Shown: piece after piece, positions 1 through 64,000 of the stretch | Numbering within the stretch: position 1 is the first letter of the stretch | How the letters are laid out: each line of letters starts with the position of its first letter | Source: Pseudomonadota bacterium | GTDB lineage: Bacteria; Pseudomonadota; Alphaproteobacteria; Paracaedibacterales; CAITNM01 | Assembly (NCBI GenBank): GCA_018062345.1 | Contig: JAGOSL010000002.1 | Location: forward strand, 32,541-96,540 | Reading direction: 5' to 3' | Length of the DNA stretch: 64,000 nt | Made by a program: the position numbers and the translations under genes | The notes under the pieces: generated by a model | What the model saw: only the letters and a program-made list of their open reading frames with translations | Databases searched by the model: none | Told to the model about the DNA's origin: nothing

Positions 1-8754: not shown

Positions 8755-10131
8755 GTGAAAGCGATTATTCTTGGGGCCGGACAGGTAGGGTTTAGTATTG
8801 CCCGTTATTTAGTCCAAGAACAAAATCACATTACTGTCGTGGATTCTTCGCCTCAAGTGCTTGATGCTATTTCTGATAAACTAGATGTGCAGCCTATTCT
8901 TGGTTTTGCCTCACATCCTGATGTTCTTGATCGTGCGGGCGCTAAAGAAGCTGATTTAATTATTGCTGTGACTTCTTCCGATGAAGTAAACATGATCGCT
9001 TGTGAGGTAGCGAAATGTTTATTCGATGTTTCTATGAAAATAGCGCGAGTAAGACACCAAAATTATCTTCATTCTGCCTGGTCTGAAATGCTAGCTTCTC
9101 AACAGCATACCATTGATGTCATTATTTCCCCTGAGGTTGAGGTGGCGCAAACTATCAACAGAAATTTACGTGTCCCAGGGGCTTTTGATGTGATTTCTTT
9201 GGTTGATGCATCTTTGAAACTTATTGGGGTTAGGTGTTTAGCGCATTCGGGGGTGGTTAACACACCTATTAAACATATTAATTCACTGTACCCTTCTCTT
9301 GATCTGGCGATAGTGCTTATTAAGCGTGACGAGCAAATTATATTTCCTTCTTCTCGGGATCATCTTTTGGTTGATGATGAGGTCTATGTCATTACCTTGC
9401 AAGAGCAGCTTAATGAGGTAATGGAAGCATTTGGTTATTCGACATCAGAGAGTCGAGAGATTTTGGTGGTAGGCGGTGGAAACATTGGCTTAAATCTTGC
9501 GATTGGTATGGAAAAAGAATATAAAAATGTTCACGCACGTATTATTGAAAAAGATGCAAAGCGCTGTGAGCACATGGCTCGCTTTCTAAAGCGTACTGAA
9601 ATTTTACATGGAGACGCTTTAGACTATGATTTGCTTCAGGAGGCAAATATAGAAAATTGTGAAACGGTTATCGCTGTTAGTAACGATGATAAGGTTAATA
9701 TTCTATCTTCACTGATTAGCAAAAGACACGGTGCAAAGCGATCGCTTGCTCTTTTGAATAATATGCAATACGCATCTATGGTAACGTCTTTGGGGGCTGA
9801 CGCAGTGATTAGCCCAAAAGCCTTAACTGTATCTACTATCTTAAAGCATGTGCGTGAAGGTAATTTGCAAAGTATTCACCCCATTGCTGAAGGTAATGTT
9901 GTTGTGATAGAGGGACGTGCAAAAGAAACCAGTCACATAATTGGCCTTGATATAGAGGATGTAACGATTATGTCAGAGATTATGGTTGTTGTGCTTATAC
10001 GAGAAGATAATCTGCATTTTTTGCCCCGCCGCATGAATATAAGCGCAAATGATAGGCTTATCATTGTTACCCAAAAGGAATCTGTGCATAAAATAGAAAA
10101 ATTATTTTCTATTCGTCCGTATTACTTATAA
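8755..10131 (+). CDS. trkA: Trk potassium transporter regulatory subunit TrkA
   Basis: Two RCK domains (ILGAGQVG, VVGGGNIG); conserved ntrYX-trkA synteny. Confidence 0.93.
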   Translation: MKAIILGAGQVGFSIARYLVQEQNHITVVDSSPQVLDAISDKLDVQPILGFASHPDVLDRAGAKEADLIIAVTSSDEVNMIACEVAKCLFDVSMKIARVRHQNYLHSAWSEMLASQQHTIDVIISPEVEVAQTINRNLRVPGAFDVISLVDASLKLIGVRCLAHSGVVNTPIKHINSLYPSLDLAIVLIKRDEQIIFPSSRDHLLVDDEVYVITLQEQLNEVMEAFGYSTSESREILVVGGGNIGLNLAIGMEKEYKNVHARIIEKDAKRCEHMARFLKRTEILHGDALDYDLLQEANIENCETVIAVSNDDKVNILSSLISKRHGAKRSLALLNNMQYASMVTSLGADAVISPKALTVSTILKHVREGNLQSIHPIAEGNVVVIEGRAKETSHIIGLDIEDVTIMSEIMVVVLIREDNLHFLPRRMNISANDRLIIVTQKESVHKIEKLFSIRPYYL

Positions 10132-10733
10132 TGCATTTGGAAAAAATTATGTCTGCATTTTTTATTTTTATGGCCTTATTTTTTAGTTCTGTTTTTTCTA
10201 ATGATGGTGATGATCTAAAAAAGATCGAACAATTTTTGAGCTTGATGAGTACTCTTGAGGCAGACATGACTATGGAGATTCAATCTGGAGCAGAAAATGC
10301 TGTGACAGAGCGCTTTGAAGGAAAAATCTGGTTAGATCGGCATAATGGATTTTTGCGTATAAATTATGGAAGTAATGTTATTTTGGCAAAAGGAGGGGTG
10401 CTTTTTGTTCACCAGGAAAATCAAGATCTGCAAAAATTTGATACGCAAGATACACCTGCTGGCATTTTGCTGAGATCGAAGATTAGTTTTGATGAAAAAG
10501 GAATTGCTGTAAAAAGTTTTACAAAAATAAAAGAACTTTGGCAGCTGTTTTTAACTTATGATAGCCCGATAGGTCAAGTGCCAGTCACACTTTATTTTAA
10601 GCCATTTCCGGTTATGATCTTGCTTGGTTGGACAATTCAAAACCCCGATGGGTCTGTAACAAATGTGCATTTAGACCCAGAAAAAACACATATGGCCGTG
10701 GCTATAAATCAATCAATTTTTTCTCTAAAATAA
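10131..10733 (+). CDS. lolA: Outer-membrane lipoprotein carrier LolA family protein
   Basis: Signal peptide; G.I.L.R.G.LRI.Y and TP.GILL LolA patterns; 200 aa. Confidence 0.65.
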   Translation: MHLEKIMSAFFIFMALFFSSVFSNDGDDLKKIEQFLSLMSTLEADMTMEIQSGAENAVTERFEGKIWLDRHNGFLRINYGSNVILAKGGVLFVHQENQDLQKFDTQDTPAGILLRSKISFDEKGIAVKSFTKIKELWQLFLTYDSPIGQVPVTLYFKPFPVMILLGWTIQNPDGSVTNVHLDPEKTHMAVAINQSIFSLK

Positions 10734-10739
10734 TGGCTA

Positions 10740-11069
10740 CTATTGCTCTCTGTCTTTTGCTTTGCAGGCTGAAGAAATTAACTTGCTGTGTTTGAAGTTC
10801 TTTTTAGTTGATCCTTGTTTAGCAGCCATTCGCATTTTCCTGTTGCACCCTAGTCTACCTGCCATTTCAGTTGCGGCATTAACGAGGAAAACAGATTTAC
10901 TGCCAAGACGTTTTAGTAGGGTTTTTTTGCCAAGAGCAAGGCGATTCTCACTTAATTTATTGGAGTGTAATTTGTGAACTTCTAAAAGTGGTAAAACAGA
11001 GCTTCCAAATACCCCGCTGAGTATTGAGATTGTGATTAAATATATAATTTTTTTATTATACAAATTCAT
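10740..11069 (-). CDS. Hypothetical basic protein with an N-terminal signal/TM segment
   Basis: 109-aa ORF filling the gap between lolA and rne; hydrophobic N-terminus IIYLITISILSGVFG; Lys/Arg-rich remainder. No family recognised. Confidence 0.5.
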   Translation of the reverse strand: MNLYNKKIIYLITISILSGVFGSSVLPLLEVHKLHSNKLSENRLALGKKTLLKRLGSKSVFLVNAATEMAGRLGCNRKMRMAAKQGSTKKNFKHSKLISSACKAKDREQ

Positions 11070-11110
11070 ACAATTTTTATTACTTCACTGTGTATTTTAA
11101 AAAAATAATT

Positions 11111-11126
11111 TTAATATATTGTTAAC
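11111..11126. promoter_or_regulatory. CtrA-binding-site-like motif TTAA-N7-TTAAC
   Basis: TTAA-TATATTG-TTAAC, 41 bp upstream of the 10740..11069 ORF. The region is very AT-rich, so a chance match is possible. Confidence 0.45.
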
Positions 11127-11367
11127 GCAATGAATTGTTTTTCTTTATTTTATGTTTGCTAATCAAATAATTTGTGCATTTATTGTTAAGGGACAAATGA
11201 AAAAAATTTAAACTTAAGTATATATTTGAACATTATTGTTGCGCAAATTAAAAAAACTTGCCTGTTTTAGCCGTTTTATGGTTTAATGAAGAAAAACAAA
11301 GTAGAGAGCTGGGAGACTGTGATCTTGTCAACCCGGCCATATCTGATCAACTGGAGATATTTTATTT

Positions 11368-13422
11368 ATGAGTAAAAAATTATTAATTGACGCAGCTCAT
11401 GTTGAGGAAACGCGAGTTGCTGTCGTTGACGACACTTATCTTGAGGAGTTTGACTCTGAACATTTTAGTAAGAAACAGCTGAAGTCCAATATATACCTAG
11501 CAAAGGTTGTGCGCATAGAGCCTTCTCTGCAGGCAGCATTTGTTGAGTATGGGGGAGACAAACATGGTTTTTTACCTTTTTCTGAGATTCACCCTGATTA
11601 TTATAGAATTCCTGTATCGGATAGAAAAGTTATGCCGCAGGAGTCGCTTAAGGAGAATTTAGAAACTAATACGCTGGATAATGATGATGTTGCTGAAGAG
11701 GCTGATGCGCCAGTAAAACAAAAACGAAGTTATAAGTACAAGATTCAAGAAGTTATTCAAAAACGTCAAATTTTACTAGTACAGATAGTAAAAGAGCAGC
11801 GAGGAAACAAAGGGGCTGCTTTATCCACATTTTTATCACTAGCTGGACGTTACTGCGTGCTTATACCAAATGCAGGCAACCGGAATGGTGGAATTTCTCG
11901 TAAAATACAAGATGATTCTGACCGCAAGCGATTAAAAGAAGTTTTAAATGATTTAGAGATTCCTGAAGGAATGAGCCTGATTGTGCGGACAGCTGGTCAA
12001 GAGCGGTCAAAAATTGAGATACGGCGAGATTATGATTATTTGATTCATGTGTGGGAAGAAATTCGTTCTAAAACTTTAGAGTCTATAGCTCCGTGTTTGA
12101 TTCATGAAGAAGGCGATCTTGTTAAGCGCGCTATTCGTGATATTTATACACGAGAAATAGATGAGGTTCTTATCGAAGGCGAAGATGCATACAAAGAAGC
12201 AAAAGCTTTCATGAAGATTTTAATGCCAAGCCATGCAAAGAAAGTAAAACTTTACAAAGATGAGCAGGTTCCATTATTTCATAAATTTAAAGTAGAACAA
12301 CACATTGAGAAAATGATGTTCCCAAAGGTGGATTTAGCTTCAGGGGGCTCTATTGTCATCAATCATACAGAGGCATTAGTTGCGATTGATGTGAACTCAG
12401 GGAAATCTACGCGCGAGCGTAATATTGATGTTACTGCGCTAAAAACAAATTTAGAAGCAGCGCAAGAAATTGCTCGTCAGTTGCGTTTACGTGATCTATC
12501 TGGATTGCTGGTTATTGACTTTATTGACATGGATGATAATAACCATATTCAACAAGTTGAGCGCAAATTTAAAGAAGCCTTAAAACCAGATCGCGCGCGC
12601 ATTCAGTTAGGAAGAATTAGCCAGTTTGGATTGCTTGAGTTATCTCGCCAGCGCCTGCGACCAAGTTTGATTGAAACACATACATCTCCCTGTGCTCATT
12701 GTCATGGAACAGGCATCGTTCGTTCAACAGAATCTTTATCGCTTCAAATATTGCGAGCAATAGAGCGTGAAGCTGTAAAAGGAAGAGCCGCCGACATACA
12801 GGTTGCTGTTCCAAAGGACGTTGACTTATATCTGTTAAATCAAAAACGCCGAGAAATTATATTAATAGAGAATCGTTTCGACGTTTCAATTTTTGTGGTT
12901 CGGGAAGATATTTCCTTGGCTCCTTTTTTCCGTATAGATATTTTGAGCGTAAAAGAAGGCGCCCTTCTTAAGGGTAGTGAAGAAGCTGAAGAGATAAAAG
13001 AAGCGCCAGGTGCAAAAAAAGGAAAGGCATCTTCGCAGGAAGCCGTGGTTGAAAAGTCTGAAGATTCTCAAGATTTTCATCAAAAGAGACACAGACATAA
13101 GAGAAAGCATGCTGCGTATAAGAAGAGCGCTCAGGTAGCGGATGCGGGAGAGCAAGCAGCAACAGAAACAGTTGTGCAAAAACCTATCAAAAATCAACAG
13201 GCCGAAACCCATAGTGAAGAGAATGAGCAGGGCGATGATGCAACCTTAAGAAGTGCCGAAATAATTGCACCTCAATTTGGAAAAAAACGCCGTCGCTACC
13301 GTGGAAATCGCAAGCGTAAAGATGGTGTTGCTGAAGAAGGTAATGTAGCTAATACATTGCCAAAAACAGATAAACCAGAAACTTCTAAAAAAAAAAACTG
13401 GCTTAGGCGCTTGCTAGATTAA
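11368..13422 (+). CDS. rne: Ribonuclease E/G
   Basis: IDAAHVEETRVAVV, SNIYLAKVVRIEPSLQAAFVEYG, AIDVNSG, VIDFIDM, CAHCHGTG zinc link; charged C-terminal tail. Confidence 0.97.
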   Translation: MSKKLLIDAAHVEETRVAVVDDTYLEEFDSEHFSKKQLKSNIYLAKVVRIEPSLQAAFVEYGGDKHGFLPFSEIHPDYYRIPVSDRKVMPQESLKENLETNTLDNDDVAEEADAPVKQKRSYKYKIQEVIQKRQILLVQIVKEQRGNKGAALSTFLSLAGRYCVLIPNAGNRNGGISRKIQDDSDRKRLKEVLNDLEIPEGMSLIVRTAGQERSKIEIRRDYDYLIHVWEEIRSKTLESIAPCLIHEEGDLVKRAIRDIYTREIDEVLIEGEDAYKEAKAFMKILMPSHAKKVKLYKDEQVPLFHKFKVEQHIEKMMFPKVDLASGGSIVINHTEALVAIDVNSGKSTRERNIDVTALKTNLEAAQEIARQLRLRDLSGLLVIDFIDMDDNNHIQQVERKFKEALKPDRARIQLGRISQFGLLELSRQRLRPSLIETHTSPCAHCHGTGIVRSTESLSLQILRAIEREAVKGRAADIQVAVPKDVDLYLLNQKRREIILIENRFDVSIFVVREDISLAPFFRIDILSVKEGALLKGSEEAEEIKEAPGAKKGKASSQEAVVEKSEDSQDFHQKRHRHKRKHAAYKKSAQVADAGEQAATETVVQKPIKNQQAETHSEENEQGDDATLRSAEIIAPQFGKKRRRYRGNRKRKDGVAEEGNVANTLPKTDKPETSKKKNWLRRLLD

Positions 13423-14768
13423 CCACCTATTGAATTTAGTGCGTCATACAGCTCGTCTATAGAATTAAAGACAGTTGTCATGTTGTTGAATCGTTGAAGG
13501 CGTTCTATCATTTGTGCCATTTGAGGGATAATTTCGACAGTACTACTTTCAAGGGCGCCGACAGCTACTTTTCCGGCAGAATTTTCACCTATGTAACAAT
13601 AGGTGACATCTCCTGAGCCTTTGTTGTATGTTGTGTTTCCGATAGTTTCTTTACTGTTATTTTGCAGATAAAGTCCCTTTTCTAGCATTTCTAATCCATC
13701 TGGGTTATTGAAGCACCCTACTACTAAACGTCCTATGAGTTCAGATTTTCCATTATCAAAGTTTCCGTAAATATTGCCATTCTCATCAAAATTTAATGTC
13801 TTAAAGGCGCCAGAGGTTTGCCCATTAACTTGAACTTGCAATCGAGACTGCCCGCCGTTTATGACTATTACGCCGTCTGGTTGACCAACTGTTCCAAGGT
13901 TCATGGATGGAGTGATTGATGCGCCCCCTGGACATGTAATGTTTAAATCTGGTGGGGTAGCATTGCCATTAAATGAGAGAGGATATTTATTTGTGGGATC
14001 AAAATTTATGATAACCGGATTTGCTGGAACTGAATTTGAGGGGTCTCCAGCGCTGTATGCTCCATTTACTGTTGAGTTTGCGGGGGCTTGGATGGTTAAC
14101 GACCATGATTGCCCTGTGCCACTACTGTCTGCCCAATCAGCATTGCGTGTGAAAACATAATTTAGGGTGCGTGGAGTTCCTGAAGAATCATATACTGAGA
14201 CAGCCCTTGTAACGCTGCTTCCAATGTTACCTGAGAGACCACATCTGAACGTAATTTCTGAAGTTTGTATGGCGCTTGAGCTTAGGTTAGAGCTTGAGCA
14301 GTCCAGAACACTTAATGATGTGTTTGACAAATTTGTTGGTAGCACTCCATTTACAGCAGGAGCATACAGCAACTGCATGCCAAAATGATTTTGTATTTTA
14401 TTTTCTGCGTTGTAACCAAATGTTCCGACACGAGTAAAATACTGATTACCATTTGCATCTTGTACAGGGAAAAAAGAGGCATCTCCTAATAGTGACAAAT
14501 GAGTATCTACTTGAGAACTGACAGGTGCGCCAGCACCTCGAATATGATAGTGGACATTATTTTCCAAAATTCCAGCAGATTCTCCGCCCATATAAGAGTA
14601 ATAGACATTTTGAAATGTATGACGAGATCGTCCTGCAACGGTTGCTTCGGCAGCTAAGTTATGGGCCGTATCGTTAGTGGATTTTGCTGTATTGTTTAAG
14701 GCAATAGCGTCTCTATTTAGAGCGCCTGCTAAGGTTGAATTATCAAATCTTGGTACTAAATCTGACAT
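13419..14768 (-). CDS. flgE: Divergent flagellar hook protein FlgE
   Basis: THLSLLGDASFFPVQDANGNQYFTRVGTF, FKTLNFDENGNIYGNFDNG, FNNPDGLE, GALESSTV hook motifs; follows flgD. Confidence 0.8.
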   Translation of the reverse strand: MSDLVPRFDNSTLAGALNRDAIALNNTAKSTNDTAHNLAAEATVAGRSRHTFQNVYYSYMGGESAGILENNVHYHIRGAGAPVSSQVDTHLSLLGDASFFPVQDANGNQYFTRVGTFGYNAENKIQNHFGMQLLYAPAVNGVLPTNLSNTSLSVLDCSSSNLSSSAIQTSEITFRCGLSGNIGSSVTRAVSVYDSSGTPRTLNYVFTRNADWADSSGTGQSWSLTIQAPANSTVNGAYSAGDPSNSVPANPVIINFDPTNKYPLSFNGNATPPDLNITCPGGASITPSMNLGTVGQPDGVIVINGGQSRLQVQVNGQTSGAFKTLNFDENGNIYGNFDNGKSELIGRLVVGCFNNPDGLEMLEKGLYLQNNSKETIGNTTYNKGSGDVTYCYIGENSAGKVAVGALESSTVEIIPQMAQMIERLQRFNNMTTVFNSIDELYDALNSIGG

Positions 14769-15571
14769 TAGGCAACCTCATCTACGCTTTTTGCAAGTAC
14801 GGAGGGGTCTCCACTGTAAATGGAAAGCATCTGTCTGATTGGTTGATTTCCGCTGTAGTAAACAGGTTTCCCATTAGCTGGGTCAGGACGAACTTCCTGT
14901 ATTCTTTTTGGAATATAAGATGGAATGATTGCGCTTTTTCCTTCTTCGTCTGTAATGGTGGCATGAACAATGTATTGACCATGTTTTGCAACCTCTCCAT
15001 CTTTGTCCAAACCATCCCAGTTTATATACTGAATGCCTGGTTGACTGTTTGATGTCCATTCTCTTGTTATCAACCCTTTTTCATCAATTAAAGCAACTTG
15101 TACGATGCCTTCTTGTTCAGGAATATCAATAGCAAGGTCAGTGGTTTTACCTTTAAATTCAATTCTGTGATCTTTAACTAAGGCTTCTCTTCCTACGTTT
15201 CTGGACATTGATACAAATAAATTGTGCAGACCTATTTTATTGCCATCTTCTTGCAGGGCGACGCGTTGCATGTTGCCTGTTGCATTGAGCATATCTAGCA
15301 TGCTTCTTAACATGTCTGTAGTATTGAATTTATCATCACCCAGTGGGACCCGCCCCTTTACGTAGGCCAACACCATTTCTTGAATACCTCTGACGGTTTT
15401 TTTTATATCTTTTTCTAGTTGGCTACTTTCTCCGTTTCTGAGCGTATCAATGTCAGGACTTTTTACCAAATCGTCAAAGGGAGTCCCGCTAGATTTTGTT
15501 TCTTTTGGATGATAATTTTCTAATTTGATATTAGAGCGAAATTCCTGAGATCCTATGACATTAGAGGGCAT
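14768..15571 (-). CDS. flgD: Divergent flagellar hook-capping protein FlgD
   Basis: FlgD Ig domain VQVALIDEKG...YINWDGLDKDGEVAKHGQY; located between fliK-like and flgE. Confidence 0.75.
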   Translation of the reverse strand: MPSNVIGSQEFRSNIKLENYHPKETKSSGTPFDDLVKSPDIDTLRNGESSQLEKDIKKTVRGIQEMVLAYVKGRVPLGDDKFNTTDMLRSMLDMLNATGNMQRVALQEDGNKIGLHNLFVSMSRNVGREALVKDHRIEFKGKTTDLAIDIPEQEGIVQVALIDEKGLITREWTSNSQPGIQYINWDGLDKDGEVAKHGQYIVHATITDEEGKSAIIPSYIPKRIQEVRPDPANGKPVYYSGNQPIRQMLSIYSGDPSVLAKSVDEVA

Positions 15572-15581
15572 TTTATGTTCC

Positions 15582-16580
15582 TTACATGGTTGTTGATTTT
15601 GTTAAGCTTGTGCATTTGTTGAATTGCATTCTAGAAGAGTCGATGGTGTATCCTTCTTGAGTGATGATGTTCATAAATTCTTCACGGTGTTGGGCAAAAA
15701 GAGCAACGATTTGATCATTTGATCCTGTAAACATTACGCGAATTTTACCTTTATTTGCGTCATTAGGGTTTGCTTCTTTGCGATCGAAGCGCATGTGAAT
15801 ATCTACAATTCCTTCAGGGTGCTTGAGCGGGATCATGATATATGGATGTTGAGCATTTAGTTGCTGTTTGAATTTTTCTTTTACGTCTCGTAATGCTTCA
15901 ATTTCTTCCTTTTTTAATAGTTGAGCATTCTCATTTGGTGCTGTAGGGCTTACCTTTATAGATGATTTTGTTAGTTTTTGGTTTGCTTCACCAAATTTTT
16001 GCGAGTTACTTTCTTTATTATTATCTTGGTGCTGAGTGCGCTCATGAACTGCGCCAACTAATCCCATTGAAATTTGTTCGATGTCTGTTGGATTTGCGCT
16101 AGTTGATAGAATAAGGGGGTCTATTGTTGTGCGGGGTCCATAACCCTTATCTATTGTATATTTTTGTGGTTGAATCGATGGGGCTGAGCTTAAAACTTCT
16201 ATAAGTTTGGGGGTATCAGTAGGGAGAATTCTTCCGATCTTGTCTAAAGGCAGTATTGATTCAAGTTTTATCTCTGGCTGTTTGGCGTGATGATCGCTGG
16301 TTGTTTTTTGTAATGGGGCATTTTCTGGCCCAAAACGTTGATTTTGCATTGTGGCAGTTACTTCTGTCGCTATAAGAAAATTTTCTTGAAGATGTGAAGA
16401 TGAGCTGGCCAGAAACGATGTAAAATCCTGATGAATTGGAGCACGAAGACCCTCCCCTTTTATTTGGGAGGAAAATTTTGCATCAATCTGAGTTTGAGGT
16501 ACTACAATTTCTTTTTCATTTTGATTAATGCGCGCAAGTGTTTGAGCTTTCGCTCCATGAAGCGATAGTGATTGCACCAT
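15582..16580 (-). CDS. fliK: Flagellar hook-length control protein FliK-like
   Basis: Low-complexity Pro/Gln/Ser/Thr N-region and a C-terminal T3S4-like domain (IPLKHPEGIVDIHMRF...IRVMFTG...HREEFMNIITQEG); fliK-flgD-flgE order. Confidence 0.7.
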   Translation of the reverse strand: MVQSLSLHGAKAQTLARINQNEKEIVVPQTQIDAKFSSQIKGEGLRAPIHQDFTSFLASSSSHLQENFLIATEVTATMQNQRFGPENAPLQKTTSDHHAKQPEIKLESILPLDKIGRILPTDTPKLIEVLSSAPSIQPQKYTIDKGYGPRTTIDPLILSTSANPTDIEQISMGLVGAVHERTQHQDNNKESNSQKFGEANQKLTKSSIKVSPTAPNENAQLLKKEEIEALRDVKEKFKQQLNAQHPYIMIPLKHPEGIVDIHMRFDRKEANPNDANKGKIRVMFTGSNDQIVALFAQHREEFMNIITQEGYTIDSSRMQFNKCTSLTKSTTM

Positions 16581-16616
16581 AACTTAAACCCTTTTTTGCA
16601 TTAATATCGAGGTACA

Positions 16617-16633
16617 TGCAAGGGCTGTGCCAG
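16617..16633 (-). promoter_or_regulatory. Sigma54 (RpoN) -24/-12 promoter of fliK-flgD-flgE
   Basis: Minus strand CTGGCAC-AGCCC-TTGCA is an exact TGGCAC-N5-TTGCA consensus, 36 nt upstream of the fliK ATG. Confidence 0.85.
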
Positions 16634-16637
16634 GGCA

Positions 16638-16670
16638 ATAAAAAAGCCCCGTACAAGACGAGGCTTTATA
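16638..16670 (-). terminator. Intrinsic terminator after the small secreted protein gene
   Basis: Minus strand AAAGCCTCGT-CTTGT-ACGGGGCTTT followed by a T tract. Confidence 0.8.
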
Positions 16671-16689
16671 AAAAGAGAAAGTTAAGAAA

Positions 16690-16917
16690 TTATTTCTTTT
16701 CTTCTTTTTCTTCTTTAGCACCAGCAACAACTTCTGTTGCAGCTTTTTTGTCATCAACAGGTGCAGTAACGGCTTCAGCTGTAGTTGCAGCTTTTTCTTC
16801 TACTTTTGATTCTGTAGTAGTTACATCAGCTTTAACTTCAGCTTTTGACTCTGTAGTAGTTGCAGCTACAAGTGCAGCTGTAGAAATAGCAAGAATAGCA
16901 AGAGCTTGCTTTAACAT
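16690..16917 (-). CDS. Small secreted low-complexity protein (T/E/K/A-rich)
   Basis: RBS-like AAGGAG upstream; signal peptide MLKQALAILAISTAALVA; TTTESK twice; has its own terminator. Confidence 0.8.
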   Translation of the reverse strand: MLKQALAILAISTAALVAATTTESKAEVKADVTTTESKVEEKAATTAEAVTAPVDDKKAATEVVAGAKEEKEEKK

Positions 16918-16997
16918 GGAATTCTCCTTAGATTGATTGAAATAAAAACTTACAGGGTCATTCTATTGATCGTAAAGATCGTTGACAAGGGGGAATC

Positions 16998-17672
16998 GTG
17001 TACTTTTTTTACATATTTGAGGTGAATTCTACTCAAGATCACAGCAAAGCATTGAAATTACTGCATTCTGCTGATGTGTCTTTTTGGGTACAGTCCAGAT
17101 ATCAAACCTGTGGGCGGGGGCAACGAGGAAGAAGTTGGAGTAGTTTTGATGGAAATTTATTTTTGACCGGTAGCTTTTTGCTTCCTAAAACAAATATATT
17201 GGGACAATTCTCAATAATGACTGGGGTTTTTTTAGCTAAGATTTTGCAATTATTTCTTCCTGATCAAAGAATGGCGCTTAAATGGCCGAATGATTTATTA
17301 TGCGACCATAAAAAAATTGGTGGCATTCTTATGGAGGTAGAAGATAGCAGGGTTTATGTAGGGATTGGTATAAACGTAGTTTCACATCCTGATGGTACAA
17401 ATATGCCTTCGACTCATGCACAAGCTTATAACAATATTGATATGGATGCTTTGATAAAAAAAATCATGGAATGCTTACCAGGGTTTTGGGTGCTAGAAAA
17501 TTTTGAACAAATACAACATGAGTGGTGGTTGTTTGCAAAAGATAGTGTTTTATTTTGGAAAGTGCGTGAGCCGCTAGAGGGTGAAATTATTGGTATTGAT
17601 GAACAAGGTCAGCTTTTGATGGTAACAAAAAATGGGGATATAGCTAAGAGGCATCAGGCATTTGCTGAATAA
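16998..17672 (+). CDS. birA: Biotin--[acetyl-CoA carboxylase] ligase (no HTH domain)
   Basis: EVNSTQD, QTCGRGQRGRSW, LKWPNDL, KKIGGILME motifs. Confidence 0.9.
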   Translation: MYFFYIFEVNSTQDHSKALKLLHSADVSFWVQSRYQTCGRGQRGRSWSSFDGNLFLTGSFLLPKTNILGQFSIMTGVFLAKILQLFLPDQRMALKWPNDLLCDHKKIGGILMEVEDSRVYVGIGINVVSHPDGTNMPSTHAQAYNNIDMDALIKKIMECLPGFWVLENFEQIQHEWWLFAKDSVLFWKVREPLEGEIIGIDEQGQLLMVTKNGDIAKRHQAFAE

Positions 17673-17682
17673 TTTTGGATGG

Positions 17683-18402
17683 TTAGCTAAAAGTTTGGTT
17701 AGAGTTATTGTTTGGTAAGGCAAATTTCAAGAGTGCGTGTTCTGTAGATTGGGCGCCAAGCTTTTTTCGAATATTTTTTAAGTGAAATGTGATTGTTGCT
17801 TGAGAGACACCCAGTTTGTGACTGATTGTTTTAACCGCGATGCCTTCTGATTTTTGAACAAGAATTTCAATCTCTCTTTCTGTTAAGCATTTAAGGGCTT
17901 GATTGTCTCGGATAGACATGATTTTGCTGGCGCAGATATTTGCAGCTGAAGAAAGAGTGTACAAAATTTCAGGACGCAAGGATGAAGTGTTTGCAACTGT
18001 TGCAAAACCATGAAAGTTTGGGTGAGGTATTAGAGGAATTGTTTCTCCTGATTTTATGCCAAAATCATAAGCCTCTCTCATTAATGTTTGTTGAATAGGT
18101 AAAAGATTCCTAAAGCTGTTCGTGCTCCATTCAAAAGGGGCTGCTACTTTTTTTAATGTGTCAAATACAGGATCATGCAGATGATATTGCTCTTCTTCAT
18201 AGCGATGCACCCATTCTTTTGGGTAAGTGGTGTAAAGACAAAAAGATTCGATAATGTTTTGTTTTCCTGAAAAAACTGCAAGAGCAAAACTTTCAATATC
18301 AAAGTCGTTGCAAATATCTTTGAAAGTAGCAAAAATTTTTTCCTCAGAGTTTCCAATGCTATTGATTTTTTCAATAACCATACCTATTTTCTTATTTTTC
18401 AT
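17683..18402 (-). CDS. LuxR-family quorum-sensing regulator (solo; autoinducer-binding domain plus HTH)
   Basis: YPKEWVHRY...HDPV...PFEW...FGIKSG and LTEREIEILVQKSEG...VSQATITFHLKNIRKKLG; no luxI nearby. Confidence 0.9.
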   Translation of the reverse strand: MKNKKIGMVIEKINSIGNSEEKIFATFKDICNDFDIESFALAVFSGKQNIIESFCLYTTYPKEWVHRYEEEQYHLHDPVFDTLKKVAAPFEWSTNSFRNLLPIQQTLMREAYDFGIKSGETIPLIPHPNFHGFATVANTSSLRPEILYTLSSAANICASKIMSIRDNQALKCLTEREIEILVQKSEGIAVKTISHKLGVSQATITFHLKNIRKKLGAQSTEHALLKFALPNNNSNQTFS

Positions 18403-18617
18403 CTTTGTTCCGTGCGCTATGGGCTCTGTTTTAAATGATGAACATTTGTAGTGATACCATCATTAATTTTTTCAAACAATCGTTTGTTGTACTTTTGTTT
18501 TAAATTTTCCTTCAAAAGCAATTAAATTGCTTGAAAATGCATAATCTTCCAGATTTGATAATTTCTAATTTGGCTCTTCCTTCTTTTTGAGTGTGCTGAA
18601 TTTTTAATGCTGTTTAA

Positions 18618-18637
18618 ACCTATCAATTTTTATAGGT
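18618..18637. promoter_or_regulatory. Lux-box-like 20-bp palindrome, copy 1
   Basis: ACCTATCAATTTTTATAGGT (ACCTAT-N8-ATAGGT) in the luxR-infA divergent gap; same length and ACCT...AGGT ends as the canonical lux box. Confidence 0.65.
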
Positions 18638-18788
18638 AGTAAAGTATTTATTGGTCTTGTTGAGATATTAGATGTGAAAATGTAGCAAAAAAACATTTTC
18701 TTATAGATATTTAAGCTCCAAATGCATTAATTTGTTGATTTTTTTTAAATATGTTGTACTTATAAATATTATCTTTAAACTTTATACT

Positions 18789-19007
18789 ATGGCAAAAGAA
18801 GACCTTATTGAATTTACGGGAGTTGTTGCTGAACTTCTTCCTAACGCAACATTTCGAGTAAAACTAGACAATGACCACATTATTTTGGCTCATACATCTG
18901 GAAAAATGAGAAAGAATAGAATACGGGTGTTATTAGGGGATAAGGTTACAGTTGAAATGACGCCCTATGACTTAACAAAAGGGCGCATTACATTTCGTCA
19001 AAAATAA
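18789..19007 (+). CDS. infA: Translation initiation factor IF-1
   Basis: [24 protein letters not shown]...[17 protein letters not shown]; true start is the ATG at 18789. Confidence 0.98.
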
Positions 19008-19028
19008 TGCAGTTGAGTTTTTGAGGTG

Positions 19029-20066
19029 TTACTCAGCTGCTGCTTCGGCAGCTCCAATCATGCCGTCTGCTACAGTTCCCGAATTTTCACGAATTGCAGT
19101 GGCAATCTTTTCTGCGACTTCCGGGTTCTCTTTTATGTATTGACGTGCCGCCTCACGGCCTTGACCAATGCGTGTTGGCCCGTAAGAATACCATGATCCG
19201 GCTTTTTCAATAACGTTTGCTTTTACGCCAAGGTCTATTAATTCGCCGGCCTTTGAAATGCCTTCACCATACATGATGTCAAAATCAACAACCTTGAATG
19301 GAGGGGCCATTTTGTTCTTAACAACTTTAACACGCGTTTGGTTTCCTACAACTTGATCGCGATCCTTTAAGCTGCTGACACGTCTAATATCAAGACGTAC
19401 TGAAGCATAGAACTTTAAGGCATTACCACCGGTAGTTGTTTCGGGGTTGCCGAACATGATGCCGATCTTTTGGCGAATTTGGTTGATAAAAATAACCATG
19501 CAATTAGTTTTTGAAATTGATCCGGTTAGCTTACGCAAAGCTTGGCTCATTAAGCGGGCTTGTAATCCCATATGTGAATCGCCCATGTCTCCCTCTAGCT
19601 CGGCCTTTGGAACAAGAGCGGCAACGCTGTCTACTACAAGCACTTCTACCGCGCCACTGCGAACTAAAGTGTCAGCAATTTCTAGGGCCTGCTCTCCTGT
19701 GTCTGGTTGAGAAATAAGTAACTCATCAAGGTTTACGCCTAATTTTTTCGCATACCCTGGATCAAGTGCGTGTTCTGCATCAACAAATCCACATACTCCT
19801 CCGGCTTTTTGTGCTTCTGCAACAACATGCAGAGCGAGAGTGGTTTTTCCAGAAGATTCTGGACCGTAGATTTCAATAACGCGACCACGAGGCAAACCAC
19901 CAATTCCTAAAGCAATATCAAGCCCTAGAGATCCTGTTGGCACAACATCGGCTTCGGCAACACTTTCGCGTTGTCCAAGGCGCATAACTGAACCTTTTCC
20001 AAATGCACGCTCTATTTGCGAAAGAGCAGCTTCTAAAGCTTTTGATTTATCTGTTCTTGATTCCAT
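19029..20066 (-). CDS. recA: Recombinase RecA
   Basis: [44 protein letters not shown]. Confidence 0.99.
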
Positions 20067-20075
20067 GATTTTCAA

Positions 20076-22424
20076 CTAATTACCTAAAACGTCTCTAACC
20101 TTAGCAGCCAGGTCTTTTAAGGTAAAGGGTTTGGGCAAAAAGTGAATATTAGTATCGTCGCCAAGGTTTTTACGAAAATCGTCTTCTGTGTATCCTGAAA
20201 TAAAAATAGTTTTTAAATCGGGGATAATTTCTCTGGCTTTTTTGTTTAATTCGGGTCCATCCATTTGTGGCATTACCACGTCTGTTACCAATACATCAAA
20301 GCTTGTACCTTGGTTGATTGTTTCCAGAGCTTCTTCACCATTGCATGCTTCTATAACTTGGTAGCCTTTTTCTCTTAGAGCGCGTGCACTGAACATGCGA
20401 ACAGCATCCTCATCTTCTACAAGCAGTACTGTGCCTGACCCACTTAAGTCGCCTTTATGGATTTCTGTTGCTGTTGTGTAAGGATCTACAGCGCCACTGT
20501 ATTTTGGCAAAAATATTTTAAAGGTGGTTCCTTTTTTTTGTTCGCTTTCGACAAAAATGAAACCACCCGTTTGTTTAACGATACCATAAACAGTTGATAA
20601 ACCGAGTCCTGTTCCAGCTCCAACCTCTTTTGTTGAGAAAAATGGCTCAAAAATGTGCTCTAAATCTTCTTCTGAAATACCACTGCCGGTATCGATTACA
20701 TCAATTGTGACAAAATCTCCAACAGGGATGGTTTCGTGACCAACTTGAAAGGGTTTTAAGTTGCTAATGTTTTCGGTTTTTATGCTTAATTTTCCACCGT
20801 CAACCATGGCATCTCGTGAGTTTACGGCCAGATTTATGATGACTTGCTCGAATTGACTAACATCAACTTTCACAGGCCAGATATCGCGTCCATGTATGAC
20901 GTCTAAATCTATTTTTGCGCCAAGCAGCCTTCTTAAAAGAGCCGACAGCTCTGCTAGGGCATCTGTAATATTTACGATTCTTGGTTGCAGGGTTTGTTGA
21001 CGAGAAAAGGCAAGAAGCTGCCTTACCAGGTTTGCTGCACGATTAGCATTTTGCTTGATTTGTGACACGTCAAAATAGGATGGATCATTTGGCAGATATC
21101 TCTGCAGCAACAGATCACAGAAGCCGATCATTGCTGTAAGAAGATTGTTAAAATCGTGAGCGATTCCACCAGCAAGCTGTCCAACGGCTTGCATTTTTTG
21201 CGACTGAATAAATTGTTGCTCTAGTCTTTTTTGTTGAGAGATATCCATTAACTGTAATAAATATTCTTCGCGATCTTTATCAGTTTTACTGAGATAAGCA
21301 ATGCAATGAGTTTTTGCATCCTGAAAAGTGAGCTCTACGGGTGATAAGACATTTGAGTTTAGGGTATCTAGCAATTGTGTGTGTGTGTTTTGGCTTAATA
21401 AAGTTAAAAAGCTAGAGTCTGTGGAGGCGTTTGTATTGGGTAGTGTATTTTCAATTAATCCCTGAAATGCCTGGTTAAAACTCAGAATTTTTCCTGATTT
21501 ATGAATAATTACAGCAGGTATCGAAGCTTTTAAAAATGTTTCTTCAGCGTTGCTGTTTTTTGTTTCATCAATTGTTAAACCGTCTATTCTACAGATGATT
21601 GATGCACTTGCTGCTGTCATTAGAGTTGGAGGGAACCATACTGCTTTGAAGGGGGGGTGTTTAAAAGGCTTTACTTGTATAATTTTTATACTTGCTTTTT
21701 GGCAATCGTCTATGCCATCCATTACATGTTCGATGCGACTGTTGATAAGGTTTTCTTTGGTTTGCTTTAGCCAATCGCAGAGTGTTTGGTTACACGCAAT
21801 GATTTGACGAGAGCGATTTAAATAAAAAACTCCAAATGGAGCATTATCAATAAAGCGTTCTAAGGTGGTAAATTCATCATGGATGTCGGCTATGTCGTCT
21901 AGTTGCGTTGTGATATCTTCGAAGCCAATGAAAATTGATTTAATGGGAAAATGAGGCAAGTCTTGAGTGAAAACACGAGCAAGTAAAATGCGCTGCTTCT
22001 CTTGCGTGTTTTGAGAAAATTTTAATAGCAGTTCTCCCATGTGAAGCTCTTCTATCCAACGCTTTAACATTGGCCACTGCTCGCTCTGTTCAAATTTTTT
22101 ATTGAGCTTTTGAACAAAGTCATTAAGGGTGGGGTACAAATGTGGATGGGAGCTTTTAATTAATTGACCATCGAGAGAAAAGATAGCGTACTCACTAAAT
22201 TGTTCTACGGCTTGATGCAAGGCTTGCGCTTGGTATGTTAAAAGATTTTTTTGTTTTTGTTTTTCTTCCTCGCGAATGAAGATTGGTAAATATGCGCCAA
22301 GAGCAAGTACGCATAAAAATAATAAGGTCATCTGCACAGGATCGGAAGCCAATAGGAGGCTAATGCCGCATGTGATAATTATGGCTATGAGGAAAAATCC
22401 TGAAAAATGCAGCTTTTGTAACAC
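20076..22424 (-). CDS. cckA: Hybrid PAS histidine kinase/receiver CckA
   Basis: Two N-terminal TM segments, PAS repeats, SQKMQAVGQLAGGIAHDFNNLLT, GTGLGLSTVYGIVKQ, C-terminal receiver; conserved cckA-recA synteny. Confidence 0.9.
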   Translation of the reverse strand: MLQKLHFSGFFLIAIIITCGISLLLASDPVQMTLLFLCVLALGAYLPIFIREEEKQKQKNLLTYQAQALHQAVEQFSEYAIFSLDGQLIKSSHPHLYPTLNDFVQKLNKKFEQSEQWPMLKRWIEELHMGELLLKFSQNTQEKQRILLARVFTQDLPHFPIKSIFIGFEDITTQLDDIADIHDEFTTLERFIDNAPFGVFYLNRSRQIIACNQTLCDWLKQTKENLINSRIEHVMDGIDDCQKASIKIIQVKPFKHPPFKAVWFPPTLMTAASASIICRIDGLTIDETKNSNAEETFLKASIPAVIIHKSGKILSFNQAFQGLIENTLPNTNASTDSSFLTLLSQNTHTQLLDTLNSNVLSPVELTFQDAKTHCIAYLSKTDKDREEYLLQLMDISQQKRLEQQFIQSQKMQAVGQLAGGIAHDFNNLLTAMIGFCDLLLQRYLPNDPSYFDVSQIKQNANRAANLVRQLLAFSRQQTLQPRIVNITDALAELSALLRRLLGAKIDLDVIHGRDIWPVKVDVSQFEQVIINLAVNSRDAMVDGGKLSIKTENISNLKPFQVGHETIPVGDFVTIDVIDTGSGISEEDLEHIFEPFFSTKEVGAGTGLGLSTVYGIVKQTGGFIFVESEQKKGTTFKIFLPKYSGAVDPYTTATEIHKGDLSGSGTVLLVEDEDAVRMFSARALREKGYQVIEACNGEEALETINQGTSFDVLVTDVVMPQMDGPELNKKAREIIPDLKTIFISGYTEDDFRKNLGDDTNIHFLPKPFTLKDLAAKVRDVLGN

Positions 22425-22633
22425 TTAAATAGATCTGAAACGCACTGAGAACCCCCGATATGTTGATATTAACGTTAAAATAAAAAAAGAGATAGCGCGA
22501 AGTGTTTATTCCAAAAGAATTTTGCGTTGAAGCTATCTGTTCGAATTGAAATCTGTTGTAAAAAGGCTTATCATCACCGTGGGGATTGTATTTTGTTGGG
22601 CTTATGGAGTTCTTTTATCACGAATCTGGACTT

Positions 22634-23269
22634 ATGCTTCCAAAAAAGGTGTCATTGCTTCCTGTTCATGGGGCAATTTTGATGCCTCGAGCTCAGCTTC
22701 CTGTTCCAATTTTTGAAGAGCAGTACCTTCATTTGGTGTCAGATGCTATTAGAGAAGATGTTTATGTAGGTGTAATTCAGCCAATTTTAGACGATATTCA
22801 AAAAAGCAGAGAGCCATTGTCTTTATTTTCTTCTGGGACTCTGGGGCGTGTTACGGAAATTCTTGAAATCGAAGAGCAACGAGTTGTTGTGAATATAGTA
22901 GGCGTTTGTCGATTTGACATTGTGGAACAAAGTGAAGTGACACTAAGCGGTCGTAATGTTGAGGTTGTTTACGAACGGTACCTACAAGATTTACAAGAAA
23001 TTAGTGAGATTCAGATCGATAGACAAAGGCTATTGCAAGCACTTGATGGCTATTTTCGTCAGTATAATGTTGCGCCAAACTGGAAAGAGATAGACCAAAC
23101 AACAGATGCCAGGTTAATTGCTGCATTATCTATGGTCTGCCCATTTGACGCGCGAGAAAAACAAGCATTGCTTGAGGCCTCAAGTTTAGAGTTGCAATCG
23201 GAAATGATCACTAAGCTTATTGAGTTTGCAAATTTTGAAGGTGCAAATCCTTCCATGACAAGGCACTAG
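22634..23269 (+). CDS. LON peptidase substrate-binding domain protein
   Basis: [43 protein letters not shown]; no protease domain. Confidence 0.85.
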
Positions 23270-23271
23270 GT

Positions 23272-23469
23272 GTGGATAAGAAACTTTTAGAATTGTTGGT
23301 GTGTCCAGTTACAAAGACTAATTTGATATATGACGCAGCAGCGCAAGAGCTATTTAGTTTGGCTGCGAGATTGGCTTACCCTGTGCGTCAGGGGATTCCA
23401 ATTATGCTTGCGGACGAAGCTAGAGTTTTATCAGATGACGAGATAGACCTCATTGCTCCTTCTCGATAG
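23272..23469 (+). CDS. Trm112/YcaR family protein
   Basis: [14 protein letters not shown]...[13 protein letters not shown]. Confidence 0.93.
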
Positions 23470-23472
23470 TTT

Positions 23473-24714
23473 ATGTTTTTTACAATAATTTTGAAAATTT
23501 GGTCGTTAATAATACAAATTAGCGCTCCCTTTCTGATTTTGATGCGCTTAAAAAAAGGGTTAGAGAGCCCAGTTCGCTACAAAGAAAGATACGGGGTTAC
23601 AGATATACGACGCCCCCAAGGAGATTTGATATGGTTTCATGGGGCAAGTGTCGGGGAAAGTCTTTCTATACTGCCGTTGATCCAAAAAATCACGGAGCAT
23701 TCTCCCGCAACAAACTTTTTGTTAACAACGACAACTACAGCCGCGCAAAAAGTTTTAAATTCTAGAATTAATAAAAACACCATTCATCAATTTGTTCCAT
23801 TTGATGCAATTCAATGGGTTAATAAATTTCTTGATCATTGGCAACCTAAAGCTGTTTTCTTTATTGAATCAGAAATTTGGCCAAATATTTTGTGGCAAAC
23901 GAATTTGAGAAATATTCCCATAACATTGCTTAATGCACGTTTGTCAGAGACTAGTTTGATTAATTGGTTACGGGTCAAAAAAATTTCTAAAAAAATGTGG
24001 GGTTGTTTTTCTGGCATATACACACAAAGTGATCTATTTACCGAGAGATTTCATAAGCTAGGAGCGATAAACGTTAAGACGATTGGCAATATAAAACTTT
24101 TGAGCGAAAAATTGCCTTTCGATGAAATTGAGTTTGCATATTGGAAAACGCAAATGAAAGACCGTTTGTGTTGGGTTGCGGCTAGTACTCATGAGGGTGA
24201 AGAGGAAATAATTTTTAAAGTGCACCAAGCATTAAAAAAAGATTTGCCAAACCTTTTAACGATTGTTGTGCCTCGTCATGTTGATAGATGTGAGAAAATT
24301 ATTTCAAAAGCAAAAGATGTGAAAATTTCTAGATTTACTGAAAAAAATTTACGGGATGAAGACATTTTGCTGGTTGATGCAATGTCTAAGTTGGGAATTT
24401 TTTATCGTTTAACTGCGATTGCTTTTATTGGGGGGTCATTAGTGCCTGTTGGGGGACATAATCCTTTAGAGCCTGTTATGCTTGGGGCGTTTCCTTTGTG
24501 GGGTCCATACTTTTTTAATGTTAATGATATGATGTATCTGTTTGATTCAATACAATGCCAACAAAAAAGTGTTGACCAGTTAATTGATACCTTGAGAGAT
24601 TTCTTAAAAAATCCAGAAAAAATTAAAAATTTAAATGATGAGTTGCAGCAGCGGGTGGCAAGCAGTCAGCAACTCATTGACCAAAAAATTGACGAGATTT
24701 TTATGGCTATTTAG
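23473..24714 (+). CDS. waaA: Kdo transferase WaaA
   Basis: IWFHGASVGE, ESEIWPN, NARLS, AASTHEGEE, VPRH, GGHNPLEP. Confidence 0.95.
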   Translation: MFFTIILKIWSLIIQISAPFLILMRLKKGLESPVRYKERYGVTDIRRPQGDLIWFHGASVGESLSILPLIQKITEHSPATNFLLTTTTTAAQKVLNSRINKNTIHQFVPFDAIQWVNKFLDHWQPKAVFFIESEIWPNILWQTNLRNIPITLLNARLSETSLINWLRVKKISKKMWGCFSGIYTQSDLFTERFHKLGAINVKTIGNIKLLSEKLPFDEIEFAYWKTQMKDRLCWVAASTHEGEEEIIFKVHQALKKDLPNLLTIVVPRHVDRCEKIISKAKDVKISRFTEKNLRDEDILLVDAMSKLGIFYRLTAIAFIGGSLVPVGGHNPLEPVMLGAFPLWGPYFFNVNDMMYLFDSIQCQQKSVDQLIDTLRDFLKNPEKIKNLNDELQQRVASSQQLIDQKIDEIFMAI

Positions 24715-25294
24715 AGCTTCTTAGCTCTAGTTGTTTTTTAGTGCGCTTTGCCAGGTTTAATACCCACTCTTCTGCTGCAACATGAGTATTAAAGCAATTG
24801 TATGCTTGATGGCTTTCTTTGATTGAAAATTTTGTCCAGAATTTACCCATATCATCTTCCATAATATATGCTACGGCCCCTAGATCAGGAAAAAGAGGTA
24901 TTTTTATCGACTTTTCAGTAAAAAGAGAATTTGAAACAGTGATAAAAGTAATTTTTGGTGATTGGTTACATTCAGATTGTTCAGCAATAGAAATTCTAGA
25001 GTGACTGGAAAGAGAAGTGGTGGAGCTAAAGTTACTTTCTACGGTTGTGTCTTCCGAAGTGGCTGACTTTTTTAATTTAAAAAAATTAGTGATTGGAGGA
25101 ATAGTTTTTGCAATTTGTGTTCGACTTAATCTTCTTTTATTTTTAGGCTTATCAGTTTCTTTGGTGCTCAGCCTTCTTTTATTGGGGTTTATGTTCTCAA
25201 TTTCCACGGCTGTTAAGTTGATGCGATCTGCACCTAAGAATATGGCAAAAAAAAGAACTAAATTTTTTACAGGAACATTACCAGAATAAAACAC
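24707..25294 (-). CDS. Hypothetical exported protein
   Basis: 195-aa ORF (GTG start), hydrophobic N-terminus LVLFFAIFLGA, repeated NKRRLS, Ser/Thr-rich linker. No family recognised. Confidence 0.65.
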   Translation of the reverse strand: MFYSGNVPVKNLVLFFAIFLGADRINLTAVEIENINPNKRRLSTKETDKPKNKRRLSRTQIAKTIPPITNFFKLKKSATSEDTTVESNFSSTTSLSSHSRISIAEQSECNQSPKITFITVSNSLFTEKSIKIPLFPDLGAVAYIMEDDMGKFWTKFSIKESHQAYNCFNTHVAAEEWVLNLAKRTKKQLELRSSK

Positions 25295-25370
25295 AAAAAC
25301 CTTACTTAAACAATCAAAAGAAGTTATATATAAGTTATTTTATTTTAAAAAATCAAATATTTTTATTTTA

Positions 25371-26171
25371 TTAAATTTTTAGATTGTTTTTCTTTTCCAG
25401 TTTTTTTTCTAAACGATTTAGTTGTTTTTGTAGATTTTTAAGAAGCAATAACTGTTCTGAATCATCATTGTTGAAAATCTCCTCTTCTGCTGCTTGCAAA
25501 GCGCCCACAACAACACCAATAAAAAGATTGAGAACGATAAAAACCATCAATACATAGAATGATATAAAATATATCCATGCATATTTTGCTACTTTTTCGA
25601 TTGATCGCATTATATTTGCCCAATCATCACCGGTTAATACTTGAAACATTGTTTTCATGGAAATTCCGATATGTTGGAATTCTGAAGCGCCAAGATCACG
25701 AAAGATAAATACGCCTAGTACTGAATATATATAAAAGAATAATAAAAGGAGGGATAATACACTTATAACACCTGGGATAGCTTTCCAGAACCCACTAAGA
25801 ATATGCCGTACTTTAGGGGCAGCATCTATCATTTCCAGTAAATGTATAACACGAATAACTCGAAGCAGTGGCAAAAAGTCATGTTGATGAATTAGCGATC
25901 CACCAACAATAATTAAGTCAAAAATGTTCCAACCACTACGGAAAAATGATGATCTACCAGCCAATAATTTGATGGTTAGCTCTACAACGAAAACACCCAA
26001 TATAAACTTGTCAATATGGTGCAGCATTTCAAGCACATAGGCAGGGGTGTTTTGGAAAGTTTGCACGCCAAGAACCATAGCGTTAACGAGAACAATAAAA
26101 CCAATAAAATAATGTCCGGGTTTAGATTCTAATAGCTCGTAAATTTTTAAAAATTTTTTAAAGAACATCAT
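25371..26171 (-). CDS. Voltage-gated cation channel (BacNav-like ion transport protein)
   Basis: 6TM architecture: WNIFDLIIV (S3), S4 LRVIRVIH, P-loop TMFQVLTGDDW, S6 FIVLNLFIGVVV, C-terminal coiled coil. Confidence 0.9.
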   Translation of the reverse strand: MMFFKKFLKIYELLESKPGHYFIGFIVLVNAMVLGVQTFQNTPAYVLEMLHHIDKFILGVFVVELTIKLLAGRSSFFRSGWNIFDLIIVGGSLIHQHDFLPLLRVIRVIHLLEMIDAAPKVRHILSGFWKAIPGVISVLSLLLLFFYIYSVLGVFIFRDLGASEFQHIGISMKTMFQVLTGDDWANIMRSIEKVAKYAWIYFISFYVLMVFIVLNLFIGVVVGALQAAEEEIFNNDDSEQLLLLKNLQKQLNRLEKKLEKKNNLKI

Positions 26172-26215
26172 AATAAAAAATTATTTTCAGTTATGACTAC
26201 TATAAAAAAAATTTA

Positions 26216-26989
26216 TTAATTTTTTGTAACCATTAGCTTTTTTATATTTCCAATAGCTTTTGCTGGATTTAAGTTTTTTGGGCACGTATTTGTACAATTC
26301 ATAATAGTATGGCAACGATATAAGCTAAATGGGTCCTCGAGTGCTTCTAGGCGTTCTTTTGTTTTTGTGTCTCGGCTATCTGCAATGAAGCGATATGCTT
26401 GTAGCAAGGTTGCAGGTCCTAAATATTTTTCACCATTCCACCAGTAGCTGGGGCAGGCGGTAGTGCAGCTAAAGCAAAGGACACATTCCCAAAGCCCATC
26501 TAGCTTAGCTCTGTCTTGCTGGCTTTGTTTGCGTTCACGCTTTGGGGTGTCGCTATTTTGCACCCAAGGCTTAATAGACGCATACTGGCTAAATGCATGA
26601 CGTAAATCTGGAACAAGATCCTTCATTACTTGCATATGTGGAAGTGGGGTGATTCGTATTGGGCCTGAAATATCATCAACGTGTTTTATGCAAGCAAGTG
26701 TATTCGTGCCGTCTATATTCATAGCGCAACTGCCGCACACACCTTCACGGCATGAGCGTCTGAAAGTAAGTGTGCTATCGATTTTATTTTTGATATACAG
26801 CAATGCATCTAAAACCATTGGGCCGGATTCTTTAATGTCGATGGTGAATTCATCCATGTGAGGATTTTTTCCATCTTCAGTGTTCCATCGATAAATATAA
26901 AATGTACGCATTGATGATGAAGTGCTAGAGGACTTGAATATTTTTCCCTTTTGAATTTTTGAGAGTTTAGGAAGACGTAATTGAACCAT
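26216..26989 (-). CDS. sdhB: Succinate dehydrogenase iron-sulfur subunit
   Basis: [36 protein letters not shown] clusters. Confidence 0.98.
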
Positions 26990-27028
26990 AATGTCCTCTT
27001 GTGTTTAGTGAACTATATACGAGCATGG

Positions 27029-28807
27029 TTAATAAATTCTTTTTTGAGGTGGAATTGCCTCAACTTCATTGGTTAGGGTGTGTGTATGTACCGGGCGTTT
27101 ATCAAGCTTGATATTGTATTCTTCATTACACCAAGAAAGAGTATGAGCAAGCCACGATGTATCATCGCGGTTGGGGAAATCTTCTCTGGCATGACTACCA
27201 CGACTTTCAGTACGGTAAGCTGCTGAATGAATTGTGGTAATTGCTTGAAGCATTAAATTTTGTAATTCCAGAGCTTCTACTAAATCTGTGTTCCAAATTA
27301 ATGACTGATCATTAACCAGAAGATTATTTAGATTTTTGGCACATTGAGATAATTTTTCTTTACCTTCTTCTAGACTTTCTTGGGTTCTAAATACACCGCA
27401 ATGATTCTGCATGATTTGCTGCATTTCAGTTCGGATACTGCCAGTTAACATGTTCCCATTTGCGAAGCGAGTTTTGTTAAAGCTAGAGAGAATTTTATCT
27501 GTGATATAACTATCAAGTTTTTTATGCGGTGATCCTGCTTGAATAACTTCTTTTGCGCGTAATGCTGCAGCTCTTCCGAAAACGACTAAATCTAACAAAG
27601 AGTTTGTACCCAAGCGATTTGCGCCATGTACTGAGACGCATGCTGCTTCGCCTATGGCCATCAATCCTTGAACAATTGTTTCTTGTGAATCTTTTGTTAC
27701 TTCACCGTGGTAATTGGTAGGAATTCCGCCCATGTTATAATGCACAGTTGGTTGTACGGGGATAGGCTCTTTGCTGGCATCAATGCCTGCAAATACGCGT
27801 GCTGTTTCATGCATACCGGGTAGGCGTTCGGCTATAATTTGGGGATCCAAATGCTCCATATGAAGCATGACAATATCTTTGTTTGGGCCGCAGCCACGAC
27901 CTTCTTTTATTTCAATTGCAATTGCTCTGCTTACCACATCACGTGATGCTAGATCTTTTGCGTTTGGAGCATATTTTAACATGAAGCGTTCATTAAGGCT
28001 GTTGGTTAAATATCCTCCCTCGCCGCGTACTGCTTCTGAAATCAAGCACCCTGCGCCGTAAATGCCGGTAGGATGAAATTGGATAAATTCCATATCGGCT
28101 AACGGTAAACCAGCTCTAAGTGCCATTGCATTGCCATCACCCGTGCAAGTATGAGCTCCGGTGCATGTAAAGAAAGTTCGTCCGTGTCCGCCTGTTGCCA
28201 GAACCACCATGTGCGCGTGAAAGCGATGAATGGTACCATCATCTAAACACCATGCAATTACGCCACGGCATACACCTTGATCATCCATTAGTAAATCGAG
28301 GGTGAAATATTCAATAAAAAACTCTGTATTGTGGCGCAAGCATTGTTGATAAAGTGTATGTAAAATTGCGTGGCCAGTTCTATCAGCTGCAGCGCAGGCA
28401 CGTTTTGCCATTGATTTTCCGTGATCAATTGTATGACCGCCAAACTGACGTTGGTAAATATTTCCATGCTCATCACGTGAAAATGGCACCCCCATGTGCT
28501 CAAGTTCAATGACCGCATCAATAGCATTTTTGCACATATATTCAATAGCATCTTGGTCGCCCAACCAATCAGAGCCTTTGACAGTATCGTAAAAGTGATA
28601 GCGCCAATCATCTCCGTCACTAGTATTGTTTAGGGCAGCTGATATGCCTCCTTGGGCAGCAACTGTGTGACTTCGTGTTGGAAAGACTTTAGTAATGCAT
28701 GCAGTTTTTAGGCCTGCCGTACTCATACCAAGGCTTGCTCGTAGTCCTGCTCCTCCGGCTCCTACTACGACAACATCAAAAAAATGATCAGTAATTGAAT
28801 AGGTCAT
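27029..28807 (-). CDS. sdhA: Succinate dehydrogenase flavoprotein subunit
   Basis: [20 protein letters not shown]-His motif, QFHPTG, HYNMGG, HGANRLG. Confidence 0.99.
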
Positions 28808-29139
28808 TTAAGTGCCACGAGCCGCACAAGGGAAAATATTCCAAATACCCCTAAAATACTGAACATGGTTCCTGCTATAAAAATAATTGCAGCACGAATC
28901 TTTTGATCTGGAAAATAATCCATGCAAATGGTTTGAACCCCTAAATACCCGTGATAGAAGCCGCTGATTAAAAGAGTAAATAACAATACGGCTGAATACA
29001 CACTGCCAAAATGTTTTATAATTTCTTGGTATTCTGAATTTCTTATGTGAAATAGATTCCACAAAAACCAAGGTGCTAAGACCAATAATATGCAGGCTGT
29101 AATGCGTTGAAAAATGTAATGCCTTGTGAATGACTTCAT
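28804..29139 (-). CDS. sdhD: Succinate dehydrogenase membrane anchor
   Basis: [25 protein letters not shown]; start at MKSF overlaps the sdhC stop (ATGA). Confidence 0.88.
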
Positions 29140-29501
29140 ACTAAAAATACAGTCATGAAGATTAATGCAAAAACCAAGGTGCAAACGATCCATCCGCTAT
29201 TATAAACAGTACGCAATGCAAACCCTTTGCCAAGTGACCACATTAGATACCGAATTCCATTAAGGGAATGGTAATACACGCACGCTAAGGTCAAATAAAG
29301 GAGTATTTTTATCGGTGGTTGATTTAGCCACGCACAAAAATTATGGAATGCGATTTCTCCTTCACTTAAAGCATAGAGCCAAGCGCAAGTTATAATTAGA
29401 GCTATTACAAAACCTAAACCTGTAAATCTGTGCAGTATGGATAATATTGACGTCAATTGCGGTCTATAAATCTGCAAATGAGGAGAAAGCGGCTTTTGCA
29501 T
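29136..29501 (-). CDS. sdhC: Succinate dehydrogenase cytochrome b556 subunit
   Basis: PLSPHLQIYRPQLTSILSILHRFTG, YHSLNGIR. Confidence 0.96.
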   Translation of the reverse strand: MQKPLSPHLQIYRPQLTSILSILHRFTGLGFVIALIITCAWLYALSEGEIAFHNFCAWLNQPPIKILLYLTLACVYYHSLNGIRYLMWSLGKGFALRTVYNSGWIVCTLVFALIFMTVFLV

Positions 29502-29542
29502 GACATAAAAAATTTATTCTTGTTATTTAAGTCTGGGAAAAA

Positions 29543-30466
29543 CTAGGGGCTTTTGTCAATTGGCTTTAGGTATATAGATAAAATTATTGATGTTGAAAAA
29601 ATAACTGCCAAAATTGAAAAAGTGATTCCGGGATGTAGGTGAATATTAAAAATAAGTTTAAATCCTACTATTACAAGTGCTAGCCCCAAGGCATATTTAA
29701 GATATTTTATTTTTTCAATAGCTCCGGCTAAAACAAAATACAAAGATCTTAAACCTAAAATGGCAAAGATATTTGAGGTATATATAATAAAAGGATTTGT
29801 TGTTATTGAAAAAATTGCAGGAAGAGAATCTACGGCAAAAATAATATCGGAAAATTCAATTAATACTAAGGCAAAAAGAAGTGGGGTTGCCTTGTATTTT
29901 TGTTGTTCGATTACAAAAAATTTATTTCCCTGTAATTTTGAGGAAAGAGGGATTATTTTTTGGCAGAGTTTCCAAATAGTGCTATCGGTTAAAGAATTTT
30001 TATTTTCTTTGATAAAGAGAATTTTCGTTCCTGTGAAAACAAGAAAAGCTCCAAATATATATAGCAACCAGTTGAATCTTTCTAAAAGTTCAACACCTAA
30101 AAATATCATCAATCCGCGCATAATAATGGCGCTTAGAATACCTATAAAGAGAACTCGGTGCTGATATTGGGTGGGTATATTAAGGCTTTTAAAGATAACT
30201 GCAAATATCATGACATTATCTAAGCTCAAGATTTTTTCAATTTTGTAACTTGTTATATATTCAAAAAAGGCCACTGATCCTAAGTGAAAATATATCCAGA
30301 TACTAAACGCTAGGGATACAAAAACCCAAAATAAAGTCCATGCGATAGCTTCTTTGTATTTGGGTTTATGCTGTTGGCGATTAAATACTCCTAGATCAAG
30401 CACCAAAAAGAAAAAAATTAAGACATTAAATGTAATCCAGTGATATTGAGAAATCATATTGAGCAT
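29543..30466 (-). CDS. TerC/Alx family metal homeostasis membrane protein
   Basis: EKILSLDNV, QHRVLFIGI, EFSDIIFAVDSLPA, TSNIFAILGLRSLYF. Confidence 0.93.
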   Translation of the reverse strand: MLNMISQYHWITFNVLIFFFLVLDLGVFNRQQHKPKYKEAIAWTLFWVFVSLAFSIWIYFHLGSVAFFEYITSYKIEKILSLDNVMIFAVIFKSLNIPTQYQHRVLFIGILSAIIMRGLMIFLGVELLERFNWLLYIFGAFLVFTGTKILFIKENKNSLTDSTIWKLCQKIIPLSSKLQGNKFFVIEQQKYKATPLLFALVLIEFSDIIFAVDSLPAIFSITTNPFIIYTSNIFAILGLRSLYFVLAGAIEKIKYLKYALGLALVIVGFKLIFNIHLHPGITFSILAVIFSTSIILSIYLKPIDKSP

Positions 30467-30564
30467 TAATTATTTTTTTAATTATAAGTAAATTTAAATA
30501 TTTCTTATTAAGAAAAAGTAAACAGTGATATTAGGTGATTTTTTTTTATTATTTAAAACTGCGA

Positions 30565-30580
30565 TGGCATAAAATTTGCA
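30565..30580 (+). promoter_or_regulatory. Sigma54 -24/-12 promoter upstream of the orphan lipoprotein
   Basis: TGGCAT-AAAAT-TTGCA with exact GG-N10-GC spacing, 13 nt before the ATG at 30594. Confidence 0.75.
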
Positions 30581-30593
30581 TGATGTGGTAACT

Positions 30594-30914
30594 ATGAAAA
30601 AAATTATAAAAATTATGCCCTTGCTTATATTGGTATGTTTGGTACTTAGTGGTTGTAATCCTTTTGGTGCATTTCGTCCAACTTCTGACGAAATACAAAG
30701 TTCTAGTTGGGCTCCAAACCCAGATGATCCATACAAAAAAAAGAGGCAAAAACAACAGTTATATTGCTATCGAACTTTAGGAGACCCTGTGTGCTATGAT
30801 CATGAATTGGGCGAAAGTGAGCGTTATAGGTTGATAGGTAAAACTGCTGATCCAGTTGAAAAGGATCCAACTGTACCAGCTATTTTAAGTTGGATACCGT
30901 TTCCGCTTCGCTAA
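30594..30914 (+). CDS. Hypothetical lipoprotein
   Basis: MKKIIKIMPLLILVCLVLSG-C lipobox; Cys pair in YCYRTLGDPVCY. Confidence 0.8.
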   Translation: MKKIIKIMPLLILVCLVLSGCNPFGAFRPTSDEIQSSSWAPNPDDPYKKKRQKQQLYCYRTLGDPVCYDHELGESERYRLIGKTADPVEKDPTVPAILSWIPFPLR

Positions 30915-30917
30915 ATT

Positions 30918-31355
30918 TTAGAATGGAATATCGTCATTCAGCTCATCAAAATGACTGGGTAGGGCTGCTGAATGATCAGCGTCTATGGAATGGTCTACGC
31001 TATTTTTACTATCAAGAAGTGTTAACTCACCGCGGAAGCGTGAAAGCACAACTTCAGTGCTGTAGCGTTCAACATTATTGTTGTCTGTCCATTTGCGTGT
31101 TTGAAGACTGCCTTCTATGTATACTTTTGAACCCTTTCGTAGGTACTTTTCTGCTACCTCACCCAGGCGATCGTTAAATAGAACAACTCTGTGCCATTCT
31201 GTGCGATCTTTTCGTTCTCCGGATTGCTTGTCTTTCCAAGTTTCGCTGGTTGCGACCGAGAAAGATACGATTTTTGATCCATCTTGCGCATTGCGAACTT
31301 CTGGGTCTTTTCCTAAATTGCCGATTAAAATAACTTTATTTACTGAGCCTGCCAT
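30918..31355 (-). CDS. ssb: Single-stranded DNA-binding protein
   Basis: [33 protein letters not shown]-terminal DDIPF. Confidence 0.98.
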
Positions 31356-31425
31356 AATTGCCCTTTTGCTGTGAAAAATTTATAGTGACTTCAGTAGTTA
31401 ACAAAATTATATAGAAGTTGGCAAC

Positions 31426-31755
31426 ATGGAAGTAGCATTTATTATTACACCAAATGCGGCAACTCATATCAAAAAAATCCTTGAAACCGAGCCAGAAGGC
31501 AGTAGGTTTCGTGTTTCTGTGCAAGGCGGAGGGTGTTCTGGATTTCAATATAATTTTTTGATTGATACCCAATTGACGCAGGATGATAAAATTTTTACCC
31601 AAGATGGGATTGAAATCGTGGTGGATTTCATTTCATTAGGATTGCTTAATGGATCGGCCTTAGATTATGTGCAAGATTTGGCAGGGGAAAAATTTATTAT
31701 AAAGAACCCCAACGCTGCTTCAGCATGTGGCTGTGGCAATTCTTTTTCAATTTAG
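31426..31755 (+). CDS. erpA: A-type Fe-S carrier ErpA/IscA
   Basis: RVSVQGGGCSGFQY, NPNAASACGCGNSF. Confidence 0.93.
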   Translation: MEVAFIITPNAATHIKKILETEPEGSRFRVSVQGGGCSGFQYNFLIDTQLTQDDKIFTQDGIEIVVDFISLGLLNGSALDYVQDLAGEKFIIKNPNAASACGCGNSFSI

Positions 31756-31764
31756 GAGGTATAT

Positions 31765-32859
31765 ATGATCATTAAAACAGCATGTTTGATAGTTTTGGGT
31801 TTGCTGGCAGCAATTAACCAAGTTGAGGCAACAGAAGAAGAAAGGAAAGAGGCTTGTGTTGGTTGGAGGCCTCGTTCTTTAGATCTAAATTTACCCGATA
31901 TATTGCAAGGTTTGACATTAGAAGTACCTGTAGTTCGTTGTAGTGTGAATGATTATGTCGAAGAGCGAGTCGGTAAACAGAGTAAGCTTGTTATTGGGGC
32001 TGGGCATATTTGGCAATTAAGTGAGCTTCATCCAGATTATCAACCTGATGGAACGAATGGGTTAACGGAAAGTCTTCAAGGGGGCTATGATTTTCATAAG
32101 CATGAGGGTTGGTATACTTTTAGTGCTGAGACAGATCATGCATTTGGTTCGGATGTGGTTGGTAATATTCGTACGCCTTCCCATCAGGAAGCGATTTTTG
32201 TTCCTAACACTTGGGATATAATTTGGGATGAGTCTTACCACCCAAGTGTTTTATCAGCTCCAAAACTTTTTGAGAATGCTTTTGCTTCTTTGAAACCCAG
32301 GGGCGTTTTTGTATTTACCGTACCTATTCATCATCGCAGTTCTGATTGGATTGTTACGGGGCACTGTGATGATAAAGCGATCGACGACCCTTGCTTTAGC
32401 GAAAAGATAGCTTATCAAAATTTGTCTGATCGTTTCCGTTCACTAGCGGAAGTTGAAGATTTTGTTAGAACTAATTTGCAGGAAATAGGTTTTTCAACGG
32501 TTAATTTGTACAAAAATTCTTTCGTTATAGCTGCTGATGAGATGCGAGAAAAATTACAAAGAGTAGACATACATGAAACTGAAGAGATAGATGAAAATTT
32601 TATCGTTTATAAGGATGCTTTGGTAGCGACTTCAACTAAACTTGGTCAAGATTGGTTTGATACTGAGAGTCTAGATGTAATAGCTGAATTCGAAAGAACT
32701 GGTAAAAATTTGGATGAAGTTAACAATAGTATTGTTAAAAGAGTGTTTTTAAATGCGGCACCTATTGCAACTAATTTAGAGACAAATCCTTTGCTTGCGA
32801 TAGATGAGATTTTTGCGCATACGATTGGGATGTATTATTTTGTTGCAAGGAAAGAGTGA
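31765..32859 (+). CDS. Secreted class I SAM-dependent methyltransferase-like protein
   Basis: Strong RBS AGGAGGT; signal peptide; LVIGAG (motif I-like), DVVGNI, WDII, SLKPRGVFVF, LQEIGF, terminal strand YYFVARK. Confidence 0.6.
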   Translation: MIIKTACLIVLGLLAAINQVEATEEERKEACVGWRPRSLDLNLPDILQGLTLEVPVVRCSVNDYVEERVGKQSKLVIGAGHIWQLSELHPDYQPDGTNGLTESLQGGYDFHKHEGWYTFSAETDHAFGSDVVGNIRTPSHQEAIFVPNTWDIIWDESYHPSVLSAPKLFENAFASLKPRGVFVFTVPIHHRSSDWIVTGHCDDKAIDDPCFSEKIAYQNLSDRFRSLAEVEDFVRTNLQEIGFSTVNLYKNSFVIAADEMREKLQRVDIHETEEIDENFIVYKDALVATSTKLGQDWFDTESLDVIAEFERTGKNLDEVNNSIVKRVFLNAAPIATNLETNPLLAIDEIFAHTIGMYYFVARKE

Positions 32860-32882
32860 GTTGCAATGTATGAGCTGAATTC

Positions 32883-33647
32883 ATGAAAATAGTGACTTGG
32901 AATGTAAATTCTGTTCGTGCCCGGTTGCCGCATGTGGAAGAATTTTTGAAACACCAGCAGCCAGATGTAATGTTGTTGCAAGAATTGAAATGCGAAACGC
33001 AGATGTTTCCGTATGTGCTTGAGGATTTTGGGTATAATTGTGCTGTCTTTGGGCAAAAAACATATAATGGTGTGGCAATTCTTTCTAAATATCCAATAGA
33101 AGATGTGCAAATGGGAATTCCTAATTTCGAGGATGTAACTTCTAGGTACATTGAAGCTTTCACGAATGGTGTGAGAGTAGCAAGTGTGTATGTGCCTAAT
33201 GGTCAAGAAGTTGGAGCAGCTGCCTATGACTATAAGTTGAATTTCTTGTCTGCCCTTTATGAGCATGCTCAGCACTTGCTGACATTTGATGAAAAAGTGG
33301 TGATAGGAGGTGATTTCAATGTGGCCCCTACTGATGCTGATGTGTATGACCCAGTTGCGTGGAAAGAGCAGGTATTATGTTCTACAAAAGAAAGAGAAGC
33401 CTTTCGAAAAATACTTTATGCTGGGTTTTCTGATGCTATTGCTCAAAATACAAAAGGCTCAATGCCTTACACATGGTGGAACTATAGACAAAATGGTTTT
33501 GTAAAGGGTAGTGGTCTTCGCATTGATCATTTGCTACTATCACCCCAGGCAGCGGATAGCCTGAACGGTACAGAAGTGCATAAATATATGCGTGCCAAAG
33601 AAAAAGCTTCAGATCACGCGCCAGTTGAAGTGACGTTAAAAATTTAG
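32883..33647 (+). CDS. xth: Exodeoxyribonuclease III
   Basis: TWNVNSV, LQELK, YNGVAILS, SVYVPNG, GDFNVAP, LRIDHLL, SDHAPV. Confidence 0.97.
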   Translation: MKIVTWNVNSVRARLPHVEEFLKHQQPDVMLLQELKCETQMFPYVLEDFGYNCAVFGQKTYNGVAILSKYPIEDVQMGIPNFEDVTSRYIEAFTNGVRVASVYVPNGQEVGAAAYDYKLNFLSALYEHAQHLLTFDEKVVIGGDFNVAPTDADVYDPVAWKEQVLCSTKEREAFRKILYAGFSDAIAQNTKGSMPYTWWNYRQNGFVKGSGLRIDHLLLSPQAADSLNGTEVHKYMRAKEKASDHAPVEVTLKI

Positions 33648-33655
33648 GGGGAAAT

Positions 33656-33940
33656 GTGACTATTTCATTGGATGATGTCGCAAAAATTTCAAAATTATCA
33701 AACATACGTTTAGATGATTCTGAAAAGCAGGTTATGCAAACTCAATTAGCGGGGATTTTTAGTTGGATTAACCAACTTGCAGAAATTGACGTAAACGAGG
33801 TTAATTTAAATGATTTTCCTGAGGCGCAAATGCATGAACGCAATGATGTTGTAACAGAGTTGAACCAAGTAAAAAAAGTTACACAAAATGCTCCGCAAGT
33901 AGCGCACGATATGTTTGCCGTACCAAAAGTTGTTGAATAA
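33656..33940 (+). CDS. gatC: Asp/Glu-tRNA amidotransferase subunit C
   Basis: DDVAKISKLSNI...NAP...FAVPKVVE; first gene of gatCAB. Confidence 0.92.
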   Translation: MTISLDDVAKISKLSNIRLDDSEKQVMQTQLAGIFSWINQLAEIDVNEVNLNDFPEAQMHERNDVVTELNQVKKVTQNAPQVAHDMFAVPKVVE

Positions 33941-33949
33941 GGGATTCCA

Positions 33950-35410
33950 ATGGATACAAAAATTACATTAACAAAAGCATTGCAAATGCTAAAACAAAAA
34001 GAGTGTTCTGCAACGGAATTAACACAAGCTTTTATCGATCAAGCAATTGCTAAGCGCAGTTTAAATTGTTTTATCACCGAAACTTTTGATAATGCTTTAG
34101 CTCAGGCAGCTGAAGTGGATAAACGAATAGCTAATAACGATGCGCTTCCTTTGGATGGTATACCCATTGCCAATAAAGATTTGTATTGCACTGAAGGTGT
34201 GCGTACTACCGCAGGTTCAAATATATTAAAGAATTTTATTCCCCCGTATGAATCAACTGTTTCTGGCAATTTAAAAAAAGCTGGGGCGATTAGCTTAGGC
34301 AAGCTGAATATGGATGAATTTGCGATGGGTTCAGCGAATCTAAATAGCGCTTATGGTCCTGTAATTAATCCATGGAGATCGACTTCTGAGCCTGAGAAAG
34401 ATTTAGTGCCGGGGGGATCTTCTGGTGGTTCTGCAGCATCTGTTGCAGCGGGACTTTGTTTAGGCGCAACTGCTTCTGATACGGGGGGGTCCATTCGTCA
34501 ACCAGCTGCTTTTTGTGGTGTTACTGGAATTAAACCTACCTATGGATTATGTTCTCGTTGGGGGATGGTTGCGTTTGCTTCATCTTTAGATCAGGCAGGT
34601 CCTATGGCGCATACAATTACTGATTGTGCTCATCTATTGCAGCACATGGCTGGTTACGATGATAAAGATGCTACTAGCATGAATGTTAAAGTTCCAGATT
34701 ATGTTGCGAATTTAAAACCTGAAGCAAAAGGATTGCGCATTGGCTTACCAAAAGAATACACGCAAGGGCTGAATGCTGAGGGTCAAGCTTTTCTTCAAAA
34801 AGGTATTGATTGGTTAAAGGCCGAAGGCGCTGAAATTGTTGATATTTCTTTAAAAATGACAGCAGCGGCATTGCCAACCTATTACATTATAGCGCCAGCT
34901 GAAGCTTCAGCAAATTTAGCACGATACGATGGTGTTCGTTATGGAGCAAGAGTGGAAGGGGCAACGCTTGATGAGATGTATCAAAATACGCGTCACGATG
35001 GTTTTGGAGCAGAAGTGAAACGCCGGATCATGATTGGTACTTACGTTTTGTCTGCAGGTTATTATGATGCTTATTACACGCGAGCTCAAAAGGTTAAAAA
35101 ATTAATATCTCAAGATTTTAATATGGCTTTTGAAAAGGTAGATGTTATTTTAACGCCCACTACTCCCGGTGCAGCTTTTGGATTACAGGATAATAACACC
35201 GATCCTGTGGCAATGTATTTGAACGATATTTATACTGTTACCGTTAATTTGGCTGAATTACCTGGTATTTCTATTCCGGCTGGTTTATCGGCGGAAGGGC
35301 TTCCTTTGGGATTGCAATTAATTGGACCAAAATTATCTGAGCAACGGTTGTTCAATGTTGGTTTGACATTAGAGCAAGCGTCTCAATTTCCTCATTTCCA
35401 AGTAATATAA
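33950..35410 (+). CDS. gatA: Asp/Glu-tRNA amidotransferase subunit A
   Basis: [41 protein letters not shown]. Confidence 0.98.
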
Positions 35411-35419
35411 GGGATATTT

Positions 35420-36886
35420 ATGAAAAATCTTGTTCAAGGACAAACAGGGCTTTGGGAGGTTGTTATTGGGCTTGAAGTTCATGCCCAAGTGACTTCAAAC
35501 GCAAAATTATTTTCTGGAGCGGCTACTGCTTTTGGAGCAGATCCAAATACCCAGGTTGCTTTTTTAGATGCTGGGATGCCGGGAATGTTGCCTGTTTTAA
35601 ATAAAGTTTGTGTTGATCAGGCTATAAAAACAGGTTTAGGCATGAATTCAAACATCAATAAAATATCAATTTTTGATAGAAAAAATTATTTTTATCCAGA
35701 TCTTCCTTTGGGCTATCAGATTTCTCAGCTTTATTATCCAATTGTTTCTGGCGGGTATATAGATATTGATTTAGAAAACAATGAGACCAAGCGGATAAAT
35801 GTGACGCGTTTGCACTTAGAGCAAGATGCGGGGAAAAGTACACATGATTTGCACCCGAATTTTTCATATATCGATTTCAATCGAGCAGGCGTTGCTTTAA
35901 TGGAAATTGTTTCCGAACCAGAGTTGCGTTCAGCTCAAGAAGCAATGGCCTATGTAAAAAAGCTGCGTTCAATTTTGCGTTATCTTGGAACCTGCGATGG
36001 CAATATGGAGCAGGGAAGTTTACGTGTTGATGCAAACGTTTCTTTGCACAAACTTGATACACCTTTTGGTACTCGCGCAGAAATTAAAAACGTAAATTCT
36101 GTACGATTTTTGGGCCAGGCAATTGAGTACGAAATTTCAAGACAACTAGATATTATTGAAAATGGCGGGGAAGTTGTACAAGAAACGCGTTTATTTGATC
36201 CAACGAAAGGCGTGACCAGATCAATGCGCAGCAAAGAAGATGCAATGGATTATAGGTATTTTCCTGATCCAGATTTGCGTCCACTAGTGCTTGAGGAATC
36301 ACGCATTGAAATTATTCGTCAATCTATGCCTGAGTTACCTGATGCAAAGCGAGACCGTTTTATAAAAGAATTTTCTCTAACCGAATATGATGCAAACGTT
36401 TTGGTTGCTGAAAAAGAAGTTGCTGATTTTTACGAACAGATAGTTGGTTATGCAAAAGGTCAGGGTGCCGCAAAGCTTATTGCAAACTGGTTGATTGTTG
36501 AGGTGTTTGGAGCGATGAATCGAGAAGGAAAATCGATTGATGATTTGCCTTTCATTCCAGAGTATTTAGCAAATTTAATTGATCTAATTATTGATGGCAC
36601 TATTTCTGGAAAAATTGCTAAGGATGTTTTTGCCAAAATGTGGGAAACAGGCAAGGCTCCAGCTGTATTAATTGATGAGCTTGGTCTAAAACAGGTTTCT
36701 GATACAAGCGTAATTGAAAAAACAGTGGATGAAGTTTTGGCAGCAAACGCTGCTCAGGTTGAGCAGTATAGAGCAGGAAAACAACAGGTTTTTGGATTTT
36801 TAGTTGGGCAAGTTATGAAGGCTTTGCAAGGAAAAGCAAATCCTGGTGTAGCAAATGAAATATTGAAGAAAAAATTGAGCCAATAG
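35420..36886 (+). CDS. gatB: Asp/Glu-tRNA amidotransferase subunit B
   Basis: [36 protein letters not shown]. Confidence 0.98.
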
Positions 36887-36901
36887 AGGAAGAAAAGCGT
36901 C

Positions 36902-36921
36902 ACCTATAAAATATGATAGGT
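36902..36921. promoter_or_regulatory. Lux-box-like 20-bp palindrome, copy 2
   Basis: ACCTATAAAATATGATAGGT, identical at 18 of 20 positions to the reverse complement of copy 1 (ACCTATAAAAATTGATAGGT). Confidence 0.65.
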
Positions 36922-37102
36922 TGTGCAGAGCCTTATTATTAAGTTATATGAATGAGAAATTTGGTCTTTGTTTTTAATTTTATAATTATTAATTTTCATC
37001 TTTTAAGTGCGAAATTTTGCTGAAAAAGCTGGATGGATGAGACTGAATGGTTCAGAGCTAGTTTGCAATTGTGCCGAATTGCACGGTTGAATGTAGCTTT
37101 GA

Positions 37103-37160
37103 TAAGAGTATCTCTAGTTTGAATATATCCTCTTAATTGAATCAGGTAGAGATACTCTTA
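37103..37160. repeat. Long inverted repeat/hairpin in the gatB-hpf intergenic region
   Basis: Perfect 14-bp arms TAAGAGTATCTCTA / TAGAGATACTCTTA around a 30-nt spacer; no adjacent U tract. Confidence 0.8.
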
Positions 37161-37167
37161 ATATGAA

Positions 37168-37725
37168 CTAACTGGTTTTCTTAGGATCTATCCAGCCAAT
37201 ATTGCCATCTTTTCTTCTGTATACAATGTTTAAGCCATCATGCGCAGCATTTTTAAACATGACAACTGGTGCATCTGATAAATCTAGCTTCATAACAGCT
37301 TCGCTTACGGTTAAATGATGAATATCATGAGGCATTTCTGCGATAATTACAGGAGTATCTGTGCCTGTATCTTCTGCTTCTTGGTTAACGACAAAATAAG
37401 ATGCTGAAACATTTTTTTCCTCACTTTGGCGTTTGCGATCACGTAGTCTAGAGCGATATTTTTTAACTTGTTTTTCTAACTTTGCTAGCGCATCACTGAC
37501 GCTTTTGTAAGCATCACTATCGCGACCCTTACAGTGTATAATGAGGTTTTTACTTACGTGCACCGCAAAATCAGTAATGAATTCATGGTGATCTTTGCTA
37601 AGATGAACATGAGATTCATGAATTTCACCGACATATTTATCTAAAAGTCCTTTTAATTCAGTTTGAATAAAAGTATTTAAGCTATCCCCAACATCTATTT
37701 GGTGGCCTGCGACATGAATTGACAT
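37168..37725 (-). CDS. hpf: Ribosome hibernation promoting factor (long HPF/RaiA)
   Basis: IHVAGHQIDVGDSL, LEKQVKKYRSRL, C-terminal LTVSEAVMKLDL...NIVYRRKDGNIGWIDP. Confidence 0.95.
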   Translation of the reverse strand: MSIHVAGHQIDVGDSLNTFIQTELKGLLDKYVGEIHESHVHLSKDHHEFITDFAVHVSKNLIIHCKGRDSDAYKSVSDALAKLEKQVKKYRSRLRDRKRQSEEKNVSASYFVVNQEAEDTGTDTPVIIAEMPHDIHHLTVSEAVMKLDLSDAPVVMFKNAAHDGLNIVYRRKDGNIGWIDPKKTS

Positions 37726-37742
37726 GTTTTCCTCCCTTTGTT

Positions 37743-39500
37743 TTATGAATCTAAGCCTTGCGCTTGTCTATTCCATAGGTGAGCATACTGTTTGCCTAAT
37801 TGCAACAGCTCTTGATGAGATCCTGATTCAATGATTTTTCCGTTTTCCAAAACATAGATTCGGTCTGCATCAATGACAGTTGATAGGCGGTGAGCTACCA
37901 TAATGGTTGTACGCCCAACCATGAGTTTTTTCAAGGCTGATTGAATGTGCCTTTCGGAATCAGTATCAAGAGCGGATGTTGCTTCATCAAGAAGTAAAAT
38001 TGGTGCTTTTTTTAGCATGGCTCGAGCTATAGCTAATCGTTGACGTTGTCCCCCTGAAAGGCTAACTCCGTTTTCTCCGACGATTGTATCGTACCCTTGA
38101 GGTAATTTTTGAATGAAATCGTGTGCCGCAGCTGATTTTGCAACGTTGTAGACATCTTCTGGTGAAAAATCATGACTTCCATAAGTTATGTTTTCAAAAA
38201 CACTTAAGTCAAAAAGAGCAATTTCTTGGCTTACTAGAGCTATTTGTTCTCTTAAATTTGCTAAGTCCCAATCTTTTACATTTATTTCATCTACAATAAT
38301 TTCTCCTCTAGCAATATCGTAAAATCTTGGGATGAGATTAATGATGGTAGACTTTCCAGAGCCACTTGCTCCGACAAGTGCTATGCACTTTCCTGGTTGT
38401 GCTTCGAAATTTATGCCTTTTAAGGCTTCCTTTTCTGGACCGTAAGAAAAATGCACGTCTTTGTATTGAACGTGTCCTTGTGATTTTTTTGGATATTTAG
38501 GATGCTTGGGAGAGTAAATAGTGCTGCTTGTGTCTATAATTTCAAAAACTCTTGATGCGGCTGCTAATCCTTCTTGAAGGTTTGCATTCAAATTACTTAG
38601 CCGTTTTAAAGGTTCATAAGCTAAAATAAGCGCTCCAATAAATGAAATAAATTCACCAGTTGTGCGGCTGTGATGCATAACTTGCCAACCTCCATAGGCG
38701 ATTACAGAAATAATTGCCACCCCACCCATGCTTTCAATAATTGGGTGACTAAGGGATCGAACTCTTGAAGTTTTAACAACAAGTTTATAAATTTTTTCAA
38801 TTTGTTTTCTGGCTCGACCTGATTCATAGTTTTCTGTTGAATATGCTTTTATTACGCGAATGCCTTGAAAGATTTGCGTTAATTGCTTTGTAAAGTGACC
38901 AATTTCTTCTTGTGCGTTATAGGTAACCTTCCTCATGCGTTTTCCTATGCGAATGATAGGTAGAAAAGCAGCTGGAAAAATGAAAAATGAAATACTAGCT
39001 AAGAACCAGTCTCGATAAAACATAACCCCGATTAAAAAAAGTAATGTGAAACTATCTCGACCAATACCGACAACTGTATTGGCTACGCTATTGCGCATCA
39101 AGCTTATATCATTGGTAAAGCGAGAAAGTAACTCGCCACTATTTCTTTTGTGAAAATAATCTAAATCCAAGTTCATTAGGTGACTAAATACCCGGTTTTG
39201 AATATCAGATATAATGCTTTGGCCGATACGTGTCATAGTGACTGTTTCACCATACGAAGCAAATCCTTTGATGACAAATGCTGACAGAACTGCGAAGCAA
39301 AATACGAATAACAAATGTGGGTCATTTGTTGTGAACACATCATCAAAAACTGGCTGCAGCAAGAAAGGCAGCGCGGCTGTTGACGCGGCAGTCATCAACA
39401 TAAAAAAGCTTGCTAGGAAAAAGCGTAGTTTGTAAGGCGCAAGATGTTCGTGGACGAGCCTTTTTGCAAGGGGCTTTTGTAATGCTTGTTTTTCTGCCAT
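37743..39500 (-). CDS. msbA: ABC exporter, MsbA-like
   Basis: 6-TM domain plus GASGSGKST, LSGGQRQR, LLLDEATSALD. Confidence 0.85.
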   Translation of the reverse strand: MAEKQALQKPLAKRLVHEHLAPYKLRFFLASFFMLMTAASTAALPFLLQPVFDDVFTTNDPHLLFVFCFAVLSAFVIKGFASYGETVTMTRIGQSIISDIQNRVFSHLMNLDLDYFHKRNSGELLSRFTNDISLMRNSVANTVVGIGRDSFTLLFLIGVMFYRDWFLASISFFIFPAAFLPIIRIGKRMRKVTYNAQEEIGHFTKQLTQIFQGIRVIKAYSTENYESGRARKQIEKIYKLVVKTSRVRSLSHPIIESMGGVAIISVIAYGGWQVMHHSRTTGEFISFIGALILAYEPLKRLSNLNANLQEGLAAASRVFEIIDTSSTIYSPKHPKYPKKSQGHVQYKDVHFSYGPEKEALKGINFEAQPGKCIALVGASGSGKSTIINLIPRFYDIARGEIIVDEINVKDWDLANLREQIALVSQEIALFDLSVFENITYGSHDFSPEDVYNVAKSAAAHDFIQKLPQGYDTIVGENGVSLSGGQRQRLAIARAMLKKAPILLLDEATSALDTDSERHIQSALKKLMVGRTTIMVAHRLSTVIDADRIYVLENGKIIESGSHQELLQLGKQYAHLWNRQAQGLDS

Positions 39501-39567
39501 AAATACATGGTAATACTTTTAGTTAACGTATCAAGTTTTCAATAATTTCGCAATCACACACACAAAT

Positions 39568-40731
39568 ATGAAGTTTCAAAGTTTTTTGTTTTATAAGATA
39601 TGTGTCTTTTTCACTGTTTTTATTTGCTTGCCGCTTCCGCATGGAAATATTTATCCATTTTTAGCATTGCTGGCTGTGTGTATTTTTCAGTTCAAAAAAA
39701 ATGAATTGCAAGTTGAAAAATTTAATCTACTCGTTTTTGCATTAATTGCATGGAGTGCTTTAAGTATTTTTTGGGCTATTGATTTATCTAAAGCTTTGCA
39801 AATGTTCGTTAAAATTAATGGATTAATGTTGGCTGGGTGGTTTTGGTGGAACCATTATAAAAAATTCAATCAATTTCAACTTCAGCAATTTCAAAGAATT
39901 GTGTCTATTGCAGGGCAATTACTAGCAGTTTCTCTGGTTGTTTTTGGCATAAATTCTAAATTTGGTGGGACGTTATATAACATAATAGACGAACATATTT
40001 CACAAGCTTTAGTTCATGGATGTGCTGCATGCTGCCTGGCCATTTGGCTTGCATTGCAAGGACCGAATAGATGGATTCAGGGATTAGTTCTGATTTTTCT
40101 ATTTTTCACTATGCACTACTGCACAAGTGATGCGGCTTCATTGGGAATTCTTTTAGGGGCCGGAACTTTGGTTACCAGTAAATTTTTTCCTAGATTTTTG
40201 AAGGCGATGTTTATATATGGAATGCCAGCTGTTTGGGCTGGATTACCCTTTGTATTTCGCATCTTTTCCCCTGATCAATATGTGCAGTTAGCGAAAACAC
40301 TTGATCCTAGTTATACGCATCGCTTGTTTATTTGGCACTCTGTGACAAACCAAATTTTTGAGCGATTTTGGACCGGTTTTGGCTTTGGAAGCTCTCGTTA
40401 TAGATCTTGCCTTATTCGAGGGGAAGACATCACGCTTTTAGAGGGGGCTGAAAAATTAGTGTTGAGTGCGCCAGAAAACTGTTTGCACCCGCACAATTTT
40501 ATGTTGCAAATTTGGTTTGATTTTGGGGTTATTGGGGTAGTGTTGGCATGTTTGCTTTGGATTTTTTACTGGGTAAACCAATATGATAAGGTGAACGTAT
40601 ATACGATAGCCTTTTGGGGAAGCGCACTTTGCATTGCTGCAACAGGCATTAGCGTCTGGCAAACTTGGTGGCTTATTTTGTTAGTTGTGCTTGCGCCAAT
40701 TTACAACTTGCAAGTTTCGAAGAATACTTAG
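39568..40731 (+). CDS. O-antigen ligase (WaaL/Wzy_C) family membrane protein
   Basis: Many TM segments; HRLFIW...GFGFGSSR...LHPHNFMLQIWFDFGVIG. Confidence 0.8.
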   Translation: MKFQSFLFYKICVFFTVFICLPLPHGNIYPFLALLAVCIFQFKKNELQVEKFNLLVFALIAWSALSIFWAIDLSKALQMFVKINGLMLAGWFWWNHYKKFNQFQLQQFQRIVSIAGQLLAVSLVVFGINSKFGGTLYNIIDEHISQALVHGCAACCLAIWLALQGPNRWIQGLVLIFLFFTMHYCTSDAASLGILLGAGTLVTSKFFPRFLKAMFIYGMPAVWAGLPFVFRIFSPDQYVQLAKTLDPSYTHRLFIWHSVTNQIFERFWTGFGFGSSRYRSCLIRGEDITLLEGAEKLVLSAPENCLHPHNFMLQIWFDFGVIGVVLACLLWIFYWVNQYDKVNVYTIAFWGSALCIAATGISVWQTWWLILLVVLAPIYNLQVSKNT

Positions 40732-41474
40732 CCTAATTTTTTTAATACATCTTCTGATATTTCAACATTTGTATAAACATTTTGCACATCATCGTTGTCT
40801 TCTAGTGTGTCAATCATTTTGAATAGGGTTTTTGCTTGTTCTTCGTTTACGGAAACTGTGTTGAGAGGTTTCCACATGATTTTCGCTTCTCGTGGATCGC
40901 CAAGTTTTTCAATTAGGATATCGCGCACAGATGCAAAATTTTCTATTGGACAAGTTATTTCGTGTGCATCATCTAGTGTTTCGACATTATCAGCCCCTGC
41001 ATCGACTGCAGCTTCAAATACCTGATCAAAATTGAATTTAGATGCATCGAAATGCAGTAATCCTATGCGTTCAAAGCAAAAACCAACACTTCCTGTTTCT
41101 CCTAAATTTCCACCATTTTTGCTGAGAGTCGATCTTACTTCAGAGGCGGTACGATTACGATTGTCTGTTAAAGCCTCAACAATCACAGCAACGCCAGCAG
41201 TCCCATAACCTTCATAACGGACCTCTTCGTATTGGCTTAGATCTTCACCCCCGCTAGCCTTTTTTATAGCCCTATCGACATTGTCTTTTGGCATATTCGC
41301 TGCGCGCGCTGATGCTAATGCAGCGCGCAATCTTGGATTAGAAGAAGCTTCTGCCCCTCCTGATTTTACTGAAACTATAATTTCGCGAGCAATCTTTGCA
41401 AACATTTTTGCTCGTTTAGCATCTTGAGCTCCTTTGCGGTACATAATATTTTTAAATTGCGAATGTCCTGCCAT
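40728..41474 (-). CDS. yebC: YebC/PmpR family protein
   Basis: MAGHSQFKNIMYRKGAQDAKR, YEGYG, TDNRNRT. Confidence 0.97.
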   Translation of the reverse strand: MAGHSQFKNIMYRKGAQDAKRAKMFAKIAREIIVSVKSGGAEASSNPRLRAALASARAANMPKDNVDRAIKKASGGEDLSQYEEVRYEGYGTAGVAVIVEALTDNRNRTASEVRSTLSKNGGNLGETGSVGFCFERIGLLHFDASKFNFDQVFEAAVDAGADNVETLDDAHEITCPIENFASVRDILIEKLGDPREAKIMWKPLNTVSVNEEQAKTLFKMIDTLEDNDDVQNVYTNVEISEDVLKKLG

Positions 41475-41486
41475 GTTCCCCTCCGT

Positions 41487-42566
41487 TTATTCAATAGCTT
41501 CAGCTAATCGAGTTGCTTGATCATTGGAAATAAGCGGATCAATCAACTCATCCAATGCTTCACCTTCAGTAATTTGTGTTATTTTATACAGAGTCAGGTT
41601 GATTCGGTGGTCGCTAACTCTTCCTTGTGGAAAATTGTAGGTACGAATTCGCTCTGATCTATCTCCTGTGCCAACTTGACCTTTACGACTTGCTGCTCTT
41701 TCGTCATCTTTGCGTTGGCGTTCTGCTTCATATAGCTTTGCTCGAAGAATTTTCATCGCTTTAGCTTTGTTTTTATGTTGAGAGCGTTCATCTTGTTGAG
41801 TAACAACAACTCCGGTAGGAATATGGGTTATGCGAACGGCGCTATCGGTAGTGTTTACATGTTGACCACCAGCGCCTGATGCACGATATACATCAATTTG
41901 TAGGTCTTTTTCATCAATATGAATATCGACGTCTTCTACTTCAGGAAGAACAGCTACAGTTGCGGTTGATGTGTGTACGCGACCACTTGCTTCCGTTTCT
42001 GGAACACGTTGAACCCGGTGTACCCCAGACTCAAATTTTAATCGTGCAAAGACTCCCTTGCCCGTAATGCTTGCACTTGCTTCTCGGATTGCGCCAAGTC
42101 CTGTATCGCTGAGGGCAATAATTTCAAACTTCCACCCCTTGTTAGCTGCGTATCGCTGGTACATGCGAAATAAGGTTGCAGCAAACAAACCTGCTTCTTC
42201 TCCGCCAGCACCCGCGCGAACTTCTAAGATAGCGTTACGTTCGTCATCGGCATCCTTGGGGAGTAATAAAATTTTTATTTTATGTTCAAATTCTGGAATA
42301 TTCTGAAGGATGGAATCATAGTCTTGCTGCGCCATGGTTTTCATATCTGTATCTAGTGATGAATCACTGAGCATTGCTTCTAGATCAGTTTTTTCTTTTT
42401 GCATTTTTCGCAATTCTAAAATGACTTCAGAAATTTCTGTTAAGTTACTGTATTCCTTGGAAAGGCGGGCAAATTCTTTTGCATCTTTCATATCGTGGCA
42501 TGCTAACTGATCTCGTAACTCTAGATGGTGAGTAACTAATCGATCTAATTTCGCCTCGAATGACAT
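41487..42566 (-). CDS. prfA: Peptide chain release factor 1
   Basis: [39 protein letters not shown]. Confidence 0.97.
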
Positions 42567-42669
42567 AATAATTCCTAAAATACGTGTAGGCGTAGTCTAC
42601 AAAAAACTCTTCACCCAATCAATGTTATATTTGACAAATCAGTTCTTAGATCGCTATATTACGCCTTAT

Positions 42670-42746
42670 GGCGGAGTAGCTCAGCTGGTTAGAGCACCGG
42701 AATCATAATCCGGGTGTCGGGGGTTCGAGTCCCTCCTCCGCTACCA
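42670..42746 (+). tRNA. tRNA-Met(CAT), elongator type
   Basis: GGCGGAG/CTCCGCT acceptor stem, CCGGA-ATCATAA-TCCGG anticodon arm, GGTTCGAG, CCA. Confidence 0.93.
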
Positions 42747-43404
42747 GTTTTTTCCTAACGATTGTTAGCCCATCTCCGATTGGGAGCATACAAATATCTA
42801 CACGTGGATCATTTTTTATGAGCGTGTTTAATTTCCGAATAGTTTTTGTGCCTGAGTCTGAGTATGCAGAATCAATGACGCGTCCCTTCCATAAGACATT
42901 ATCAATGAGCAAAATGCCTTTTGGGGAGGCAACTCTCAAGCCTTCTTCGTAATAATTTATATAATCACTTTTGTTTGCATCTATAAAAACTAGATCAAAA
43001 GATTTTTCCTTAAAGGTTTTCAATGTTTCTATGGCCGGGCCTATGGTCAATTGAATACGATTATCTACATTTGCTTCTTGCCAATATTTCTTTGCAATTT
43101 TGGTCCATTCAGCATTTTTATCTAGGGCAGTGATGTTTGTATTTGGTAGGGCCAATGCCATGCAAAGAGAGCTATACCCTGTGTATGTTCCAATTTCAAG
43201 AATGCGTGAGGGGTTTAAGATTTTAACGAGCATTGCCAGAAACTGTCCTTGCTCTGGTAAGATTTGCATGTTGCGCTCAGGCATGTTTGCTGTTTGCTCG
43301 CGCAATTTTTTGAGTAGCTCAGGCTCACGAATTCCAACTTGCAGAAGATATTCACGTAGCTCGTTTGTTAGCTGTATTGATTTTTGATCTTGATAAGTGT
43401 CCAT
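42703..43404 (-). CDS. Class I SAM-dependent O-methyltransferase (COMT/CCoAOMT-like)
   Basis: ILEIGTYTGYS, FDLVFIDANK, IDNVLWKG, LPIGDGLTI; the 3' end overlaps tRNA-Met on the opposite strand. Confidence 0.92.
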   Translation of the reverse strand: MDTYQDQKSIQLTNELREYLLQVGIREPELLKKLREQTANMPERNMQILPEQGQFLAMLVKILNPSRILEIGTYTGYSSLCMALALPNTNITALDKNAEWTKIAKKYWQEANVDNRIQLTIGPAIETLKTFKEKSFDLVFIDANKSDYINYYEEGLRVASPKGILLIDNVLWKGRVIDSAYSDSGTKTIRKLNTLIKNDPRVDICMLPIGDGLTIVRKKLVAEEGLEPPTPGL

Positions 43405-43423
43405 AGTTTTACACGTTTAAGAA

Positions 43424-43449
43424 AAAAGCCTGCAACAAGGCAGGCTTTT
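43424..43449. terminator. Intrinsic terminator downstream of hppA
   Basis: AAAAGCCTGC-AACAAG-GCAGGCTTTT; T tract on the minus strand. Confidence 0.85.
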
Positions 43450-43471
43450 CTGTATTAATTTGCGTCATTAC

Positions 43472-45553
43472 TTAGCGTGCTAAAATAGCTAGTAACAGCA
43501 ATGCCACAATGTTTATGATCTTAATCATTGGGTTAATAGCTGGTCCAGCGGTATCCTTGTAAGGATCTCCTACCGTATCACCAGTAATGGCAGCTTTATG
43601 AGCTTCAGAGCCTTTACCACCGAAGTGACCATCTTCAATGTATTTCTTTGCGTTATCCCAGGCGCCACCACCGGATGTCATAGAAATGGCAACAAATAAG
43701 CCAGTAACAATAGTGCCCATTAACGTTGCGCCTAATGCGGCAAATGCTTCAGCTTGCCCAACAATGCAATTGATAATGGTGTAAATGGCAACTGGAGCGA
43801 TTAATGGTAACAAAGATGGAATGATCATCTCTGTGATCGCTGCTTTTGTGAGCATATCGACAGCAGCACTGTAGTCAGGTCGAGCTGTGCCTTCCATAAT
43901 GCCAGGAATCTCTTTGAATTGTCGGCGCACTTCAACGACAACAGCGCTTCCTGCGCGTCCAACAGCTTTCATTCCCATAGAAGAGAATAAGAAAGGAAGC
44001 ATGCCACCGATCAAAAGACCAATCAGTACATATGGATCCTCTAAGCTGAACTCTACAGAAAGCGATGGAAAGTAATGCTTAAGATCTTGTGTGTATGCGG
44101 AAAACAGCACGAGCGCCGCTAAACCTGCAGATCCAATAGCATATCCTTTTGTAACAGCTTTAGTTGTGTTACCTACTGCATCTAATGCATCAGTTACCGT
44201 ACGAACTGATTTTGGTAGCTCAGACATTTCTGCAATTCCACCTGCATTATCTGTTACAGGACCGTAAGCATCAAGCGCTACAATCATACCAGCAAGAGCT
44301 AGCATTGTTGTTGCAGCAACTGTAATACCCAAAATACCAGCTTGTAGATAAGCAACTAGTATACCAAGACAAATAATTACTACCGGAAGAGCGGTTGATT
44401 CCAAAGATACCGCTAAACCTTGAATAATATTTGTGGCGTGACCGGTTGTTGAGGATTCAGCAATGCTCTTTACTGGGGAGTAGCTGGTAGAAGTGTAGTA
44501 CTCAGTGACCCATACTAATAAGCCTGTTACCACTAAGCCAGTCAATCCACAGATGTGAAGAGCAGTAACACTAAAGCTTTGATTATTTATGACCATTGCT
44601 TCAGTTACATCTGCAAATATATGGTTTGTGACCCAAAAAATCAACGCTGCTGATATAACGGTTGTAGCAATAAGGCCCTTATAGAGAGCTTTCATGATAT
44701 TGTTATCTTCACTTAAGCGAACAAAAAAAGTTCCAATAACTGTACCAATAATACACACACCACCTAAGGCTAGCGGGTAAGTCATTAATTTTTGCTGTAG
44801 GTCACCAGTGAAATAAATTGCAGCTAAAAGCATTGAAGCGACGATGGTCACGACATATGTTTCAAAAAGATCGGCTGCCATTCCGGCGCAATCTCCAACG
44901 TTGTCTCCAACGTTATCAGCAATAACAGCAGGATTTCGTGGGTCATCCTCTGGAATTCCAGCTTCGATTTTTCCTACAAGGTCAGCGCCTACGTCGGCAC
45001 CTTTTGTGAAAATACCACCACCAAGACGCGCAAAAATAGAAATAAGAGATGCGCCAAAGCTTAAGGCAACAAGAGCTTCTAATAATTGACGCTGCTCAAC
45101 ACCGGCACTGACAAGGTAGAAATAATACAAAGCTATGCCAAGCAATCCAAGGCCCACAACCAGAAGACCGGTAATCGCACCAGATTTAAAAGCGATAGAA
45201 AGAGCTGGTGTTAATCCTTTGCGTGCTGCTTCAGCTGTGCGTACGTTAGCCCTCACTGATACATTCATGCCAACATAACCAGCGCATCCTGATAGAACAG
45301 CGCCTAACAAAAATCCTAAAGCTGTTAAATGACCCATGAAAAAACCAAGGGCTGCGGCTATTAATGTTCCTACAACGCCAATAGTGCTGTATTGACGGTT
45401 AAGGTACGCTTTTGCACCTTCTTGAATTGCACGTGCAATTTCTTGCATGCGGTCTGTTCCTGCAGAGCATGCAAAAACGCTGCTAGCTGCGAAGATGGCA
45501 TAAACAATTGCTAACGCCCCGCAACTAATAATAATTAATGATAAAAAATCCAT
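43472..45553 (-). CDS. hppA: Membrane H+-translocating pyrophosphatase, K+-independent type
   Basis: [26 protein letters not shown] (Lys determinant), [14 protein letters not shown]. Confidence 0.97.
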
Positions 45554-45717
45554 ATCTCATTGAGTTAAAAGTTTCATGTATTTCTTATACTAAAATTTTG
45601 GATGAGCGTCCAATCGGGATTTCTCAAAAAATTGGTAAAGTTTATCCATAAATAGCTGTTTCATGATTGATAGATACCTGTTAATTTGGGTCAGTATTTT
45701 TTATAAAAATAATACCG

Positions 45718-46458
45718 ATGGTTAGTTTTTTAGTTTTATGTGGGTTGGCACTACTAATATTTCTTGTTTATTATAATTTTTGGCGCCTTCCTCGTAATCC
45801 TTTTTGGCCAAGAATTTTGATGTATCATAATACTTCAGATGAACCGCCTTGCGGCATGAATATTTCACCACAAAAACTAGAGAAGCACATTCAATATTTG
45901 CTTGCCAAAGGTTACACATTCTTAAAAATTTCGGACCTTATTAGTTTCGATGAAGCGAAAAAGCATGTGGTTCTAACTTTTGATGATGGGTTTGTTGGCA
46001 ATTACACGCATCTGTTTGAGCTTTTAAAACGTTATGATGTGCCAGCAACTATTTATTTGGCGCCAAAAATTAAAGACATGCGTGCTTTGAGTGCAGACCA
46101 CGTTAAGGAAATGCAGATGAGTGGTTTGGTTGAATTTGGTGCGCATACCATGACTCATGTGAATTTAGAGAAGACAGATGACAAGCTTGCCCAAAAAGAA
46201 ATTACAAAATCTAAAGAAGCTGTGGAAGAATTAACAGGAGTTTCGTGTTTTTCATTCGCTTATCCTTATGGGCGCTATAATGAACGTCACGTTGAGATGG
46301 TAAGGGATGCGGGATTTACAACAGCAGTTACTACCAAAAAGGCCATAGCGCCTTTTGATATTTTGAGCCCTTATACTTTGCCAAGGCTTAGCATTAATGG
46401 CTGCATAAATAGGATTCAATTTTATTTAATCTTAAGCCGAGGGCGTTACAAGCTATGA
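45718..46458 (+). CDS. Polysaccharide deacetylase (CE4/NodB) with an N-terminal TM segment
   Basis: ILMYH, LTFDDG, FGAHTMTH, FAYPYG. Confidence 0.9.
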   Translation: MVSFLVLCGLALLIFLVYYNFWRLPRNPFWPRILMYHNTSDEPPCGMNISPQKLEKHIQYLLAKGYTFLKISDLISFDEAKKHVVLTFDDGFVGNYTHLFELLKRYDVPATIYLAPKIKDMRALSADHVKEMQMSGLVEFGAHTMTHVNLEKTDDKLAQKEITKSKEAVEELTGVSCFSFAYPYGRYNERHVEMVRDAGFTTAVTTKKAIAPFDILSPYTLPRLSINGCINRIQFYLILSRGRYKL

Positions 46459-47213
46459 CTTCTATTAAAGCTAGTGTTTACATAATATGCTTCAATGAAG
46501 AGCGCCATATTAAGCGGGTTCTAGATAGTGTTAAACAGTTTGATGAAGTAATATTGGTTGATAGTGGAAGTTGTGATAAAACGCTTAAAATTGCTGAATT
46601 TTATCCAAATGTTACTATCTATCATCAACCTTGGTTAGGTTTTGCTCAACAAAAAGCATGGGCTTTAAACAAATGTAAAAATACATGGGTGTTAAATTTA
46701 GATGCAGATGAAGAATTATCTAATGAGCTAAAACAAGAAATAAGACAAACAATAATTGCTGATAATTGTGATGCGCTCTCATGCCCTTTATCAGAAGTTT
46801 TTTTGGGAAAAACTTCACATCGATTTGTAAGGTATGCTGATAAAATTCGTTTTTTTAAAAAAACGCATGGTCAGTATAATTTAGAGGCATTGGTTCATGA
46901 ATCTATTTTCATAAAAGGGAAAATTAAGCATGTAAATGGAATGATTTATCATTACGGTCTTGCATCTATTGAGATAATGGTTAAAAAAAATAATGAATAT
47001 TCGACTCTTGCTGCTGAGGAAAAATTTAAAAAACATAAAAAATTTTCCGTTTTAAAATTAATTTTTATTTTTATTTGGGCATTTTTTAGAGCGTATTTTA
47101 TAAGGCGTTTTTGTTTTAATGGACTCAGAGGGTTTATCCACAGCATGTCGATAGGCTTTTATGCTTTTTTAAAGGAAGCAAAATTGTATGAGTTGGAAGT
47201 GAAAAAAGACTGA
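46455..47213 (+). CDS. Glycosyltransferase family 2 (WaaE/LgtF-like)
   Basis: ICFNEE, VDSGSCDKT, WLGFAQQK, WVLNLDADE, VHE. Confidence 0.9.
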   Translation: MTSIKASVYIICFNEERHIKRVLDSVKQFDEVILVDSGSCDKTLKIAEFYPNVTIYHQPWLGFAQQKAWALNKCKNTWVLNLDADEELSNELKQEIRQTIIADNCDALSCPLSEVFLGKTSHRFVRYADKIRFFKKTHGQYNLEALVHESIFIKGKIKHVNGMIYHYGLASIEIMVKKNNEYSTLAAEEKFKKHKKFSVLKLIFIFIWAFFRAYFIRRFCFNGLRGFIHSMSIGFYAFLKEAKLYELEVKKD

Positions 47214-47214
47214 T

Positions 47215-47736
47215 CTAGGTTAAAATTTTTTTTAATTCTAGTAAATTTTTGTTATTACGTATTTCTACAAATGGTACACGGGGATATTTTTTTCGCAAGT
47301 AGGTAATGGGAGCGCTAACGCGTTGCTTGTAGCTCCACATATATTTTAGTAATTTCCAACTTATTTTTTCTGGGCAATCCTTTGCTCGATCATCAATTTC
47401 CGGATTTTTATGAAACATTCTTTTAAATACGCGAAAATAGCAAATCCACCGAGAATAATTGAAATGCAGAACAAGATTAGCTCTTGAATAACGCATTTCC
47501 AGGGATTTAATGCTGTTGCCATCAATAATCCATGTGTCTCGATCTACAATCGATTGTTGAATTTCTAGAAATTCTTGAGTATCTCGTTCGGCCCAATTTT
47601 TGGTAAAGAAATATTTGTCTAAGTGATGTAGGGGTAGATTAGTTGTTTTGCTTAAATGTAGTGCAAATGTTGATTTTCCGCTGCCGGGGCGTCCAAAAAT
47701 CATAATGCGATTTAGTATGCAGGATAATTCTTTCAT
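47215..47736 (-). CDS. FlaR/adenylate-kinase-like P-loop protein
   Basis: IFGRPGSGKST, HHLDKYF, WIIDGN. Confidence 0.75.
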   Translation of the reverse strand: MKELSCILNRIMIFGRPGSGKSTFALHLSKTTNLPLHHLDKYFFTKNWAERDTQEFLEIQQSIVDRDTWIIDGNSIKSLEMRYSRANLVLHFNYSRWICYFRVFKRMFHKNPEIDDRAKDCPEKISWKLLKYMWSYKQRVSAPITYLRKKYPRVPFVEIRNNKNLLELKKILT

Positions 47737-47746
47737 GCAGCCCTTG

Positions 47747-49150
47747 TTAAAATTGCCAATATAAAAAGGGACTTATTGGTTGGATTCTAGCTAGAGAAAA
47801 AGAAAACATAATTGATAGAATTAAAACCCATAAAAGATTTGGTTTCCAAGAGAAAAAGCCAAAATATTTTGTTTCGTTTTGATATGCGAATATTTCTTGA
47901 GTGTTTGGCCCAACGGCTGAGACAATGAAAGCCAATAAAATTGTTACGCAGTTTTTATCGAAAGAAAATCCAGAAAGGTTACCGAAAAACATTTTTTGCA
48001 GCATTTGATACGAGGCTTCTAAAGATGATGATTTAAAAAACACCCAGCCCAGAATTACAACAAAGAATGTAGATAACCAGCTTATGCTCTTTGTTAGGAA
48101 ATTATTTAATTTGAATTTGTTGTAAAGTCTCCATGCATGATTTAGCGTCAGAAAACATCCATGCCACAGTCCCCATACTAAAAATGTATATCCTGAGCCA
48201 TGCCATATTCCACAAATTACCATTACAATTAAAACGTTTCTCAGTTTGTTAAAATTTCCATTTCGACTGCCTCCTAAAGGAATGTATACATAATCTTTTA
48301 AAAAATTAGATAGTGTCATGTGCCATCTGCGCCAAAAATCTATAATTGAAAGTGCCTTATAAGGGCTATTAAAATTAATAGGCATATTAAGATGGAACAA
48401 TTTCGATACCCCAATAGCCATATCGCTATATCCTGAAAAATCAAAATATAGCTGAAAAGAATAAGCTAAAATTCCTTTCCAGGCATCTATTGCATTTACT
48501 TCATTTGATAATGAAAATACAGGATCAGCTATCATTGCTAGGCGATCGGCTATAACAACTTTTTTGAAAAGTCCAAAAGCTAAAAACCCCAAGCCAATTG
48601 CGTAATATTGGTTATTTTTTATGCTTAATTTTTCCCATTTAAATTGAGAAATCATATCTTTGTGATGAATGAGCGGGCCAGAGATCAAGTGTGGGAAATA
48701 ATTTACAAATAAAGAATAACTTGTAAAGCTTGCTGAGTTTGTCTTTTTTTTATAGATATCTGCAAGATAAGTTATTTGCGTAAATGTGAAAAATGAGATT
48801 CCTAAGGGGAGATTAATTTCATGTATTACCTTTAGATTTATGCCTAAAATCGATAACAAAAAATAGAAATATTTATAGTAGACCAGTGCTAATATATTGG
48901 CGGCAATGGCGAATGAAAATAAGAAACGACTTTGATTTTTTGCTATTTGGGCGCCAATATAATAGTTAAAAAATATGGATGGAATTAAGACATAGAAGTT
49001 ATTCCAATCCCAAAATCCATAAAAAACCAATGAAAGAATTAACAAATAAATTGTGATGTATTCTGATTTTTGCTTATTAAGTAGCAAAAAAAATCCGGCC
49101 CAAGCTATTGGTAGAAAAGCAAACAGGAAAAAATATGAATTGAATAACAT
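47747..49150 (-). CDS. MBOAT family O-acyltransferase (AlgI/PatA-like)
   Basis: MLFNSY, PLGISFFTF, DFSGYSDMAIG, FWRRWHMTLS, YIPLGG, GIWHG. Confidence 0.95.
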   Translation of the reverse strand: MLFNSYFFLFAFLPIAWAGFFLLLNKQKSEYITIYLLILSLVFYGFWDWNNFYVLIPSIFFNYYIGAQIAKNQSRFLFSFAIAANILALVYYKYFYFLLSILGINLKVIHEINLPLGISFFTFTQITYLADIYKKKTNSASFTSYSLFVNYFPHLISGPLIHHKDMISQFKWEKLSIKNNQYYAIGLGFLAFGLFKKVVIADRLAMIADPVFSLSNEVNAIDAWKGILAYSFQLYFDFSGYSDMAIGVSKLFHLNMPINFNSPYKALSIIDFWRRWHMTLSNFLKDYVYIPLGGSRNGNFNKLRNVLIVMVICGIWHGSGYTFLVWGLWHGCFLTLNHAWRLYNKFKLNNFLTKSISWLSTFFVVILGWVFFKSSSLEASYQMLQKMFFGNLSGFSFDKNCVTILLAFIVSAVGPNTQEIFAYQNETKYFGFFSWKPNLLWVLILSIMFSFSLARIQPISPFLYWQF

Positions 49151-49156
49151 AATGCC

Positions 49157-50110
49157 TTACAAGTTTAGAATTTCTTTTAAAAAAGATGCTACTTTTTTAG
49201 AATTAATCATTGCCCCTTGATAGTTTAAGTGAGTGTAATCTGAAAAATTCTCATTTTTTAATGTGTATGGCTTGTTTGAGATTATTCCTTGATATGTTTC
49301 TTTGAAATAGTTAAAAGCTTCTTCTGTTTCAGGCATTGGAGCAAGATAAATAATAACGTCTGTTTTATCGCTCTTAAAATGAGAGACCAGTTTCATTATT
49401 TTTTTTCGAGGATCGTGAGGTGTATTAAAATAATCTCCATATTTATATCGGCTATTGATTTTCTCGGTTTCTTTCATTTTTCCAGTATTATTTTCTTTGT
49501 TTTGGAATCCTTTGAATTCTTCAAGTTCCATGTATAGCTGTTTTAATTGCTCTTTTGTGGTGGTGGGAGTGATTTTATCAGTAAGATACGTTATAAGCGC
49601 TGATGGAATTTGTAGCGGGTTATACTCACCCAAATTTTCTATAAACAAATCTATGCTTGCAAGCTTAATGTAGGAAAAAATTTGTTCAAAAGTTTTTACG
49701 CAATACATATTGGGTATTGAGGGGGAAATGTAATAAATAATTAATTTTGGAGGATTATTAGACTTTAAATATGATCTAAGTATTGCTTCGTAACCAATAA
49801 TACCTGTGCCGCCATAAGTTCCTAGATTTAAAACTTTTAGTCCTGTTTCCTTCTCAATTATTTTTGGGGAAACGCCCATCAGGCAAGATGAATCACCAAA
49901 AAAAATAACATCATAATTTTCATTGGTAAATGATGATTTATAATCAAGTAAAACTTTGTATTCACACAAAAATGAGTTGTCGTATCTCATTAGAGTCCAG
50001 CCTACTAGTATAGGAATTAATGTACATGCTATTCCTGTCAACCAAAAAACTCTTAAGTAAGTGGATAGGTGAGAGAAATTTTTTGCGAAAACATCGCAAA
50101 GCTTCTTCAT
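49157..50110 (-). CDS. Membrane-anchored SGNH-like partner of the MBOAT protein (AlgJ/DltD/PatB-like)
   Basis: N-terminal TM, FFGDSS (GDS nucleophile), NLGTYGG, C-terminal DYTH (DxxH); directly upstream of the MBOAT gene. Confidence 0.7.
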   Translation of the reverse strand: MKKLCDVFAKNFSHLSTYLRVFWLTGIACTLIPILVGWTLMRYDNSFLCEYKVLLDYKSSFTNENYDVIFFGDSSCLMGVSPKIIEKETGLKVLNLGTYGGTGIIGYEAILRSYLKSNNPPKLIIYYISPSIPNMYCVKTFEQIFSYIKLASIDLFIENLGEYNPLQIPSALITYLTDKITPTTTKEQLKQLYMELEEFKGFQNKENNTGKMKETEKINSRYKYGDYFNTPHDPRKKIMKLVSHFKSDKTDVIIYLAPMPETEEAFNYFKETYQGIISNKPYTLKNENFSDYTHLNYQGAMINSKKVASFLKEILNL

Positions 50111-50115
50111 GTATG

Positions 50116-50991
50116 CTAAACCCCTATGCCAAAAGCGCGCAGTGCCCATGAGCGTTCTTGCCAATCTTCTTCGACTTTGACGAATAACTTCAAATGCACT
50201 TTTCGTTCAAGTTGAGTTTCAAGTTCACAACGCGCAGCTTGTCCAATTTTTTTTAAGGTTTGTCCACCTTTGCCTAATACAATTCCTTTGTGATTATCTC
50301 TGGATACGACAATTGCTTGGCTGATTTTAACTGATCCATTATCAAACTCTTCCCAGCTTTCAGATTCTACAAAAATGCTGTAAGGAAGTTCTTGGTGAAG
50401 AGTCAAAAAAATTTGCTCACGTGTAACTTCAGCAGCCCATGAGCGTACTGGAATGTTGGTGATTTGATCTTCAGGGTATAGCCATGGACTCTTGGGCATA
50501 ATGCTGCACAAATGAGCAAGCAGGTCGTCTACGCCGTCTCTGTTTAGTGCGCTAATCATGAATATATCTTTTACATTTTCAAAAGAATTAATCGATTGAG
50601 CTAACTTCAAAAGATTATCCTTATCTATTAAATCAATTTTATTAAGGCAAATGATTAAACCTTTTTTGTGTTGCTCGCATAATTGTTGGGCTAGCTGTAG
50701 ATTAGGTCTTGTGACATCAATGACAAGAATGTTTGCATCAGAATCTGCGCTGGCGTCAAACGCTTCTTTTACCATTGCGTGATCAAGCATTTTTTTAGGT
50801 GTAAAAATGCCAGGAGTGTCTACAAGTATAAGCTGTGTGTTTTCTTTTATTGCAATTCCCATAATTCGACTGCGAGTCGTTTGCACTTTTGGAGATACAA
50901 TAGAAACTTTTTGACCAACAAGCTGATTTACAAGAGTGGATTTTCCTGCATTGGGGGCGCCTAAAATAGCGATAAAGCCGCATGTTTCCAT
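50116..50991 (-). CDS. era: GTPase Era
   Basis: GAPNAGKSTL, QTTR, DTPG, NKID, KH domain GKGGQTLK. Confidence 0.98.
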   Translation of the reverse strand: METCGFIAILGAPNAGKSTLVNQLVGQKVSIVSPKVQTTRSRIMGIAIKENTQLILVDTPGIFTPKKMLDHAMVKEAFDASADSDANILVIDVTRPNLQLAQQLCEQHKKGLIICLNKIDLIDKDNLLKLAQSINSFENVKDIFMISALNRDGVDDLLAHLCSIMPKSPWLYPEDQITNIPVRSWAAEVTREQIFLTLHQELPYSIFVESESWEEFDNGSVKISQAIVVSRDNHKGIVLGKGGQTLKKIGQAARCELETQLERKVHLKLFVKVEEDWQERSWALRAFGIGV

Positions 50992-50992
50992 T

Positions 50993-51562
50993 TTAAGATT
51001 TTTTTCGAGAAACGTTTAGGCAAACATCACCGCTGAAGCACATAACATTTTTTCCTGTGTGAATTTCATATGATTGTGCGGTTATGGTATTTTTTTGGTG
51101 ACAAGTTTTAATGCCTTGACTGCCCCTTATATCTTGCGTTTGCGTGTCAAGAATTGCATGATCGGTTGTTGCAACAAGTCCTGAATGGTGATCAAAGCTG
51201 ACTTTTTCAAAAAAATGCACCTCACGATCAATTTCATAATACGATGCCTGAGATGATTTTAGTGATGATGAGCCGTCAGATTTTTGAAAAGTACCAGTTG
51301 GGTTATCTAAAGTTATTTTGTCACCATATTGTATAGCGTTATTTGCATTAACAAGTAGGCGTGCTTGTGTTTGTGGATTGTGTGAAACCATCCGTAGTAT
51401 TTTTGCTTGATTTTTCTTAACTACTTCTTCAAAAACTTGTTTTTCAGAGGTAACTTCATGGCCAACTTTTTCTATTGAACTATTTTTGAGCAATACAAAG
51501 GCAATGCTGATGATAGCTACTGGGAAAAAATACCTGAGTATGCGATTTGCTTTCCGGCGCAT
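50993..51562 (-). CDS. lptC: LPS export ABC transporter periplasmic protein LptC-like
   Basis: Single N-terminal TM then a beta-jellyroll pattern (ITLDNP, VSFDHHSG..ATTDHA.LD); 189 aa. Confidence 0.7.
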   Translation of the reverse strand: MRRKANRILRYFFPVAIISIAFVLLKNSSIEKVGHEVTSEKQVFEEVVKKNQAKILRMVSHNPQTQARLLVNANNAIQYGDKITLDNPTGTFQKSDGSSSLKSSQASYYEIDREVHFFEKVSFDHHSGLVATTDHAILDTQTQDIRGSQGIKTCHQKNTITAQSYEIHTGKNVMCFSGDVCLNVSRKKS

Positions 51563-51625
51563 GTATCCTCAAAAAAATAAAATCTTACGTATACGATAAC
51601 GTAGATAGATTAATAAAATCTAATT

Positions 51626-51711
51626 TGGTGCCCCCGGGGAGACTCGAACTCCCACGTCCTACGGACAACAGATTTTGAGTCTGCCGCGTCTACCAATTCC
51701 ACCACAGGGGC
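51626..51711 (-). tRNA. tRNA-Leu(CAA)
   Basis: Minus strand GCCCCTGTGGTGGAATTGGTAGAC..GCAGA-CTCAAAA-TCTGT..long arm..GTTCGAGTCTCCCCGGGGGCACCA. Confidence 0.96.
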
Positions 51712-51823
51712 GCTAGGTGATAATACTCGTTTTTTAAAAATCGTCAAAGAAAATTTAAAAGGGTGTTTTTAGGATCTTGAAATTTGAGTTGCACCTCCTG
51801 ACGCTTTAAGCTAAAACCTTAAT

Positions 51824-52510
51824 ATGCGAGTACTGTATTATTATCCTTTATGCCCATATTCTCGTAAGGTGCGTTTGTGCCTTGCTGAGAAGAAATTGGA
51901 TTTTTCTCAGGAAATTGAAAATTTTTGGGAGAAAAGGCCAGAATTTACAAATTTGAATCCCTTAGGTCATGTGCCAATGCTAATCGATTTGAATGGATCG
52001 GTTCTAGCTGACAGCACTGCAATTGTTGAATATTTGGAAGAAGCATACCCTGACCGTAAGTTGTATCCAGAGGAAGCTTTAGCAAGAGCTGAGGCGCGTA
52101 GAATTATGAATTGGTTTGATACAAGATTTGCGCAGGAAGTGAGTTTAGTTATTTTGTGGGAAAAAGCGATAAAGCGTTTAGCGGCAAAAGCTTTGGGGCA
52201 ATCAAGTGCTGGCCCGGATTCAAATCTTATGCGGTCCACTAAAGTAACAATGACTAAGCACTTAGAATATTTATCTTGGTTGGTTGACAGGCGTAACTGG
52301 TTAGCAGGTGATCATTTTACGGTTGCTGATATTGCCGCAGTTGCACATATATCAACGGTGGATTATTTCGGCGACATTAATTGGGAAAAATTTGAATCGG
52401 TAAAAAATTGGTTTATGCGCATTAAATCACGGCCGAGTTATCGAGGTTTTTTCAGCGATAAAATTCCAGCTATTGCCCCGGCTGCACATTATGCAGAACT
52501 AGATTTTTAA
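51824..52510 (+). CDS. fzlA: GST-family FtsZ-binding protein FzlA-like
   Basis: GST fold (CPYSRKVRLCLAEKK, WLAG, IKSRPSY) ending HYAELDF, like the alphaproteobacterial FzlA C-terminus. Confidence 0.7.
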   Translation: MRVLYYYPLCPYSRKVRLCLAEKKLDFSQEIENFWEKRPEFTNLNPLGHVPMLIDLNGSVLADSTAIVEYLEEAYPDRKLYPEEALARAEARRIMNWFDTRFAQEVSLVILWEKAIKRLAAKALGQSSAGPDSNLMRSTKVTMTKHLEYLSWLVDRRNWLAGDHFTVADIAAVAHISTVDYFGDINWEKFESVKNWFMRIKSRPSYRGFFSDKIPAIAPAAHYAELDF

Positions 52511-54564
52511 TAATCAGCGCACCAAGGTCTTGATCCAAAATAAGTTTTTAAAAAGCAGAATCGTAAGGGGTTTTCGTACACGGCAATACCACCTTCATAT
52601 TGAATAATATTTCTATCAATTACTTTTTTAAATTTGAGACTGTGCTTTTTTAAAGTGCGTTCATACCCAAAGGTGATAACAACATTAACCGGGATGTCAT
52701 CATTAGTAATTGCGTGTAAGTATTCAATTCCTTCTTTAGGAGAGGTTATTAAGACTAATTTTGAGTTTTGGAAATGATGATATTTTTGGTTCCAAGTTTG
52801 TTTTTCAGTAATACCCCATTCTTGTGCCCAAAGGTCAGTTGAGAAAGTATTTCGTTTTTGATCTGAAATATAAATTACATTTTCCTGTCGATATGCCATG
52901 ACATCATTTTTTTGGCTGATGTAAGCAATGGGAAGATCAAAAGAGCGCCACAATATAATTCCAATGAGAACTGGGGCAACCCCTGCCCAACGCCAGGGTT
53001 TTTTCCACAAACACAACCATAACATCCCTAAACTAAACACGATAAGAGCGTGAGAAGGAACCGCCTTAACATGAATTGAGGCGCCTGGAAGCAATGATAT
53101 TTTTTTTGTAATTGTGCATAATAATTTTAGACTCTTCTCCCACAGCCAGAAAAGAGTGGGGCTTCCTCCGAATAATAAGGACAATACACAAAATAACCCT
53201 AGTGGCATGACAACGAGACCCACCAATGGAATTGCTAAAAGATTTCCCAGAATTGCTTGAGCTGTGAAACGCTGAAAAAAAGCCATACTAAACGGGGCTG
53301 TCGCTAGTGAGGCAATGAGTGTTGTCATTAATATTCCACAAAAGATCCATGCGAGTTTTTTTATTCCTAAAAAGTTACTAGTATTTTTAAATACTTTTTC
53401 TTGAAGCGCAGGCCAAGCTGATTCATAAAATGCTAGCAATCCAAGAACAGCTGCAAATGAGAGTTGGAAACTTGCCGATAATATGCTTTCAGGTGAGAAT
53501 ATAAGCACGATAAATGCAGCTAGCGCTAAACTCCGCATAGAAAAAGCTGTGCGATCTAAGCACACCGCTAGCATAGCAAGAGTTATCATTATAAACGATC
53601 TTTGCACCGGAATGCCAAAATTTGCTACGGCCATGTAAAGCATGCTGGCAATAACCGCTAAGCAAGCGGCAATTTTTTTTGACGAGAACATCATTGAAAA
53701 GGCGGGAAAAAAACAAAATAGTCGGCGCAGTATTAAAAAAACAAGACCAGCGATTAAGCTTAGGTGTAATCCCGAAATTGCCAAAACATGAGCAAGTCCT
53801 GCATCAACAAATGCTTGACGCAATTCATACGGTATATAGCTGCGGTCACCGGTCACAAGCGCTGAAGCGATAGTGCTGTAGGGGGCTTGTAAATTTGATA
53901 GCAATTTTTGTGTAAGTGCTTGACGATATTGAGCAAATGGCTTTTTCTTAGTTTTTTTATGATTCAAAACTTTCTTTACGCTTGCGGTTCCTGCAATTTT
54001 TTGAAGATACGCTGCTCGCCTTGCAAAGTATCCATGTAAACTGCTCGGCATGGGAATAGGGTAAATAGTACCATTAACAATAAGTTGGTCGTGGATTTCT
54101 AGATTTTGTGCAAGTTTTTCTGAAATATTGAGTCGCAGTTTTGCTGAGTGATGGGCATTATTAATGTGGACCTGATCTAAAACCAATCTGTAAGTACCAT
54201 CATCTTTATAAGGGTGGTTTTCAATGGATTCTATTTGTCCTTTAATTTCTACGCTTTCTTGGTTCGCATTAAACATTTGCGTTGTGTTAAAATGTACTCG
54301 CCCACCCATTAGGCAAAAGCCCGTGCAGGCTCCTATTATTACATAAGAGCCTAATCTGAAAGCAGGATTTTTTACAGCATACACCACTGAAATGGTTGCT
54401 AAAAAAAATAAGAAAATATAAATGAACCATCCCGGTTCAGTGCTTAATGTTAAATAGATTACAATGCCAAATAACAATCCAACTGGGAGCCAATGAATCC
54501 AGCGTGATTGCTCAGAAAAATAAATATTTAATAGCTTTGTGAGAAAGTTTGAATTTCCAAGCAC
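52507..54564 (-). CDS. comEC: ComEC/Rec2 competence protein
   Basis: GLAHVLAISGLH, PVQRSFIM, SASFQLSFAA, GNLLAIP. Confidence 0.93.
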   Translation of the reverse strand: MLGNSNFLTKLLNIYFSEQSRWIHWLPVGLLFGIVIYLTLSTEPGWFIYIFLFFLATISVVYAVKNPAFRLGSYVIIGACTGFCLMGGRVHFNTTQMFNANQESVEIKGQIESIENHPYKDDGTYRLVLDQVHINNAHHSAKLRLNISEKLAQNLEIHDQLIVNGTIYPIPMPSSLHGYFARRAAYLQKIAGTASVKKVLNHKKTKKKPFAQYRQALTQKLLSNLQAPYSTIASALVTGDRSYIPYELRQAFVDAGLAHVLAISGLHLSLIAGLVFLILRRLFCFFPAFSMMFSSKKIAACLAVIASMLYMAVANFGIPVQRSFIMITLAMLAVCLDRTAFSMRSLALAAFIVLIFSPESILSASFQLSFAAVLGLLAFYESAWPALQEKVFKNTSNFLGIKKLAWIFCGILMTTLIASLATAPFSMAFFQRFTAQAILGNLLAIPLVGLVVMPLGLFCVLSLLFGGSPTLFWLWEKSLKLLCTITKKISLLPGASIHVKAVPSHALIVFSLGMLWLCLWKKPWRWAGVAPVLIGIILWRSFDLPIAYISQKNDVMAYRQENVIYISDQKRNTFSTDLWAQEWGITEKQTWNQKYHHFQNSKLVLITSPKEGIEYLHAITNDDIPVNVVITFGYERTLKKHSLKFKKVIDRNIIQYEGGIAVYENPLRFCFLKTYFGSRPWCADY

Positions 54565-54576
54565 CTTAACAAGCGT

Positions 54577-54822
54577 CTAAATTAGGGCTTCTTCGTTTAA
54601 AAATGGCTTCATTGAGGCTGTTCCATCAGAATTTTCAAGAATCTGTTCTACTTTTAGGCGTGCATTTTTCAGCATGCTGTCGCAGTGATTTTTTAAGCCA
54701 ATTCCTCGCTCAAAAGTTTTGATAGCTTCATCTAAAGGACATTTTCCTTCTTCTAAACGGCGCACCAAAGACTCTAAATCACTTAAGGCTTCTTCAAAGC
54801 TTAATTTTTCAATTGTTTGCAT
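54577..54822 (-). CDS. xseB: Exodeoxyribonuclease VII small subunit
   Basis: LSFEEALSDLESLVRRLEEG..PLDEAI..FERG...L..A.LKVE. Confidence 0.95.
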   Translation of the reverse strand: MQTIEKLSFEEALSDLESLVRRLEEGKCPLDEAIKTFERGIGLKNHCDSMLKNARLKVEQILENSDGTASMKPFLNEEALI

Positions 54823-54916
54823 AACCTTGTGTGAATTTCTGATTTGTGTTCATGGTTTTACTTAGCCCAATTCGCTATGAAAACTCAAGATTATTTTTAT
54901 GATAGTATTTGACAAG

Positions 54917-55369
54917 TTATCTGATTTTTTTAGCTAACGCATCAATTATGCCATGAATGAATGATACATCTTTTTTTTCCAGGAAGCTTTTTGCAACTTC
55001 TAGATACTCATTGATGATAACTGAAGTGGGGACTGAGGGGGTGTTAGTTAGTTCGTAAAGGGCGCAACGAAGTATCGATCTGCTTAAACTAGGTAGTCTT
55101 TCTATTTTCCATTGCTCTGCAAGTTGTTCTGTAATTTTCTGGTCAAAGACAGATAAGTCATTTGCCAAGAAATTTGTAATGTCTTTGAAAAAATTAATAT
55201 CAGGCTCTGTTGTGCCTTTAACATCTTCATTAAAACGAGAGTTTAAGAATTGGAAGACGACATCTTGCCTATCTTCAGGGTTTTGTTCCATTTGGTATAC
55301 AGCTTGAACTGCTGCTACGCGGGATAAATGACGTGCGCTACCATAAATTTTTTGAGATTTTTCAAACAC
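54917..55369 (-). CDS. nusB: Transcription antitermination factor NusB
   Basis: RHLSRVAAVQAVYQ, WKIERL, VIINEYLEVAK, FIHGI.D. Confidence 0.93.
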   Translation of the reverse strand: MFEKSQKIYGSARHLSRVAAVQAVYQMEQNPEDRQDVVFQFLNSRFNEDVKGTTEPDINFFKDITNFLANDLSVFDQKITEQLAEQWKIERLPSLSRSILRCALYELTNTPSVPTSVIINEYLEVAKSFLEKKDVSFIHGIIDALAKKIR

Positions 55370-55372
55370 TGG

Positions 55373-55837
55373 CTATGCTGCTGCTGCAATTGGAGGGTGG
55401 AGAAGTTGATTTTGTAACATCATAAGATTCACCAATGACTGGACTGCGAGTTGTACCTTTGAAACAAAAGCTGTGTTATTCAATTCCTTAATTTCTTTTT
55501 CAAAAACTACAACGCTTGACGACGGCACACCTGCGTTAGCTGTCATATTAAGGATTGTATTCCAAATATGATGATGATTTTCTTCGGGTATGTCGCCTTT
55601 ACAGTTGAGCCCAAGGATCAAATATCCATCGGGAATTCGCATATTAGTTGAGTCTGCGAGATGAATTTTTCTTAGAAGCATCTGCAAGGCAACAGGAAGA
55701 TCAGCGCTGTTGGGAACGGTAACTCTGCTATGAGTAATTCCTTGTTGTGTCAGCGCACTCACAGCTACATTATACCACTGTTCAGTAACATCTGGAAAAC
55801 GTCTGCTTTCTAAAATCACCACATGGGGTTGATGCAT
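55373..55837 (-). CDS. ribH: Degenerate lumazine synthase (RibH-like)
   Basis: RibH length and pattern (VVILESR, VTVP...LP, DGYLILG...KG) and ribH-nusB synteny, but the catalytic motifs are altered. Confidence 0.65.
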   Translation of the reverse strand: MHQPHVVILESRRFPDVTEQWYNVAVSALTQQGITHSRVTVPNSADLPVALQMLLRKIHLADSTNMRIPDGYLILGLNCKGDIPEENHHHIWNTILNMTANAGVPSSSVVVFEKEIKELNNTAFVSKVQLAVQSLVNLMMLQNQLLHPPIAAAA

Positions 55838-55990
55838 ACAAACCTCTCTTGATAAGTAGACGAACAATACCTAACTATAGTTTGTTTCGTCAATGATTGA
55901 ATTTTTGGCGCTAAATATCGCGCTTATTTTTTCATGACAAAATTAATAATACATTATATAAGAAGCTATGTGAAATTACATTTAAGTTCA

Positions 55991-56914
55991 ATGTCGATTA
56001 TAAATGCTGAATTAGCTATAAGATATTTGCTTGAAGAGCAGGTCGTCGCGATTCCAACGGAAACTGTTTATGGGTTGGCTGCCAATGCTACTAGTGATAT
56101 AGCTGTTGCAAAGATTTATTCGATGAAAGATCGCCCTCAATTTAATCCGCTCATTATCCATGTTAATTCTATTGAAATGGTTGAAGAGTGGGCGGTAGTT
56201 TCTGAATTTACTAAAGATTTGATGAAAGAATTCTGGTGTGAGCGTGAGGGATCAATCAGCTTTGTTTTGAAGTTGAAGAGATCTCATCCTTTATCGTTGT
56301 TAGCTCTTGCCGGATTAAGTACAGTGGCGGTCAGAAGGCCTAACCATCATATGGCGCTAGAGATTCTAAACGGCTTGCCATTTCCCTTGGCGGCCCCTAG
56401 TGCAAATCGCTCAAATTCACTTAGCCCAACAAGTGCTGAGCACGTATTGGTTGGATTGGGAAGGCAAGTGTCGGTAGTTGACGGAGGAATTTCGAAAATA
56501 GGGCTGGAGTCAACGATACTTGACGTTACTCAAGGCGAAATGAAAATATTGCGCTACGGGGCAGTTACAGAAGCTGATTTAGCTTTTTTTGGTAAGGTGG
56601 GCCACGCAAGCAATAAAGAGGCAATTAAAGCACCAGGGATGTTAGATCGACACTATGCGCCCGCAAAACCGTTGAAAATGAATGTGGCTAAAAAAGAGGC
56701 TGGAATGGCATTGTTGGGGTTTGGTTGTTGTGATGGCGCGGATCTTAATTTAAGCGAATCAGCAAATTTAGTTGAAGCTGCGGCAAATTTGTTTCGTTGT
56801 TTGCATGAGCTTGATAAATCATCATTTTTATCGATAGGTGTGCAATCCATACCAGATGTGGGAATAGGCAAAGCGATTAATGATCGTTTGATGCGAGCAT
56901 GCTGTGCAAATTAG
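55991..56914 (+). CDS. tsaC: Threonylcarbamoyl-AMP synthase TsaC/Sua5
   Basis: AIPTETVYGLAA, KDRPQFNPLIIH, LAAPSAN, APGML..HYAP. Confidence 0.95.
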   Translation: MSIINAELAIRYLLEEQVVAIPTETVYGLAANATSDIAVAKIYSMKDRPQFNPLIIHVNSIEMVEEWAVVSEFTKDLMKEFWCEREGSISFVLKLKRSHPLSLLALAGLSTVAVRRPNHHMALEILNGLPFPLAAPSANRSNSLSPTSAEHVLVGLGRQVSVVDGGISKIGLESTILDVTQGEMKILRYGAVTEADLAFFGKVGHASNKEAIKAPGMLDRHYAPAKPLKMNVAKKEAGMALLGFGCCDGADLNLSESANLVEAAANLFRCLHELDKSSFLSIGVQSIPDVGIGKAINDRLMRACCAN

Positions 56915-56926
56915 TGAGATAAATAT

Positions 56927-57003
<77 letters not shown>

Positions 57004-57096
57004 ACAAGGTAGATAACATATAGCCGTTAGTTTAAAAAAATGCAAGATATTTTCCTGGACAATTTTTCGTGTATCCACTAAAACATACAGGAGTGT

Positions 57097-57173
57097 AGGA
57101 GTGTAGCTCAATTGGCTAGAGCGTCGGTCTCCAAAACCGAAGGCTGGGGGTTCGAGACCCTCCACTCCTGCCA
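57097..57173 (+). tRNA. tRNA-Trp(CCA)
   Basis: AGGAGTG/CACTCCT stem, TCGGT-CTCCAAA-ACCGA anticodon arm, CCA; upstream of secE as usual. Confidence 0.96.
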
Positions 57174-57277
57174 TGTTAGTTTTCTGTAGACATTTTTCTG
57201 GCAATCCTATACAAATTGCAGATGAGTCTGTGTTGACGGACTGAATGCAATTTTCTGTTTTTTTAAGGAAATACTCT

Positions 57278-57487
57278 ATGACTGACCATACTAAAGCGCC
57301 TCTGACAAAAAAAATTCCTGAGTTTTTTGCTCAGGTTCGTCAAGAGATGCGCAAGGTTACTTGGCCGAGCGGTAAGGAAACGCGCGTGACAACAATTGTT
57401 GTCTTTATTTTTGCGATTATAGCAGCTGCATATTTTATGGTCGTTGACCTGATTATTGGTCGCCTGCTGCATTTTATTATTGGATAA
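57278..57487 (+). CDS. secE: Preprotein translocase subunit SecE
   Basis: FFAQVRQEMRKVTWPS; start at the ATG at 57278. Confidence 0.95.
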   Translation: MTDHTKAPLTKKIPEFFAQVRQEMRKVTWPSGKETRVTTIVVFIFAIIAAAYFMVVDLIIGRLLHFIIG

Positions 57488-57493
57488 GGTATT

Positions 57494-58030
57494 ATGTTGG
57501 TTGCAAAGTGGTATGTTGTAAATGTGTATTCAGGGTTTGAAAAAAAAGTAGCCCAGCTAATCATGGAGCAAGCTGAGAAGCATGCTCTAGGAGATATGTT
57601 CGAGCAAGTTCTTGTCCCCTCAGAGGAAGTTGTTGAGATTCGTAAGGGCAATAAAAAAGTAAATGCCGAGAAAAATTTTTTCCCAGGCTATGTACTCGTT
57701 AAAATGGCTTTGAATGATAAAACTTGGCATTTGGTTCGTGACATTCCCAGGGTTTCAAGCTTTTTGGGGGCTAAGGGAAAGCCAAGCCCTATCAGTGAGG
57801 CGGAAGTCAATAGAATTATGCAGCAAGTGCAAGATTCTATTGAAAAGCCAAAGCATAATGTGGTATACGAAACAGGGGAGCAGGTTCGAGTCTGTGACGG
57901 TCCGTTTACTTCGTTTAGTGGCTTTGTAGAAGAAGTTGATGAAGATAAGGGGCGGTTGAAGGTTTCTGTTATGATTTTTGGCAGACCTACCCCAGTAGAG
58001 CTTGAATTTGGTCAAGTAGAAAAACAGTAA
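57494..58030 (+). CDS. nusG: Transcription factor NusG
   Basis: [36 protein letters not shown]. Confidence 0.98.
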
Positions 58031-58038
58031 GTAAATCT

Positions 58039-58063
58039 GTGGGAGGTTGCCAAGCCGCACCAC
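58039..58063 (+). promoter_or_regulatory. Putative rplK leader hairpin (L1 autoregulatory site)
   Basis: GTGGGAGG...ACCAC motif directly upstream of rplK; assignment rests on the recalled leader pattern. Confidence 0.45.
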
Positions 58064-58087
58064 AGCTCAGTTTGATAGTGAGGAATT

Positions 58088-58519
58088 ATGGCAAAAAAAA
58101 TCGAGGGTTATATAAAGCTCCAGGTGCCCGCTGGAAAAGCAAATCCATCCCCGCCAATCGGTCCAGCTTTGGGTCAACGTGGCCTGAACATTATGGAGTT
58201 CTGTAAGGCATTCAATGCTCAGACTCAAGGTGTTGAGCCAGGAACTCCTTTGCCTGTTGTTATTACCGTGTATGCAGATCGTACTTTTTCCTTTATCACT
58301 AAAACGCCTCCCAATACGTTTTTCTTAAAAAAAGCAGCGGGCATACAAAAGGGAACAAAAACTCCAGGTCGTGAAAATGTTGGAAAAGTAACAATGGCTC
58401 AAATTCGTGAGATAGCAGAGATAAAAATGAAAGATTTGAATGCGCATGATATAGATGCTGCTTGCCAAATGCTTGTTGGTTCTGCTCGTTCAATGGGCCT
58501 AGAAGTTGTGGGAGCATAA
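58088..58519 (+). CDS. rplK: 50S ribosomal protein L11
   Basis: [23 protein letters not shown]. Confidence 0.99.
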
Positions 58520-58520
58520 A

Positions 58521-59198
58521 ATGGCAGGAAAACGAATAAAAAATGCACTTAAAAATGTGGACTTAAATAAGGTGTATTCTTTGAGCGAGGCTGTGAAACA
58601 AGTTAAAGCCAATGCTACAGCCAAGTTTGATGAAACAGTAGAGATTGCTATTAATCTAAATGTAGATGCAAAAAAAGCTGAGCAAAACATCAGAGGTGTT
58701 TTAAGTTTGCCGCACGGTACTGGAAAAGTCTATAAAGTCGCTGTGTTTGCGCGTGGCCCCAAAGCTGAAGAAGCGAAAAAAGCCGGAGCAGACCTTGTTG
58801 GGGCTGAAGAACTGGTTGATCAAATTTTAAAAGGAGAAATTCCTTTTGATAAGTGTATCGCGACTCCGGACATGATGGGGGTTGTTGGTAGGGTTGCTAA
58901 AGTTCTGGGGCCTCGTGGGCTAATGCCAAATCCGAAGCTTGGAACGGTTACTATGGACGTTGTGGCTGCTTTGTCTGCTATTAAAGGTGGGCAAGTAGAG
59001 TATAGAACTGAAAAAGCAGGTGTTGTGCATTCGCGAGTTGGTAAAGCGAGCTTTGCTGAGAGTGCGTTAGAAGAAAACGTTAAGGCGCTGCTAGATGTTG
59101 TTTTAAAGGCGCGTCCAGCGGGGGTCAAGGGCTCCTATATTAAAAAAATGAGTTTGAGCTCAACTATGGGGCCTGGTTTACAGTTTTCGGTTGAGTAG
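58521..59198 (+). CDS. rplA: 50S ribosomal protein L1
   Basis: [32 protein letters not shown]. Confidence 0.99.
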
Positions 59199-59239
59199 AG
59201 GTATTCTCATGGGGTGACTCATGAGATAGGAACAGGAGC

Positions 59240-59310
59240 CTATCCTGTCCAAGACTGTGGGTTCGGCGGTGCCGTTTAATAGTGAGAGCTGCCTACATAG
59301 ATAGAATGGG
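59240..59310 (+). promoter_or_regulatory. L10 leader (rplJ autoregulatory RNA)
   Basis: CCAAGACTGTGGG...TTTAAT...CCTACATAGA in the rplA-rplJ gap resembles the L10-leader kink-turn core. Confidence 0.65.
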
Positions 59311-59367
59311 TTGCGCATTTGCTCTTCCCTTTCTGTTTCATTAAGTAACGAGTGAAGGAGTATAATA

Positions 59368-59871
59368 ATGGACCGTATGCAAAAGGAAGCATTGGTTGCA
59401 AGCATACGAAGTAAACTAGAATCATCATCTTTGGTGGTGGTGGCTCGTCAATCGGGCTTAACCGTTGAAGAAGTAACTGGTTTACGTCGAAACATGCGTG
59501 CTGCTAATGCAGAATTTAAGGTTTTAAAGAATACCCTCGCTCAGATTGCCGTTAAAGGAACTAAGCTAGAAGGCTTAACTGAGATGCTGGTCGGCCCAAC
59601 TACCTTGGCCTATTCAGTAGACTCAATTGCTGCGGCTAAAGCTCTTGTCGAGTTTGCTAATAAGAATGACAAGATTGAAGTTGTTGGTGCCTGTCTAGAT
59701 GGAAAAGTTCTAAAGAAAGCAGAAGTAAAAGCATTAGCTACCTTGCCTTCACTAGATGAATTGCGTGGCAAGCTTATTGCTATTATTAGTGCGCCAGCTA
59801 CAAAACTGGCTACCTTGCTTCAAGAGCCTGCCGCTCGAGTTGCTAGGGTTATTTCAGCAAAAAATGGTTAA
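59368..59871 (+). CDS. rplJ: 50S ribosomal protein L10
   Basis: GLTVEEVTGLR, KVLKNTLA, LATLPSLDELRGKL. Confidence 0.98.
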   Translation: MDRMQKEALVASIRSKLESSSLVVVARQSGLTVEEVTGLRRNMRAANAEFKVLKNTLAQIAVKGTKLEGLTEMLVGPTTLAYSVDSIAAAKALVEFANKNDKIEVVGACLDGKVLKKAEVKALATLPSLDELRGKLIAIISAPATKLATLLQEPAARVARVISAKNG

Positions 59872-59904
59872 TCAATAGCGAGACAACATTAAGGAGAATA
59901 AATT

Positions 59905-60276
59905 ATGTCTAAATTACAAAAAATAGTTGATGAATTATCAACATTGACGGTTCTGGAAGCTGCAGAGCTTTCGAAATTGCTAGAAGAAACTTGGGGCGTT
60001 AGTGCTGCGGCTGCTGTAGCAGTTGCTGCTCCTGCGGCTGCTAATGCTGCGGCTGCTGAGGAGAAGACTGAGTTTGATGTGGTCCTTGAAGAGGGTGGCG
60101 CAAACAAGATTAATGCGATTAAAGAAGTTCGCGCTATTACAGGTCTTGGTTTAAAAGAAGCTAAAGATTTAGTCGAAGGTGCTCCACAGCCAGTTAAGCA
60201 AGGTGTGTCTAAGGACGAAGCAGAAAAAATTAAGAAGCAGCTAGAAGAAGCTGGAGCTAAAGTTTCTGTAAAATAA
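59905..60276 (+). CDS. rplL: 50S ribosomal protein L7/L12
   Basis: [33 protein letters not shown]. Confidence 0.99.
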
Positions 60277-60283
60277 TAGTGAT

Positions 60284-60327
60284 GCTCAGCAACTCATTTT
60301 AGAGAGCTTGCTGAGCTCTTGTTTTTT
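60284..60327 (+). terminator. Terminator/attenuator between rplL and rpoB
   Basis: GCTCAGCAA...TTGCTGAGC stem followed by TCTTGTTTTTT. Confidence 0.65.
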
Positions 60328-60468
60328 GGCTAGAGTGACAGGCTAGCAGTTAATTACAATTTTATTAAAAATTATTTATGTTAAAGATGCGTTTTTATTT
60401 TGATTTTTCACAAAGTCTTTGCGCATTTTTGAAGTTTTTTACCTTTTCATCGCGTAGGAGTTTCGTGC

Positions 60469-63400
60469 ATGGTTCGCTCTTTTACAGGTCGTAAGCGATT
60501 TCGTAAGAATTTTGGTCGTATTCAAGAAGTAGCGCCGCTACCAAATTTGATTGCTTTGCAGAAAAATTCTTATGAGGCATTTTTGCAACTTAATGTGAAA
60601 CATGCAAATCGACAAAATACAGGATTGCTGGAAGTATTTAATTCAATCTTTCCTGTTAAGGATTATTCTGGCAAAGCCCATTTGGAATTTTTCCATTACG
60701 ATTTTGAGAAGCCTAAATTTGATGAAGAAGAGTGTCGCACTCGTGGATTAACCTACGCAGCGCCACTTAAAGTTACTTTCCGTCTTGTTGTTTGGGATGT
60801 TGATGGTGATTCAGGTGCTCGTTCTGTGCGAGACATTAAAGAGCAGGATGTTTACATAAGCGATACACCACTAATGACTGATCGAGGTACCTTTATTGTT
60901 AATGGTATTGAGCGGGTTATTGTTTCGCAAATGCATAGAAGCCCAGGTGTGTTTTTTGATCACGACAAGGGGAAGACTCACTCTTCCGGAAAAATATTGT
61001 ATGCAGGAAGAATAGTTCCTTATCGCGGTTCATGGTTGGATTTTGAGTTTGATCCCAAAGACCAGATATGTGTTCGTGTTGATCGTCGCAGAAAGTTGCC
61101 TGTTACTACACTTTTGATGGCTCTTGATAGTGACTACACTGAAAAGGCTAAAGAAAAGGCTGAAAAAGCAAAAAAAAGCATCGATCCAAAAGATGTTATG
61201 GGAATGTCTAGAGAAGAAATTCTCCACACTTTTTACGATAAGATAACGTATGTAAAAAATAAAAAGCATTGGGTAACTGACTATGTGGCAGACCGCTGGA
61301 AGGGCGTGAAGTTAACGCATGATCTGGTGAATGCTGATACTGGAGAGGTTGCTGCAGAAGCTGGTACGAAAATCACCCCGCGTCTTGCAAAGAAATATGA
61401 GGCTGAAGGCCTAAAGAAAGTAGCTTTTTTGGAAGAGCACTTGCATGGCGGCTATTTAGCTGACGACCTGATTAATGCAGAAACGGGTGAGATTTATATC
61501 GAGTCTGGTGATGTGCTGTCAGCAGATGCTATGGAAATTTTAAATGAGCAGAAAATCAAGTCATTCCAGCTTTTAAACATTGATCATGTGAATATCGGTG
61601 CTTATTTACTTAATACTCTGCAAGCCGACAAGAATCAAAATCGTGAAGAAGCTTTGATGGATATTTACAGGGCTTTGCGTCCTGGTGAGCCTCCAACTGT
61701 TGAAGGTGGTGAGGCATTATTTAAGGCATTGTTTTTTGACCCAGAGAGATATGATTTGTCAGCGGTCGGCCGTGTCAAAATGAATGCGCGACTAGGTTTA
61801 AACACGCCTGATGATGTTAGGGTTTTGCAAAAAGACGATATTTTAGCAATGGTTCGCATACTTCTAGAATTGCGCGACGGAAGAGGTGAAATTGATGATA
61901 TTGATAACCTGGCAAATAGACGCGTACGTTCAGTTGGTGAACTTTTAGAGAATCAATTTCGCGTTGGTTTAGTGCGTATGGAGCGTTCGATTCGTGAGCG
62001 CATGGGTTCTGTTGATATTGATACAGTGATGCCAAATGATTTGGTTAACGCTAAGCCAGTTGCAGCATCCATTCGTGAGTTTTTTGGTTCGTCTCAATTA
62101 TCACAATTTATGGATCAGACCAATCCACTTTCTGAAATCACCCATAAACGTCGACTTTCTGCGTTGGGGCCTGGTGGTCTATCTCGTGATCGTGCAAGCT
62201 TTGAGGTGCGCGACGTGCACCCAACTCATTATGGTCGTATATGTCCTATTGAAACACCGGAAGGTCAAAATATTGGCTTGATCAACTCACTAGCTACTTA
62301 TGCGCGCGTTAATAAGTATGGATTTATTGAAAGTCCGTATCGCAAAATTAACGATGGTAAAGTGACTGATGAAGTTGTTTACATGAATGCGCTAGAAGAG
62401 AGCCGTTATATTATTGGTCAAGCGAGTGTTGAACTTGATGAGTCTGGCTGTATAGTTGAAGAATTTGTTACTTGCCGCAAATCTGGTGAGTTTGGTATTT
62501 TTCCGCGTTCAAGTGTTGACTATATTGACGTTTCGCCAAAACAGCTTGTTTCAGTTGCTGCTTCTTTGATTCCATTTTTAGAAAATGACGATGCAAACCG
62601 CGCTCTAATGGGTTCTAACATGCAACGTCAGGCAGTCCCTTTGCTAAGAGCTGAGGCCCCACTTGTTGGAACGGGGATGGAAGCTATTGTGGCAAAAGAT
62701 TCTGGCGCAGTAATAACAGCGAAACGAGATGGAGTTGTTGATCAGGTTGATGGAAAAAGAATTGTTATTCGGGTTACTGAAAAAGACAGCACTAATAAGT
62801 CTGGTGTCGATATATTCAATTTATTAAAGTTCCAGCGCTCTAATATGAGCACTTGCATAAACCAGCGTCCACTGGTTAAGAAGGGTGACATAGTTAGGCG
62901 TGGAGACATTATTGCTGATGGGCCAGCAACAGAGCTTGGTGAATTAGCGCTGGGGCGCAATGTGCTTGTTTCTTTCATGTCATGGCAAGGATACAATTTT
63001 GAAGACTCCATTGTTATTTCAGAGCGCATTGTTCAAGACGATGTGTTTACCTCAATTCACATTGAAGAATTTGAATTGATGGCTCGGGATACAAAGCTTG
63101 GTAATGAAGATATAACTAGAGATATTCCTAATGTTGGAGAAGAAGGTTTGCGTAACCTGGATGAGGCAGGAATTGTCTACGTGGGGGCAGAGGTTAACCC
63201 TGGGGATATTCTAGTTGGTAAGGTCACGCCAAAAGGAGAAGCTCCATCTACACCAGAAGAAAAACTTTTAAGAGCTATTTTTGGCGAAAAGGCATCTGAT
63301 GTTAGGGATAGTTCACTTCGCGTTCCTCCAGGGGTTTCGGGCACCGTAGTTGAGGTGCGTATTTTTTCTCGTCGCGGTATTGAGCGCGATGAGCGTTCGA

Positions 63401-64000
63401 TTGCGCTTGAGCGCCAAGAGATTGATCGTTTGGCAAAAGATCGCGAAGCAGAAAGAGCTATTCTTGATCGTAGTTTTTCTCAGAGACTAAAAGAGCTTCT
63501 TGTGGGCAAGAATTTTTCTTCTGGTTCTAAGAGTTTTACCAAGGGTAAAGAAATTACCGAAAAAATGCTTTCTGAAGTTAGCGCTGCAGAATGGAAAAAA
63601 ATTGTTGTTACAGATGCCGATGTTATGAAAGACATCGAAGATATGAACATAGAATTTGATGCAGCTTGCGCTAGGTTACAGGCGATTTTTGAAGATAGGG
63701 TAGAAAAACTACGCTGCGGCGATGAATTGCCTCCGGGCGTTTTGAAATCGGTAAAGGTGTTCATTGCGGTCAAGCGTAAGCTTCAGCCAGGTGATAAAAT
63801 GGCAGGTAGACATGGTAACAAGGGTGTTGTATCAAAAGTTGTTCCTATGGAAGATATGCCGCACCTTGAAGATGGTACCCCAGTTGATATTATTTTGAAT
63901 CCTCTGGGTTTGCCATCGCGTATGAATGTGGGGCAAATTTTAGAGACGCATCTAGGAGCGGCTGTTGCCGGCATGGGGCGCCAAATTAATGAGATGGTAG
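60469..64000 (+). CDS. rpoB: RNA polymerase beta subunit (partial, runs off the window)
   Basis: Not in the ORF track; hand-translated from the ATG at 60469: [16 protein letters not shown]..., [54 protein letters not shown]. Confidence 0.99.

Follow-up and report, generated by a model that had tools for sequence, protein, structure and literature searches.

In Caulobacter-type flagellar hierarchies, sigma54 and FlbD drive the class III and class IV genes, and the rod, ring, hook, and flagellin genes have sigma54 promoters. Buchnera aphidicola, an intracellular symbiont that has flagellar genes and lacks chemotaxis, forms hook-basal bodies that represent a flagellum reduced to an export device, with no flagellin or motor genes. 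In the hook module of Salmonella and E. coli (6K9Q, 7CBM, 9GO6), FlgE is laid out as D0 N- and C-helices, Dc, D1, and D2, FlgD carries an Ig-like domain, and FliK combines a disordered ruler with a C-terminal domain. Several Holosporineae carry flagellar genes that are thought to be conditionally expressed for transmission, and among them flagella have been observed only in Ca. Hepatobacter penaei (PMC11909080). The genes of this group have been discussed as encoding conditionally expressed transmission organelles (PMC11909080; PMC8163844), and roles of the host-entry, transmission, or export type have been hypothesized for the flagella of professional symbionts (PMC11909080).

The locus described here lies in a window of 64,000 nucleotides from the 1.46-Mb, 99.8% complete genome of a protist endosymbiont that is Finniella-like (Holosporales, Paracaedibacteraceae type). 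Like Ca. Hepatobacter penaei and Ca. Bodocaedibacter vickermanii, this organism is an obligate symbiont that has kept flagellar genes, and in the Finniella-like lineage flagella are known from genes alone. Three genes on the minus strand follow each other closely: fliK (15582..16580; 332 amino acids), the orthologue of the hook-length ruler and substrate specificity switch; flgD (14768..15571; 267 amino acids), encoding the hook cap or scaffold; and flgE (13419..14768; 449 amino acids), encoding the hook protein. The gap between fliK and flgD is 10 nucleotides, flgD and flgE are joined by a 1-nucleotide ATGA overlap, and the GC content of the region is unremarkable. The initial annotation had described three intact, tightly linked reading frames, and these are all present; every FlgE and FlgD peptide that it quoted was found in the translations. 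We consider it likely that this is the class III operon for hook assembly, part of a flagellar system that is complete and conventional. The hook module itself is fast evolved, selected, and conventional.

FlgE passed TIGR03506 (126 bits; cutoff, 70) as well as the Pfam models for D1 and D2 (PF22692, 29.5 bits with a cutoff of 27; PF07559, 25.1 bits with a cutoff of 22.7). The Pfam search gave no Flg_bb_rod (PF00460) match, and the protein reached the cutoff of none of the FlgE equivalog models (in one case, 129.7 bits versus 365). The AF2 model (pLDDT, 78.9) combines N- and C-helices with a disordered Dc segment and β-rich D1/D2 domains, and its best PDB matches are to the Salmonella hook FlgE (E value of 3e-22; TM, 0.67 to 0.70), with just 18 to 19% identity in these fold matches. 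The predicted fold is that of an ordinary hook with a normal D2. E. coli FlgE scored 25 bits against this protein in phmmer, where other hooks have a median score of 112, and the Salmonella and E. coli proteins lack the N-terminal extension of 9 to 12 residues that is present here. Identity to canonical hooks is 0.27 in the D0 terminal helices, versus 0.47 to 0.48 among canonical hooks, and 0.24 to 0.25 in D2, versus 0.32. By this comparison the D0 ends are disproportionately diverged, and within the clade the N-terminal D0 region is the best-conserved part of the protein (0.81 versus 0.68 overall).

According to the initial annotation, the hallmark motifs of FlgE had been erased. This goes too far: PF00460 is not detected and D0 is strongly diverged, but three key residues are kept and the C terminus is near canonical. 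The N-terminal D0 helix (residues 13 to 44; 14637..14732, minus strand; predicted helix, 13 to 40) carries the derived motif AHNLAAEATVAGR, and since N37, T43, and F52 are shared with canonical FlgE without exception across a 53-sequence alignment, AHNLAAEATVAGR can be considered equivalent to NNIANxxTxGYK. The segment F52-Q-N-V-Y56 (14601..14615, minus strand) aligns with residues 39 to 43 of Salmonella and E. coli FlgE, which have been defined as the gate recognition motif (PMC8983047). Based on this alignment and the invariance of F52, it is a candidate FxxxΦ motif, retained at the FlhB-docking position. The C-terminal D0 helix (residues 401 to 449; 13422..13568, minus strand; predicted helix, 413 to 448) reads LESSTVE...MIERLQRF, close to the alphaproteobacterial consensus LESSTVD...MI..Q.Y, and scored 21.6 bits (hmmscan) or 26 bits (genome search) against PF06429, which has a cutoff of 23.

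FlgD matched PF13860 (FlgD_ig; 29.1 bits, cutoff of 27), whereas no match to the N-terminal domain PF03963 was found in the Pfam search. It is colinear with the FlgD proteins of sister families, which carry both domains, and its derived N-terminal segment (residues 52 to 103; 15263..15418, minus strand) aligns with the PF03963 region of the sister and E. coli proteins. In this segment, I63-QEM-V67 occupies the site of the Salmonella gate recognition motif FLTLL (PMC8983047). The segment is almost invariant within the genus, while FlgD as a whole is just 60 to 75% identical. For the first gene of the operon, there was no direct match in Pfam or NCBIfam, including PF02120, nor did a profile search of PDB sequences or a Foldseek search of the PDB with the model give a significant match. 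Its syntenic orthologues in sister families score 42 to 50 bits on PF02120, and hhalign aligned the FliK profile of the clade with these sister FliK proteins (96.9%; E value of 1.6e-10). Only residues 217 to 322 (15615..15932, minus strand) are confidently folded in the AF2 model (pLDDT of about 80 to 86), and the remainder is disordered, as rulers are expected to be. This candidate T3S4 switch domain aligns with the PF02120 region of the sister and E. coli FliK proteins, and the tail that follows it is short in comparison with Salmonella and E. coli. We identify the gene as fliK because of the synteny, the hhalign match to PF02120-passing sister proteins, and the disordered-ruler architecture.

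Whereas the operon in Salmonella and E. coli is sigma70/FlhDC class 2 driven, the one described here has a sigma54 (-24/-12) promoter, TGGCACAGCCCTTGCA (16617..16632, minus strand), which matches TGGCAC-N5-TTGCA exactly. It comes just behind the terminator of the preceding gene, and the first ATG, that of fliK, follows 36 nucleotides further on. TGGCAC-N5-TTGCA was found twice in the window (0.46 expected; at least two matches in 12 of 100 shuffles) and 14 times in the genome, compared to 11.1 ± 2.5 in simulations. The occurrence of the motif by itself is not above chance; its placement and conservation exceed chance by far. The identical motif lies 45 to 55 nucleotides upstream of the fliK orthologues in all 10 syntenic relatives examined (L001 to L005, L030 to L033, and L035). 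Nine of the 14 genomic matches are intergenic, and eight precede flagellar genes, namely, three flagellin genes, flgF, flgI, flgJ-N-K-L (where the site sits within the 3' end of flgI), fliK-D-E, and a gene for an SLT domain muramidase. One sigma54 site precedes an orphan lipoprotein gene. The genome encodes RpoN and a single activator with a GAFTGA-type loop, which is of the FlbD type, has a degenerate receiver domain, and belongs to a fliF-fliG-fliH-fliN-flbD-flhA cluster, as in Caulobacter-type hierarchies. The intact sigma54 promoter of the initial annotation thus holds up. Metatranscriptome contigs were found for the operon, one of them across the promoter; as they are read sized, DNA carry-over or read-through may account for them.

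The remainder of the flagellum is also encoded, including rod, ring, and hook junction genes (flgB/C, flgF/G/A/H, fliE, and flgI/J/N/K/L), motor, export, and cap genes (fliF/G/H/N, fliL/M, fliO/P/Q/R, flhA, flhB, fliI, fliD, and motAB), 3 to 4 flagellins, fliW, and csrA. The presence of FliW/CsrA differs from the Caulobacter-type system and points to FliW/CsrA-type flagellin control. In further contrast to that system, no CheA, CheW, or MCP genes were found in the genome. Of the full flagellar and chemotaxis set that the initial annotation had named as evidence against its own interpretation, the flagellar part is therefore present (fliC-type flagellins, flgKL, motAB, flhAB, rpoN, and flbD included), but the che genes are absent. 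In the mechanism that we propose, RpoN and the FlbD-type activator would fire the hook promoter, and the transcript would yield FliK, FlgD, and a FlgE composed of D0 helices, D1, and D2. The subunits may dock on FlhB via the retained FxxxΦ-type motif, pass the FlhAB-FliPQR gate, and polymerize on the FlgG rod beneath the FlgD cap. FliK would then redirect export toward FlgK/L, FliD, and the flagellins, which stand behind promoters of the same type. The resulting flagellum would lack chemotaxis control and is probably made conditionally, for example, for transfer between hosts.

Selection on the operon is purifying. The dN/dS ratios are 0.07 to 0.10 for flgE, 0.02 to 0.2 for flgD, and 0.15 to 0.24 for fliK, resembling those of the neighboring housekeeping genes rne and birA, and they are also low in unsaturated pairs (dS of 0.03 to 0.23). 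This supports the earlier suggestion, based on the open frames and promoter, that the genes are selected, and values near 1, as expected for decay, were not seen. Sister-family genomes share the operon layout, the promoter, and the derived FlgE N terminus with its NLAA..A motif; they also lack PF00460 in FlgE and yet retain the FlgD_N and FliK matches. In the Finniella family, the FlgD N terminus and FliK have moved further, below Pfam detection, as have the FlgK termini, and the FlgE stem branch of this family measures 1.31 substitutions per site, with short crown branches. These comparisons indicate that the derived FlgE N terminus is order-wide and that a burst of change then occurred on the Finniella family stem, followed by strong purifying selection. 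The coordinated divergence noted in the initial annotation is thus real: hook, cap, and ruler changed jointly, and the terminal segments changed the most.

The initial annotation took this divergence to suggest a co-evolved, nonstandard structure, such as a secretion or adhesion needle derived from the flagellum that would serve in host interaction and not in swimming. Hook-basal bodies of the Buchnera type would be a parallel. The joint divergence of the FlgE D0 termini, FlgD N terminus, FliK, and FlgK termini, the later fixation of the derived FlgE and FlgD segments, the lack of chemotaxis genes, and the obligate intracellular life of the organism would fit with this. Nevertheless, we regard a needle as very unlikely, as it would have no use for the flagellins, FliD, FlgK/L, FliW/CsrA, MotAB, FliG/M/N, and L and P rings that are kept, whereas Buchnera lacks flagellin and motor genes. 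The flagellins share the promoter type of the hook operon, the modeled FlgE fold is ordinary, the derived FlgE N terminus is not specific to this genome, and a separate T6SS, which we count as a host interaction system, is available. Moreover, flgE, flagellin, and intact flhA are missing together in the relatives that have lost them (G013, G018, and G022). With the hook operon lying within a complete flagellar gene set, nothing points to a repurposed needle. Somewhat less improbable, but still unlikely, is that the complete flagellum serves mainly for host entry, transmission, or nonflagellar export instead of directed swimming, with the recoded hook, cap, and ruler as an adaptation. The absence of chemotaxis genes beside intact motor and filament genes, the sigma54 site at the lipoprotein gene, and a burst followed by strong constraint are compatible with such a shift. 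However, compensatory co-evolution after a bottleneck predicts the same burst and constraint, no candidate nonflagellar substrate was identified, and the sequences specify no new function.

Compared with these possibilities, the conventional hook operon is also favored over decay and foreign origin. That the genes are relics drifting into pseudogenes in a reduced genome is hardly credible. In favor of decay are the low Pfam and NCBIfam scores, the loss of the system in some congeners, an in-frame TAG in the flgE of one MAG, and the broken frames of a second, but most genomes of the family have intact frames, and conservation is highest in the most derived segments. Decay is largely refuted by the purifying dN/dS ratios, the intact frames, and the kept promoter. 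Horizontal acquisition from a distant lineage, replacing a native module, is scarcely more probable. It could explain the large identity gap (66 to 81% within the genus, compared to 43% with the sister genus and no more than 33% elsewhere), but the sigma54-fliK-flgD-flgE arrangement is common to the whole order, the NLAA..A motif also occurs in the sister families, the GC content does not stand out, and in the FlgE tree the family groups with the FlgE proteins of the order with a support of 100/99.

The best-supported reading of the hook operon in this Finniella-like protist endosymbiont is that it is a conventional operon under selection, driven by sigma54 and FlbD, in a complete flagellum without chemotaxis, and that its sequence oddities record lineage-specific co-evolution among interacting partners. 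The operon consists of three intact ORFs arranged head to tail on the minus strand, fliK (15582-16580, 332 aa), flgD (14768-15571, 267 aa) and flgE (13419-14768, 449 aa). A gap of 10 nt separates fliK from flgD, flgD lies directly upstream of flgE and is joined to it by an ATGA overlap, and the 3' end of flgE reaches 4 nt into the convergent rne. The sigma54 promoter TGGCACAGCCCTTGCA (16617-16632, minus strand), with GG and GC elements at 10-nt spacing (TGGCAC-N5-TTGCA), is found 36 nt 5' of the first ATG, directly past the hairpin (16643-16667) that terminates a small gene upstream. The tight linkage, the open frames, the promoter and all the quoted peptides were found as the initial annotation had described them. 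The relatives are Ca. Finniella and unnamed MAGs. The order of the three genes is kept in all relatives, the order birA, small secreted protein, sigma54 promoter, fliK, flgD, flgE and convergent rne is genus-wide, and the unit of promoter, fliK, flgD and flgE is also kept in sister families. The small secreted protein (16690-16917, minus strand) has 75 aa with a signal peptide and is built of TTTESKAEVKA-like low-complexity repeats; it has its own terminator and a sigma70-like promoter (16960-16988), and relatives keep its position immediately 5' of the sigma54 promoter but not its sequence. About 1 kb upstream of the operon lies a gene for a LuxR-family protein with autoinducer-binding and GerE domains and a weak VisN-like match (17683-18402, minus strand), which is syntenic in the related loci L001 and L030 and could be a flagellar or host-signal regulator.

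FlgE is recognized by the FlgE/F/G subfamily model TIGR03506 (126.1 bits, cut-off 70.25) and by the models for D1 (PF22692, 29.5 bits, cut-off 27) and D2 (PF07559, 25.1 bits, cut-off 22.7). The C-terminal model PF06429 is marginal against its cut-off of 23, with 26.0 bits in a six-frame genome search and 21.6 bits in an hmmscan of the protein. All NCBIfam FlgE equivalog models (NF004242 and others) failed, the best at 129.7 bits against a cut-off of 365, and PF00460 (Flg_bb_rod, NNIAN..T.GYK) gave no match at E <= 0.1-1 in this FlgE; the sister-family FlgEs of the order fail it as well. A single-chain AlphaFold (AF2) model, built from an alignment of 53 sequences, has a pLDDT of 78.9 and shows a helix at 13-40, a disordered stretch at 45-73, β-rich D1/D2 domains and a second helix at 413-448. 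Its top 12 PDB matches are all FlgE chains (E down to 3e-22, TM 0.67-0.70), the best of them full-length Salmonella FlgE in hooks, so that FlgE is predicted to carry the hook-subunit fold.

The initial annotation also held that the hallmark motifs of these proteins were erased, and this is not the case. The terminal segments are indeed unusually diverged, and PF00460 and the FlgD N-terminal model PF03963 find no domain in FlgE and FlgD, respectively, but recognizable motifs remain. Of the N-terminal FlgE motif, the alignment retains only the core residues N37 and T43 and the F52 that follows; these are invariant across the clade and canonical hooks, which makes AHNLAAEATVAGR the degenerate counterpart of NNIANxxTxGYK. 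Residues F52-QNV-Y56 align to residues 39-43 of Salmonella FlgE, the FxxxΦ gate-recognition motif by which early subunits dock on FlhB (PMC8983047). The C-terminus, LESSTVE...MIE..Q.F, aligns with canonical C-termini and resembles the alphaproteobacterial form LESSTVD...MI..Q.Y. Small hydrophobic N-terminal residues are reported to precede the gate-recognition motif by at least 30 residues in all rod and hook subunits (PMC8983047), and FlgE and FlgD both retain such residues at this spacing from FxxxΦ and IQEMV, respectively. The divergence itself is clear from the identities to canonical hooks, which are 0.27 for the D0 N-helix, 0.12 for the linker that follows it, 0.27 for the D0 C-helix and 0.24-0.25 for D2, compared to 0.48, 0.45, 0.47 and 0.32 among the canonical hooks themselves. 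The loss is thus proportionally largest in the parts that are normally best conserved. With E. coli FlgE the score of this protein is 25 bits, while the median for other hooks is 112.

FlgD shows a comparable mixture. Its Ig-like domain, PF13860, is detected at 29.1 bits against a cut-off of 27, and its N-terminal region aligns colinearly with the part of sister FlgDs that PF03963 covers, P76 and M87 varying hardly at all. IQEMV aligns to FLTLL, the gate-recognition motif of Salmonella FlgD (PMC8983047), and the derived segment 52-103 is almost invariant within the clade. The first ORF gave no direct match in Pfam (including PF02120, Flg_hook/T3S4) or NCBIfam, its clade profile produced only chance caspase matches among PDB sequences and a probability of 0.2 % against E. 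coli FliK in hhalign, and Foldseek found nothing in the PDB for its AF2 model at E < 0.4. As the direct family, PDB-sequence and fold searches were empty, it is assigned to FliK by synteny and transitive homology. Throughout the order the hook operon opens with this gene in synteny, PF02120 scores it at 42-50 bits in two sister families and at E 0.008 in the sister genus, and in hhalign the clade profile aligns with these sister-family FliKs along the 118 C-terminal columns (96.9 %, E 1.6e-10). In the AF2 model only residues 217-322 are folded, with pLDDT < 50 for 1-46 and 84-216; a long disordered N-terminal and central ruler followed by a small folded domain is the plan expected of a ruler protein. 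Its roughly 25 database relatives, which are unnamed or labelled 'hypothetical protein', can now take the name FliK. For annotation it also matters that the Flg_bb_rod model misses FlgE of the order.

The open frames had been taken to point to selection, and the dN/dS values (Nei-Gojobori, including unsaturated pairs with dS 0.03-0.23) bear this out. They are 0.07-0.10 for flgE, 0.02-0.2 for flgD and 0.15-0.24 for fliK, similar to those of the neighbours rne (0.08-0.21) and birA (0.11-0.23). Decay of the hook genes was rejected on these values. Horizontal transfer of the module was rejected on the maximum-likelihood FlgE tree, in which the family's FlgE groups with those of the order (support 100/99). 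In that tree the stem of the family is 1.31 substitutions per site long, against 0.1-0.3 for the crown branches, and within the clade the N-terminal D0 segment is the best-conserved region of FlgE (0.81 compared to 0.68 overall). Sister-family FlgEs share the NLAA..A.A.[KR] form with those of this family and have a less diverged C-helix, and the sister families retain detectable FlgD_N and FliK domains. The history thus comprises three steps, namely a derived hook N-terminus throughout the order, a burst on the stem of the Finniella family and constraint since then. The genus of this genome counts 14 species genomes and the family 15. In the related MAG L001/G012, flgE contains an in-frame TAG, and in L005, a low-coverage MAG labelled Ca. 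Odyssella sp., the frames of fliK and flgE are split; both cases could reflect either assembly error or incipient loss.

The divergence extends along the axial structure. PF00460 is expected in six axial proteins, of which FlgF alone passes; FlgC and FlgG are sub-threshold and FlgB, FlgE and FlgK give nothing. At C20:3595-6951, on the contig of the window and ~26-29 kb upstream of the window start, FlgK (656 aa, FlgK_D1 79 bits) has neither an N- nor a C-terminal rod motif, and FlgL (297 aa) is just over the Flagellin_N threshold, with fliW next on the contig. The two junction proteins thus show the same terminal divergence as the hook.

The genome (1.46 Mb, 99.8 % complete) contains the rest of a conventional flagellum. 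Besides the hook operon we found flgB-flgC (beside csrA, on contig C16), flgF-G-A-H, fliE, motAB, flgI, flgJ (rod-binding domain only), flgN, flgK, flgL, fliW, fliF-G-H-N, flbD, flhA, fliL-M, fliQ-R, flhB, fliO-P, fliI, fliD and three tandem flagellins (137-151 bits); FliD scores 57.5 bits and MotA/MotB 229/167 bits. E. coli queries missed short or divergent families (flgB, flgD, fliE, fliH, fliK, flgK/L, fliD, fliS and others), several of which were recovered by gene neighbourhood and Pfam; FlgB, FliH and FliO are assigned by position only. Of the full flagellar and chemotaxis inventory that had been proposed as a check, the flagellar set is present but CheW, CheA and MCP genes are absent from the genome. 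As fliW follows flgL and csrA adjoins flgB, translation of flagellin is probably under FliW/CsrA-type control. A fourth, divergent flagellin-like gene (C25:124910-126286) encodes 458 aa that score 29 bits on Flagellin_N and 22 bits on Flagellin_C; it stands apart from the flagellin cluster and has been conserved across most of the genus. Three congeners (G013, G018 and G022) have neither flgE nor flagellin; FlhA is reduced to fragments in G013 and G018 (ORFs of 169-214 aa) and has no match in G022, compared to ~840 bits in the other genomes. Genomes either retain the flagellar system as a whole or lose it, and these three have lost it wholesale.

The sigma54 promoter that had been assigned to the hook operon holds up well. 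It is kept at the orthologous position in ten relatives and is of a type common to the flagellar units, and the genome encodes RpoN (DNA-binding domain 195 bits) and an FlbD-like activator (C25:44720-46024; Sigma54_activat 230 bits, GSFTGA loop, degenerate receiver domain). A transcript from such a promoter would begin about 12 nt 3' of the GC element. Genome-wide enrichment of TGGCAY-N5-TTGCH is not significant (14 matches compared to 11.1 ± 2.5 by chance), and only the placement is informative. Nine of the 14 matches are intergenic, and eight lie 11-72 nt upstream of flagellar genes, the units behind them being each of the three flagellins, flgF, flgI, flgJ-N-K-L (with its site within the 3' end of flgI), fliK-D-E and a secreted SLT-domain protein. 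NtrX (7360-8751, plus strand, beside NtrY) has no GAFTGA loop; the FlbD-type protein is the sole protein in the genome with a loop of this type and is, judged by this motif, predicted to be its only competent sigma54 activator. Because of the placement of the motif and this single activator, sigma54 appears to be essentially a flagellar sigma factor here, with the hook operon probably co-regulated with the filament genes. The SLT protein (C17:198199-198984, 248 aa, signal peptide, lytic-transglycosylase domain 38.8 bits) has its sigma54 motif 39 nt upstream; FlgJ of this genome is a 126-aa rod-binding protein only, and the muramidase that such a single-domain FlgJ needs is likely supplied separately by the SLT protein (SltF/PleA type). 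A second sigma54 motif in the window, TGGCATAAAATTTGCA, lies 11 nt before a gene for a 112-aa lipobox protein (site and gene 30565-30914, plus strand; gene 30576-30914). This protein carries YCYRTLGDPVCY and has no Pfam match, and its site is the genome's only intergenic one without a recognizable flagellar gene behind it. It may be a component specific to this lineage, either of the flagellum or of a transmission stage.

The D0 helices of FlgE pack against one another, the FlgD cap and FlgK, and the N-terminus of FliK contacts FlgD and the hook interior. FlgE would polymerize into an 11-protofilament hook on FlgG and under FlgD, and the operon is a known system in a new sequence variant. It had been proposed instead that the diverged terminal segments belong to a repurposed secretion or adhesion needle. 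This proposal finds no support, since the genes for filament, junction, cap, stator and rings are all intact in a shared regulon and the derived N-terminus characterizes the entire order. A secretion-only remnant of the Buchnera type has lost flagellin, filament cap and stator genes, whereas all of these are retained here. A further reading accepts the flagellum but has FliK, FlgD, FlgE and probably FlgK re-coded as one co-adapted unit, with novel D0 packing and an equally novel code of N-terminal recognition unmatched by canonical partners, a functional shift of the chemotaxis-less flagellum to host entry or export over free swimming, and the orphan lipoprotein (30576-30914) as a lineage-specific component. 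Taken as a whole we consider this improbable, and prefer the conventional operon. Several Holosporineae have flagellar genes, flagella have been seen in Ca. Hepatobacter penaei only, and conditional expression for transmission, possibly with a role in secretion, has been hypothesised (PMC11909080). A type VI secretion system is available for host interaction in this genome; TssK/VasE is encoded at 513-1841 (minus strand, 103 bits), further genes lie upstream on the contig, and the 1426-aa and 264-aa ORFs just before the window on that contig are candidate TssM- and TssL-like genes from size and position, the latter extending into the window as an open-ended ORF (1-516, minus strand).

This lineage offers a natural experiment: D0 and cap segments, usually the best conserved, underwent a single rewriting and have been fixed ever since, whereas FxxxΦ, N37 and T43 survived it, so that the indispensable can be distinguished from the merely conserved. 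For symbiont biology, it provides a clear example of a flagellum that is complete but lacks chemotaxis and whose sigma54 regulon is almost purely flagellar. The system is kept by most members of a cosmopolitan genus of protist endosymbionts and lost wholesale in a few. In four RNA-type runs a small number of read-sized contigs, without direction or ends, fall on flgE, flgD and fliK, and one spans the promoter; they are too sparse to map a start or to serve as evidence of transcription, and DNA carry-over is possible. Near-identical DNA is present in metagenomes from wastewater, lakes, drinking water and mine tailings.

Follow-up and report, generated by a model that had tools for sequence, protein, structure and literature searches.

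What reads a palindromic element that lies upstream of a luxR gene and recurs at a second, distant site in the same stretch of a bacterial genome, and which genes would it control? The element, ACCTAT-N8-ATAGGT, occurs as ACCTATCAATTTTTATAGGT and as ACCTATAAAATATGATAGGT in the window (the whole 64,000-nt stretch analyzed, C20:32541-96540 of the source genome G000, which comprises 1.46 Mb in 31 contigs at 38.5% G+C). A sequence-only reading had described the two copies as lux-box-like dyads, placed both between genes and found no others in the window, and these observations are borne out. The coordinates of both dyads are correct, and ACCTATAAAAATTGATAGGT, the reverse complement of ACCTATCAATTTTTATAGGT, agrees with ACCTATAAAATATGATAGGT at 18 of 20 positions. 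The first copy, in the luxR–infA spacer, lies about 215–216 nt from the luxR start (18402; 216 bp in the earlier account) and 152 bp from the infA ATG (18789), whereas the second lies in the gatB–hpf spacer (Table 1). A scan allowing up to one mismatch returned exactly these two sites, and in 100 dinucleotide-preserving shuffles of the window the mean was 0.06 copies, with none of the shuffles reaching two. The 18618 20-mer was also found unchanged in four independent metagenome contigs.

Extending the search to the whole G000 genome gave eight exact copies at a spacing of 8, against zero or one at each other spacing from 0 to 20; together with the window shuffles, this spacing control rules out a chance origin of the dyad. 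All eight copies are intergenic by a crude gene call with 90% genome coverage, as are the best 15 matches in G000 to a symmetrised weight matrix built from the 18 exact sites of four genomes (consensus cTACCTAT(C/A)A-N4-T(G/T)ATAGGTAg). Positions C3, T4, A17 and G18 are present in 18 of the 18 exact sites, which gives the dyad the CT-N12-AG core described for lux, las and rhl boxes (PMC4074388). The 20-bp length, strict spacing and core all agree with the proposed likeness to a lux box, and the combination of strict spacing and invariant arms points to a dimeric DNA-binding protein as the reader. What does not survive is the idea of a minimal, two-site regulon, since G000 holds roughly 12–20 credible sites, the eight exact copies among them.

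Table 1. Sites, genes and predicted type-A targets in the source genome. Locations without a prefix are window positions; the prefixes C6 and C17 denote contigs outside the window.
Feature	Location	Strand	Remarks
Window ("W-type") LuxR, 239 aa	17683..18402	-	Pfam Autoind_bind 75.5 bits, GerE 49.2 bits
Type-A lux-type box ACCTATCAATTTTTATAGGT	18618..18637	.	luxR–infA divergent spacer; one of eight exact genome copies
infA (IF-1)	18789..19007	+	Pfam eIF-1a; divergent neighbour of luxR
gatB	35420..36886	+	ORF and translation; upstream flank of the 36902 box; 3' end conserved across the genus
Type-A lux-type box ACCTATAAAATATGATAGGT	36902..36921	.	begins 16 nt past the gatB stop (36886); convergent gatB–hpf gap
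Structured non-coding gap	36922..37167	+	downstream of the 36902 box
hpf (ribosome hibernation factor)	37168..37725	-	Pfam Ribosomal_S30AE and S30AE_C; convergent with gatB
Quorum-sensing cluster of G000	C6:1053-6199		outside the window; in order: membrane protein, tandem boxes, luxI, 176-aa protein, GIY-YIG protein, repeat region, type-B box, short LuxR, full LuxR
Tandem boxes	C6:1510 and C6:1541		upstream of luxI
luxI synthase, 205 aa	C6:1807-2424		PF00765, 91 bits
176-aa protein	C6:2529-3059		kept in the luxI cluster of three species
Type-B box	C6:4719		before the short-LuxR/LuxR operon
Short LuxR, 173 aa	C6:4802-5323		AHL-binding domain only, no helix-turn-helix
Full-length luxI-linked LuxR, 235 aa	C6:5492-6199
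LqsR-like response regulator (predicted target)			box 52 nt before the start codon; G007 counterpart 51 nt
Amidinotransferase gene (predicted target)			first gene of the neighbouring LqsS-like kinase locus; 9 nt between box and ATG
LonB-like protease (predicted target)			box 64 nt upstream
PLD-like protein (predicted target)			box upstream; recurs in G007
Sel1-repeat protein (predicted target)			box 75 nt; Sel1/rsmA spacer
Several small proteins (predicted targets)			signal-peptide-like N-termini, by-eye call
GerE regulator, unknown sensor domain (predicted target)	C17:192253-193098

The window itself offers one obvious candidate reader. The closest solved relative of the window LuxR is RhlR (E 9e-14), and the gene is flanked by a birA-like gene and infA, with luxI not adjacent. 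It had been taken for a solo, but the genome holds a LuxI synthase and two further Autoind_bind genes on contig C6. Because luxI is present elsewhere in the genome, the window LuxR is an unlinked paralogue of the luxI-linked LuxR rather than a solo. In a tree of these proteins the window-type and luxI-linked LuxRs form sister clades within the genus, with the sole full-length LuxR of a further genome, G025, as outgroup. At the luxI locus, the C6:1510 box lies 277 nt from the luxI start codon, and the second dyad of the tandem, ACCTGTATAATTGTGCAGGT, starts 11 nt past that box and is of a variant form, ACCTGT-N8-ACAGGT (type B, as opposed to type A for ACCTAT-N8-ATAGGT). Distances of 170–290 nt between box and start codon, as seen for luxR and luxI, are unusually long.

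Comparison of 31 genomes of the same order ties the element to the presence of this circuitry. Exact copies with A/T-rich spacers are confined to G000 (8), G007 (7; the MAG CANKYV01, "Alphaproteobacteria bacterium ZE05-15may19-24"), G005 (2) and G025 (1), all of which have strong LuxR matches (E about 1e-21) and a LuxI. When ACCTRT-N8-AYAGGT was counted with up to one mismatch against a reversed-pattern control, there were 24 matches versus 6 in G000, 26 versus 5 in G007 and 20 versus 13 in G005, but 7 versus 10 in G003 and 4 versus 10 in G011, neither of which has luxI. Same-genus genomes without luxI retain only a weak Autoind_bind-like gene, and their matches do not outnumber those of the reversed-pattern control; none has more than one exact copy, and five share a single 20-mer whose spacer is not A/T-only. 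Boxes precede luxI in G000, G005, G007, G025 and G016, which represent two families of the order, and the half-sites of these boxes vary symmetrically (ACCTAT...ATAGGT, AACTAT...ATAGGT, AACTGT...ACAGGT). Exact ACCTAT-N8-ATAGGT was not found in the luxI-bearing genomes G016, G020 and G027, and G016 has one-mismatch copies upstream of two of its luxI genes. The element therefore shows two marks of a lux-type box: co-occurrence with a LuxR-type receptor and a place upstream of luxI. The source organism is widespread in lake, freshwater and wastewater metagenomes.

We thus have good confidence in a model in which ACCTAT-N8-ATAGGT serves as the operator, a lux-type box, of an AHL quorum-sensing circuit with a LuxR-family reader. 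A receptor dimer would occupy the two half-sites of the box, and the putative circuit would consist of the LuxI synthase, the short LuxR without a helix-turn-helix, the full-length LuxR linked to luxI and the unlinked window LuxR. A LuxI/LuxR pair acting through a lux-type box is a well-known kind of system; the points of interest here are the box variant, the possible pair of paralogues with two box dialects and the putative wiring of AHL signalling over an Lqs-type module.

The closest parallel is the lux system of Vibrio fischeri, whose box is ACCTGTAGGATCGTACAGGT (PMC4444344). Both boxes are 20-bp dyads with the arm frame ACCT.T-N8-A.AGGT, and the V. fischeri arms are identical to the type-B arms of G000 (ACCTGT...ACAGGT). 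The window boxes differ from it in having A/T for G/C at arm positions 5 and 16 only, and in their A/T-only spacer. In both systems a box stands upstream of the synthase gene, as in an autoinduction loop, and the receptor combines Autoind_bind and GerE domains. Unlike in V. fischeri, however, luxR and luxI are here unlinked, the genome has three receptor paralogues, and the box lies about 250–290 nt before luxI rather than immediately at the promoter.

If the reader is a LuxR-family protein, which of the paralogues is it? The two box types are not evenly distributed. Type B, often in the form ACCTGTATAAT, is concentrated in the luxI cluster: it precedes the short-LuxR/LuxR operon by 63 nt in G000 and 58 nt in G007, with a two-mismatch copy 17 nt before the called start of the operon in G005, and in G005 and G007 it also stands before the conserved 176-aa gene. 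Differences extend to the recognition helices. That of the window type, ATITFHLKNIRKKL, resembles those of the G025 LuxR, ATVIFHLKNLRKKL, and of RhlR, the closest solved homologue, STVNFHHKNIQKKF, whereas the luxI-linked clade, ST(V/A)AFHL(D/A/S)(S/N)(V/I)R(K/Q)KL, has D, A or S where they have K. G025 has a single full-length LuxR and boxes of type A only. Since G025 combines type-A boxes only with the same lysine, we lean, with modest confidence, toward an assignment within the LuxR-operator explanation in which the window LuxR reads ACCTAT and the luxI-linked LuxR reads ACCTGT. Were the window LuxR to read type A, the earlier proposal that it binds its own box would be vindicated.

A different assignment within the same explanation is possible but doubtful, namely that the luxI-linked LuxR (C6:5492-6199) reads the type-A boxes, alone or together with the window LuxR, the latter being in that case a circuit target instead of the reader of its own box. 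Both proteins have the FHL..RKKL helix frame and are closely related paralogues (about 60% identity, estimated by eye), and in G025 and G016 type-A boxes lie beside luxI in genomes that have no window-type orthologue. The two box types also substitute for one another between species: the aligned luxI box of G000 and G005 is type A, that of G007 type B. The dialects could thus be interchangeable, which weakens the idea of one paralogue for one dialect. Against this assignment stand the helix changes that set the luxI-linked clade apart from the window type and G025 (K to D, A or S; T or I to A), at positions that presumably align with base-contacting residues of the TraR–DNA structure. The operon of the luxI-linked LuxR, moreover, has type-B and not type-A boxes in three species.

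It is improbable that the reader is a regulator outside the LuxR family that has been inherited along with the quorum-sensing genes, for which the candidates would be the LqsR-like response regulator, the 176-aa cluster protein and the GerE regulator with an unknown sensor domain (Table 1). Within the genus the LqsR-like gene is confined to G000 and G007, precisely the two genomes richest in exact boxes, and the 176-aa protein is retained in three species. Nonetheless, G005, G025 and G016 keep boxes at luxR or luxI but lack the LqsR-like gene, which is therefore a predicted target and not the binder; nor was the 176-aa protein found at the luxI loci of G025 and G016, which rejects it as a necessary binder of type A. 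The lack of box enrichment in same-genus genomes that have no luxI and only a weak Autoind_bind-like gene argues in the same direction, as does the near-identity of the box arms to a verified LuxR site.

Very improbable is a role for the dyad as an RNA-level hairpin (in termination, processing or stability) or as a dispersed REP/MITE repeat: although several copies lie 12–30 nt past a stop codon (gatB, an HgmA-like gene, C6:1053-1481) and AGnTTTTT follows many of them, the hairpin is weak (-5 kcal/mol, 6 bp, 8-nt loop), a terminator scanner calls none at either window site, roughly half of the sites lie between divergent genes with nothing to terminate, the arm sequence is conserved beyond mere pairing, the element is missing from relatives without luxI, and homology among copies stops at the core. 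The 40-nt flanks on each side of the eight copies have a mean identity of 0.32 (maximum 0.40), and 32% is, by our own estimate, about what is expected of unrelated sequence of such base composition; the dyad is therefore no part of a larger repeat, and the common dispersed repeat that the sequence-only reading had named as a possible refutation is not seen here.

With a LuxR-type reader as the favored explanation, what would the two window boxes do? At 18618, the sequence-only reading had offered autoregulation of luxR or control of infA and had proposed looking for the box upstream of orthologous luxR genes. That comparison finds a box before window luxR orthologues in three species, including G005 (with an identical 20-mer) and G007. 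In both of these genomes the divergent neighbour of the box–luxR unit is a RelA/SpoT-HD-like gene and not infA, and thus the box travels with luxR. Its conservation favors control of luxR, possibly autoregulation, so the first half of the proposal gains support, whereas infA is probably not a conserved target because the divergent neighbour differs in G005 and G007. In G000, infA has its own sigma-70-like match at 18744-18772. In the operator model, the 18618 box would place the window luxR under quorum-sensing control, most simply by autoregulation. On the luxR strand a sigma-70-like match lies upstream of the box (18795-18768), and the box could also act as a roadblock, which would make the autoregulation negative.

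Beside the birA-like gene and luxR, at 14768-16580, lie ORFs that by eye resemble the flagellar hook genes flgD and fliK. No Pfam family was found for the fliK-like ORF, and no lux-type box was found upstream of these ORFs.

The second window site presents a different setting. Like the site at C22:15282, it lies between convergent genes, where no promoter is needed, a point against the operator model. The gap between the gatB stop (36886) and the hpf stop (37168) measures 281 nt, and the part of it from 36922 to 37167 contains no ORF of at least 50 aa. The segment 36950-37165 folds with z = -4.4 into three helices, and an Rfam scan of the window returned tRNAs only. The 3' hairpin of the gap (about 37098-37156) is kept in G007; there a T-run comes next, and then a 177-aa ORF with a signal-peptide-like N-terminus, an ORF absent from G000. 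G007 also has a degenerate counterpart of the box, CCCTATACAAAATGATAGGT, 25 nt past the gatB stop, and no box was found after gatB in G005. Across the genus the gatB–hpf gap is between 70 and about 1,100 nt long, and its ORFs differ (177 aa in G007 and G011; 264 aa in G005). One metatranscriptome contig, from a sparse set without direction, covers 36841-36991 and thus reads from inside gatB through the 36902 box; it fits both a start downstream of the box and the lack of one. From its sequence, 36922-37167 is either a candidate small transcript driven by the box or the relic leader of a gene lost from G000. The 36902 box would correspondingly act as the promoter element for a small transcript or be the promoter left over from the deleted gene.

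Beyond the window, the predicted type-A regulon of G000 comprises luxI, the window luxR and the targets listed in Table 1. Sites shared with G007 at orthologous genes are those at the lqsR-like and PLD-like genes, in the Sel1/rsmA spacer and downstream of both the HgmA-like gene and gatB; most of the G000 sites other than the luxR box have counterparts at orthologous genes of the sister species. At the lqsR-like, Sel1 and LonB-like genes and at the PLD gene of G007, the box lies 50–75 nt from the start codon, a distance compatible with the -42.5 geometry of class II promoters, and weak TAnnnT elements occur 22–29 nt past the box at sites of this kind. Boxes so placed would fit class-II activation of the LuxR type.

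Type-A boxes also bracket the locus of the amidinotransferase, the LqsS-like kinase and the LqsR-like regulator (C17:182461-186322 of G000). The amidinotransferase box at C17:182461 is a perfect palindrome, ACCTATCATTTTTGATAGGT; it is not conserved in G007, where a half-site alone is left.

A broader and more tentative model would join these elements into two recently diverged AHL receptors within one reduced genome. The luxI-linked LuxR would read ACCTGT-N8-ACAGGT in the synthase cluster and the window LuxR ACCTAT-N8-ATAGGT at a dispersed regulon, the split being set by one or two helix residues (K versus D, A or S), and the Lqs-type kinase/regulator module and the amidinotransferase would come under AHL control via the window LuxR. 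If correct, this two-dialect reading would give an uncultured lineage a signalling hierarchy with two tiers and two chemistries. The arrangement recalls the las and rhl systems of Pseudomonas aeruginosa (LasR/RhlR), which likewise have the CT-N12-AG core, several LuxR paralogues, a multigene regulon and one signalling system apparently above another; moreover, the FH.KNI.KK recognition helix is common to RhlR and the window LuxR. The half-site sequences differ, however, and the lower tier here would be an Lqs-type kinase/response-regulator pair with an adjacent amidinotransferase gene rather than a second LuxI/LuxR pair.

Precedents also exist for the individual receptors. QscR of P. aeruginosa is an unlinked LuxR "orphan", and TrlR and TraS of Agrobacterium are truncated anti-activators. 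The window LuxR is similar to QscR in being an unlinked paralogue in a genome with its own LuxI, and the short AHL-binding-domain-only LuxR, encoded beside a full-length LuxR, is similar to TrlR and TraS. Unlike members of this class, the window LuxR is preceded by a conserved box of its own. In G000, G005, G007 and G025 alike, a full-length LuxR has next to it a short LuxR that lacks the helix-turn-helix and resembles the truncated LuxR anti-activators.

For Paracaedibacter and Holosporales, our search of the literature yielded no specific work on AHL quorum sensing. The analysis provides a sequence-defined, predicted quorum-sensing regulon for an uncultured alphaproteobacterium with a 1.46-Mb genome and corrects the reading of the window LuxR as a solo. 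Among the predicted targets are an Lqs-type signalling module and proteins that, from their Sel1-repeat, PLD-like or signal-peptide-like features, are likely to be secreted or to take part in host interaction. The paralogous receptors and box dialects also offer a natural pair for the study of how LuxR DNA specificity diverges.

Several further observations concern the same gene families and boxes. The LuxR family is markedly expanded in the 1.5–1.6-Mb genomes, with 11 Autoind_bind matches in G005 and 6 in G007, and the expansion in G005 includes tandem pairs at G005:C14:32398-33537. The expanded clades differ in their recognition helices (…FHLKNIR(G/E)KL, …FHLGNIRSKL and …FHL(T/A)NIRKKL). Three identical type-B boxes, ACCTGTATAATCTACCAGGT, occur in G000 at C6:32706, C31:6726 and C21:7356, each followed by a T-run; two of the three lie in near-identical duplicated segments, 30 nt past a 109-aa ORF, and these boxes may be part of a repeated or mobile module with a quorum-sensing-controlled promoter. 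Between the GIY-YIG gene and the short LuxR gene of the luxI cluster, C6:3976-4572 is a tandem DNA repeat whose minus strand reads MMELNPDLRRGDDLALCRP.SGNYE units. Finally, a third type-A-like dyad, AACTATCACTATTTATAGCT (C6:1759-1778 in G000; L025:5628-5647 in G007), ends 28 nt before the luxI ATG; G007 retains it, and G005 does so in part. Its position is too near the luxI start codon for activation, and so it may instead be a repressor or roadblock site on luxI.

Follow-up and report, generated by a model that had tools for sequence, protein, structure and literature searches.

The closest described relatives of the channel reported here are the bacterial sodium channels NavMs (Magnetococcus marinus), NavAb (Arcobacter butzleri) and NaChBac. 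Each consists of a single repeat of six transmembrane helices (6TM) of around 270 amino acids, with a charge-transfer centre in the voltage sensor, a P1-filter-P2 pore layout, an asparagine in S6 and an acidic neck followed by a C-terminal coiled coil. Their filter is of the type TLESWSM and their S4 helix carries four gating arginines (R-R-R-R). To our knowledge, CavMr of Meiothermus ruber is the only native prokaryotic Cav channel measured so far. Among eukaryotic channels, CatSper is comparable to the present channel in several features that are either seen or predicted here: one-repeat subunits, reduced S4 charges, weak voltage dependence, a pH sensitivity that depends on His and a Ca2+ filter built on Asp. 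CatSper differs, however, in that it is a heterotetramer of eukaryotes, associates with many auxiliary subunits and has the filter T-x-D-G-W, and no phylogenetic link to it was seen. CavMr and NavPp, of the AnclNav group (Shimomura et al. 2020, PMC7041947), are likewise native prokaryotic one-repeat channels, with Cav-like filters other than TLESW. The remaining relevant filters are engineered. The permeability ratio PCa/PNa of wild-type NaChBac is 0.15, compared to 35 for the filter LEDWAS, which has one extra Asp at HFS+1, and 133 for LDDWAD (PMC2229573). The last filter is that of CaChBac, and its NavAb counterpart CavAb carries TLDDWSD. For NavAb, PMC10120453 quotes a gain of around 100-fold upon the change from TLESWSM to TLEDWSM.

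Here, we describe a natural channel with a DDW filter, encoded in a window of 64,000 nucleotides (the whole stretch of DNA that was analysed) from a genome of 1.46 Mb (31 contigs, 99.8% complete). The features of the gene are collected in Table 1. In a Pfam search, PF00520 (Ion_trans) covers residues 20-230 of the protein (4.4e-41, 141 bits) and PKD_channel is a weaker second match; no NCBIfam model matches. One-repeat relatives in the PDB align end to end, namely NavMs (5hvx, 1.6e-44, 156 bits), NaChBac (6vwx) and NavAb/CavAb. The lowest whole-sequence E-values of that search belong to four-repeat Cav channels because their four repeats add up, each repeat reaching at most about 68 bits. An AF2 model built on 37 homologues (mean pLDDT 84.7) contains the helices S1-S4, the S4-S5 linker, S5, P1, P2 and an S6 that continues into a long C-terminal helix, with S4 (helix 100-117) as the region of lowest confidence (pLDDT 63-73). 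All top 50 Foldseek matches of this model are NavMs, NavAb, CavAb, NaChBac or NavAb chimeras, with a probability of 1.00 for NavMs and NavAb; NavMs has the same fold (1e-12) at 33-35% identity. With one S1-S6 repeat, a P-loop and a length in the class of about 250-300 amino acids, the protein belongs to the BacNav superfamily. The C-terminal neck and coiled coil of this superfamily are recognisable both in the sequence, with an acidic neck at residues 229-239 and heptad leucines at 244, 247, 251, 254 and 258, and in the model, where S6 and the tail form a single helix (198-264). Pfam, the PDB relatives and the fold thus agree with the original prediction of a native single-repeat channel, which we infer from the neck and coiled coil to assemble as a homotetramer.

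Table 1. Features of the channel gene and its neighbourhood (nucleotide positions in the window; residue numbers of the encoded protein).
Feature	Position	Strand	Description
Channel gene	25371..26171	(-)	Intact open reading frame, 266 aa, ATG start; single 6TM Ion_trans repeat and C-terminal helix
S1-S2 of voltage sensor	25938..26123	(-)	Q37 for the canonical S1 Glu (NavAb E32); H51/H52 at outer S2 end; F61, E64, K68 kept (charge-transfer centre and inner counter-charges); from column statistics
S3	25893..25934	(-)	Invariant W81, N82, D85 (inner negative cluster), followed by the His-rich S3-S4 loop H95-Q-H97
S4 helix LPLLRVIRVIHLLEMIDA	25821..25874	(-)	R104, R107, H110 (R3), E113 (R4), D116; from alignment columns
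S4 motif LLRVIRVIHLLEM	25830..25868		Residues 102-114
Selectivity filter T180-G-D-D-W-A-N186	25614..25634	(-)	Equivalent to NavAb T175-M181, constant offset 5
S6 pore-lining helix	25488..25580	(-)	Invariant N215; M209/V210 in place of the canonical Thr/Thr
C-terminal tail	25374..25487	(-)	Acidic neck (AEEE...DDSE) and heptad-repeat coiled coil; putative BacNav-type tetramerisation tail
sdhA and sdhB	26216..28807	(-)	Directly upstream, same strand; 44-bp gap from sdhB to channel start
Orphan open reading frame	24707..25294	(-)	195 aa, downstream of the channel gene

Both motifs on which the original prediction was based are present in the translation, TMFQVL-TGDDWAN at residues 174-186 and the S4 motif as listed in Table 1. 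We take NavAb numbering to run at the same constant offset throughout the filter, in agreement with the alignment offsets, so that G181 corresponds to L176, D182 to E177 (the HFS site), D183 to S178 and N186 to M181; likewise, Q37, E64 and D85 are taken as the equivalents of E32, E59 and D80. In a MAFFT alignment of 110 homologous loci, R104, R107, H110 and E113 occupy the R-R-R-R columns of 57 TLESW channels, as expected from the predicted gating positions R-R-H-E. Opposite the same four residues, repeat II of Cav3.2 has R, R, R and K (HMMER alignments). Canonical channels have L (40/47), E (44/47) and S (33/47) in the filter columns and R-R-R-R in 45-47 of 47 rows, whereas the window protein has TGDDWAN in place of T-L-E-S-W and R-R-H-E in place of four Arg. 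It also differs from NavMs, NavAb and NaChBac by a Gln for the outer S1 Glu, D116 for Ser, conserved His at 20, 51/52, 123 and 167, and M209/V210 for the Thr-Thr of the cavity. Within its subclade, characterised by R-R-H in S4, the residues G181, D182 and W184 are invariant, D183 occurs in 38 of 42 sequences (N otherwise) and H110 in all 42. Since filter and H110 are conserved across the subclade, their combination is, judged by these alignments, not a chance pattern.

The homologue search returned around 45 clusters with the motif F-Q-[VI]-[LM]-[TS]-G-D-[DN]-W that rank before the first canonical TLESW matches. In a maximum-likelihood tree of 123 rows, the x[G/M]D[D/N]W filters form a clade of 68 rows (100% SH-aLRT, stem length 0.81) with two subclades, one with S4 R-R-R-Y (23 rows) and one with R-R-H-[S/A/T/E] (44 rows). 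A whole natural clade therefore carries DDW, a core that the original prediction knew only from engineered channels. Two extended trees between them took in 28 eukaryotic Cav/Nav repeats as well as five AnclNav sequences (CavMr, NavPp and three others), which stem from the source data of PMC7041947. All bacterial one-repeat channels split from the 28 eukaryotic repeats in both trees (support 99). The TGDDW clade falls on the NavAb-like side, as sister to a group from the same order with L[C/G/A]D[D/E]W filters and an RRRR S4 (99 and 94 in the two trees). CavMr, NavPp and the three AnclNavs form their own clade (98) away from the query, to which they are 25-32% identical (CavMr 25%, NavPp 29%). 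The phylogeny against BacNav and CavMr that had been proposed as a check thus nests the clade in the NavAb-like BacNavs, apart from CavMr and the AnclNavs, and the window protein is, on this sequence evidence, a single-repeat channel of the NavAb-like lineage. Membership of the AnclNav/CavMr group was rejected because of this separate clade and because position 4 of the filter is Asp, compared to Gly in the CavMr filter TLEGWVD; CavMr further differs by its single acidic ring and its RRRR S4.

The same trees bear on a second possible origin, in which a eukaryotic host was the donor of the gene, either as a one-repeat channel like Cav repeat II/IV or as an EukCat-like one. Filter positions 1-5 resemble Cav repeat II (TGEDW), as originally claimed, and Cav3 repeat IV (TGDNW), with a shared Thr-Gly-acidic-Asp/Asn-Trp order and a similar P1 helix (FQ[VI]LTG.DW). 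Over the whole P-loop, FQVLTGDDWANIM resembles FQILTGEDWNAVM of Cav2 repeat II and FQVSTGDNWNGIM of Cav3 repeat IV, and the hosts are protists. Yet, Cav repeats sit in four-repeat asymmetric pores, the deep branches mentioned above separate them from the bacterial one-repeat channels including this clade, and no single Cav repeat comes near the full-length score of NavMs. Moreover, DDW occurs together with RRRR and a Leu at position 1 in the sister group from the same order, a combination indicative of stepwise evolution within bacteria. A eukaryotic origin was rejected on the basis of both trees and is considered highly improbable; the filter likeness to Cav repeats II and IV is, on this phylogeny, convergent. 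Because the L[C/G/A]DDW sister channels are still RRRR, the trees place the DDW filter first, inside bacteria, and the remodelling of the voltage sensor later. The corresponding S4 series reads from RRRR over RRRY and RRH[S/A] to RRHE, with Glu at R4 appearing three times (in the query and P0002, in P0004 and in P0024).

Two further observations concern the wider sequence set. In other families of the same order (loci L102-L108 and L111), the filters read LCDEW, LCDDW, LGDDW, LADDW or INDNW with a full RRRR in S4, and thus have Leu or Ile at position 1 compared to a near-universal Thr/Ser. A protein of 757 amino acids (P0249) contains two complete S1-S6 units, each with a TGDSW[A/S]E filter and the S4 LRLMRAFRVFRLFKRL, with a linker of acidic low-complexity sequence between them; this protein resembles a tandem channel of two repeats and may be eukaryotic.

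In a tetramer, the filter would present two stacked rings of four Asp, with D182 at the HFS site and D183 at HFS+1, and the Gly at position 2 would widen the inner filter. A high-affinity site for divalent cations would result, a prediction from sequence in which we have fair confidence. Positions 3-4 match engineered CavAb and CaChBac, which share the Asp at HFS and HFS+1; the present filter differs by its natural occurrence, by Gly instead of Leu at position 2 and by Asn instead of Asp at position 7, and it is combined with a remodelled sensor. At micromolar to millimolar Ca2+, the channel would be Ca2+-permeable or Ca2+-selective. The host cytosol contains around 0.1 µM Ca2+, at which the filter would be largely Ca2+-free and conduct monovalent cations, while during micromolar Ca2+ transients in the host, Ca2+ would either enter or block. 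Our main reading, to which we assign a probability of roughly 55%, is that the gene encodes a functional, NavAb-like, tetrameric cation channel with a Ca2+-permeable or Ca2+-selective pore and shallower voltage gating.

The native Ca2+ preference that was originally proposed is suggested by the DDW core shared with CavAb and CaChBac, but the filter alone is insufficient to establish it, as NavPp variants and NavAb L176G illustrate. Ca2+ selectivity is plausible, with Ca2+ block of a monovalent current as a serious rival. In the latter case, the protein would be a Na+/K+ channel that is blocked rather than permeated by Ca2+, like NavPp: the double Asp ring and the cavity at Gly-2 would trap hydrated Ca2+, and rises of host Ca2+ would shut a resting cation conductance. 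NavPp (TLEDWTD) and its T6A and T6S variants, with filters like or equal to those of CaChBac and CavAb, are Na+-permeable and Ca2+-blocked (PMC7041947, PMC8677417). NavAb L176G, which carries the Gly-2 of the clade, and L176A become prone to block by divalent cations because an additional cavity filled with water retains hydrated Ca2+ at the inner site (Site-IN); this block is partial, reaching only half in L176G, and that at 40 mM Ca2+ (PMC10349818). An Asp at HFS+1 is described in PMC10120453 as yielding 'calcium-selective or a sodium conductance blocked by calcium'. On the other hand, the clade lies on the NavAb-like and not the AnclNav side of the tree, and in NavAb-like and NaChBac backgrounds DDW substitutions yield Ca2+ permeation (PMC2229573). 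The gene content of the window genome weighs on the side of block. A search for routes of Ca2+ exit that covered Na_Ca_ex and the E1-E2 ATPases found no CaCA exchanger, for which 11 of 14 control genomes match, and no P-type ATPase, hence no Kdp, Cu or Ca pumps, whereas all 14 controls match. Sustained Ca2+ entry would then have no known exit, which argues against a large sustained influx and accords with a channel that keeps Ca2+ out. The cation homeostasis of this genome is, in general, unusually bare. Altogether, we regard the Ca2+-blocked channel as a serious possibility, albeit a less likely one than the main reading.

Regarding the voltage sensor, the reduced S4 charge that had been predicted is evident, with only two Arg and a conserved His. 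The description as charge-reversed is correct for the window protein itself, which has Glu at R4, but does not extend to the group: E113 is lineage-specific, each of its three appearances lies on an Ala/Ser background, and position 113 in the subclade is S in 21, A in 14 and E in four of 42 sequences, with T in the remainder. The conserved features of the sensor in the alignment are the loss of R4, the replacement of R3 by His and an acidic residue at 116, one turn further down. Derived states of the whole TGDDW clade comprise R113 to Y or S/A/T/E, S116 to D/E, E37 (the outer S1 Glu) to Q or L, R/K123 to H, T154/K155 to V/F (in the RRH subclade; V/L in RRRY), T209/T210 to M/V and N223 to G. 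Other states are specific to the RRH subclade, namely R110 to H (42/42), M192 to E, H51 (36/42), H52 (30/42), K173, the His-rich S3-S4 loop (95-97) and H167 in the turret. H20 is common to the TGDDW clade and the L[C/G/A]DDW sister group (7/7) and, in these sequences, marks the whole DDW group and not the TGDDW clade alone. By comparison, F61, E64, K/R68, W81, N82, D85, R104, R107 and N215 are kept in all channel groups. When set against the counter-charges of NavAb (E32, N49/D, F56, E59, R63, D80), F61, E64, K68, D85 and D54 are kept, while the E32 equivalent is Gln37 (in 35/42 of the subclade). As the inner counter-charges and the hydrophobic plug are kept while the outer counter-charge and two S4 charges are lost, these changes look like the coordinated remodelling of a working sensor and not like decay.

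With an intact charge-transfer centre (F61, E64, K68, D85), two Arg and a titratable His at R3, and with R4 and the outer S1 Glu lost, the main reading implies a gating that is voltage dependent but shallower, with a shifted G-V curve, since less gating charge is expected from two Arg and a His. Modulation by pH or a metal (Zn2+) is plausible via H110 and the periplasm-facing His (H51, H52, H95, H97 and H167). The same residues could also be taken to mean that the sensor is blind to voltage, in which case the protein would be pH-, metal- or ligand-gated, or its sensor fixed 'up' or 'down', leaving a leak or chemically gated channel. The clade-wide loss of R4, His at R3 in 42/42 of the subclade, the loss of the outer S1 Glu, the acidic residue at 116 and the conserved periplasm-facing His all speak for this, and in CatSper and TPC2 fewer S4 charges go together with weak or absent voltage dependence. 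However, strong purifying selection has left F61, E64, K/R68, D85, R104 and R107 with little or no variation, as would be the case for an S4 that still travels through the charge-transfer centre, and Hv1 gates with three S4 Arg. A voltage-blind channel is therefore judged doubtful.

A BacNav-like gene (E <= 1e-10) occurs in 42 of 62 genomes of the order, representing 15 of 20 genera, and the TGDDW/RRH type occurs in 10 of 14 genomes of the window's genus. The other four congeneric genomes (G011, G014, G015 and G018), although 94-99% complete, contain no BacNav-like gene, so the channel is dispensable and was lost repeatedly within the genus. Among 401 genomes sampled evenly from the class, matches from outside the order stay at or below 40% identity, and none of 27 inspected loci from this class-level sample has a GDDW filter. 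In the genomes sampled, the x[G/M]D[D/N]W clade thus appears confined to one order of protist endosymbionts (Holosporales-type). Among the matches listed, the named relatives closest to the protein come from a MAG named 'uncultured Candidatus Finniella sp.', of the genus group of the window (73% identity), and from Caedimonas varicaedens (61%). Both belong to the Holosporales, family Paracaedibacteraceae or nearby. The Holosporales-type relatives are endosymbionts of cercozoans, ciliates and amoebae that are mostly cytoplasmic or intranuclear, and the described Finniella species are protist endosymbionts (PMC11909080). Around 20 metagenomes of freshwater, lakes, wastewater and sludge, produced by many different studies, contain the same DNA. 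Two further loci deserve mention. One is a BacNav-like gene, 36% identical to the query, in a 1.4-Mb genome of another alphaproteobacterial family (L128, G066:C25:14710-15372); its filter reads MVYDDYGT, without Trp, and its S4 LRTFRVIHSLHM has R-R-H-H, so it may represent a second small-genome lineage with an Asp-Asp filter and His at R3. The other is a TGDDWTN/RRHS channel on a 41-kb contig labelled 'MAG: Janthinobacterium lividum' (JBPBPI010000085.1). Janthinobacterium has a high G+C content, to which the 40% G+C in the 10.8 kb read of this contig is unfit, so it is probably a mis-binned Holosporales-like contig.

Given the reduced genome of 1.46 Mb and the absence of the gene from 4/14 congeners, the protein might also be viewed as a decaying BacNav remnant whose odd S4 and filter result from drift. 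The reading frame is intact, however, and the pairwise dN/dS of the window gene and its congeners is 0.05-0.13 (dS 0.75 to more than 2), on the basis of which pseudogene decay was rejected. In addition, 27 columns are invariant across 37 sequences of 36-89% identity, and different families of the order have become fixed for the same derived residues. Drift is accordingly the explanation to which we give the least credence.

The channel gene converges on waaA, and the order sdhAB-channel-waaA is kept in nine genomes (with channel copies at least 73% identical), eight of which belong to the window's genus. No terminator-like site lies in the gap between sdhB and the channel gene, and co-transcription with sdhAB is possible. 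Around the channel gene, neither a sigma-70-like promoter nor a terminator signal exceeds shuffled sequences, and no clear Shine-Dalgarno sequence precedes it. RNA-type libraries from four independent studies contain short contigs that match parts of the gene at 97% identity or more, and one of these contigs extends from sdhB to 33 nt beyond its stop codon. These matches are short assembled contigs of metagenomic libraries, which could include DNA, and hint at transcription of the gene. The 3' end of the orphan open reading frame overlaps the stop region of waaA. Its C-terminal part has homologues of 38-40% identity between sdhB and the channel in congeners (L001 4245-4889, L085, L086, L088), and from these differing positions it follows that this reading frame moved across the channel gene within the genus.

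In the searchable literature, no relevant paper treats 'TGDDW' as a channel filter, and no sequence in the sets of the CavMr study (PMC7041947) has GDDW. A 2025 review on the Holosporales of 220,000 characters mentions neither ion channels nor calcium (PMC11909080). As far as sequences can tell, the new elements are a clade that is restricted, in the sampled genomes, to one endosymbiont order and placed inside the NavAb-like lineage, and a loss of S4 charge that is conserved, follows an order and includes His at R3. Structural explanations of Ca2+ selectivity are based largely on engineered CavAb, and CavMr follows a different filter logic. A natural clade under purifying selection, which combines a CavAb-like DDW core with the Gly of Cav repeat II in a crystallisable NavAb-like lineage, is hence well suited for asking whether nature makes use of the engineered mechanism and which part position 2 plays. 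The series from RRRR to RRHE, with counter-charges changing in step, similarly bears on how much S4 charge a working sensor needs.

A more far-reaching and rather speculative idea is that the protein is a dedicated, lineage-specific Ca2+ channel by which Holosporales endosymbionts read Ca2+ and pH transients of their host with a proton-tuned His sensor. The DDDD/DDDD filter would then bind Ca2+ in the sub-micromolar to micromolar range, H110 might shuttle H+ as R-to-H Shaker mutants do, and feeding, ciliary reversal or passage through a phagosome would be sensed as membrane current or Ca2+ entry. If true, this would amount to bacterial eavesdropping on eukaryotic Ca2+ signalling and to a second, independent origin of prokaryotic Ca2+ selectivity. 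The original proposal that the channel could report entry into an acidic vacuole or the low-Ca2+ host cytosol is likewise conjectural. Channel biophysicists and symbiosis researchers may both find the clade of interest, although the functional claims are drawn from sequence. The members of the order are obligate intracellular symbionts of reduced genome size that live at around 0.1 µM Ca2+, and around two-thirds of the genomes sampled keep the gene. This retention, together with the missing Ca2+ exporters of the window genome, suggests that membrane excitability or the sensing of cations plays a part in symbiosis that has gone unrecognised.
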